This document shows, one piece after another, positions 1 through 37,436 of a stretch of 37,436 nt of DNA. Source of the DNA: Eubacteriales bacterium. GTDB lineage: Bacteria; Bacillota; Clostridia; Oscillospirales; CAG-272. The position numbers and the translations under genes were made by a program. The notes beneath the pieces are model-generated. The model had not been told where the DNA came from. It searched no databases and saw only the letters and a program-made list of their open reading frames with translations. Each line of letters opens with the position of its first letter. Position 1 is the stretch's first letter. The stretch is taken from positions 1 through 37,436 of the forward strand of contig JAZQRT010000095.1 in the NCBI GenBank assembly GCA_045629725.1, read 5' to 3'.

Positions 1-1368
1 TGCCTTGTGTGTCATATAAAGGTCTGTCTTTGCGATGCACTCCCAAGGAGCGTGCATTGAAAGTACGGGAACACCGAGGTCAACAACGTCGATATTCTTT
101 TCGGAGATGTAAACAGCAACTGTTCCTCCGCCGCCCTGGTCAACCTTACCAAGCTCACCTGTCTGCCATACGATACCTTCCTTTTCGAAGATAGCGCGTA
201 CAAATCCAACGAACTCAGCGTTTGCATCGTTTGTGCTGCCCTTACCGCCGGAGCCTGTGTACTTTGTAAGAACTACACCGCCGTTAAGAGTACAAGCGTT
301 GTTCTTTTCGTGAACCTCGGGGTAGCAGGGGTCATAAGCTGCGTTAACGTCTGCGGAAAGGCACTTGGAGTTTGCTTTAACAACGTTTACGTTAGCGCCG
401 AGCTGCTTGGAGATCTCGTCGATAATGTCAATGAAGATACCGCTCTTCATACCGGAATTTCCACCGGAGCCAACCTCTTCCTTGTCGGCAAGGATAGCCA
501 TTACTGTGTGTGCGGAAGCGTCGGACTCAAGAAGCGCTGTGATCGCGGGATATGAGCAAACTCTGTCATCATGTCCGTAAGCACCGATGAGTGAACGGTC
601 AAGACCGATCTCACGAGCCTTGAATGCGGGTACGACCTCAAGCTCTGCGGAAATGAAATCAGCTTCAACGATTCCGTACTTCTCATTGAGAAGCTTCATA
701 AGTGCAAGCTTAACGCCCTCACCGCCTGCTTCGGGAAGGGGAAGTGTTCCTGCCATAAGATTGAGCTTTTCGCCGTTGATAACTTCTCTTGCATTCTTTG
801 CCATCTGGTCCTTCGCAAGGTGGGGAAGAAGGTCGCTTATGTAGAATACAGGATCGGAATCGTCCTCACCGATAATAATATCAACGCTTGTTCCGTCAGC
901 CTTTACAACTGTTCCGTGGAGTGCAAGGGGAGTTGCAACCCACTGATATTTTTTAACGCCGCCGTAGTAGTGTGTCTTGAGGTATCCAACGCCGTTATCC
1001 TCGTAAAGGGGATGGGGCTTAAGGTCAAGTCTAGGGGAGTCGATATGTGAAGCGGAAATTCTGATACCTTCTTCAACGCTCTCTGTACCGATTCTGAAAA
1101 CATAGATCGCTCTGCCGCGGTTATTGTAATAATACTTTCCGCCAACCTCGATCTTATCACCGAGCTTATAGTTGCGGTAGCCCTGGGCTTCAACCATCTT
1201 AATGGTGTAGTCTACGCACTCTCTTTCGGTTTTACCGCCGTCAAGGAATGCCATATATCCCTTAGCATACTCGTCAGATGCAGCAAAATCTGCCTCTGTC
1301 ATAACCTCATAGGTCTTAACTCTTTTGTAAAGTAATTTTTCCTTGAGTTCTTTGATTGCATCGCTCAT
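1..1368 (-). CDS. M18 family aminopeptidase (aspartyl aminopeptidase-like), 3' end cut by window edge
   Basis: Absent from the ORF track because it has no stop in the window. Manual translation from ATG 1368 (GGAGG RBS upstream) gives MSDAIKELKEKLL... with M18 motifs SHIDSPRLDLKP, THYYGGVKKYQW, GHDDRVCSY, DKEEVGS, LSADV and SMHAP. Confidence 0.93.
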   Translation of the reverse strand, partial: MSDAIKELKEKLLYKRVKTYEVMTEADFAASDEYAKGYMAFLDGGKTERECVDYTIKMVEAQGYRNYKLGDKIEVGGKYYYNNRGRAIYVFRIGTESVEEGIRISASHIDSPRLDLKPHPLYEDNGVGYLKTHYYGGVKKYQWVATPLALHGTVVKADGTSVDIIIGEDDSDPVFYISDLLPHLAKDQMAKNAREVINGEKLNLMAGTLPLPEAGGEGVKLALMKLLNEKYGIVEADFISAELEVVPAFKAREIGLDRSLIGAYGHDDRVCSYPAITALLESDASAHTVMAILADKEEVGSGGNSGMKSGIFIDIIDEISKQLGANVNVVKANSKCLSADVNAAYDPCYPEVHEKNNACTLNGGVVLTKYTGSGGKGSTNDANAEFVGFVRAIFEKEGIVWQTGELGKVDQGGGGTVAVYISEKNIDVVDLGVPVLSMHAPWECIAKTDLYMTHKA

Positions 1369-1409
1369 GATTAATTCCTCCGTTTATTTTTAAAAAATTA
1401 ATTTATATT

Positions 1410-2105
1410 TTATTTACTTGCATTAGCAAGTTTATACTTAAGATAGTAGTAGTTTACCCGATTAACGTAATTTTTGGTTTCCGTGAAGGGTATTTTTTCA
1501 ATGATAAGCTTGTTTTCTCTCACGTATTCCGGAGTCTTAAGCCACTTGTTTACGTTTCCGTAGCCTGCATTGTAGGCGGCGTGGGCGTGATTCCAATCCT
1601 CGTACATATCGTACATTCTCTTAAGGTAGTATGTACAGATATCAATGTTGACAGCGGGATCAAAAAGGTCCTCCTCACGGTATTCAAGTCCCAAACGATT
1701 GCACTGACTTTTATAGGTGGACGGAAGCATCTGCATTAGTCCTCGTGCATCTGCCGCGGATACAGCATCCTTTTTGAAATTGCTTTCCACCTTTATAACG
1801 GCGTAGATGCGTTCTTCTTCAATACCGTATTTTTCTGCGGCTGCCTTTACCTCTGCTGCATACAGTGTAGGGTATTCGGAGGAGCCTCGGTTATTTTCGG
1901 TTTCGGTATGAGTCGATTCGGGTACAGAAGGTGCTTCGGGAAAAATTTCCGGTAATATCTCCGGCAATATCTCTGAAATGTCGCCTCCTAAATGAGTGGT
2001 CATCATAGCAGAAAAAGCAAAGATAAAAACGAACGCGACAACAAGAATGGACACCGCAAGGTCGGCGTAATTGAATATTTTAATTTTTTTATCAATTTTA
2101 CTCAA
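1410..2105 (-). CDS. Membrane-anchored lytic transglycosylase (Slt domain)
   Basis: N-terminal TM helix; motifs VIKVESNF (catalytic Glu), GLMQML, AAYNAG, ETKNYV. The coaE-slt pairing is common in Clostridia. Confidence 0.92.
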   Translation of the reverse strand: MSKIDKKIKIFNYADLAVSILVVAFVFIFAFSAMMTTHLGGDISEILPEILPEIFPEAPSVPESTHTETENNRGSSEYPTLYAAEVKAAAEKYGIEEERIYAVIKVESNFKKDAVSAADARGLMQMLPSTYKSQCNRLGLEYREEDLFDPAVNIDICTYYLKRMYDMYEDWNHAHAAYNAGYGNVNKWLKTPEYVRENKLIIEKIPFTETKNYVNRVNYYYLKYKLANASK

Positions 2106-2111
2106 TTATAT

Positions 2112-2693
2112 TTACCTCGTCAAAATTTTTTTCAATTTATCTGTTATGTCTTCTTCTCCGTTGTTGTATATAATGTGATCGCTGATTTTCTCATATTCTT
2201 CCATGGAAAGCTGATTGGAAATTCTCCGTTTTGCGTCTTCAAGACAGATACCGTCCCTTGAAAGTATTCTTTCAAGGCGTATATCCTCTCGTGCTGAAAC
2301 TGTGATTATAAGGTCAAAATCAGAGATCATACCTGATTCAATAATTTGAGGAATATCTGCAAAAGCGGCAGAATGCCCTTCTTTTTCCATTATATCAAAC
2401 CAATTAAGGATATATTCCCGCACCCTTTTATGGACAGTTAAATTAAGCCTTTTCAAAGCCTCGGGATTTGAAAATACGATCGCTCCAAGGGCCTTGCGGT
2501 TTATCTCACCGTCTGAAATTATATCATTTCCGAAAATATCCGCAAGGGTGGAGATAAGCTCCTTGTCCTCTCGGTAAAGTGTATGAACAACACGGTCAGT
2601 GTCAAGAACGGGAAGACCGAAGTTCGAGCATATTATGCTTGAAACATATCCCTTTCCGACTCCGCTGGGACCGCAAAGTGCGAATTTTTTCAT
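2112..2693 (-). CDS. coaE: Dephospho-CoA kinase
   Basis: P-loop GPSGVGKG, DTD, INRKALGAIVF, RLERILSRDG, RRISNQ. Confidence 0.93.
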   Translation of the reverse strand: MKKFALCGPSGVGKGYVSSIICSNFGLPVLDTDRVVHTLYREDKELISTLADIFGNDIISDGEINRKALGAIVFSNPEALKRLNLTVHKRVREYILNWFDIMEKEGHSAAFADIPQIIESGMISDFDLIITVSAREDIRLERILSRDGICLEDAKRRISNQLSMEEYEKISDHIIYNNGEEDITDKLKKILTR

Positions 2694-2727
2694 AATACAC
2701 CCCCGAGCTCATTTCCTACCAATCTAA

Positions 2728-2756
2728 AGTATAGTACATTTTTCTTTTTTTGTCAA
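2728..2756 (-). promoter_or_regulatory. SigmaA-type promoter of coaE-slt(-aminopeptidase)
   Basis: Minus strand TTGACA-17 nt-TATACT. Confidence 0.75.
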
Positions 2757-2873
2757 TAGTCGGTAAAAAATTACGGAAAGACTCTTTTGATTAAAATGAA
2801 AATAATCAGTGCCCCTATCGGTGAATAACCAACAGAGGCACATTTGCATATTAATTTTTTCTGCTTTCAAAAT

Positions 2874-2983
2874 AGATCCCGCTTTCAGCGCTCTTTCAAA
2901 GTTCGACTTCGTCTGCCCGTGTCATTCTGAACGTAGCGGAGTCGAACCGCAAGGTAACGCCGAGCAGAGCGATGCTGGAATCT
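2874..2983. repeat. REP-like imperfect palindromic intergenic element
   Basis: GTTCGACTTCG (2901-2911) pairs with CGGAGTCGAAC (2937-2947); outer ends AGATCC...GGAATCT; GC-rich patch in an AT-rich spacer. Confidence 0.5.
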
Positions 2984-3024
2984 TGGGCAGACTCCTCTCG
3001 GGCTGACACACAAATCTCTTTATT

Positions 3025-3068
3025 AAAGTTTTTTAAGGGTTGGGAAAACTTTTTACAAAAAGTTTCCA
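3025..3068 (+). repeat. AAAGTTTTT...AAACTTTTT-ACAAAAAGTTT palindromic element (may also terminate the DHHW gene)
   Basis: Hairpin GGAAAACTTTTT/AAAAAGTTTCC; a related copy lies at 35027-35066. Confidence 0.5.
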
Positions 3069-3077
3069 GAGAAAATG

Positions 3078-4229
3078 TCAGTTGTTTCTAAGAGTATAAA
3101 GCTTGCCCGAGGTGTCAAAAACGCCCTGTGCGCCCATAAGGAAGATGACCTTAGAGATATTTTCTTCTTCAATAAGAGAGGTAAGGCTGTTTTTGAGAAT
3201 GGTGTGATAGCGTGTGTCGATCATCACGATATTGTAATGACGGGCAAGGAAGGGGGCAACGGCATGGGAGAAGCTATCCTTGATAAGAAGGATGGTTTCG
3301 GTGTTGGAGGGCGAGGTTATTTCGATCTTACCGTTTACCGTACTTGTAACGAATGCGGAATATTTGTCCTTGGTATCAAGAGCTGAAAGATCATAAAGCC
3401 CTGTTTGGGTTTTCTTGCCGTTGATTGTGACGGTGTAATCGGAGTCACCCTTAAATCGGAAAAGCTCAAGATCATCGGGAGAGATAAAGGGAATTCCCGC
3501 AAAGGACCAAGTCGTGCCGTAAAATTCAGTTGAGGCAACCTCACGGGTAAACTCGGAAAGAGCATAGGGGGTGCCGCCAAGGGATGTTATAAGCTCGCAG
3601 TAAACGTAGTAAGCTCCGAGAGAGGTGAGGTGGTGGTCGGTCTTATAGTAGATATATTCCGAGGAATGCTCGGAAAGGGTGGGGTAAAGGTCAATATTCG
3701 ACACATTTTCGGGAAGATTGTTACCGAGAATGGTGTAAAATTTGTTGATCTGTGCTACAGGATAAGATTTTGGCAGGTAGCTTGAAAGGACGTAGGAGCT
3801 TGTGGGGACGAAAGCCGTGTAGACCTGAGCATCAGTTTTTTTGGAAAAAGCATCAATGTGGGAGAGGTTTTCTTTAATGAGTTTTTCGTCGGCGACGCCT
3901 ATATCGGAAATGAGATTGCCGTCCTTTCCAAGAACTATTCCACCCGATTCACCCTTTAAAAGAGCAAGCTCACCAAGGGATTTTATATTTATAAAGGTAT
4001 CGCGGAATGGGAACTGATCGGAGCAATAATCGGAGATCTCCGAGGTATATCCTTCAAAGAATAAAGCCTTGAAGGAAAATTCGGGAAAGGAGGAAAGTGC
4101 TCTGTTTTCATTTTCCGAAAATGTTTTGTCGGGGAGAATGATAAACGCAAGAGAAAGTCCGAAAAACAGAATTATAAAGGCAGATATCAGAACCTTTTGA
4201 GATATTGAAGTTTTCTTTTTGTTATTCAT
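3078..4229 (-). CDS. DHHW-family (AlgX/AlgJ/PatB-like) extracytoplasmic O-acyltransferase partner
   Basis: N-terminal TM helix, SENENRAL, SDQFPFRD, YYKTDHHLT, IKDSFSH; directly downstream of an MBOAT gene. Start moved to ATG 4229, which follows an AAGGA RBS. Confidence 0.85.
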   Translation of the reverse strand: MNNKKKTSISQKVLISAFIILFFGLSLAFIILPDKTFSENENRALSSFPEFSFKALFFEGYTSEISDYCSDQFPFRDTFINIKSLGELALLKGESGGIVLGKDGNLISDIGVADEKLIKENLSHIDAFSKKTDAQVYTAFVPTSSYVLSSYLPKSYPVAQINKFYTILGNNLPENVSNIDLYPTLSEHSSEYIYYKTDHHLTSLGAYYVYCELITSLGGTPYALSEFTREVASTEFYGTTWSFAGIPFISPDDLELFRFKGDSDYTVTINGKKTQTGLYDLSALDTKDKYSAFVTSTVNGKIEITSPSNTETILLIKDSFSHAVAPFLARHYNIVMIDTRYHTILKNSLTSLIEEENISKVIFLMGAQGVFDTSGKLYTLRNN

Positions 4230-4243
4230 AATTCCGTCCTTTC

Positions 4244-5677
4244 TTAAAATCTTGAGTAGAGGAATGGGTTGTAGCTTGAGGCGCAAACGTAAGCTATGCA
4301 TACAACAAGGAGAATTATCCCCGCAACAGCGCCGATGGTGCGGGTAACTTCATTCTTGTTTTCAATAAATTTGTTGTAAAGCTTTTTCGGCAGCGGTGTG
4401 GAGGCAAAAGCGGCAATGAGGATAAGGAGCACCGATTTTGAAAGAATGTAAAGCGCGGTGTCGGAGATAAATCCCGATGCTCCGATGCCAAACATATATC
4501 CAAGGTGGGTAAAGCCCTCACCGATATCCGTGAAGCAGAAAAGGAGCCAACCGAAAAGTACGATCAAAAGGGTATAGGTATGGCGAATAAAGGAGGGAGC
4601 CTTTTCGTGGAATTTCTTTAGAAGGTTCTTTTCGATAACAAGGAAGAACCAATAGTAAAGTCCCCAAAATAGGAAGTTCCAGCTTGCGCCGTGCCATATT
4701 CCGGTAAGTGCCCAAACGGCAAAAATATTAAATGCTGCGCGGAATTTTGTTTTAACTCGGCTTCCGCCCAGGGGGATATAAACGTATTCCTTGAACCAAG
4801 TTGAAAGGCTGATGTGCCAACGGCGCCAGAATTCCGTAATGCTTTTTGAGATATAGGGATAATTGAAATTCTCCATAAATTCAAAGCCGAACATACGACC
4901 GATACCGATAGCCATGTCGGAGTATGCAGAGAAGTCAAAGTAAAGCTGGAAGGAATACATAATGACCGCAAGCCAAGCGCCGAGGACGGACTGCTCCGAA
5001 ACGGGGAGGGCAGTAAGGTCTTCAAAAACTGCTCCTGCGGAGTTAGCGATTATCACCTTTTTACCAAATCCCGCAATAAAGGTCTTGATGCCCCTTGTGA
5101 ACATCTCTGCGGAGTGCTCTCTTTGGGAAAGCATATCGTCAATGTCGCGGTATTTAACGATGGGACCCGCAATAAGCTGGGGGAAGAATGTCACGTATGT
5201 GCCGAACATAAGGGGATTGCACTGAACGTCGGCATCGCCTCTGTAAACGTCAATGAGATAGGACATGATCTGGAAGGTGTAAAAGGAAATACCGATAGGA
5301 AGTCCGATTCCGAGTACTGCCTCGCTCATAAAGGAAAGAAAAGGGATCTTCGCAAGGCTTGAAACGATGAAATCGTAGTATTTGAAAAATCCCAAAATTG
5401 AAAGATTAAAGATAACACCGATCACGAGCCATAATTTAGCGCCCTTGGCATCATTTTTTTTCTGTGCTTTTGAAACGAGCAAGCCGAGGGCATAGGTGAC
5501 GAGGATGGATGCCACCATGAGGAAAAGGTATAAGGGCTCGCCCCAACCGTAAAATACAAGGCTGAGAGTGAGCAGAACTACGTTTCTTAATACAAGAAAA
5601 CGCTTGGGAACAGAATAATATAAAATAAGGGTCAGAGGGAAAAACAAAAGGATGAATTCCGAGCTTGAAAAGACCAT
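4244..5677 (-). CDS. MBOAT family O-acyltransferase (AlgI/PatA/DltB-like)
   Basis: LPIGISFYTFQ, FFPQLIAGPI, YFDFSAYSDMAIG, FWRRWHISL, GIWHGA (catalytic His). GGAGG at 5683-5687 favours start 5677 (or 5680). Confidence 0.95.
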   Translation of the reverse strand: MVFSSSEFILLFFPLTLILYYSVPKRFLVLRNVVLLTLSLVFYGWGEPLYLFLMVASILVTYALGLLVSKAQKKNDAKGAKLWLVIGVIFNLSILGFFKYYDFIVSSLAKIPFLSFMSEAVLGIGLPIGISFYTFQIMSYLIDVYRGDADVQCNPLMFGTYVTFFPQLIAGPIVKYRDIDDMLSQREHSAEMFTRGIKTFIAGFGKKVIIANSAGAVFEDLTALPVSEQSVLGAWLAVIMYSFQLYFDFSAYSDMAIGIGRMFGFEFMENFNYPYISKSITEFWRRWHISLSTWFKEYVYIPLGGSRVKTKFRAAFNIFAVWALTGIWHGASWNFLFWGLYYWFFLVIEKNLLKKFHEKAPSFIRHTYTLLIVLFGWLLFCFTDIGEGFTHLGYMFGIGASGFISDTALYILSKSVLLILIAAFASTPLPKKLYNKFIENKNEVTRTIGAVAGIILLVVCIAYVCASSYNPFLYSRF

Positions 5678-5715
5678 CATAACCTCCATATCAACAAATA
5701 ATAAACATCCAAGAG

Positions 5716-5744
5716 ATTATACCACAATCGTAAATCTAATGCAA
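5716..5744 (-). promoter_or_regulatory. SigmaA-type promoter of MBOAT operon
   Basis: TTGCAT-17 nt-TATAAT with extended -10 TG. Confidence 0.65.
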
Positions 5745-5868
5745 TATGTATAAAAAAATTTAATGTATTTCTTAATTTTTTTCTATAATACTATTCCCAA
5801 AAAAAACAAATTGAGATATAATTTAGAATTAGAGAAGATTAGATTAAGAAAATTAAGGAGTTACGGTT

Positions 5869-7692
5869 TTGGTAAGAGAAAATTTAAGAAACATTGCAAT
5901 AATTGCTCACGTAGACCACGGAAAGACCACCCTTGTTGACCAGATGCTCAAGCAGGGCGGAGTATACCGCGAAAATCAGGCAACCTCCGAAAGAGTAATG
6001 GACTCGGGGGATATAGAGAAGGAAAGAGGAATTACAATACTCGCAAAAAATACTGCGGTATATTATAAGGATTATAAAATAAATATAGTAGATACTCCCG
6101 GACACGCTGACTTTGGCGGCGAGGTTGAGCGTATACTCAAGATGGTAAACGGAGTAATACTTCTTGTTGACGCGGCAGAGGGACCCATGCCTCAGACGAG
6201 ATTCGTTCTTCAGAAGGCACTTGAGCTTAACCACAAGGTCATCGTTGTTGTAAATAAGATAGATAAGCCCGATGCAAGACTTGAGGAGGTTGAGGAGGAG
6301 GTTCTTGAGCTTCTTATGGACCTTGATGCAACTGACGAACAGCTTGATTCACCAATGATATTCTGTTCGGGCAGAGCGGGAACGGCATCCTATTCAGCAG
6401 ACGAGGAGGGAAAGGATCTTGCACCTCTTTTTGATACCATCGTTGATTATATGCCCGCTCCCGAGGGTGATCCCGATGCAACACTGCAGTTGCTCGTATC
6501 CTCCATTGACTATAATGATTACGTTGGAAGGATCGGTATCGGACGTGTGGAGAACGGTACGGTAAAGATCGGACAGGACGTTGGAATATGCAATTACCAT
6601 ACCCCCGATGAGCCTGTAAAGCGTACAAAGGTAGTGTCCCTTTTTGAATTCAACGGACTCACAAGAACACCTGTTGAGATAGCATATCCCGGAGATATCG
6701 TTTGCTTCTCGGGTGCTGAAAGCATTACCATCGGTGATACACTCACTTCATTTCAGGATCCTCAGCCGCTCCCCTTTGTAAAGATCAGTGAGCCCACCCT
6801 TGAAATGACTTTTGCGGTAAACGATTCACCCTTTGCAGGTAAGGAGGGTAAATTCGTAACCTCACGTCAGCTTAGAAAAAGACTTTACGACGAGCTTTTA
6901 AAGGACGTTTCATTGAGAGTAAATGACGGAGATACAACTGACAGCTTCAAGGTATGCGGACGAGGCGAAATGCACCTTTCCATTCTTGTTGAAACAATGC
7001 GCCGTGAGGGATATGAGCTTTCCGTATCCGCGCCGCAGGTTATTATGAAGCGTATTGACGGAGTTCTTTGTGAGCCTATGGAGCGACTCTTCATTGACGT
7101 ATCAAACGACTATCTCGGCTCTGTAATGGAAAAGCTCGGAGCAAGAAAAGCGGAGCTTGTCACAATGGATCCCCACGGAAGCCGTGTAAAGCTTGAATAT
7201 ATTATCCCCTCAAGATGCCTTTTCGGATACCGTTCACATTTTCCCACCGACACACACGGAGAGGGAATTATGAACACCCTGTTTGATGGATACGCACCCT
7301 ATAAGGGAGATATCCCCACAAGATTCACAGGCTCTCTTATTGCATCTGAAACAGGTGAAACAACAAGCTACGGTCTTTATAACTCACAGGAGAGAGGCGA
7401 TCTCTTTATCGGACAGGGTATTGACGTATACGAGGGTATGATCGTCGGAGAGAACCCCAAGATGGGAGATATCGCGGTAAACGTATGTAAGAAAAAGCAC
7501 CTCACAGCCATCCGTTCAACGGGTGCGGACGAAGCGCTCAGACTTACAACCCCCAGATCAATGTCACTTGAAGAAGCCATTGAGTTTATAGCCCCCGACG
7601 AGCTTATTGAGGTAACGCCCAAGAATATCCGCCTGAGAAAGAGAATACTTGACAATTCTTTAAGACTCAAGGAACAGTTCAAGCGCAAATAA
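5869..7692 (+). CDS. typA: Translational GTPase TypA/BipA
   Basis: [31 protein letters not shown] and the BipA C-terminus ([11 protein letters not shown]); TTG start after AAGGAG. Confidence 0.98.
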
Positions 7693-7738
7693 GTACATTT
7701 TAAAAAAATAAATATATAAAATCTTAGGAGGGATTTTT

Positions 7739-8608
7739 ATGAAGAAAGAAAAAATAACGACCTATCTTTATGACCTGTTCTATCTTGTTATAGGTTCATT
7801 CCTGTTTGCAATTTCAGTCAATATGTTCCTTGTACAGGCAGAAAACGGAGGAGTTATCCTCGGAGGAGCTACAGGTATTTCAATGATCATCAGCCATTTT
7901 GTTGATGTTCTTCCGATCGGTACACTCATTATTCTCATAAACATTCCTCTGTTTATCGTTTCTTTTATTATGCTTGGTAAGGGCTTTATTTTCAGAACTG
8001 CAGTGGGAATGTTAATGTCCTCGATATTCACCAACATATTTACATTCTTCCCCGTAACGGTAACAGACCCCCTTCTTTGTGCCATCTTTGGCGGCGCAAC
8101 AATGGGAGCGTCCCTTGGACTTATCTATATGAGAGGATATACCACGGGCGGCGGAGATATGCTGGTTATGATTCTGAAAAAGAAAGCGCCCCGTCTTTCA
8201 ACGGGAGCAGCTACCCTTATCGTTGATGCAACCATCGTTACAACAGCCGCAATACTGTTCAAGGATCCCATGGTTATTTTCTATTCTGTGGTGGTAATCT
8301 TCGTTGAATCCAAGGTTATGGACTTTGTGCTTGTGGGCGCAAACAATGCCAAGAGCGTGTATGTCATTTCCGATCACTGCGAGGAAATTGCCGAGGGTAT
8401 TGCTAAGCGCGTTGAGAGAGGTATAACCATCATTGATTGTAAGGGCTGGTATACAGGCAAGGAAAAGAAGATGATCATGTGTGTTATAAGACCCGCCGAG
8501 GTATATGACCTGCGCCATGTGGTTATGGAATCAGACCCCAATGCCTTCATCATATTCTGCGAAGCCTCAAAGGTTGTAGGTAAGGGATTTATTGAAGGAA
8601 AAGAGTAA
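7739..8608 (+). CDS. YitT family membrane protein (DUF2179 C-terminus)
   Basis: GGATGI, GYTTGGGD, multiple TM helices, RGIT..GWYTG, DPNAFI..V.GKGF. Confidence 0.92.
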   Translation: MKKEKITTYLYDLFYLVIGSFLFAISVNMFLVQAENGGVILGGATGISMIISHFVDVLPIGTLIILINIPLFIVSFIMLGKGFIFRTAVGMLMSSIFTNIFTFFPVTVTDPLLCAIFGGATMGASLGLIYMRGYTTGGGDMLVMILKKKAPRLSTGAATLIVDATIVTTAAILFKDPMVIFYSVVVIFVESKVMDFVLVGANNAKSVYVISDHCEEIAEGIAKRVERGITIIDCKGWYTGKEKKMIMCVIRPAEVYDLRHVVMESDPNAFIIFCEASKVVGKGFIEGKE

Positions 8609-8626
8609 AATTTAATTACAGATATT

Positions 8627-8656
8627 AAAATGCTCCCGTAAAAAGGAGCATTTTTG
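8627..8656 (+). terminator. Intrinsic terminator of typA-yitT
   Basis: AAAATGCTCC/GGAGCATTTT stem followed by a T tract. Confidence 0.8.
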
Positions 8657-8672
8657 TTTTAATCTGAAAACT

Positions 8673-8701
8673 CCCCAAGCCTTGAAAAACAAGACTTGGG
8701 G
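8673..8701 (-). terminator. Probable terminator of the island operon
   Basis: CCCCAAG-CTTG...CAAG-CTTGGGG hairpin just past the stop at 8725. Confidence 0.6.
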
Positions 8702-8724
8702 TTATTTTTATGAGGTTATAGGTT

Positions 8725-9897
8725 TTAGATATTATCTATCTTTCTTCTGCGGGGGTATATTACCAGCGCGCCGAGGGTGAGGGAAACGAGCGCCACGGGT
8801 ATGAGGTACAAAGCTTCACCGGTTGAGGGGTTCTTAAGATATTTTTCTCGTTGAGCTTTAAGGTAGGCAATATCCTCCTCTCCGAATTTTGCTATAACTC
8901 TCGGGTCGTTGAGAAAAATTTCAAATTTCGGAGATAGCAACTCATAAGAAAGACCTAAGTGGAAAGTACTGCTATAGAAATAATAAGTGGGGAAATTAAA
9001 TCCCAGTCCATTTCTTATAACATCAGGGTTCGCAAGCTGATATTCTCTTTCGGCTTTCAGATATGCAAGTTTTTCTTCTCCCAATATTTCTGCCACTTCC
9101 GGATTATTAAGGAAGTACTCTACCCACACAGGTTTTAAATCATGTTTTGCGAGTTCTTCTACAGTCATACATTCATGACTATAATTACTATCTGTGTTAG
9201 CAAGTTCCCCGGCAGAAACAATAAATCCATTTTCTAAGCACAGATAACGATCGAAATTTTTATAGGAGTACCTTTGACCTACATAAAGTGTGTTGGAGGC
9301 TCTGTCATCTTCCAAATACAGTATATCAATCAGGAAATCCGGAAGAGCGTACTTACAGAACAAACCGTTTTCACGTCTTGCATAGCCTATGTCACTTTCA
9401 CTTAACATAGGAAACAGTGACAAAATCGAATCCGGTTCTTCTTGCATTTTTTTGTTGGCTGCTATCAATTCTTCCTTCGATATGTCAAAATATTTAATAA
9501 ATTCTCGCAACCAAAAAAAGCTATATTTATATTTATGTCTAAACGTTTCTCTTGCTTCTTCCAATTCGTCACATTTAATATAAAAACCATATCCATGAAA
9601 TGCCTGAGCCAATTTATCGTAGTTATCAATGCTGTCGTTCACTACACAGACAAACACCCTTTCGTATGTCCACTCTTTTGCAATGTCAGTATAAAAAAGA
9701 ACCGTTAAATCTGAAACAAAATCGTCACCAAATATTCCTCCGTCAGGCTGTTCTTCGATATACTCCCTTTTTTTATCCATAAGGTCAGCATATTGGTCAT
9801 AAGTTAATGTGTCTTCGGCATTTGCCGTAAATAATCCAACTGTTGATAACAACATTAAGCTCGTCAAAAATAGGGCTAATATTTTTTTTCTTTTCAT
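8725..9897 (-). CDS. Secreted, probably sortase-anchored hypothetical protein (NPSTG signal) with internal repeat; candidate partner or immunity protein
   Basis: Signal peptide ending ANA; C-terminal NPSTG, hydrophobic helix and RRRK tail; GAGGAGG RBS; starts 21 nt after the M23 gene stop. Confidence 0.8.
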   Translation of the reverse strand: MKRKKILALFLTSLMLLSTVGLFTANAEDTLTYDQYADLMDKKREYIEEQPDGGIFGDDFVSDLTVLFYTDIAKEWTYERVFVCVVNDSIDNYDKLAQAFHGYGFYIKCDELEEARETFRHKYKYSFFWLREFIKYFDISKEELIAANKKMQEEPDSILSLFPMLSESDIGYARRENGLFCKYALPDFLIDILYLEDDRASNTLYVGQRYSYKNFDRYLCLENGFIVSAGELANTDSNYSHECMTVEELAKHDLKPVWVEYFLNNPEVAEILGEEKLAYLKAEREYQLANPDVIRNGLGFNFPTYYFYSSTFHLGLSYELLSPKFEIFLNDPRVIAKFGEEDIAYLKAQREKYLKNPSTGEALYLIPVALVSLTLGALVIYPRRRKIDNI

Positions 9898-9918
9898 TGT
9901 GTGTTACCTCCTCAAAAA

Positions 9919-12900
9919 TTATAAATTTTCTTGATAGCCTATAGGAATAAAGAACAATAGAGGATTAAGTGGGAAGTCGTTCCATTTAGTTGCATTTGCC
10001 CGTCCAATTTCGGTTTCTTTTAATAGAAAAATTCCATAATGCAGATGTTGGTCATAGTCTCCGCCGGTATCCCCCGATGTTCCCAACCATTGTCCGGATG
10101 TTACCGTTTCACAATCATCAATGTCTGTGTTGGTTTCACTCCACAAATCCATATTTACATCAGTCATATGCATATATACTATGCAAATAAAGTATTCAGA
10201 ATTCTCTGATAATTGTAATCCTGTATTAATTACAATTACATTTCCTGCATTAAGATAGCCATCATATGAATCTTCATCATCGCCTGTAGCTGCAGCATAT
10301 ATAACTTTTCCTCCTATCGGACTATACAAATCAATTGGTTCATCTGTAGTATATAAATCTACACCTCTATGAACATCTGTTTTTTTTGCACCGCTTTTTA
10401 ATTTATAGGTTCTTGGCCCAAAATCACTTGTAAGAATTAATTCCTCGCCTGCTGCAAAAGGTCTGGAAAATCCAAATTCACTGCATTTTTCTTCAATTTC
10501 TGTATATAAGCAAGTATATATGTTAATATTGGAGTTAAAAACGTTAGTATCAAAATTATCAGGATTAAGTGCCTTATACTCATAATCAGATAAAGTCCAA
10601 GTTTGCATGGTAATTACATCTGTTGAATTTGGTTCAGGAGTGGTAGGATATAGTGGATCTAATCTGACTGCAATACCCTCTCCTCTATCGCTCAAATAAA
10701 TAGGAGAGCTTGATGCATGATACTTTATATGGAATTTTCCATCACTTCGAAGAATAAAATCAAACAACATACTGTTTAAATCATCAGTATTAATGCTACC
10801 ATCTTGCTTTTTGTAGATATCCATAACCACAGTATCGTTACTTTTACGTGCTGCTGCTCTGTGTTCTCCGTTAGAACTTGATATTGGCATGATTCTATAT
10901 GAATCAGTATTTTCGTCTAATACCAATCTAAACCCATACATATCTCCGTAAACTTCCGATTCAACTTCAAACAATCGAGATGAATTCAATGTGCTTGGGT
11001 CTTTTTTGTATTGCCATAATGCTTCCAAACTTGCCTCACGTGTATCTTTTCCTGTAGAAAGTAGCATTGCCGTATCATATCCCGATCTGTTTCTTAACAC
11101 CAAATTAGAATTTTTTACACTCGATAATGTCGCCACCTCAGGAACATAGTAGTTCATCATTTTCCATTGACGTTGTGCAGATGTTGACTGTGACCCCGTT
11201 GTGTCAAGACCATATGTGAAGTTGCCGCTATTATCAGTTTTTGCATACAGATAACGATTTTGTGCAACGTTCTTTATGAAAAATCCATCTGTTGTTTTTG
11301 TAACAGTCCAAAGCTGTGACGTATCAGATGATGAAGAAGTACGAGTTGCCAATGACACTGTTCCGTTTGAATTGGCACTTAAACACATATTGGAGTTTCC
11401 ACCCGGCACAATTCGGTACATTTGGTTTCCTGCCAAAACAAATTTCCAAGGTTCTTCTTTGATTATATACTTTGACATATTCAGAACTCCTGCAGACGAT
11501 ACAACCATAAAACCATCCGCAGATGCATTAGCAATAGACGTATATGCGTTTTCAGTCTTTTTGATTTTCCACTTGTATTGATTATTGTTTTCGGAATTAT
11601 CGATGGATATTTTGCCGGTATAGGTGCCGTTTGTGGTATCAATATACAGTTTATTACCATATTGTTCATTGATTATATAACAAGTATCACCTTCGACTGT
11701 AACGTACCAAAGTGCTGATCTTACGGTAGTGTTTGTAACAAGAGAAACAGAACCATCTTGTGATGCACTCAGGCACACTCCGTTATAAAGCACAGGTGCG
11801 ATACGATAGGTTCCCGTACCTATGGGAATGAATTTCCACAAACTTTCTTCCGTTATAAACACTGCTGTTCCAAGGGTTGTGTTGGTCTCAGATGTCAAAT
11901 AACGCTCTGTTTCAGGGTTATAAAGTGTTGTCTGCAGGTTGTTGAGTCCTTTAGGTACATAAGTTATAGAAGTTTTAGGGCGTTCCGAACTTAGTGTAGC
12001 CCTTGAACTGTGGAATACAACGTAATTTTGTCCGAACCTTACAGTTGTTTCCGAAGAATCTCTTATAATATAACCATCACCACAGTTTCTATATTCACTT
12101 GCAGGCAATTCAAAAGTGTAGGAAGTTTTTGCATTTGATGAATTATACTCTATTGCTCCAAGGAATCCCGAAAACGTATAATTGTTATTGTCAAAATCCG
12201 CTTCACCGCCGATTTTTGTAAGCTCAAGAAATCCGCTTCCATAAACCGATGATGCCGATAAGATAAGTCCTGTACCGACAACTGTATTTCCCTCGGGTAC
12301 TGTAGGGTATTCAGTGGGCTGGATATAAGTACGATAATAATATGCTGTTGATGATGTATTATACGCTTCCATACCTGCCATCAAATATCCGTTAGTAACA
12401 ACAGAAGTAGTACCGCCACCTGACATACTATATTTATCCGTTATATTACTGTTCATCACGCTGCCTGTTGCAGGGTCAAAGGTCACGGGATATACTCGCT
12501 CCGGGGAATTGCGCCATTCTCTGTCGGGAACGTAGCTTACAGTCCACACGCCGCCGCTTTCACTTGCGCTGACCGCAACTGCGGGGCACACGGAGCCTGC
12601 CGCGTCATACATATAGGGAGCGGCAACGTAAAATACTGCCCCACCGTCCTCACCGTAAAGAATGAGAGAGCCGTCCTCGGAAACGGACAGGGAAAGTCCC
12701 TCCATTGAATATGTCGTTTTGATGGACGAGTAATTTGCAGGGGATGCAAATATAATGTTTTCCTTCAAGATATTTCCGTCAACGATATACTCTGAGGAAA
12801 TACCTGCGCCGTAGGTGTTTTTGTATTCCAGCTTTGATGTCAGCTCGGGAACCTCAAAAACTGCGGCATCATTTTTAGATTTTCCTTTAAGCTCAACCTT

Positions 12901-13368
12901 TTTGTTATTCGTGACCTCAAGGCTTGCGGTCTTAAGTGAAGCTTCGCGTGTTGCAGAAGCACTGAGTGAGAGTACCTCAACTGTTGTATATGCTTGCAGT
13001 ATATTACCTGCTTTATCCTCCAAGGAATAGCTCGGTTGGTTTGCTTTGTTAGCGAATGATACCTTGAAATTGGGATTTCCTGCAGTTCTATACACGCCCT
13101 TTGAACTATTATATTCAAGAGTGTTGTCAATAGTCACGTATTTGCCGTTATTATCCAAATAATGAACGTCCTCGGGGAATGAGACCGCCATGACGCTTCC
13201 GTCCGAGCAAAGAAAATGCTTTTCGTTTGATCTTCTGAGTTCTGTCACTTCGCTTACAACAAGCGCGTCGGTCTTTTCCTGTGCCGTAACACCGAGAGTT
13301 GGGCAAAGGGGAAGAACAAATGACATTACAAGGATAAAGGATAAAATTTTAAACTTAGTCTTTTTCAT
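9919..13368 (-). CDS. Large secreted multidomain protein: Rhs/WapA-type N-terminal region, ricin-B-like beta-trefoils, C-terminal M23 metallopeptidase
   Basis: Signal peptide; KHFLCSDGS...VHY...IDNTL, LKENII, APYMYDA, ERVYPVTFDP; QxW-type repeats (ESLW, SALW, QYKW, SQLW, QRQW); M23 motifs TSDFGPR, HRGVD (10357-10371) and HLH (10039-10047). ATG 13368 lies 8 nt from AAGGAG. Confidence 0.85.
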   Translation of the reverse strand: MKKTKFKILSFILVMSFVLPLCPTLGVTAQEKTDALVVSEVTELRRSNEKHFLCSDGSVMAVSFPEDVHYLDNNGKYVTIDNTLEYNSSKGVYRTAGNPNFKVSFANKANQPSYSLEDKAGNILQAYTTVEVLSLSASATREASLKTASLEVTNNKKVELKGKSKNDAAVFEVPELTSKLEYKNTYGAGISSEYIVDGNILKENIIFASPANYSSIKTTYSMEGLSLSVSEDGSLILYGEDGGAVFYVAAPYMYDAAGSVCPAVAVSASESGGVWTVSYVPDREWRNSPERVYPVTFDPATGSVMNSNITDKYSMSGGGTTSVVTNGYLMAGMEAYNTSSTAYYYRTYIQPTEYPTVPEGNTVVGTGLILSASSVYGSGFLELTKIGGEADFDNNNYTFSGFLGAIEYNSSNAKTSYTFELPASEYRNCGDGYIIRDSSETTVRFGQNYVVFHSSRATLSSERPKTSITYVPKGLNNLQTTLYNPETERYLTSETNTTLGTAVFITEESLWKFIPIGTGTYRIAPVLYNGVCLSASQDGSVSLVTNTTVRSALWYVTVEGDTCYIINEQYGNKLYIDTTNGTYTGKISIDNSENNNQYKWKIKKTENAYTSIANASADGFMVVSSAGVLNMSKYIIKEEPWKFVLAGNQMYRIVPGGNSNMCLSANSNGTVSLATRTSSSSDTSQLWTVTKTTDGFFIKNVAQNRYLYAKTDNSGNFTYGLDTTGSQSTSAQRQWKMMNYYVPEVATLSSVKNSNLVLRNRSGYDTAMLLSTGKDTREASLEALWQYKKDPSTLNSSRLFEVESEVYGDMYGFRLVLDENTDSYRIMPISSSNGEHRAAARKSNDTVVMDIYKKQDGSINTDDLNSMLFDFILRSDGKFHIKYHASSSPIYLSDRGEGIAVRLDPLYPTTPEPNSTDVITMQTWTLSDYEYKALNPDNFDTNVFNSNINIYTCLYTEIEEKCSEFGFSRPFAAGEELILTSDFGPRTYKLKSGAKKTDVHRGVDLYTTDEPIDLYSPIGGKVIYAAATGDDEDSYDGYLNAGNVIVINTGLQLSENSEYFICIVYMHMTDVNMDLWSETNTDIDDCETVTSGQWLGTSGDTGGDYDQHLHYGIFLLKETEIGRANATKWNDFPLNPLLFFIPIGYQENL

Positions 13369-13494
13369 TTTCAAATCTCCTTTTTATTAATTTTCTGTCA
13401 ATACGGAGACTTCAAATGCTTGACGAACAAAAATGAAGCCTTGTGTGAATCATTGACGCACAACTCTCGGCACATTCACACAGGCGCGCCGAGG

Positions 13495-13521
13495 CTATGA
13501 AAAATTATTCTCGCTTTCCAT
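13495..13521 (-). other. Leader micro-ORF MESENNFS in the 5' UTR of the M23 gene
   Basis: AAGAGGTGA Shine-Dalgarno sequence followed by ATG, just downstream of the predicted promoter. Confidence 0.4.
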
Positions 13522-13553
13522 TTTTATCACCTCTTACTTTTATTTCCAATTAA

Positions 13554-13582
13554 AGTATAACAAAAACATATTCGTTTGTCAA
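13554..13582 (-). promoter_or_regulatory. SigmaA-type promoter for the M23 operon
   Basis: TTGACA-17 nt-TATACT with TG extension. Confidence 0.75.
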
Positions 13583-13623
13583 TACGTTTATTGTGCGTTT
13601 TGAATATTTTTTAACAACAAATA

Positions 13624-13652
13624 TTGACAGTATCACTTTAAAATGATATAAT
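13624..13652 (+). promoter_or_regulatory. Consensus sigmaA promoter of padR operon
   Basis: TTGACA-17 nt-TATAAT with TG extension; back-to-back with the M23 promoter. Confidence 0.85.
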
Positions 13653-13679
13653 ACAACTAATAAATATGGAGGAGCGGTT

Positions 13680-14054
13680 ATGAAACCTTTTGACGTGAGC
13701 GATATTGAAGAAAATTTAAAACGCGGAATGCTTGAAATGCTGATCTTGAAAGCTCTGTGTGAAGAAGATCTTTACGGATATGAGATGGCAGACATCATCA
13801 ACAGTAAAAGCGGCGGGAAGATCAACATCAAAGAGGGCTCTTTATACGGTCCCTTATATAGACTTATTGACAAAAACTGTATCTCTGAAAATAAGGTTTT
13901 GGTCGGAAAAAGAAGAACACGAATCTATTTTCACATTGAGGAGAGGGGCAGAGAATATCTGCAGATGTTAACCGAGGTTTATTTGAGAATGAACGAAGGG
14001 GTAATGCAGTTTATCAGCGAAAAGGAGACTACAAATGAACAAGATCAACAATAA
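13680..14054 (+). CDS. PadR family transcriptional regulator
   Basis: LKRGMLEMLILKAL, LYGYEM, EGSLYGPLYRL, RRTRIYFHIEERG. Confidence 0.93.
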   Translation: MKPFDVSDIEENLKRGMLEMLILKALCEEDLYGYEMADIINSKSGGKINIKEGSLYGPLYRLIDKNCISENKVLVGKRRTRIYFHIEERGREYLQMLTEVYLRMNEGVMQFISEKETTNEQDQQ

Positions 14055-14409
14055 AATTATAAAGTCCTATGTAAAAGAGGTTACAAAAGAGCTTAAATGC
14101 TCTAAAATGCTGACCTCGGTTTTCCGCAAAAGGTTTATGGATGAGATATACAGCTTTGCAGAAGGACAGGAAAACATTTCCTATGAATTCCTTTCTGAGC
14201 GTTTCGGTACTCCCAAAAAGGTTGCCGACAGTTTTCTTGAAAGAGCAGACTATGAAGAACTCCTTAAGCTTTCAAAGAAAAGAGAAGTTTTTTGGAGATG
14301 CGCTGCCATAATCGGCTTTGTAGCGCTTGTTATTGTAATTATATTCTTTGCAATATGTATGCATGAAGCAGCCGGAACGATAATTGTTACAGGTCCTATT
14401 ATTGAATAA
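14035..14409 (+). CDS. Small PadR-associated membrane protein (HAAS/DUF1700-like helical domain plus one TM helix)
   Basis: Y..EV.KEL...RFGTPKKVA motif then a TM helix; overlaps padR by 20 nt. Confidence 0.65.
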   Translation: MNKINNKIIKSYVKEVTKELKCSKMLTSVFRKRFMDEIYSFAEGQENISYEFLSERFGTPKKVADSFLERADYEELLKLSKKREVFWRCAAIIGFVALVIVIIFFAICMHEAAGTIIVTGPIIE

Positions 14410-14456
14410 AAATTCAATCAAATCTATAACAAACATACTTTTTTAAGGAGGCATTT

Positions 14457-14948
14457 ATGAAAAAATTTGTTTTATCCATTACACTTATCTTTTCACTGTT
14501 TTTGACATTTTCTGTGTCAACCGCAGCAGCAACACCCTTGACAACCACTTCTAAGACTGAGGACAGTGCTACTGTAATTCATTACGAAGACGGAAGCAAG
14601 CTTACAATATCTGCTCCGATAGTTGAAGATGTATACAGCAGAGCTACATACACAAAGTCAGCAAGTAAAGATGCAAGATTTGAAGATTCCGACGGCAATA
14701 TCGAGTGGGAACATACCTTACACGCAACGTTTTCATACACCTATGCTTCCTCTGCCGTTTGCACCGATACATATTATACTCAGACGATCTATGAAGGTAA
14801 TTGGACGTTTTCAAACGGTGCCGCAACAAAATCCGGCGCAACCGCAACAGGCGCAGGAAATTATGTAAAAAAGGTGCTCTTTGTGACCGTTAAAAATATT
14901 AAAATTGATATCTCTTTGACTTGTGATAAATACGGAAATATTACATAA
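14457..14948 (+). CDS. Secreted hypothetical protein (beta-rich, two Cys)
   Basis: Signal peptide ending TAAA, AAGGAGG RBS, C-terminal LTCDKYGNIT. Confidence 0.8.
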   Translation: MKKFVLSITLIFSLFLTFSVSTAAATPLTTTSKTEDSATVIHYEDGSKLTISAPIVEDVYSRATYTKSASKDARFEDSDGNIEWEHTLHATFSYTYASSAVCTDTYYTQTIYEGNWTFSNGAATKSGATATGAGNYVKKVLFVTVKNIKIDISLTCDKYGNIT

Positions 14949-14961
14949 TTAATTGAATAAC

Positions 14962-14997
14962 AAAAACGCTTACCTCATTTTAAAGGTAAGCGTTTTT
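14962..14997. terminator. Bidirectional terminator between island and leuS
   Basis: AAAAACGCTTACCT/AGGTAAGCGTTTTT perfect inverted repeat. Confidence 0.85.
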
Positions 14998-15026
14998 CTT
15001 ATGGAAAAAATCTTTTTATTAAAGAT

Positions 15027-17429
15027 TTATCTTACAACGATGTTAACGAGCTTGCCGGGGACAGCGATCTCCTTAACGGTGGTCTTGCCATCGATCCAAG
15101 GCTTGATCTTTTCGTCGGCACGAGCGGCGGCGATCATATCCTCCTTGGTAGCGTCCTTTGCGATCTTGATGGTACCGCGGAGCTTTCCGCAAACCTGAAC
15201 CGCAACCTCGATCACGGAGTCGATAGTCTTTGCTTCATCATACTCGGGCCATACGCTGAGGCTGAGGAGGTCCTTTTCGCCAAGGGACTCCCAAATTTCC
15301 TCTGTAAGGTGGGGTGCGAAGGGACAGAGAAGCTTGATGTAGGTCTTGCACTGCTCTGTGGTGATGGAGCCTGCCGCACCGATATCATTGATAAGTGTCA
15401 TGAGAGCGGCAATAGCGGTGTTGAACTTCATTTCCTCGATATCGGAGGATACCTTCTTGATGGTCTTGTGGAATGCGCTTTCAAGAGCCTCGCCGGACTT
15501 TGTATCGTCGATCATGGAAGGAAGCTCTGCAACTCTTTCAAGGAATCTCTTACAGCCTTTAACACTGCTGTCGGACCAAGGAGCGGCAGAGGAATAGTCA
15601 CCCATAAAGAGGATATATGTTCTGAGTGTGTCTGCGCCGTATTCGTTGATAACGTCATCGGGGTCAACAACGTTTCCGAGGGATTTACTCATCTTGGAAC
15701 CGTCAGCGCCAAGGATCATACCTTGTGCGGTTCTCTTTGCATAAGGCTCCTCGGTGGGAACTGAGCCGATATCGTAGAGGAACTTGTGCCAGAATCTTGA
15801 ATAGATAAGGTGACGGGTTACGTGCTCCATACCGCCGTTATACCAGACAACGGGCATCCAATACTTAAGCTTTTCGGGGACTGCAAGGCAGTCGGGATTG
15901 TGGGGGTCGATGTATCTGAGGAAGTACCATGATGAACCTGCCCACTGAGGCATTGTGTCTGTTTCGCGCTTAGCAGCAGCGCCGCACTTGGGACACGTGC
16001 AGTTTACGAAGCTTTCGATCTTTGCAAGGGGGCTTTCTCCGCCTTCGCCGGGCTCAAAGTTTTCAACCTCGGGAAGAACAAGGGGAAGCTCCTCATAAGG
16101 AACGCCAACGATTCCGCACTTGGGACAATGAACAAGCGGAATGGGCTCGCCCCAATATCTCTGACGGTTGAACGCCCAGTCCTTCATCTTGTACTGTACG
16201 CCTGCTTTACCGATACCCTTTTCTTCAACAAATTCAAGAACTCTCGCAATAGAGTCCTTCTTGTTTGTGAAGCCGTTGAGGAACTCGGAGTTAACCATCT
16301 CACCGTCACCTGTATAAGCGGCAACGGAGATATCTCCGCCCTTGATTACCTCGATGATATCTATACCGAATTTCTTTGCGAATTCGTAGTCACGCTCGTC
16401 GTGAGCGGGAACAGCCATGATCGCGCCTGTACCGTAGCCCATCATAACGTAGTCGGAAATGTAGATCGGGATCTCCTTGCCGTTTATGGGGTTGATTGCT
16501 GAAAGTCCTGCAAGGCGTACACCTGTCTTTTCCTTAACGAGCTGAGTACGTTCAAATTCTGTCTTCTTTGCACACTCAGCGCGGTATGCTATAACCTCGT
16601 CCATGTTGGAGATGCGCTCCTGATACTTGTCAATAAGGTTGTGCTCGGGTGCCATAACCATAAATGTAACGCCGAAAAGTGTGTCGGGACGAGTTGTGTA
16701 AATTTCAAGAGTTTCTTCTGTGTCCTTAAGAGTGAAGTTTACAAAAGCACCTGTGGACTTACCGATCCAGTTCTCCTGCTGCATTTTGATGTTGGGGAGA
16801 TAGTCAACGCCGTCAAGACCTGTGAGAAGTCTGTCTGCATATTCGGTAATACGGAGATACCATACGTCCTTGGACTTCTGAACAACGTCGCTGTGGCAGA
16901 TATCACACTTACCGCCCTGTGAGTCCTCGTTGGAAAGAACTACCTTACAGGAGGGGCAGTAGTTTACAAGTGTCTTATCTCTGAAAACAAGTCCGTGGTC
17001 AAACATCTTGCGGAATATCCACTGCGTCCACTTGTAGTAATTAACGTCTGTGGTATCAACTGTTCTTGTCCAGTCAAAGGAGAAACCAACCTTTTTGAGC
17101 TGACTTGTAAAGTGAGTGATGTTTGTGTCAGTTACCTGTCGGGGGTGAACCTTATGCTTGATCGCATAGTTTTCTGTGGGAAGACCGAATGCGTCAAATC
17201 CGATAGGGTAGAGAACGTTGTAGCCCTGCATACGTCTTTTTCTTGTGATAACCTCAAGACCTGAATATGCCTTGATGTGACCAACGTGCATACCTGCTCC
17301 GCTGGGGTAGGGGAATTCGATGAGTCCGAAGAACTTGGGCTTGTCGCAGTTATCCTTTGCAAGGAAAGCGCCTTCGTCTTCCCATCTTTTTTGCCACTTG
17401 GGCTCTATTGATTGAAAATCGTACTTCAT
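15027..17429 (-). CDS. leuS: Leucine--tRNA ligase
   Basis: FPYPSG, HVGH (HIGH motif), YTTRPDTL editing domain, RQRYWGEPIP, KMSKS. Confidence 0.98.
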   Translation of the reverse strand: MKYDFQSIEPKWQKRWEDEGAFLAKDNCDKPKFFGLIEFPYPSGAGMHVGHIKAYSGLEVITRKRRMQGYNVLYPIGFDAFGLPTENYAIKHKVHPRQVTDTNITHFTSQLKKVGFSFDWTRTVDTTDVNYYKWTQWIFRKMFDHGLVFRDKTLVNYCPSCKVVLSNEDSQGGKCDICHSDVVQKSKDVWYLRITEYADRLLTGLDGVDYLPNIKMQQENWIGKSTGAFVNFTLKDTEETLEIYTTRPDTLFGVTFMVMAPEHNLIDKYQERISNMDEVIAYRAECAKKTEFERTQLVKEKTGVRLAGLSAINPINGKEIPIYISDYVMMGYGTGAIMAVPAHDERDYEFAKKFGIDIIEVIKGGDISVAAYTGDGEMVNSEFLNGFTNKKDSIARVLEFVEEKGIGKAGVQYKMKDWAFNRQRYWGEPIPLVHCPKCGIVGVPYEELPLVLPEVENFEPGEGGESPLAKIESFVNCTCPKCGAAAKRETDTMPQWAGSSWYFLRYIDPHNPDCLAVPEKLKYWMPVVWYNGGMEHVTRHLIYSRFWHKFLYDIGSVPTEEPYAKRTAQGMILGADGSKMSKSLGNVVDPDDVINEYGADTLRTYILFMGDYSSAAPWSDSSVKGCKRFLERVAELPSMIDDTKSGEALESAFHKTIKKVSSDIEEMKFNTAIAALMTLINDIGAAGSITTEQCKTYIKLLCPFAPHLTEEIWESLGEKDLLSLSVWPEYDEAKTIDSVIEVAVQVCGKLRGTIKIAKDATKEDMIAAARADEKIKPWIDGKTTVKEIAVPGKLVNIVVR

Positions 17430-17456
17430 AATAGTCTTTGCCTTTCTGTATATTTA

Positions 17457-17855
17457 TCAGTCCTCTGTAACGATGTCGGAAATATCCACTTCCGTTGCTT
17501 CGTTCCAAAGCTTTTCGAGATTGTAGAAATTACGTGCTTCTCTGTTGAAAATGTGGATAATAACGGGACCGTAATCCATGCATACCCAAGAAGCCTCGTT
17601 GTAGCCTTCAATAGACATAGGTTTTACGGAGCATTCGCCGAGCTGGAACTCAAGCTCGCCTGCATAACCCTTGATCTGTGTGTTGGAGTTACCTGTGCAG
17701 ATAACGAAATAATCTGTAATGGTAGTGTGATCCTCAACGTGAAGAAGCTTAATGTTCTTTGCTTTTTTTGTATCGAGAATTTCAATAGCTGCTTTTGCAA
17801 CTGCGAGGGAATCCTCGGGGGAAATTTCTCTGGGAACGAAAATCTTGTCTTCCAT
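17457..17855 (-). CDS. rsfS: Ribosome silencing factor RsfS
   Basis: DTKKA, TDYFVICTG, EG..WVCMDYG, REARNFYNLEKLW. Confidence 0.95.
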   Translation of the reverse strand: MEDKIFVPREISPEDSLAVAKAAIEILDTKKAKNIKLLHVEDHTTITDYFVICTGNSNTQIKGYAGELEFQLGECSVKPMSIEGYNEASWVCMDYGPVIIHIFNREARNFYNLEKLWNEATEVDISDIVTED

Positions 17856-17868
17856 TTTATTCTCCTTA

Positions 17869-18501
17869 TTATTTGTTTTTCTGATTTATTTTGTTTTCAA
17901 GGTCTTTTTTTGCTTCAAGCATCAAAAGATTCAAGTGACCGCCGCTTTCCTTTATGTGGTTTTCAGTGTTGATAAAATACCTGTACAGTGCCTCGTTTAT
18001 AATATCCTCGGCGTTATCGACGGTGATATTATCCCAAAGCCACGCTCTTAACTCCCTGCAAGCAGGATATTTTCTCGTCTTTTCCGTGTAATCCGCAAGA
18101 CAGAGGATCTTTTCCGCAAGGGTCATATTCGGTCTTCCGACGGTATGTGATGCGATAGCTTGAGCTACCTCGCCACTTGCAAGCTCGGGATATTTTTCCA
18201 CTGCATACACGCTTCCCGTGAGGGAGTGTATCGTCGGCGGTGATTTTATAAATTCTTCATGTGGTATTATACCACGTTTTTTACAAAATTCAAGATGTTC
18301 TTCAAAAGTTAACAAGTGGGTTATATCGTGTAAAATAGCGGATACTCTGAGATCGAATAATTCTTTTTCTCCAAATCCTGCCATTTTGCCAAGCTCCGCA
18401 CATTCCTCCTCGCAGGCAAGGATATGGAATATCCGTTTGCCTACTGCTGAGGACACCTCGGTGCGTAGCTTTTCGAGCTTCTTTTCAAGAACGATATTCA
18501 T
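17869..18501 (-). CDS. yqeK: HD-domain Ap4A hydrolase YqeK-like
   Basis: R..H, LHD, HSLTG, HTVG, LADYTE; located upstream of rsfS. Confidence 0.85.
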   Translation of the reverse strand: MNIVLEKKLEKLRTEVSSAVGKRIFHILACEEECAELGKMAGFGEKELFDLRVSAILHDITHLLTFEEHLEFCKKRGIIPHEEFIKSPPTIHSLTGSVYAVEKYPELASGEVAQAIASHTVGRPNMTLAEKILCLADYTEKTRKYPACRELRAWLWDNITVDNAEDIINEALYRYFINTENHIKESGGHLNLLMLEAKKDLENKINQKNK

Positions 18502-18914
18502 TTTCTTTTGGTAATGGAATATGAAGGCTTCTTTTTATCGGTGGGCTTTTTCACTCCCTTTACAGGCGCAGACTTCTTTTTGGGCTCTGCCTTTTCTTTT
18601 TCGATAAGCTTCATATCGGAAACGTTATATTTGCGGTTTGCAGGTGTGGAGGATACCTTGAAAAGAACGAATTTTGAGCCTATAACCTGAACAAGCTCTG
18701 CATCTACTGCCGCTGCAATTCCTTCTCCCGCTTCCTTTGTGGAATATTCGCAGTTATCAAGAGTCTTGCACTTGATAAGCTCGCGGGCTTCAAGTGCATC
18801 TTCGATCTGCTTCAACATATTTTCATTTACTCCTCCCTTGCCCACTTGGAAAATGGTGTCAAGAGTCTGAGCCTGTGAGCGGAGCCACGCTCTTTGCTTT
18901 GATGAAAGTTCCAT
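18498..18914 (-). CDS. yhbY: CRM-domain RNA-binding protein YhbY with Lys-rich tail
   Basis: LSSKQRAWLRSQA, QVGKGG, ARELIK, VQVIG. Confidence 0.92.
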   Translation of the reverse strand: MELSSKQRAWLRSQAQTLDTIFQVGKGGVNENMLKQIEDALEARELIKCKTLDNCEYSTKEAGEGIAAAVDAELVQVIGSKFVLFKVSSTPANRKYNVSDMKLIEKEKAEPKKKSAPVKGVKKPTDKKKPSYSITKRK

Positions 18915-18935
18915 ATATTATCTAAACCTTTCTTA

Positions 18936-19529
18936 TTATATCTTTTCTTTAAATGCCTTTAAAAAGGCTTCGAGTGCACGTCTGCGGTGTGAGATGGAGT
19001 TTTTTTCTTCTCCCGAAAGCTCGGCAAAGGTTTTTCTGAATCCCTCGTGGTAGAAAAGAGGGTCGTACCCGAAGCCGTCCGTTCCTTTTTGGGAATCAAG
19101 AATGATTCCGCGGCACTCGCCGTTTACCGTAAAGCTTTCACCGGAGGGAAAACGGCAGGCGATGACCGACACAAATTTTGCCCCGCGTTTTTCATAAGGA
19201 ATACCCGAAAGGGCGGACAAAAGCTTTTCGTTATTTTTGTTGTCATCACAGGGCTCGCCTGCATATCTTGCAGAGTATACTCCCGGCGCACCGTCAAGGC
19301 AGTCAACGGAAAGTCCCGAGTCATCGGCGATGGTGATGTATCCGTATTTTGCAAGAGCGTTTACCTTTATCATGGCATTACCCTCAAAGGTGTCCGCATC
19401 TTCAATGATATCACCTTGAAAGCCGACGTCATGGAGAGTGTAAAGCTTGAGGTCGGGGATAAGTGTGCCGAGGATATCGTTTATCTCACGGAGCTTTTTC
19501 TGATTATTGGTTGCAACAAGTATTTCCAT
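18936..19529 (-). CDS. rdgB: dITP/XTP pyrophosphatase
   Basis: ATNN.KK, ADDSGL, GAPGVYSARY, GFGYDPLF, KNSISHR. Confidence 0.96.
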   Translation of the reverse strand: MEILVATNNQKKLREINDILGTLIPDLKLYTLHDVGFQGDIIEDADTFEGNAMIKVNALAKYGYITIADDSGLSVDCLDGAPGVYSARYAGEPCDDNKNNEKLLSALSGIPYEKRGAKFVSVIACRFPSGESFTVNGECRGIILDSQKGTDGFGYDPLFYHEGFRKTFAELSGEEKNSISHRRRALEAFLKAFKEKI

Positions 19530-19537
19530 GGCGCACC

Positions 19538-20443
19538 TTATTCAAACAATGCGTTGACGAAGTCAACTGCAGAGAAGGGCTGGAGGTCTTCCGCCTTTTC
19601 TCCCACGCCAATGAATTTTACGGGAATGTCAAGCTCCTGCTTAACGGAGAATATAACGCCGCCCTTTGCAGTTCCGTCAAGCTTGGTAAGCACAAGTCCT
19701 GTGATATCTGCCGTGTTTTTGAATTCCTTTGCCTGAATTACTGCATTCTGTCCTGTTGTTGAGTCAATAACAAGGAGATTTTCTCGACAGGCATCGGGAA
19801 GCTCACGGTTGATTACACGGTTTATTTTTGCAAGCTCATCCATAAGATTTTTCTTGTTGTGCAGACGTCCTGCAGTGTCAATAATGAGAACGTCGGCATT
19901 TCTTTTCTTAACGGCGGCGATAGCGTCAAATACTACGGCGGCAGGGTCTGCTCCCTCGCCTTGCTTGATTATGTCAACGCCTATTCTGTCAGCCCATACT
20001 CCAAGCTGGTCAATAGCACCTGCGCGGAATGTGTCTGCGGCGGCAAGAACAACCTTTTTGCCTTGCTCCTTGAGCTGCTTTGAGATCTTGGCGATTGATG
20101 TTGTTTTACCAACTCCGTTTACTCCGATAACAAGTACAACGGAGGGCGTTGTTTCAAGCTTAAGGGGTGTATCCTCACCGATGTGCTTCACAAGGATCTC
20201 CTTAAGCACGTCAAGAGCATCGTCCCCTCCTTGAATATTTCTTTCTTTAAGAGTATCACGGAGCTCCTCGATAATAAGTTCTGTGGAGTTCACGCCAACG
20301 TCGGACATGATAAGAAGCTCCTCAAGCTCTTCAAGAAGGTCCTCGTCCACACGGCGCATATTTTTAACAATGGTCTTAACCTGTCCGAAAATGGATTCCT
20401 TGGTTTTTGTAAGACCTTTTTTCAGATTTTCAAAAAATCCCAT
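19538..20443 (-). CDS. ftsY: SRP receptor FtsY
   Basis: GVNGVGKTT, DTFR, DTAGR, TKLDGTAKGG. Confidence 0.97.
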   Translation of the reverse strand: MGFFENLKKGLTKTKESIFGQVKTIVKNMRRVDEDLLEELEELLIMSDVGVNSTELIIEELRDTLKERNIQGGDDALDVLKEILVKHIGEDTPLKLETTPSVVLVIGVNGVGKTTSIAKISKQLKEQGKKVVLAAADTFRAGAIDQLGVWADRIGVDIIKQGEGADPAAVVFDAIAAVKKRNADVLIIDTAGRLHNKKNLMDELAKINRVINRELPDACRENLLVIDSTTGQNAVIQAKEFKNTADITGLVLTKLDGTAKGGVIFSVKQELDIPVKFIGVGEKAEDLQPFSAVDFVNALFE

Positions 20444-20460
20444 ATATTTCTCCTTTGGGT

Positions 20461-23400
20461 TTATTTAATGTCTTTAAGTCCCAGCTTTTCCTCAATTTCG
20501 TTGACTTCAATGCTGAGTACGTTGGATATACCTCTTTGCTGCATTGCAACACCGTAAAGAGTGTCCGCAAGCTCCATCGTTCCTCGTCTGTGAGAGATGA
20601 TAATGAACTGAGTTTTATCCGAGAATTTCTTTGCGTAGCTTGCAAAACGCTTTACGTTTACTTCGTCGAGCGCCGCCTCGATCTCGTCAAGCAGACAGAA
20701 GGGAGCGGGAGTTACTCGCAGGATCGCAAAGAAAAGGGCTATGGCAACGAATACCTGCTCTCCGCCCGAAAGGAGTGAAAGGCTTTTGATGATCTTTCCG
20801 GGAGGTGCAACGCTTATCTCAATTCCCGATTCAAGTACGTTTTCGGGGTCGGTAAGAGAAAGCTCTCCGCGGCCGCCTCCGAAAAGCTCGGAAAATACCA
20901 CTGTGAAGTTTTCGTTGATCTTATTAAAGGTCTGCACGAACATCGTTTTCATCTGACGTTCCATATTGCGTACGATGGAGGTGTATTCCTCCTTTGATTT
21001 CATAAGATCGCTGTACTGACGGTCAAGCTCTTCAAATTCTACCTTTTTCGTAGCATATTCTTCAATAGATGCAAGGTTAACGTCTCCAAGCTCCTTCATT
21101 TGACGCTTCAAGCGGTTCTGCTGAGTAACGAAGGCGGGCTTATTTTCAGGTGTGAGCTTTTCGTGGGGGATCTCCTCGGCTGATGCGTAGGTAAGATCGT
21201 ATTCGTCCCACAAAAGTGAAAGGTATTTGTCCTGCTCGTTGTTTACGAACTCTGCTTGTTCTTTGGCTCTGGTCAGCACCTTAAAGCAGTTTTCACGGTG
21301 AGTCATTTTTTCCTTGATCTGTCCCTTTATTTTAGCTGAATCCGTTTCAAGGCTGAAGGCATTGTTGCGAAGTGAAATTGCATCCTTGTCAAGCTCGGAA
21401 ATAAGACGAGCCATTTCCTGTGCCTTTTCTTTTTCGTTTTTAACGGTTTCAAGAAGGGTTGTACGGCGCAGGGATTGCATTTCAAGCTCCGTCATATCTT
21501 CTTTTTCGGAAATGCCCAAAGCAAGTGCTCTTTCGTTTGCCGCTTCAATTTCACGCTTGGTATATTCAAGAGCAGAGGACATTGCGCTGATCTTTGAATC
21601 AAGAGAGTTCTTTTCATCAATTATAATGCCTCTGATCTCCTCATTTGCTCCTCTTTGGAGTTTTTCCGAAGAAAGTTTTCCGCGCAGGTCACCGATCTCC
21701 TTTTCAAGTGCAGAGATAAGTATCTCGGCTTGATTGATCTTTTCAATAGAAAGGTCCTGTGCACGGCTTATTTCCTCAAGCTCGGCAAGAAGATTTGAGA
21801 TGTTCTCTTTGATTGAATTTGACCGCTCTGAAACGAGTCGGGCTTCAAATTCCGCATTCCGCATAAGCCCCTCGGCAATTTCAAGGTCTGATTCAAGGAA
21901 GGAAATATCGTCGTTTATATTCTCTGAATCCTTAAGCGTTTCGGAATATTTCTTGTCAAGGGAAGAAATTTCTTTTTTCAGTTGTTCTGCTTTTTCAGTT
22001 AAAGAAACTATTTCTGCACGGCGGGTGAGTATGCCGCTTGTGGTCTTGTGAGAACCACCCGTAAAGGAACCGCCTGCGTTAACGGTCTGTCCGTCAAGGG
22101 TTACGATCCTGAATTTATAATCGAATTCACGGCCGATGTCACCTGCTTTGTCAATATCGGTGCAGATAACGGTCCTGCCCAGAAGAAATTCAATTACAGG
22201 ACGGTATTTGCTGTCACACTTGACAAGATTGGAGGCAATTCCTATATATCCTGAGCATTTTTTTAATTTTTCTATATCTACGTTTAATTTAGAGGGGCGT
22301 ACTGTGTTGAGGGGGTAGAAGGTCACAACTCCTCCGCGCTCTGCCTTAAGCTTACCGATTGCCGCTTTTGCAGATCTGTCACTTTCGCAGACTATGTTCT
22401 GAAGTGTTGAGCCAAGTGCACTTTCATATGCCACCGAATATTTTGGATCAATGGATATAAGTCTTGAAACAGGGCCACATATTCCGGAAAGGAATCCCTT
22501 TCCTGCCCATTCCATTACGAGCTTGACGCTGGAGGCAAGTCCCTCAAAGTGCTCCTCCATACGGCGGAGGTTTTCCGCGCGTCCTTCGAGCGTTGAAATG
22601 CTTATAATAGCACTTCGTTTTTCTTCGTCAATTTTAGCAAGTGTGTTTGTGTAGTTCTTTTTTTCATTTTCAAGGGAGGATATCCTTTCCTTGATCGTTT
22701 TAAGCTTATCCCTGTGATCGAGAAGTGTCAGGGAGAGCTCCTTTTCTTTTTCTGCGTTTTCCTTGAGGCGTTCTCTGTATTCTGAGATTTCTGCTTTTAT
22801 ATCCTCGTTTTTGTTGTCATCTCCACCCTTGGATGCCTTGAGGGATGAAAGCTCGAGCTTCGTTTGGACAAGCTCATCGCCTTTAGACTCAATAAGCTCG
22901 GATAATTCCTCGATCCTTTCATCGTTATCGGATATCTTACGGCGTATGTCCATAAGAGATGACTCTGTTTTTGCGAATTTTTCCTTAAGAATTGAAAGCT
23001 GTTCTTCAGCTTCAAGGAGCTTTTTGTTCAGCGTATCCGTTATTTCCAAGGACTTCGTTCCGTTTTTGCGGATCTCCTGAAGCTCCTTTGTAAGTCTTGT
23101 TATATTTTCGTCAACGTGAAGTATCTCGTTTTCCATCAAAGAAGCGGTACTTTCGTGACTGTGCTTTTCCTCTGTATAGTTGCGTATTGCCGTTCTGTTT
23201 TGCTCAAGCTTTTCGTTATTTTCACGGATAAGATCGGCAAAGCGTTCGCTTCTTGTTTCAAGTGCGCGAACCTCATCGTCAGCAATATCGTATTCGTGCT
23301 GGGAGATCTCGTATTTTTTTATAAGCTCTTCTGCTTTTGATTTCACAGAATCTATTTCCCAAAGCCATACTGCGATGTCTATCTTCATTTTTTCATCGCG

Positions 23401-24060
23401 CAGGGCAGTGTATTTTTTTGCTTTTATGCTTTGCTTTTCAAGCGGACCAAGCTGGGATTCAAGGGAATTACGGAGTATCTCAGCGCTTGAAAGGTTGAGC
23501 TCAACCTCAACGAGCTTGCGTTCAGCATCGTTTTTTCTTGCACGGTATCTGGAGATACCTGCCGCTTCTTCAAATATACCGCGGCGTTCTTCACTTTTCT
23601 TTGAAATGATTTCCGCAATACGTCCCTGACCGATTATTGAATATCCCGATTTTCCAAGACCTGTATTCATAAACATATCGGTAATATCGCGAAGTCTCAC
23701 TGTCTTACGGTTTATCATGTATTCGCTGACGCCCGTACGGTAATATTTTCTTGTTACACACACCTCGTCATAAGGAACGTTCAGAGGGATCTCACCTTTC
23801 GTGTTGTCAAAGGTAAGGGAAACCTCAGCAAATCCCATTGGGCGGCGGGAATCGCAGCCGCCGAAGATGACGTCCTCCATTTTTGTTCCGCGCATATTTT
23901 TTGATGAAAGCTCACCGAGAACCCATCTTATGGCATCGGAGATATTGGATTTACCGCTGCCGTTAGGTCCGACGACAACGGTCATTCCGGGGCTGACGTT
24001 TATTCTTGTTTTATCCGGAAAGGATTTGAATCCCTGCATTTCAATATATTTTAACTGCAT
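20461..24060 (-). CDS. smc: Chromosome segregation protein SMC
   Basis: GFKSF, GPNGSGKSN, coiled coils, hinge glycines, LSGGE, LDEIEAALD. Start at ATG 24060 after GAGG. Confidence 0.97.
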   Translation of the reverse strand: MQLKYIEMQGFKSFPDKTRINVSPGMTVVVGPNGSGKSNISDAIRWVLGELSSKNMRGTKMEDVIFGGCDSRRPMGFAEVSLTFDNTKGEIPLNVPYDEVCVTRKYYRTGVSEYMINRKTVRLRDITDMFMNTGLGKSGYSIIGQGRIAEIISKKSEERRGIFEEAAGISRYRARKNDAERKLVEVELNLSSAEILRNSLESQLGPLEKQSIKAKKYTALRDEKMKIDIAVWLWEIDSVKSKAEELIKKYEISQHEYDIADDEVRALETRSERFADLIRENNEKLEQNRTAIRNYTEEKHSHESTASLMENEILHVDENITRLTKELQEIRKNGTKSLEITDTLNKKLLEAEEQLSILKEKFAKTESSLMDIRRKISDNDERIEELSELIESKGDELVQTKLELSSLKASKGGDDNKNEDIKAEISEYRERLKENAEKEKELSLTLLDHRDKLKTIKERISSLENEKKNYTNTLAKIDEEKRSAIISISTLEGRAENLRRMEEHFEGLASSVKLVMEWAGKGFLSGICGPVSRLISIDPKYSVAYESALGSTLQNIVCESDRSAKAAIGKLKAERGGVVTFYPLNTVRPSKLNVDIEKLKKCSGYIGIASNLVKCDSKYRPVIEFLLGRTVICTDIDKAGDIGREFDYKFRIVTLDGQTVNAGGSFTGGSHKTTSGILTRRAEIVSLTEKAEQLKKEISSLDKKYSETLKDSENINDDISFLESDLEIAEGLMRNAEFEARLVSERSNSIKENISNLLAELEEISRAQDLSIEKINQAEILISALEKEIGDLRGKLSSEKLQRGANEEIRGIIIDEKNSLDSKISAMSSALEYTKREIEAANERALALGISEKEDMTELEMQSLRRTTLLETVKNEKEKAQEMARLISELDKDAISLRNNAFSLETDSAKIKGQIKEKMTHRENCFKVLTRAKEQAEFVNNEQDKYLSLLWDEYDLTYASAEEIPHEKLTPENKPAFVTQQNRLKRQMKELGDVNLASIEEYATKKVEFEELDRQYSDLMKSKEEYTSIVRNMERQMKTMFVQTFNKINENFTVVFSELFGGGRGELSLTDPENVLESGIEISVAPPGKIIKSLSLLSGGEQVFVAIALFFAILRVTPAPFCLLDEIEAALDEVNVKRFASYAKKFSDKTQFIIISHRRGTMELADTLYGVAMQQRGISNVLSIEVNEIEEKLGLKDIK

Positions 24061-24147
24061 TTTTTTACCTCGTGGGAAATTACCCCTTTTGAGCAAAACG
24101 TTGGAGTAATTTCATGGGCATAAGGTCTTATAAAAGCCGTGCCCCTT

Positions 24148-25176
24148 TTATTTTGTGTCCTCCAACAACTTACATTCATAACCATGGACGGAGCTGTCGG
24201 CAATAAATTTTACGTGTATGTTATAATTTTCAAGAAAGAAAACTTTATTTTCTTTTTTATATCCGTAAGCATCGAAAAGACGTTTTGGTGATACAGCAAA
24301 ACGAACTTGACGAGGACGGACTTGTGGTGGAATATCATGTTTATGAAGCTCCTCTAAAACCGAGAGCTTCATAACCTTACCAAGCGAGATGCTTCCGAAG
24401 GCGGGATGATATGCTCCTGCGGTGAGCACTGTGCTATCCGAAAGGTTTTCCTGAGCCTGCAGGCCGCATCTGATGCAGGGGATTTTATAGGATTCAATGA
24501 GCATGAGTATTTTTGCGGCGCGTTCAGCTCCTTCGTTTACCGAAAGCGGTGTGTATTCTCCCGAAAGCCTCATGCATTCAAGCTCGGTGTTTGAAAAGAC
24601 CGCGGTAGGATATATTCTGACGGCATCCACCCGAAGTTTGCAAAGTACTTCTGCCGTCATCAGCTCGTCCTCAAGGGTTGATGATGGTAATCCGAGCATC
24701 ATCTGCCCAACAAGTGAAAATCCATATTCCTTAATAAGCATACAGGCTTTTTTTGAATCATCGGAGCTATGACCTCTTTTTGAGGCTGAAAGCACCTTGT
24801 CGGAAAGACTTTGAATTCCAAGCTCAATGGTCTTAACTCCGTGATTTTTTAAAATAGTCAGAATTTCCTCGTTGATGTAGTCGGGTCTTGTGGAAAGTCT
24901 TACAGAGCCGATCTTGCCTTTGTCTATGTATTCCTTTGCTATTTTCAAAAGATACAGCATGTCATCTCTGTCAATACCTGTAAAGGAGCCGCCGAAGAAT
25001 GCGATCTCAGCATCGTCCTTTTCAGGGTCAATGGTCTTTAGAGCTTCCTCAATAATGCCTGTAACCGATTCTCGGTTGAAGGAGGTTTTTCCTGAAATGC
25101 TTCTTTGATTGCAGAATACACACATGTTGGGGCAACCGAGGTGAGGAATAAATATCGGAATGTTTTTGTGAGCCAT
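24148..25176 (-). CDS. Radical SAM protein (Elp3-like, the type found between rnc and smc in Clostridia)
   Basis: CPNMCVFC (CxxxCxxC), FFGGSFT, STRPD, ELGIQS, RIYPT. Confidence 0.9.
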   Translation of the reverse strand: MAHKNIPIFIPHLGCPNMCVFCNQRSISGKTSFNRESVTGIIEEALKTIDPEKDDAEIAFFGGSFTGIDRDDMLYLLKIAKEYIDKGKIGSVRLSTRPDYINEEILTILKNHGVKTIELGIQSLSDKVLSASKRGHSSDDSKKACMLIKEYGFSLVGQMMLGLPSSTLEDELMTAEVLCKLRVDAVRIYPTAVFSNTELECMRLSGEYTPLSVNEGAERAAKILMLIESYKIPCIRCGLQAQENLSDSTVLTAGAYHPAFGSISLGKVMKLSVLEELHKHDIPPQVRPRQVRFAVSPKRLFDAYGYKKENKVFFLENYNIHVKFIADSSVHGYECKLLEDTK

Positions 25177-25880
25177 TATTTAATACCGAAAAGACGGAGT
25201 GCATCCTTTGCCGCCGCTTTTTCTGCGTGTTTTATAGAGGGACCGAAGCCGTGGCCGATTATGTTCGAATTAAGCTTTACCTCTACCTCAAAGGTCTTAT
25301 TGTGATCGGGGCCGGACTCGGAAACAGTCCTGTATTCAAGATGTTCTCCGGGACCCTCCTTTTGGATCAGTATTTGAAGCTTGGTTTTATAGTCAGTTGA
25401 GTCAGTATCGGTAATAGCTCCATCAAGCTTTCCTGTAATAAAGGGAAGGACAAAGGCTTTTGCGGCTTCATATCCGCCGTCAAGGTAGATTGCGGCAACG
25501 ATTGCCTCAAAGGCGTCCTCAAGAAGCTTTTTTTTCGTTCTGCCGCCGCTTTGTTCTTCGCCCTTGCCAAGAAGGAGGTGATCGCCCACGCCGATCTTTT
25601 TGGAATAATCCTTTTCGGAATCACCTTCCACTGCTTCTGCGCGAAGCTTTGAAAGATCTCCCTCGGGAACATTCGGATACTTCTTATAAATATACTCTGA
25701 GGTTATCATAGAGAGTATCGCATCACCGAGAAACTCAAGACGCTCATTACATTCCGAGGGTATGCCCTTTGCTTTTTGTTCGTTTGAATATGAGGAGTGT
25801 GTAAGAGCGGTTTCAAGCTTTTTTATATCGTTAAAGGTGTATCCGATTGCTTTTTCAAGTTTTTTTAGTTCTATTTTCAT
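25176..25880 (-). CDS. rnc: Ribonuclease III
   Basis: ALTHSS, NERLEFLGDA, DAFEA and a C-terminal dsRBD. Confidence 0.97.
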   Translation of the reverse strand: MKIELKKLEKAIGYTFNDIKKLETALTHSSYSNEQKAKGIPSECNERLEFLGDAILSMITSEYIYKKYPNVPEGDLSKLRAEAVEGDSEKDYSKKIGVGDHLLLGKGEEQSGGRTKKKLLEDAFEAIVAAIYLDGGYEAAKAFVLPFITGKLDGAITDTDSTDYKTKLQILIQKEGPGEHLEYRTVSESGPDHNKTFEVEVKLNSNIIGHGFGPSIKHAEKAAAKDALRLFGIK

Positions 25881-25897
25881 TTTATTTCTCCGAAATA

Positions 25898-26890
25898 TTA
25901 GGGTTCCTTTTGAGAGATCAGACGAAGCTCATCTTCAATTTTATGTATAATGGATGTTCTGTAAATATTTATAGCCTGTCCGACTGCATTTTTTACAGCC
26001 CGTGAGTCCGATGAGCCGTGCGCCTTGATTACGGGCATGGCAAGTCCCAAAAGCGGCGCACCTCCGTGCTCGGAGGCATCAAAGCGTTTTTTGAAGGCGG
26101 TAAGTTCTTTTTTCAGCATTATAGCCGCAAGGAGGTTCTTTTTGAGAATTGGCTTTAAGGAGCTCATGAAAAATTTTCCCATGCCTTCAATGGTTTTGAG
26201 AAGAATATTTCCTGTAAATCCATCGGTAACAAGAACGTCACAGGTGTTGTTCATAACCATAGATGCTTCAATATTGCCAACAAAATTTATGCTTTGGCAT
26301 TCTGAGAGCACTTTATAGGAGTCCACTTGGAGCGAGGTGCCTTTGGAGGATTCCGTTCCGTTGTTAAGAAGTCCTACGCGCACATTTTCAATGCCGTAAA
26401 GATTTTTCATGTATATACTTCCCATTATGGCAAGACTCTTCATGTATTCGGGACTAAGTGTAAGGTTAGCCCCCGAATCAAGGAGAAGTACCGGAGATTC
26501 AAAAGGGAGTATCGTTGCAATGGCGGAACGTTTGATTCCCGAAATTTTAGGGACGTAAAGCGTTGCTCCTGTGTGCAGTGCTCCGGTGCTTCCGGCACTT
26601 ACAAAGGCATCAACTTCTCCGTTTTTCAAAAGTTCAAAGCCCACGCGAAGGGAAGAATCCGTTTTTGTGCGTACAAGCAAGGGAGAATCATCCATCGATA
26701 TAACGTCATTGGCGTTGTAAATGGCTATTTTTGAAAGGTCGATTCCGTTTTCCTTGGCAAGAGCGCGGAGCTTATCCTCCTTGCCTACAAGACAAATGCT
26801 TTCAATATATTCATTTGAGGCAAGCGAGGCACCTTTGAGAATTTCAAGGGGAGCATTATCTCCGCCCATAGCATCAATCAGTATTTTCAT
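25898..26890 (-). CDS. plsX: Phosphate acyltransferase PlsX
   Basis: IDAMGGDNAP, SAGSTGA, DSGAN, DGFTGN, KAHGSS. Confidence 0.96.
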   Translation of the reverse strand: MKILIDAMGGDNAPLEILKGASLASNEYIESICLVGKEDKLRALAKENGIDLSKIAIYNANDVISMDDSPLLVRTKTDSSLRVGFELLKNGEVDAFVSAGSTGALHTGATLYVPKISGIKRSAIATILPFESPVLLLDSGANLTLSPEYMKSLAIMGSIYMKNLYGIENVRVGLLNNGTESSKGTSLQVDSYKVLSECQSINFVGNIEASMVMNNTCDVLVTDGFTGNILLKTIEGMGKFFMSSLKPILKKNLLAAIMLKKELTAFKKRFDASEHGGAPLLGLAMPVIKAHGSSDSRAVKNAVGQAINIYRTSIIHKIEDELRLISQKEP

Positions 26891-26895
26891 AGAGT

Positions 26896-28224
26896 TTAAA
26901 GTGAGTTATTTGTTTTAAATTCTTCAAGTATTCTTATCGATCTGTTTGCGTATTCTGCATTTCTTGCAACTTTTCCGCCTTTAACCTTATATCCAAGGGG
27001 CTCGATAATGCCGAAGTTGGCGTTCATGGGCTGGAATGAGCCTGTAGTTCCTTGGGAAACGTAACGAGCCATAGCACCGAGCTGGGACTCAACGGGAAAA
27101 CGCAGAGTGGGGAGCCCAAGGGCAAGTCTTGCGGCATTGATTCCCGCAACAATGCCCGAGCCGGCGGATTCAACGTATCCTTCAACTCCCGTCATTTGTC
27201 CTGCAAAGAAGATGTTTTTGTTGGTTCTGAGGGAGTAGTCTGCGTCGAGCAGCTTGGGCGAATTAAGGTAAGTGTTTCTGTGCATAACGCCGTAGCGTAA
27301 AAATTCAGCCTTTTCAAGTCCGGGAATCAAACGGAAAACTCGGCGCTGTTCCTCAAATGCAAGATGTGTCTGAAAGCCAACGAGGTTGTACATCGTTCCC
27401 TCTGTGTTTTCAGCACGAAGCTGTACTACCGCGAAGGCTTCCTTTCCCGTTGAGGGAAGGGGAAGACCAACAGGCTTGAGGGGGCCGTAAAGGAGGGTAT
27501 CAAAGCCTCTTTTTGCCATGACCTCAACAGGCATACAGCCTTCAAAAACAGTCAGATCCTTTTGGCTTTCCTTGTCAAAATCATGAAGCTCAGCTTCTCG
27601 TGCGCTGATAAGCGCGGAGTAGAATACCTCGTATTCCTCTTTTGTCATGGGACAGTTATAATAGCAGGCCTCTCCCTTGCCGTATCTTGAGGCAAGAAAG
27701 GCGATATCCGTGTTGATTGAAGAAGCTTCTACGATGGGGGCTGCCGCATCAAAAAAATGTAATGCTTCGGGAGCAAGCTCTTTTCTTATATACTCCGAAA
27801 AATCATCCGAGGTAAGAGGCCCGGTTGCGATAACGGTTATTTCGTCATCGGGCAGGGAAGTGATCTCCCCGTATTTAATAGTGATAAGGGGATTTGATCT
27901 GATCTTCTCGGTAATATATTCGGAAAATTTGATTCTGTCAACCGCAAGAGCGGAGCCTGCGGGCACTGCGGTAGCATATGCCGCTTCCATAATAAGGGAT
28001 GAGAATATCTCCATTTCCTTTTTAAGAAGTCCTACGGCATTCTCTATTTGTCCTGATCTTAATGAGTTGGAGCATACAAGCTCTGCAAAGGTGTCGGCTT
28101 TATGTGCAGGGGACTTTTTGTCGGGCTTCATTTCGTAAAGCGTCACAGAGCAACCGAGTCTTGTTGCCGCATGTGCCGCTTCACATCCTGCGAGTCCTGC
28201 ACCGATTATATTAACGTGGGGCAT
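26896..28224 (-). CDS. trmFO: tRNA m5U54 methyltransferase TrmFO (Gid)
   Basis: GAGLAG, ELVCSNS, FEGCMP, RYGVMHRNTY, GVEGYVES. Confidence 0.97.
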   Translation of the reverse strand: MPHVNIIGAGLAGCEAAHAATRLGCSVTLYEMKPDKKSPAHKADTFAELVCSNSLRSGQIENAVGLLKKEMEIFSSLIMEAAYATAVPAGSALAVDRIKFSEYITEKIRSNPLITIKYGEITSLPDDEITVIATGPLTSDDFSEYIRKELAPEALHFFDAAAPIVEASSINTDIAFLASRYGKGEACYYNCPMTKEEYEVFYSALISAREAELHDFDKESQKDLTVFEGCMPVEVMAKRGFDTLLYGPLKPVGLPLPSTGKEAFAVVQLRAENTEGTMYNLVGFQTHLAFEEQRRVFRLIPGLEKAEFLRYGVMHRNTYLNSPKLLDADYSLRTNKNIFFAGQMTGVEGYVESAGSGIVAGINAARLALGLPTLRFPVESQLGAMARYVSQGTTGSFQPMNANFGIIEPLGYKVKGGKVARNAEYANRSIRILEEFKTNNSL

Positions 28225-28225
28225 A

Positions 28226-30493
28226 TCAGCTCTCCTTAATTTCTTCGTCCGTCAATTCTTTTTTGAAGTTGCATTTTACAGTGTGGCAAACGAGAAGGTT
28301 TTTTGCCTTTTTGCAGTAAAGCATTTCACCGCACTGAGGGCAGATCTCTTTTGTGGGAATATCCCAAGAAGAGAAATCGCAATCGGGATAGCCGGAGCAA
28401 CCGTAGAAGGTGCGCTTTTTGCCTCTGCGGACAATGATATCTTTTCCGCATTTGGGGCAGGGAATATCAAGACTTGTCTGCATGTTGAGTGTAAAACTGC
28501 ACTGTGGGAAGTTTGAACAAGCGTAGAACTTGCCGAATTTACCTTCTCTGAGAAGCAGCGGAGCTCCGCAGGTATCGCAGGTCTTGTCTGTAAGCTCGGG
28601 TTCAGTGGTTTCTTTTTTCTCGTTTTTGCCGTCCTTGGCAAGAGGCTTTGTGTTTTTACATTCGGGATAATTGGGACAAGCCGCAAATTTACCGTATCTG
28701 CCCGATTTTACTACCATCACAGCGCCGCATTTTTCGCAAATTATATCGGTCTGCTCTTGGGGGATCTCGATTTTCTTGTCGCCTGTTTCTGACATCGCCT
28801 TCTCAAGCTCCTCGGCAAAATTTCCGTAGAAATTTGAAAGAACATCGTTCATGTTGGACTCGCCTGTTTCAATGGCATCAAGCTTGTCTTCCATGTTGGC
28901 GGTAAATTTATAGTCAACGATCTCCGGAAAATATTTCGTGATCACCTCAGTCGTAATATCTGCAAGACCTGTGGGAACGAGCATCTTACCTTCACGCTTA
29001 ACGTAGCTTCTCGTTATGATAGTGTTGATAATAGTCGCATAGGTTGAAGGGCGTCCGATCCTCTTTTCCTCAAGGAACTTGATAAGAGAGGCTTCTGTAA
29101 ATCTGGGAGGAGCCTCGGTAAAGTGCTGTGAGGTTGAAAGTGACTGGAAGGAAGTATTTTCCCCTTCTGAAATGTGGGGCAGAATTCCGCTCTTTTCATC
29201 ATCGGCCTCGTTTTGGATATCACTTCCTTCTTCATAAAGCGCAAGGAATCCTTTGAATCTGAGAGTCGAGCCGGATGCTTTGAAAATATTTCCGTTACAC
29301 TCTATGTCGGCATTAACGGTATCAAAGCTTGCGGATGCCATCTGGCTTGCAATAAATCTGTCAAAGATAAGATTATAAAGCTTGAACTGATCACTGGTCA
29401 GTGCTTTTTTGATCTTCTTTGGAGCGTATTCAACGCTTACGGGACGAATAGCCTCGTGGGCGTCCTGCGCGCCGTTTGCGGATTTGTAAATTCTGGGAGT
29501 TGAAGGATAGTATTCCTTGCCGAATTCTCTGATGATAAATTCCTTTGCGGCATCTCTTGCTGAATCCGAAATGCGAAGTGAGTCAGTACGCATATAAGTG
29601 ATAAGACCGTGAGTACCGCCCAAAGCTGTACCGAGATTTATACCCTCATAAAGCTCTTGCGCTATCTTCATGGTTTTGGAGGAGGAGAATCCAAGCTTTC
29701 TGTAAGCCTCCTGCTGAAGTGTGGATGTTATAAAGGGAGGCGCGGGATTACGGAGCTTCAATGATTTTTTTACAGCTTTAACGATATATTTTCCGTCAAG
29801 AGAAGCTGCGAGCTTTTCCACGTCTTCCTTGGAGCTAAGCTCCTTTTTCTTTGTATCTCCCCAATATTTTGCTTGGAAGGGCTTTCCTTCAGAGTTTGTG
29901 AGGTTTGCAGCTACCGTCCAATATTCAACGGGAACAAAGTTCTTGATCTCGTTTTCGCGTTCTGTAAGTATTCTTACTGCGGCAGACTGAACTCTTCCCG
30001 CGGAAAGTCCGCTCTTGACAGTTTTCCAAAGGAAGGGACTGAGCTTATACCCAACGATTCTGTCAAGTATACGCCTTGCCTGCTGTGAGTTTACAAGGTC
30101 CATGTCAATGGTTCTGGGAGATTTTATTGCCGCTTTAACGGCGTTTTTGGATATTTCGTTGAAGGTTATACGCTTGGTCTTTTCAAGCGGTATTTTAAGA
30201 GTTGCCGCAAGATGCCAGGAGATCGCCTCGCCCTCACGGTCAGGGTCGGTTGCAAGATATACAACGTCTGCTTTTTTAGCCTCTGCAATAAGTGATTTTA
30301 TGAGGGGACCCTTTCCTCTGATGTTTATATAGTGTGGTTCAAAGTTGTTGTCTATATCAATTCCTATAGTGCTTTTCGGCAGGTCGCGTACGTGGCCTAC
30401 GGATGCAACTACCTTGTAGGATGATCCGAGATAACTTTTGATAGTTCCCGCTTTTGAAGGGGACTCAACGATAACAAGATGAGTTAATGCCAT
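28226..30493 (-). CDS. topA: DNA topoisomerase I
   Basis: VESPSK, DPDREGE, SAGRVQS, ITYMRTD and C-terminal zinc ribbons. Confidence 0.98.
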   Translation of the reverse strand: MALTHLVIVESPSKAGTIKSYLGSSYKVVASVGHVRDLPKSTIGIDIDNNFEPHYINIRGKGPLIKSLIAEAKKADVVYLATDPDREGEAISWHLAATLKIPLEKTKRITFNEISKNAVKAAIKSPRTIDMDLVNSQQARRILDRIVGYKLSPFLWKTVKSGLSAGRVQSAAVRILTERENEIKNFVPVEYWTVAANLTNSEGKPFQAKYWGDTKKKELSSKEDVEKLAASLDGKYIVKAVKKSLKLRNPAPPFITSTLQQEAYRKLGFSSSKTMKIAQELYEGINLGTALGGTHGLITYMRTDSLRISDSARDAAKEFIIREFGKEYYPSTPRIYKSANGAQDAHEAIRPVSVEYAPKKIKKALTSDQFKLYNLIFDRFIASQMASASFDTVNADIECNGNIFKASGSTLRFKGFLALYEEGSDIQNEADDEKSGILPHISEGENTSFQSLSTSQHFTEAPPRFTEASLIKFLEEKRIGRPSTYATIINTIITRSYVKREGKMLVPTGLADITTEVITKYFPEIVDYKFTANMEDKLDAIETGESNMNDVLSNFYGNFAEELEKAMSETGDKKIEIPQEQTDIICEKCGAVMVVKSGRYGKFAACPNYPECKNTKPLAKDGKNEKKETTEPELTDKTCDTCGAPLLLREGKFGKFYACSNFPQCSFTLNMQTSLDIPCPKCGKDIIVRRGKKRTFYGCSGYPDCDFSSWDIPTKEICPQCGEMLYCKKAKNLLVCHTVKCNFKKELTDEEIKES

Positions 30494-30619
30494 CTTTTGT
30501 TTATCCTTTCATAAAAAAATAATTTCGCTGTTTGGCTCATCTGATATGGGAATTTGTACGTTATAAAATCAACGGGTTCCCGATCAGAGTTTCTTTACGG
30601 AGAAAATACTCCGTGTGAT

Positions 30620-31861
30620 CTATTTTATTGTAAACTTACCGCCGGAGATTTTTTTGACGATTCCTTGCAGCTCTAACAGAGATATTGCTCTGAGGACGTT
30701 GTTAAAGGGAATGTTGGTGACCTGAGAGATCTCCTCGGGGAAAAGCTCCTTGTCAAGAAGGGATAATGCCACCGAGCGCATAGGTTCGCCAAGGGATACA
30801 AGCTCCTCACGAGAAATTGAGCAGGCTTGAACTTCATCCTTTTGTGTAAGATTATTTTCTTCTTTTTCGATTTTTTTGTTTTTGGTTTTCTTTATAGAGG
30901 TGATGCTTTTTGTTTCGGGAATGGCAAGTCCTTGAAGTGATTTCCTTTTTTGAATATGATTGAACTTTATCTGACTTCCGTATCGTTCGCTATAGAAATT
31001 TACTATATCTACAGCCTCGGTTACAGGCTTTGCACCTTCCTTAAGAAGTGAGTTGCTTCCGCGGTTGTTGTATTCTCCGTTTGGACCGGGAATGGAAAAG
31101 ATGTCTTTTCCTTGCTCCGCGGCATGGTGTGCTGTGTTGAGGGATCCGCTTCGTTCCCCTGCTTCGATAACCAGAGTTCCCGCACAAAGACCGCTGACTA
31201 TTCTGTTCCTTACGGGAAAATTGTGCCCCAGAGGCGGAGTTCCGGGAGCAAACTCTGAAATCACCGCGCCTTTTTCGCAAATTTCGTGGTAAAGATCCTC
31301 ATTTTGAGGAGGATATACAATGTCTATTCCCGAGCCGAGAACAGCAACGGTGTAACCGTGAGCGTCAAGGGCAGCCCTGTGACATATACTGTCGATTCCA
31401 AGCGCCATACCGCTCGTAATGATAATACCGCTTTTGGCAAGGTCATATGCAAATTCATAAGCGCATCTTTTTCCAACCTCGGTCATTTTGCGCGTTCCCA
31501 CACAGGCGATGGAAATGTTTTCCGTAAAGCTCGGAATATTGCCTCGAAGGTATAGTACAAATGGGCATGAGGAGATCTTTAAAAGGTTTTTGGGATATTC
31601 CTGAGAGTCGGGCGTAATGATCTTGATGGCGTTTTGATTACAGTAATCCGAAATTTCTTTTGCTTTTGTAAGGTCCTTATCCTTGAGTTTGCCGATCTGA
31701 CGGGTGGTCAGAACCTTCTTTGCCGAGGTGGTCTTAAAAAGCTCATCGTCATACAGATTGTGGGCATCACAATCACAGGCGTCAATTATTTCAGATGAAT
31801 TTTTGCATCCTGCGCCAAGGGCAAGAGAAAGCCAAAGCCAGTAAATCACTTTATGTTCCAT
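30620..31861 (-). CDS. dprA: DNA-processing protein DprA
   Basis: VGTR, SGMALGID, FPVRNRIVSG, SGSLNTA and a C-terminal winged helix. Confidence 0.96.
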   Translation of the reverse strand: MEHKVIYWLWLSLALGAGCKNSSEIIDACDCDAHNLYDDELFKTTSAKKVLTTRQIGKLKDKDLTKAKEISDYCNQNAIKIITPDSQEYPKNLLKISSCPFVLYLRGNIPSFTENISIACVGTRKMTEVGKRCAYEFAYDLAKSGIIITSGMALGIDSICHRAALDAHGYTVAVLGSGIDIVYPPQNEDLYHEICEKGAVISEFAPGTPPLGHNFPVRNRIVSGLCAGTLVIEAGERSGSLNTAHHAAEQGKDIFSIPGPNGEYNNRGSNSLLKEGAKPVTEAVDIVNFYSERYGSQIKFNHIQKRKSLQGLAIPETKSITSIKKTKNKKIEKEENNLTQKDEVQACSISREELVSLGEPMRSVALSLLDKELFPEEISQVTNIPFNNVLRAISLLELQGIVKKISGGKFTIK

Positions 31862-31893
31862 TTCTTCTCCTTTTTTGTCAACCCTATAAATTC

Positions 31894-32688
31894 TTAAGCC
31901 TTATGTATACCCCTGTAGGTCTCCCAGATCAGTATCGTTGCTGCAGTAGCGGCATTAAGAGACTCGGCTCCTCCGGGCATGGGTATGATAATGGGCGAGG
32001 TAGCTGCAGTTATAATTTCTTCGGACAGTCCGTGTCCTTCGTTTCCGATAATGAAGACTGTTTTTTCATCGCATTTGATTTCATTAAGCTTTTGTGAGTC
32101 GTGGCGCAAAGCCGTAGCATAAACGCCGAAGCCTTCATCCTTCAAGGTGTTGATGGTTTGAAGGATATCACGGCAGATCGTGATTCTTTGTGAAAAAAGG
32201 CATCCCATTGTTGCGCGTATGGTTTTCTCATTGTAAATATCCGCGCAGTCATCGGAGAGTATGACTTCATCGATTCCGAATGCGAGGGCAGTTCTGATAA
32301 CGGTACCGAGATTGCCTGGATCGCGAAGTGAGTTTAAAATTATTTTGCTACCTTTTATATTATTAATATATATTGTAGCAACTTTATGAAATTTGTCAAT
32401 AGCTTTTGCAATACAAAAAATGCCTGAGGGCGATTTTTCTGTAGAAATCTTTGAATAAACACTGTCGGTAACACAAATTTTGCGTACTGAATCGGGAAGC
32501 GATTTTATAAGATGTGATTTTGCCTCGGTAACTACAACGCTTTGAAGCTCAACACCTCTTGATATTGCTTCCTCGAAAAGCTTGACTCCTTCAAAAATAA
32601 ACACTCCGTCTTTTTCACGGTTCTTTTTTTCGTGCAAAGAATTACAGTATATGATATATTCGTTATTTCTTGATGATATGAATTCCAT
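31894..32688 (-). CDS. TrmH/SpoU family RNA methyltransferase
   Basis: DPGNLGTVIRTA, GNEGHGL, IPM..ESLNAA. Confidence 0.94.
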   Translation of the reverse strand: MEFISSRNNEYIIYCNSLHEKKNREKDGVFIFEGVKLFEEAISRGVELQSVVVTEAKSHLIKSLPDSVRKICVTDSVYSKISTEKSPSGIFCIAKAIDKFHKVATIYINNIKGSKIILNSLRDPGNLGTVIRTALAFGIDEVILSDDCADIYNEKTIRATMGCLFSQRITICRDILQTINTLKDEGFGVYATALRHDSQKLNEIKCDEKTVFIIGNEGHGLSEEIITAATSPIIIPMPGGAESLNAATAATILIWETYRGIHKA

Positions 32689-32767
32689 ACAAACACCTTT
32701 TATTAAACATAAATTCTTTCAAGGATAGAGTCCTTTTTGAAAAAAATAGAATTCCTATAAAGTGAAA

Positions 32768-32806
32768 TAACCGGCATTAGGAATTTGTATTCCTCTTTGC
32801 CGGTTA
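32768..32806 (-). terminator. Terminator-like hairpin after rplT
   Basis: TAACCGGCA...TGCCGGTTA with inner AGGAAT/ATTCCT. Confidence 0.7.
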
Positions 32807-32812
32807 AATTGT

Positions 32813-33169
32813 TTAGTTGAGTGCAGCCTTTGCCTGTTCAACGATTGCAGCAAATGCTTCCTTGTCGGAAACTGCGATCTCAGCGAGCATCTTTCTGTTC
32901 ATTGTGATGCCTGCCTTCTTGAGACCGTTCATAAGCTGTGAATAGTTGATTCCGCAAACCTTAGCCTGTGCGGAGATTCTTGTGATCCAGAGAGCTCTGA
33001 AGTTTCTCTTTCTCTGCTTTCTACCAACGTAAGCATAGTTACCGCTCTTCATAACGGCCTGCTTAGCCATCTTAAAATGCTTGCTCTTTGCGCCCCAGTA
33101 ACCCTTGGCAGCCTTCAATACTTTATTTCTTCTCTTGCGCGTCATCATTGCGCCCTTAACTCTTGCCAT
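32813..33169 (-). CDS. rplT: 50S ribosomal protein L20
   Basis: MARVKG...AKGYWG...[13 protein letters not shown]. Confidence 0.99.
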
Positions 33170-33190
33170 TTTGTAATCCTCCCTTTAAAA

Positions 33191-33388
33191 TTAGAATTTC
33201 TGAATAAGTGTCTTGATTGCGGAAGTCATAGACTCGCTGAGGTAAGAAGCCTTACGGAGATTTCTCTTTCTCTTAGCTGTCTTGTGTCCGAGGTTATGAC
33301 GGTGATGTGAATGGTTCATCTTGATCTTTCCGCTTTTTGTAAGGGAAAATCTCTTTTTTGATGCACTGTGTGTTTTGATCTTAGGCAT
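33191..33388 (-). CDS. rpmI: 50S ribosomal protein L35
   Basis: MPKIKTHSASKKRF; ATG 33388 follows AAGGAG. Confidence 0.97.
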   Translation of the reverse strand: MPKIKTHSASKKRFSLTKSGKIKMNHSHHRHNLGHKTAKRKRNLRKASYLSESMTSAIKTLIQKF

Positions 33389-33504
33389 GATTATAACTCC
33401 TTTCAAATGTCAACCAAAAAATGGCGACCGTCTGTTCTATCTCACAGACCATAGTTTTTTTGACTTATTTTGTTTTGCGGCGATCCGCACTTGAATTTCA
33501 ATGA

Positions 33505-34050
33505 TTACTGCTTCTTGGGTACAAGGAACATTGTCATGTTTCTTCCCTCAAGCACCGGCTTCTTATCAACCGTTCCGGACTCTGCACATAATGCGGCAAA
33601 CTTTTCAAGAAGCTCTGCGCCGATCTCGGTGTGTGTCATCTGACGTCCCTTAAATCTTACGCTTACTTTAACTTTGTTTCCGCTTGCAAGGAATTTCTTT
33701 GTCTGATTAGCTTTTGTGTTAAAATCGTTTACGTCAATGAGCACAGAGAGCTGAACCTCTTTGATCTCAATCTTAGCCTGCTTCTTCTTTGCTTCCTTTT
33801 CTCTCTTATCGCGAGTGAAGCAATACTTACCGTAGTCCATAATACGGCATACGGGGCAGGATGACTGATTTGCCATAAGTACAAGGTCGAGTCCTTCGTC
33901 ATACGCTTTGTCGATAGCTGTGGAGAGCGAGAGCAAGCCGAGCATTTCGCCGTCAGCGCCGATGACTCTTACTTCTGTGGAAGGGGCGATACCCGCTTCG
34001 TCAATAATTTCCTCGTTAATGTAAAGGTCTTTGGAATTTTTCGGTTTGAT
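33505..34050 (-). CDS. infC: Translation initiation factor IF-3 (non-canonical ATC start)
   Basis: The frame extends 35 codons upstream of the ORF-track start to an ATC after GAGGTGA, adding INEEI...EVRVIGADG; also DYGKY, KEVQL, KVKVSVRFKGRQ. Confidence 0.93.
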   Translation of the reverse strand: MKPKNSKDLYINEEIIDEAGIAPSTEVRVIGADGEMLGLLSLSTAIDKAYDEGLDLVLMANQSSCPVCRIMDYGKYCFTRDKREKEAKKKQAKIEIKEVQLSVLIDVNDFNTKANQTKKFLASGNKVKVSVRFKGRQMTHTEIGAELLEKFAALCAESGTVDKKPVLEGRNMTMFLVPKKQ

Positions 34051-34069
34051 GTTAGATCACCTCATGAAA

Positions 34070-34193
34070 TAAAAAATGTATGCAAAGCAAAAATCCCCGC
34101 ATACACAACACCCGACAAGAATCCTGTCGGTAAAAATGTATCAACCCGAGTCATTCACGGATGCTGAGGTGAGAGGGATACTCTGCTTCTTTG
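34070..34193 (-). ncRNA. Ribosomal protein L20 leader
   Basis: AAGCAGAGTATCCCTCTCACCT start, pairing with GGGATTTTTGCTT, and an alternative terminator TGTATGC/GCATACA-TTTTTT upstream of infC. Confidence 0.85.
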
Positions 34194-34201
34194 TCCCAAG
34201 T

Positions 34202-34230
34202 ATACTACCACACTTTTCTTCATTTGTCAA
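34202..34230 (-). promoter_or_regulatory. SigmaA promoter of infC operon
   Basis: TTGACA-17 nt-TAGTAT with TG extension. Confidence 0.7.
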
Positions 34231-34361
34231 GGGCTTTTTTCGTTTTCTCAAAAATTATTTTTCTGTTTTTTTTATAATTTTTGTGGTATAATGTCACAAA
34301 GAGGTGTTTTTTTCGTCTTTATATATGAAAGGACATTTTGAACTGGAATTGAGGTGAGGAT

Positions 34362-34507
34362 TTGAAGGACTGTGATATAATCAGGCTTTTGTTTGAAAGA
34401 TGCCTGAGCTTGAAGGAGTTGTTATTTCTGTAAAAGTGGGATACCGCCAAAGTGCGGAGTATATCCGAACTGGGAATGGAGAATATGTTCTTTCAGAAAA
34501 AGAATGA
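34362..34507 (+). pseudogene. Probable remnant: 5' end of an ECF sigma factor gene joined to the 3' end of another gene
   Basis: GAGGTGAGG RBS then TTG gives MKDCDIIRLLFER; an overlapping frame (34400-34507) ends ...EYVLSEKE*; ECF-like promoter upstream. Confidence 0.45.
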
Positions 34508-34542
34508 TTGAATGCTTTGATTAAAGTAAAAGGAGTGTTATT

Positions 34543-34992
34543 ATGAAAAAGAATTTACTATTAATAATGTGTTGTATATCCATTTTGTCAATGCTTGTTT
34601 CATGTGATATCGAGCCTGTTACATCTGAAATACCCATTATGACTAACACACCTGAGGGAACGGCTGAATTGCAGATGACACCTTTGTATAATGAGATAAC
34701 TCAGGAAAAAGCAAAGGAAATGATCGATACTCTTGAAAATTACATAATCGTTGACGTCAGAAGTGAAATGGAGTACGATATGGGGCATATTCCGGGTGCC
34801 ATTCTTATTTCGGGAAACGATATATCCTCCAAGGCATCTTCCTTTCTTCCCGATAAAGATGCAGTCATTCTGGTTTACTCAAACAGTTCCGAAAGCAGTA
34901 AGATAGCGGCTCAGACTCTCGGTAGTTTGGGTTATACGAAGGTTTATGAATTCGGAAGTATTACTGAATGGGAGTATGAAATTACAAGATGA
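34543..34992 (+). CDS. Rhodanese-like domain lipoprotein lacking the catalytic Cys
   Basis: Lipobox LVSC; IVDVRS.EY..GHIPGA; active-site loop reads YSNSSESS. Confidence 0.88.
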   Translation: MKKNLLLIMCCISILSMLVSCDIEPVTSEIPIMTNTPEGTAELQMTPLYNEITQEKAKEMIDTLENYIIVDVRSEMEYDMGHIPGAILISGNDISSKASSFLPDKDAVILVYSNSSESSKIAAQTLGSLGYTKVYEFGSITEWEYEITR

Positions 34993-35026
34993 TTTTTTCT
35001 TTTTAGAGATTTACCCTAAAAGCCAC

Positions 35027-35066
35027 CAAACTATCTTGTAAGAAAGTTTAGATCAAAGAACTTTAT
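35027..35066 (-). repeat. Second AAAGTT...AAACTTT-TACAA-AGTTT palindromic element
   Basis: Minus strand AAAGTTCTTTGATCTAAACTTTCTTACAAGATAGTTTG resembles 3025-3068. Confidence 0.4.
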
Positions 35067-35097
35067 AAAAAAATTCAAGAGTAATTCGGAGTAAAAA

Positions 35098-35140
35098 AAT
35101 AACGGCAGATATTTCACGTGATGAGATATCTGCCGTTATT
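35098..35140. terminator. Bidirectional terminator
   Basis: AATAACGGCAGATAT/ATATCTGCCGTTATT between convergent genes. Confidence 0.85.
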
Positions 35141-35150
35141 CATTTTTTGA

Positions 35151-36605
35151 TCATTTTAAAAACTTATTTTTGATCTTTTCAAAATCAGCGTCAAAGCTTG
35201 ATTTTTTATCCGTCAGTAAGGATTTGAAATCGTCCTTATGTACGTTCTTGTTGATAAAATCCGTGATCTTTTCTTCAAACATACCTTCACACGAGATGGC
35301 AAGGTCGGTAACGTATTCTACCTCATATACCGAATACAGAGCAAGATACAGCATATCGTCCGAATCGTGGCAGTAGCAAAGTCTGACGCAGTGGGAAAGA
35401 TATTCATAGTTTGCCGAATAACTTGTATTGTAAGCCATCACTTCAAGAGCTGCGGTGGCGGCACCCACGTTTTCACAGGTCTTGAGAATGCCGAAAACGT
35501 TGGTGTTGCCTTGTACTGACGTGCGGTAAGGGGCGCTTTCCGATGATTTGGGAAGCGGTGCGATATAATAATCATCGCGCATATATCTGTGTAAAAATTC
35601 AGAGTCCTCGATCTTCCCGAATGCTATAAAAGCTTCGCCGTTTGAGAAATGCTCTATCTCCGATGAGGCGCTGGTTTCGTCAAAGATTCCGCTCTTGAAA
35701 AGTCCGTTATCTGCAAAAAGAGTTTTCAGATTATCTGCAAATGTTCCAAGTTTATCCGCGTCAAGTGTAGGCTCACCGTTTTTGGAAAGAGTTATGCCCT
35801 CACCCGCCATAAGAATGGAGGCGAATGTGTTTTTCTCATTTCCAAACTCGTGTGCGGCAATTCCGCCAAGCTTTGCGGCGTTTTCATAGGTCCATTTGCC
35901 GTCATCAACAAGCTTTTGAAATTCTGCGTATCCGAGGGTTTTGTTTATTTTGTCGACATTTTCAGTCCACATAGTTTTGTTTACAAAGGAAACAAGGGTG
36001 CTTTTAGTGCGTTCAAGAGATGCAAGCCCTGTTACCCAATAATAGTAACCGTTCACTGAAAGCGCCTCGTAGGAGTTTTTATCCCAATTCCCGCCATCAA
36101 GATCAATGTGCATATCTTTTTCGGGAATGGTGGCATAGTCGATAAAATTACTGCCGTTTTCACCCGATGTAAGACCGAGATCGTAACGCTCGTAAGCTCC
36201 CACAATATCGTAGGTAGAGTCGGGAGACGCAAAGAAAAGGCGCATATGCTCCGTCATTTCCTCAGGGGGCAGGGTTATGGATTTTCCAATCTTGAGATTG
36301 AGTTCTTTTTCCATTTCCCGATTTCTGTAGGCGACACATACGTTTACCGAGTAGGTCTCGTCATCACCCTCGGGAAGATGTATATTACGCGCTGAGTCAA
36401 TGTTACCGCACATAATGAAGTTTATCTCCTCGCCACCGAAATCCATTCCCTCAAGACTTTCGGGGATAAAGGGGTTATTCTTTGAGGGAGTTGTGTTTTC
36501 ACTCTGTGTCGGAGTTGGTGTTAAGACTGTATTTGAAGGAGATTTACAGGAAACAAGTGAGAGCAATAGTATCACCGACATAACAATGGAAACGATTTTT
36601 TTCAT
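35151..36605 (-). CDS. Extracellular solute-binding lipoprotein (family 1-like), orphan
   Basis: Lipobox LVSC, S/T/P linker, DFGG, RN..EKELN, FVNK, DGKWT, YYIAPLPK. Start at ATG 36605 after AAAGGA. Confidence 0.8.
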   Translation of the reverse strand: MKKIVSIVMSVILLLSLVSCKSPSNTVLTPTPTQSENTTPSKNNPFIPESLEGMDFGGEEINFIMCGNIDSARNIHLPEGDDETYSVNVCVAYRNREMEKELNLKIGKSITLPPEEMTEHMRLFFASPDSTYDIVGAYERYDLGLTSGENGSNFIDYATIPEKDMHIDLDGGNWDKNSYEALSVNGYYYWVTGLASLERTKSTLVSFVNKTMWTENVDKINKTLGYAEFQKLVDDGKWTYENAAKLGGIAAHEFGNEKNTFASILMAGEGITLSKNGEPTLDADKLGTFADNLKTLFADNGLFKSGIFDETSASSEIEHFSNGEAFIAFGKIEDSEFLHRYMRDDYYIAPLPKSSESAPYRTSVQGNTNVFGILKTCENVGAATAALEVMAYNTSYSANYEYLSHCVRLCYCHDSDDMLYLALYSVYEVEYVTDLAISCEGMFEEKITDFINKNVHKDDFKSLLTDKKSSFDADFEKIKNKFLK

Positions 36606-36699
36606 AATAATACATCCTTTCTCGAAAATGAATATTTCCATATATTTGTGGAGTCTTTCACTTATATAGTTGAAAAAAATTTGATTACGTCACAAGGTA

Positions 36700-36728
36700 A
36701 TTATAACACAAGTAAATAATTTTGTAAA
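36700..36728 (-). promoter_or_regulatory. SigmaA-type promoter of the SBP gene
   Basis: TTTACA-17 nt-TATAAT with TG extension. Confidence 0.6.
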
Positions 36729-36735
36729 TAGGAAA

Positions 36736-36767
36736 ACGCCCCTTTGAGGTTCTTTTCAAAAGGGCGT
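36736..36767 (-). terminator. Terminator after carD
   Basis: ACGCCC..TTTGA/TCAAA.GGGCGT stem followed by TTTT on the minus strand. Confidence 0.75.
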
Positions 36768-36775
36768 GATATTTT

Positions 36776-37276
36776 TTATATTCCAAGCTCTTTTTTTATG
36801 TGTTCAAGAGCTTCTGCGGGTTTTATGCCGAGGGTGAGAGCAAATTCTTCAAGAATAACTTTTTCGTTTTCTCTCATAAATTGAAGATCAAAAATATGGG
36901 GCTTTTTTGTGTTTTTATCGGCAGGTATCTGCCGTTTCTTGATTTCAATTACCGCGCCGAGTATCTTTTTTCTATCGCCTGCCGATGATATATCCTTATA
37001 ATACTGACGGCGCAAGTCAGGGTCGGATATCCAAAAAGGAGGAGAATTTTTAAGCTCCGAGAGTACCTCGTCGATTTCCTCGCGAGATAATACCTTCTTC
37101 ATTTTGGACGTCAAAAACTCATTGTCAACGGGAACGTATATTCTTGCGGTTTCCTTGTATATGGGGCGCAGGACGTAATAAATTGCCGTCTTCCCCGAAA
37201 ATTCACGTTCTGCGGTCTCTGCGATCTTACAAACGCCTTCGCTTTTGTAGATTACCGTATCTCCGATTTTAAACAT
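36776..37276 (-). CDS. CarD family transcriptional regulator
   Basis: MFKIGDTVIY..EGVC.I, YYVL.P, IYVPV and a conserved Trp (FWISD). Confidence 0.9.
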   Translation of the reverse strand: MFKIGDTVIYKSEGVCKIAETAEREFSGKTAIYYVLRPIYKETARIYVPVDNEFLTSKMKKVLSREEIDEVLSELKNSPPFWISDPDLRRQYYKDISSAGDRKKILGAVIEIKKRQIPADKNTKKPHIFDLQFMRENEKVILEEFALTLGIKPAEALEHIKKELGI

Positions 37277-37319
37277 TTTCTACCTCAAAAAATAAATTTG
37301 CCAAAGATTTAATAAGATC

Positions 37320-37348
37320 ATTATATCAAATTCGAGGATTATTTTCAA
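37320..37348 (-). promoter_or_regulatory. SigmaA-type promoter of carD
   Basis: TTGAAA-17 nt-TATAAT with TG extension. Confidence 0.65.
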
Positions 37349-37436
37349 AGGCTAAAATGCACAAAAAACTATATTAAAATCAGGTATATCAAAAGGTCAA
37401 AAGGACTAAATCAGCTGTTGATGACCGTTTTATGGG

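What the first reader, a model, noticed from the sequence alone, without database searches (positions are those of the whole stretch)
8748..12720. GC-rich blocks bracket an AT-rich payload, suggesting a swappable cassette
Hand counts: 12481-12720 (ending at ERVYPVTFDP) is about 57% GC and the sorting-signal DNA at ~8750-8830 about 60% GC. M23 DNA (10141-10380) is about 32% and the partner body (9481-9600) about 25%. The shifts fall at domain boundaries inside intact ORFs. Inference: the lectin/M23/partner-body segment may be exchanged by recombination between two conserved anchors shared with paralogous loci, so toxin and partner would move together.
Basis: partly seen in the sequence, partly recalled or inferred. 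Interest (0 to 1): 0.7.

Follow-up and report, generated by a model that had tools for sequence, protein, structure and literature searches.

The report
Mosaic hydrolase operon between shared ends
A gut bacterium's two-gene unit for a secreted cell-wall-cutting enzyme and a surface-anchored partner has real jumps in base composition and sits between two short DNA elements repeated almost letter for letter at other loci, but the GC-rich block inside the enzyme gene is not one of them and no swap was seen.

Summary
The 1151-aa M23/ricin-lectin gene has the strongest within-gene GC3 split of 123 long genes in this genome: 0.47 before codon 308 and 0.27 after.

The 3' GC-rich block is part of a 174-bp module (8667-8840) made of sorting signal, stop codon and terminator. 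Five copies in this genome are 89-99% identical, while the gene bodies share about 30% of residues. The sister species has its own homogenised version, which points to gene conversion.

The 5' GC-rich block (12481-12720) is single-copy. It is the conserved end of an N-terminal head domain, and about two thirds of its GC excess comes from amino-acid make-up.

The real second shared element is an AT-rich promoter-leader upstream of the operon (13436-13633). It occurs at six places at 94-97% identity.

The hydrolase and partner are adjacent in three genomes. The same chromosomal slot holds different cargo in the sister species. Metagenome contigs from four studies show the same layout, with contig breaks at the GC3 switch.

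Exchange between the shared ends is plausible but was not observed.

The parts
8667..8840 (-). 3' shared module. It comprises the sorting motif NPSTGE, a hydrophobic stretch, an RRRK tail, the stop codon, a 20-30 nt spacer and a terminator hairpin.
   Evidence: There are five copies in G000 at 91-98% identity (C95, C113, C60, C107, and the start of C107). Over 24 codons, identity is 0.89-0.99 within the genome, with third positions at 0.83-0.96. Against the sister species it is 0.51-0.60, with third positions at 0.33-0.50. GC3 is 0.62 in the module and 0.32 in the body.
8673..8701 (-). Terminator hairpin of the module: a 12-bp stem followed by a run of U.
   Evidence: Folding gives -21.8 kcal/mol, z -4.74, with 0 of 200 shuffles as good. 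The hairpin alone also occurs at C29, C31, C2 (two sites) and C60:6925.
8725..9897 (-). Partner gene, 390 aa. It has a signal peptide, a mostly helical body of no known family, and a C-terminal sorting signal.
   Evidence: No Pfam or NCBIfam family matched. The AlphaFold2 model has pLDDT 71 and pTM 0.64. Five family genes are present in G000 and four in G001.
9919..13374 (-). Secreted multidomain hydrolase gene, 1151 aa. It has a signal peptide, a head domain, a middle region, ricin-type lectin repeats and a C-terminal M23 metallopeptidase.
   Evidence: RicinB_lectin_2 scores E 9e-11. Peptidase_M23 scores E 6e-7 at 30.0 bits, against a cut-off of 28.7. H1000, D1004, H1067, H1108 and H1110 are invariant in 6 homologues. 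A 21-nt gap separates it from the partner gene.
12451..13374 (-). Head-coding part (codons 1-308). GC3 is 0.47, typical for the genome.
   Evidence: This is the most conserved part against the sister species, at 60-72% of residues compared with 25-50% downstream. Similar heads at about 30% identity sit on RHS, lipase-like and C39-like proteins.
12481..12720 (-). It is the last 80 residues of the head and is single-copy.
   Evidence: GC expected from the residues alone is 52.2%. The orthologous block in G001 is 45.9% GC in a 37.2% gene, with GC3 0.38.
9922..12450 (-). Payload (codons 309-1151). GC3 is 0.27, below the first percentile of this genome's genes.
10027..10374 (-). M23 peptidase core (aa 1001-1116). 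GC3 falls as low as 0.06-0.2.
13436..13633 (-). 5' shared element: a promoter plus leader upstream of the operon. The C45 copy extends the match to 13394-13639.
   Evidence: It occurs at six places in G000 at 94-97% identity (C95, C45, C99, C60, C170), plus 27 bp at the start of C113. In C99, C60 and C113 it lies upstream of partner-family genes. A related promoter and leader occur at 5 aligned loci in G001, including upstream of its M23 gene.
13554..13582 (-). Sigma-70-like promoter inside the 5' element (TTGACA, 17 nt spacer, TATACT; 11 of 12 matches).
13495..13521 (-). Eight-codon mini-ORF in the leader (MESENNFS). It follows a Shine-Dalgarno-like sequence and is followed by two conserved stems.
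   Evidence: Read. The stop is TAG or TAA in different copies.
13680..14054 (+). PadR-family regulator gene, transcribed divergently from the operon.
   Evidence: E 1.8e-14. A 12 of 12 promoter match lies at 13624-13652.

Best explanation
The interval is one operon of a ruminant-gut Oscillospiraceae-like bacterium. It encodes a secreted peptidoglycan hydrolase, followed 21 nt later by a surface-anchored partner from a small multigene family. The hydrolase has a head domain, ricin-type lectins and an M23 metallopeptidase.

The composition is a mosaic with three causes.
1. The payload and the partner body use very AT-rich codons. So do most secreted accessory genes of this genome, and so do the homologues in the sister species.
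2. The head has codon use typical for the genome. Its local GC peak comes mainly from Gly/Ala/Pro/Val-rich sequence.
3. The 3' GC-rich block belongs to a 174-bp module of sorting signal, stop and terminator. Gene conversion keeps this module nearly identical among five dispersed paralogues. GC-biased conversion probably raises its GC3.

The operon as a whole lies between that module and a second multi-copy element, an AT-rich promoter-leader. These two shared ends give about 175-200 bp of near-identity on each side. Homologous recombination could use them to move the whole cargo between loci or strains, hydrolase and partner together.

Shown: the composition, the copy numbers, homogenisation within each genome, the adjacency of the pair, and different cargo in the same slot in the sister species. 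Inferred: conversion as the homogenising process, GC-biased conversion as the cause of the module's high GC3, and any cargo exchange.
For: Composition:
- GC and GC3 figures, and the top-ranked change-point among 123 genes.
- The bodies of all 5 G000 family genes have GC3 0.29-0.33. The modules of the 4 complete G000 genes have GC3 0.54-0.62.
- The three homogenised G001 modules have GC3 0.54-0.57. The one G001 family gene whose module is not homogenised (C59) has module GC3 0.35.
- Many of the 25 lowest-GC3 ORFs of 1022 begin with a signal-peptide-like sequence, by my reading of their N-termini.

Module:
- Five copies at 91-98% identity, including non-coding spacer and terminator.
- No DNA match in 40 relatives.
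- Identity within a genome is 0.89-0.99 and between genomes 0.51-0.60. Third positions are 0.83-0.96 and 0.33-0.50.
- The body of G000 C113 is closest to G001 C59 (51%), yet its module is 99% identical to that of C95 over those 24 codons. The paralogues therefore predate the split of the two species, while the modules group by genome.

5' element:
- Six places at 94-97% identity.

Pair and slot:
- M23 gene and partner are adjacent in G000, in G001 (overlapping ATGA) and in G010.
- Beside yitT, behind a related promoter-leader, G000 has the M23 gene plus partner. G001 has an unrelated 312-aa secreted protein there, and its own M23 pair lies between other genes.

Other:
- One sortase gene is present.
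- Lassalle et al. 2015 (PMC4450053, abstract read) report higher GC in recombining bacterial genes, independent of codon selection.
Against: - No locus was seen in which the two shared ends carry swapped cargo.
- The other G000 loci that have both shared ends hold only partner-family genes.
- The 5' element is AT-rich, so conversion does not always raise GC.
- Strong selection on a promoter-leader could by itself keep it alike.
- The GC-biased-conversion reading rests on 7 homogenised modules against 1 that is not.
- The assembly is a 93%-complete metagenome bin in 171 contigs. Copies of both elements sit at contig ends, so copy numbers are lower bounds.
- The junctions in C95 at these repeats were not confirmed by an independent contig.
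- Why the head of G000 has GC3 0.47 while the G001 head has 0.35 is not explained.
Confidence: 0.6

Rival explanations
1. The GC-rich block 12481-12720 and the sorting-signal block are the two recombination anchors shared with paralogous loci. The lectin, M23 and partner-body segment is exchanged between them.
For: - Block B is multi-copy.
- The GC3 switch at codon 308 lies 30 nt beyond block A.
- Heads of this kind carry other payloads in relatives, at about 30% identity.
Against: - Block A and the whole head are single-copy in G000 by blastn and tblastn.
- No paralogous locus has both blocks.
- The five closest homologues, at 51-60% head identity, all have the ricin-lectin and/or M23 type of payload.
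- Identity of a metagenome strain to the window is 94.4% left and 94.8% right of the junction.
- A junction-spanning search among shorter proteins found no near-identical head with another payload; 3 hits, the best 71% identical over 83 aa.
Confidence: 0.1
2. The hydrolase gene is a chimera. A recombination event at about 12430-12460 joined a resident head to a payload and partner with a different history, for example an allele from a more AT-rich lineage. The GC3 split is the scar of that event. This overlaps with the best explanation rather than excluding it.
For: - This is the strongest GC3 change-point in the genome, and it falls at a domain boundary.
- In Logan contigs of 4 runs from 4 studies, contigs end at 12455/12428 (X2), 12460/12431 (X9) and 12414 (X3).
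- In X2 and X9, two contigs cover 12307-12322 but one covers the head.
- The head contig has the higher per-contig depth: 13.7 against 5.7 in X2, and 14.5 against 4.6 in X9. This is a weak hint, because contig depth is coarse.
- Core proteins of G001 are 85-95% identical to G000, but the hydrolase is only 46% and the partner 34%.
Against: - The payload of the G001 homologue is equally AT-rich (GC3 0.29) although its protein is only 25-50% identical. Low GC3 is therefore old and class-wide, not a fresh import.
- Identity to the window does not change across the junction in X2.
- X1 and X3 show no depth difference.
Confidence: 0.3
3. No recombination is involved. Both GC-rich blocks and both shared elements are alike only because of function: protein constraint, membrane-segment codons, and promoter or terminator function.
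For: - About two thirds of block A's GC excess comes from its residues.
- The orthologous block is a local GC peak in G001 too.
- Promoters, leaders and terminators are under selection.
Against: - Third codon positions of the module are 83-96% identical within a genome and 33-50% between species.
- The non-coding spacer between the stop and the terminator is also conserved.
- G001 keeps a different module sequence equally uniform in 3 of its 4 genes.
- A working family gene (G001 C59) has a divergent, low-GC3 module.
Confidence: 0.08

Closest known systems
Rhs / polymorphic-toxin loci (conserved core, variable C-terminal tip, downstream small gene)
   Same: - A conserved N-terminal part has one composition, and a more AT-rich C-terminal payload follows, with a small gene directly downstream.
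[quoted passage not shown]
- Heads like this one also sit on RHS-repeat proteins, at 26-32% identity.
   Different: - This protein has no RHS repeats.
- The head is typical for the genome rather than GC-rich.
- The closest homologues share the same type of payload rather than showing alternative tips.
- The downstream gene encodes a 390-aa secreted, anchored protein from a dispersed family, not a small cytoplasmic immunity protein.
- The shared DNA lies outside the toxin-like gene, in the promoter-leader and in the partner's 3' end.
M23 bacteriolysins such as lysostaphin and zoocin A with linked self-protection genes (recalled, not checked in a paper here)
   Same: A secreted M23 metallopeptidase with intact HxxxD and HxH residues, joined to a targeting domain and linked to a neighbouring gene.
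   Different: - Targeting is by ricin-type lectins rather than an SH3b-type domain.
- There is a 300-aa head of unknown role.
- The neighbour has no family match, so nothing links it to a cell-wall-modifying enzyme.
- Killing activity is untested.
Surface-protein multigene families with conserved ends and variable middles, kept alike by gene conversion (for example streptococcal M and M-like proteins; recalled)
   Same: - Signal peptide and sorting-signal ends are conserved at DNA level around divergent bodies.
- Paralogues within a genome are more alike at the ends than orthologues are.
   Different: - The homogenised tract here is only about 174 bp and includes the terminator.
- A separate promoter-leader is shared with non-family genes.
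- One family member is coupled to a hydrolase gene.
GC-biased gene conversion in bacteria (Lassalle et al. 2015, PMC4450053, abstract read)
   Same: Tracts with evidence of recombination have higher GC3 than the rest. The modules are at 0.54-0.62 and the bodies at 0.24-0.34.
   Different: Here the contrast appears at the scale of about 110 coding bases within single genes. It rests on a handful of copies, and substitution direction was not polarised.

Membership tests
Peptidase family M23 (PF01551) | Profile match above the curated cut-off | tested here: met
   30.0 bits against a cut-off of 28.7, E 6.3e-7, aa 1001-1116. The margin is narrow.
Peptidase family M23 (PF01551) | Zinc-binding and catalytic HxxxD and HxH motifs (motif definition recalled) | tested here: met
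   HRGVD and HLH are present. H1000, D1004, H1067, H1108 and H1110 are invariant in 6 homologues.
Peptidase family M23 (PF01551) | Peptidoglycan-cleaving activity | not testable with these tools
   This needs an enzyme assay.
Sortase-anchored surface protein | N-terminal signal peptide, plus a C-terminal xPxTG motif, a hydrophobic stretch and a basic tail | tested here: met
   Read from the sequence. The end reads NPSTGE/PPSTGE/KPQTGE, then about 20 hydrophobic residues, then RRRK. The motif is not the canonical LPXTG.
Sortase-anchored surface protein | A sortase is encoded in the genome | tested here: met
   one PF04203 match at G000:C37, 44.4 bits against a cut-off of 26.6.
Sortase-anchored surface protein | Cleavage at the motif and linkage to the cell wall | not testable with these tools
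   This needs biochemistry. A plain C-terminal membrane anchor is not excluded.
Multigene family under concerted evolution (gene conversion) | In the tract, paralogues within a genome are more alike than orthologues between species, while the rest of the gene shows the opposite | tested here: met
   Module identity is 0.89-0.99 within G000 and 0.93-0.97 among 3 G001 genes, against 0.51-0.60 between genomes. Bodies are 0.25-0.51 identical, and the best pair is cross-species (C113 with G001 C59).
Multigene family under concerted evolution (gene conversion) | Silent and non-coding positions are homogenised too | tested here: met
   Third positions are 0.83-0.96 identical within a genome. The spacer and terminator are conserved.
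Polymorphic toxin / Rhs-type cassette system | Close relatives share the conserved N-terminal part but carry alternative C-terminal toxin domains | tested here: not met
   The five closest homologues (51-60% in the head) carry the same ricin-lectin and/or M23 families. Other payloads appear only at 26-34% head identity. One search found no alternative payload on a near-identical head.
Polymorphic toxin / Rhs-type cassette system | The cognate immunity protein is encoded directly downstream and binds the toxin | tested here: inconclusive
   A downstream gene is conserved in 3 of 3 genomes with the M23 part. Its function is unknown.
   Block B has 5 copies and block A has 1. A different 5' element (13436-13633) is multi-copy.
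   With the promoter-leader and the 3' module as the ends, C60, C113 and C99/C107 hold other cargo. The yitT slot holds other cargo in G001. No exchange event was seen, and 4 of 4 metagenome runs show the same layout.
Invertible or recombinase-driven switch | Inverted repeats flank the segment | tested here: not met
   Within 8400-14100 there are only short, weak inverted repeats (17-27 nt, 74-88% complementary), and none lies at the boundaries.

The most novel reading that the evidence does not exclude
A set of secreted-protein loci in this gut lineage shares near-identical ends: a promoter-leader on one side and a sorting-signal-plus-terminator on the other. Conversion keeps these ends alike, and they act as built-in homology arms. 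Whole cargoes could then be moved between loci and strains by ordinary homologous recombination, with no dedicated recombinase. One such cargo is a cell-wall hydrolase with its anchored partner, which may serve for self-protection. GC-biased conversion would leave a visible GC3 mark on the coding arm.
Probability: 0.2. Interest if true: 0.7.

Novelty: new variant of a known kind. Interest (0 to 1): 0.5.

Why it matters
This locus gives a concrete, testable example of very short conversion tracts shaping both sequence identity and base composition inside bacterial genes. The tracts are about 175-200 bp.

It shows the risk of reading a GC contrast as a cassette boundary. One GC-rich block was a true shared module. 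The other was mostly amino-acid make-up in a conserved domain. The real second shared element is AT-rich.

It also points to three uncharacterised items in uncultured ruminant-gut Clostridia:
- a secreted M23/lectin hydrolase with a head domain also found on RHS-type proteins
- an anchored partner family of no known fold
- a promoter-leader shared by at least six loci

If the shared ends do mediate cargo exchange, this would be a simple route for spreading weapons used between bacteria, together with their partner genes.

Tried and rejected
- Complex prediction of the M23 domain (aa 925-1149) with the partner ectodomain (aa 28-356) gave no verdict.
- Fold of the partner: Foldseek against PDB gave no match at E<=0.001. 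VIA-align wide gave a best Z of 4.4 over about 55-residue helical pieces. The ESM Atlas gave no usable hit. The partner's function stays open.
- The search for related loci with alignment A1 returned an error because no stretch was conserved enough. A narrower alignment A2 found only 2 loci in genome contigs.
- The head as query found 1 distant locus (28% identity) in metagenome contigs. No strain-level comparison came from these collections.
- A search among shorter proteins across the junction gave 3 hits and no near-identical head with another payload.
- Rfam on 8500-13800 gave only two sub-threshold chance-level hits.
- Covariation test of the two leader stems: 97.7% of cells pair, but the stems are almost invariant, and 46 of 500 shuffles did as well. 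This is inconclusive.
- I first read the G010 hydrolase (547-aa frame) as lacking a head. I dropped that reading because the contig ends inside the gene.
- The synteny check of the C60 locus in G001 and G002 was uninformative, because the flanking genes lie on different contigs.
- Stretches of the window without contig cover were not used as evidence.
- I considered whether the 3' module is a mobile insertion. I rejected this because diverged versions of the same sorting signal sit at the same position in G001 and G010 family genes.
Full report
**Observation**

The window is contig C95 of a metagenome-assembled genome of 1.67 Mb in 171 contigs, 93% complete and 43.2% GC. Names attached to its nearest database relatives point to Oscillospiraceae/Ruminococcaceae. 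Runs that hold parts of the locus are animal-gut metagenomes, labelled goat, bovine or simply gut.

A 240-bp window of at least 57% GC occurs in 0.14% of 13,628 windows across the genome.

The interval holds two intact ORFs on the minus strand. One is a 1151-aa protein (9919-13374). The other is a 390-aa protein 21 nt downstream (8725-9897). They sit in a low-GC island between yitT (7739-8608) and leuS (15027-17429). The island also holds a PadR regulator gene and two small ORFs.

**What the genes are**

The large protein has these parts:
- a signal peptide
- a head of about 300 residues, with only a weak sub-threshold DUF7948 match
- a middle region
- ricin-type lectin repeats (E 9e-11)
- a C-terminal M23 metallopeptidase, scoring 30.0 bits against a cut-off of 28.7

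The M23 His and Asp residues are invariant in six homologues.

The small protein has a signal peptide and a mostly helical body with no Pfam or NCBIfam match. It ends in NPSTGE, about 20 hydrophobic residues and RRRK, which is a sorting-signal layout. One sortase gene is present in the genome.

**Codon-level dissection**

Sliding GC1, GC2 and GC3 show that GC3 falls from 0.4-0.6 to 0.1-0.35 near codon 300. A change-point scan of all 123 ORFs of at least 600 aa puts this gene first. The statistic is z 6.3, with the split at codon 308, about window 12450. GC3 is 0.47 before the split and 0.27 after. The genome gene mean is 0.455, and the first percentile is 0.307.

One search compared observed GC with the GC expected from the residues under genome-average codon choice:

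| Segment | Observed GC % | Expected GC % |
|---|---|---|
| Whole head | 45.8 | 45.7 |
| Block A (12481-12720) | 56.7 | 52.2 |
| Payload | 36.9 | 44.4 |
| M23 DNA (10141-10380) | 31.7 | 43.8 |
| Partner body | 35.8 | 42.2 |
| Sorting-signal DNA | 59.3 | 50.1 |

The head is ordinary. Block A is GC-rich mainly because of its residues. The payload and partner body are strongly AT-shifted by codon choice, and the sorting-signal DNA is GC-shifted by codon choice.

Low GC3 is not special to this locus. Many of the 25 lowest-GC3 ORFs of 1022 start with a signal-peptide-like sequence, by my reading of their N-termini. All five partner-family bodies have GC3 0.29-0.33. The homologous hydrolase of the sister species G001 has GC3 0.35 in the head and 0.29 in the rest.

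**The 3' block is a real shared module**

BLAST of 8725-8835 against the genome finds copies at 92-96% identity on C113, C60 and C107, plus a fragment at the start of C107. Block A (12470-12720) finds only itself.

Alignment shows that the conserved tract runs from the sorting motif through the stop codon. It continues through a non-coding spacer and a 12-bp-stem terminator (z -4.74), covering 8667-8840. Upstream of the tract the genes cannot be aligned as DNA, and their proteins share about 30% of residues.

The module is not found as DNA in 40 relatives. Three of the four family genes in G001 share a different module, again nearly identical to one another and again including the terminator in two of them.

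Over 24 codons anchored at the TGE motif:
- identity within G000 is 0.89-0.99
- identity among the three G001 genes is 0.93-0.97
- identity between the genomes is 0.51-0.60
- third-position identity is 0.83-0.96 within a genome and 0.33-0.50 between genomes

The body of G000 C113 is closest to G001 C59 (51%), so the paralogues are older than the two species, yet the modules group by genome. This is the signature of concerted evolution by gene conversion.

Homogenised modules have GC3 0.54-0.62. The one module that is not homogenised (G001 C59) has 0.35, like the bodies. This fits GC-biased conversion as described for bacteria (PMC4450053, abstract). It rests on very few copies.

**The 5' block is not a shared anchor**

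The head has no second copy in this assembly by DNA or by translated search. Among 5.8 billion proteins, the nearest heads are 59-60% identical. The five nearest, at 51-60%, carry ricin-lectin and/or M23 families. Heads at 26-34% identity sit on RHS-repeat, lipase-like and C39-like proteins. G002 and G010 each hold 6-7 head-bearing genes of 900-2300 residues.

Payload shuffling behind this head is therefore real over long evolutionary distances. It is not a current exchange between paralogous loci here.

Against the G001 homologue, the head is simply the best-conserved part. It shares 60-72% of residues and 62-77% of bases, with no near-identical block.

**An unexpected second shared element**

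The 306 bp upstream of the hydrolase gene contain a tract repeated at 94-97% identity on C45, C99, C60 and C170. The tract spans 13436-13633, or 13394-13639 against C45. A further 27 bp lie at the start of C113.

On C99, C60 and C113 the element lies upstream of partner-family genes. On C45 it lies upstream of another secreted protein.

The element contains:
- a strong promoter (13554-13582, 11 of 12 matches)
- a Shine-Dalgarno-like sequence and an eight-codon mini-ORF (13495-13521)
- two conserved stems
- in the C95 and C45 copies, a hairpin that pairs with the ribosome-binding site of the main gene

No Rfam family matches it. Five aligned G001 loci have a related promoter and leader, including the ones upstream of its M23 gene and of the gene beside its yitT. 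The stems are kept but hardly vary, so covariation is uninformative.

The whole operon, hydrolase plus partner, thus lies between two elements that are multi-copy at high identity. Four loci carry both ends: C95, C60, C113 and C99 with C107.

**Do the hydrolase and partner travel together?**

In every genome where the M23 part was found, a partner-family gene follows directly. These are G000, G001 and G010. In G001 the two genes overlap by ATGA.

Two more hydrolase homologues and two partner homologues come from contigs of matching lengths, 191,999 and 42,352 bases. This suggests two more linked pairs, but I did not verify it.

The partner family is narrow. Strong matches occur in 4 of 251 family genomes. 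One of those, G121, showed no hydrolase match. Most family members are solo or in tandem.

G001 core proteins are 85-95% identical to G000, but its hydrolase is 46% and its partner 34% identical. Its pair lies between a membrane-protein gene (my reading: YhhN-like) and a gene whose product reads like GyrB/ParE (my reading of its N-terminus), not beside yitT.

Beside the G001 yitT, in the same orientation and behind the related promoter-leader, lies an unrelated 312-aa secreted protein. It has no homologue in G000. The same slot and the same kind of promoter hold different cargo. This fits cargo turnover at these loci but does not show how it happened.

**Strain-level look**

Logan contigs of four runs from four studies were laid on 6000-16500 at 85% or more likeness. 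All four show pieces of the same layout. For X2 the identities to the window are:

| Window range | What it covers | Differences / length | Identity % |
|---|---|---|---|
| 6282-7210 | core flank | 7 / 929 | 99.2 |
| 7282-8292 | core flank | 22 / 1011 | 97.8 |
| 8740-9838 | partner | 66 / 1105 | 94 |
| 9950-10653 | M23 part | 10 / 704 | 98.6 |
| 11028-12455 | middle and lectins | 80 / 1428 | 94.4 |
| 12428-13465 | head | 54 / 1032 | 94.8 |
| 13583-14308 | PadR region | 5 / 726 | 99.3 |

Contigs end at the GC3 switch in three runs: 12455/12428 in X2, 12460/12431 in X9 and 12414 in X3. In X2 and X9, two contigs cover 12307-12322 while one contig of higher depth covers the head. Depths are 13.7 against 5.7 in X2 and 14.5 against 4.6 in X9. 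X1 and X3 show no such difference.

I read this as two payload alleles joined to one head in those samples, that is, a diversity boundary at the domain junction. Contig depth is coarse and the pieces are short, so this is a hint only.

Summed depth is also raised over the two shared elements, as expected for multi-copy DNA. For the bin 8457-8807 it is 15-24 in three runs, and for 13371-13721 it is 10-23 in three runs.

**Mechanism and odds**

I put about 0.6 on the composite reading given under the best explanation. A recombination scar at codon 308 (0.3) is compatible with it. A purely functional explanation without recombination gets under 0.1.

The partner's role is inferred only. It is secreted and anchored where a secreted wall hydrolase would act, and it is tightly linked to the hydrolase. 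Self-protection or docking is therefore reasonable, and I put about one third on self-protection. No tool result supports binding.

**Comparison with known systems**

- The layout works like an Rhs or polymorphic-toxin locus: a conserved front, an AT-rich variable back and a linked downstream gene (passage in PMC7259588). It fails the membership test that close relatives carry alternative tips.
- It resembles M23 bacteriolysins with linked protection genes (recalled). It has a different targeting domain and an unrelated neighbour.
- The homogenised ends resemble surface-protein families with conserved ends (recalled).

**Caveats**

- The bin is incomplete, and copies of both elements lie at contig ends, so copy numbers are minima. 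A second head copy could be unassembled.
- The C95 joins at both repeats were not bridged by an independent contig.
- Supplements of the cited papers were not consulted.

Noticed in passing
window 13394-13639 (-); also G000 C45:7216-7460, C99:1102-1299, C60:8931-9133, C170:77-281, C113:1-27: A promoter-leader element is repeated at 94-97% identity at six places, upstream of secreted-protein genes. It holds a mini-ORF (MESENNFS, with a TAG or TAA stop in different copies) and two conserved stems. No Rfam family matches it. A related leader occurs at 5 aligned loci in the sister species. It may be an unrecognised cis-regulatory leader that defines a set of co-regulated genes.
   Followed up: partly
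L060-L063 upstream parts; G001 L064-L067: The other copies carry two direct 'TTATCCC' boxes just upstream of the promoter; in G001 the boxes are on the other strand. The C95 copy lacks them and instead abuts the divergent PadR gene. The hydrolase operon may be regulated differently from the other loci.
   Followed up: no
G000 C29:6633-6673, C31:3491-3528, C2:8215-8254, C2:9210-9253, C60:6925-6969: The terminator hairpin of the 3' module occurs on its own at five further places, at 78-92% identity.
   Followed up: no
G000 C99:1-971 and C107:1-1118: The C99 family gene runs off its contig inside the sorting motif, and C107 starts with the rest of a module. The two contigs are probably adjacent, which would give two tandem family genes with identical signal peptides. 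The assembly breaks at the repeat.
   Followed up: partly
window 8842-9080 (partner aa 273-352): The partner carries an internal duplication. The motif '...LAYLKAEREYQLANP' directly precedes the sorting signal in paralogues. Here it occurs once, is followed by about 60 extra residues, and then occurs again as '...IAYLKAQREKYLKNPSTGE'.
   Followed up: no
window 13350-14891 and 14409-14795 (table 5c): One X2 contig joins 13350 to 14891, skipping the leader, PadR and two small ORFs, with 4 other letters between. One X1 contig joins 14409 to 14795 with 32 other letters between. The island next to leuS appears to vary among strains. The length on each side of the join was not shown, so these may be artefacts.
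   Followed up: no
window 8609-15026 compared with G001 C130:1-1498 and G002 C4:59318 onward: The space between yitT and leuS is a variable slot in this genus. G001 has a 312-aa secreted protein next to yitT, and G002 has a 550-aa lipoprotein-like gene next to leuS. Homology to the window stops exactly at the yitT and leuS stop codons.
   Followed up: partly
G000 C45:5981-6976: An ORF that reads like a tyrosine recombinase of the XerC/D type lies about 240 bp upstream of the C45 copy of the promoter-leader. This is my reading of the sequence; no family search was run.
   Followed up: no
G000 C99:1552-5088 (L004): An 1178-aa protein with List_Bact_rpt repeats and a weak transglutaminase-like match lies upstream of the C99 family gene, on the same strand and about 580 bp away.
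   Followed up: no
genome-wide: The lowest-GC3 ORFs of this genome are, by my reading of their N-termini, mostly signal-peptide or lipoprotein genes. Secreted accessory proteins may form a distinct compositional class here.
   Followed up: partly
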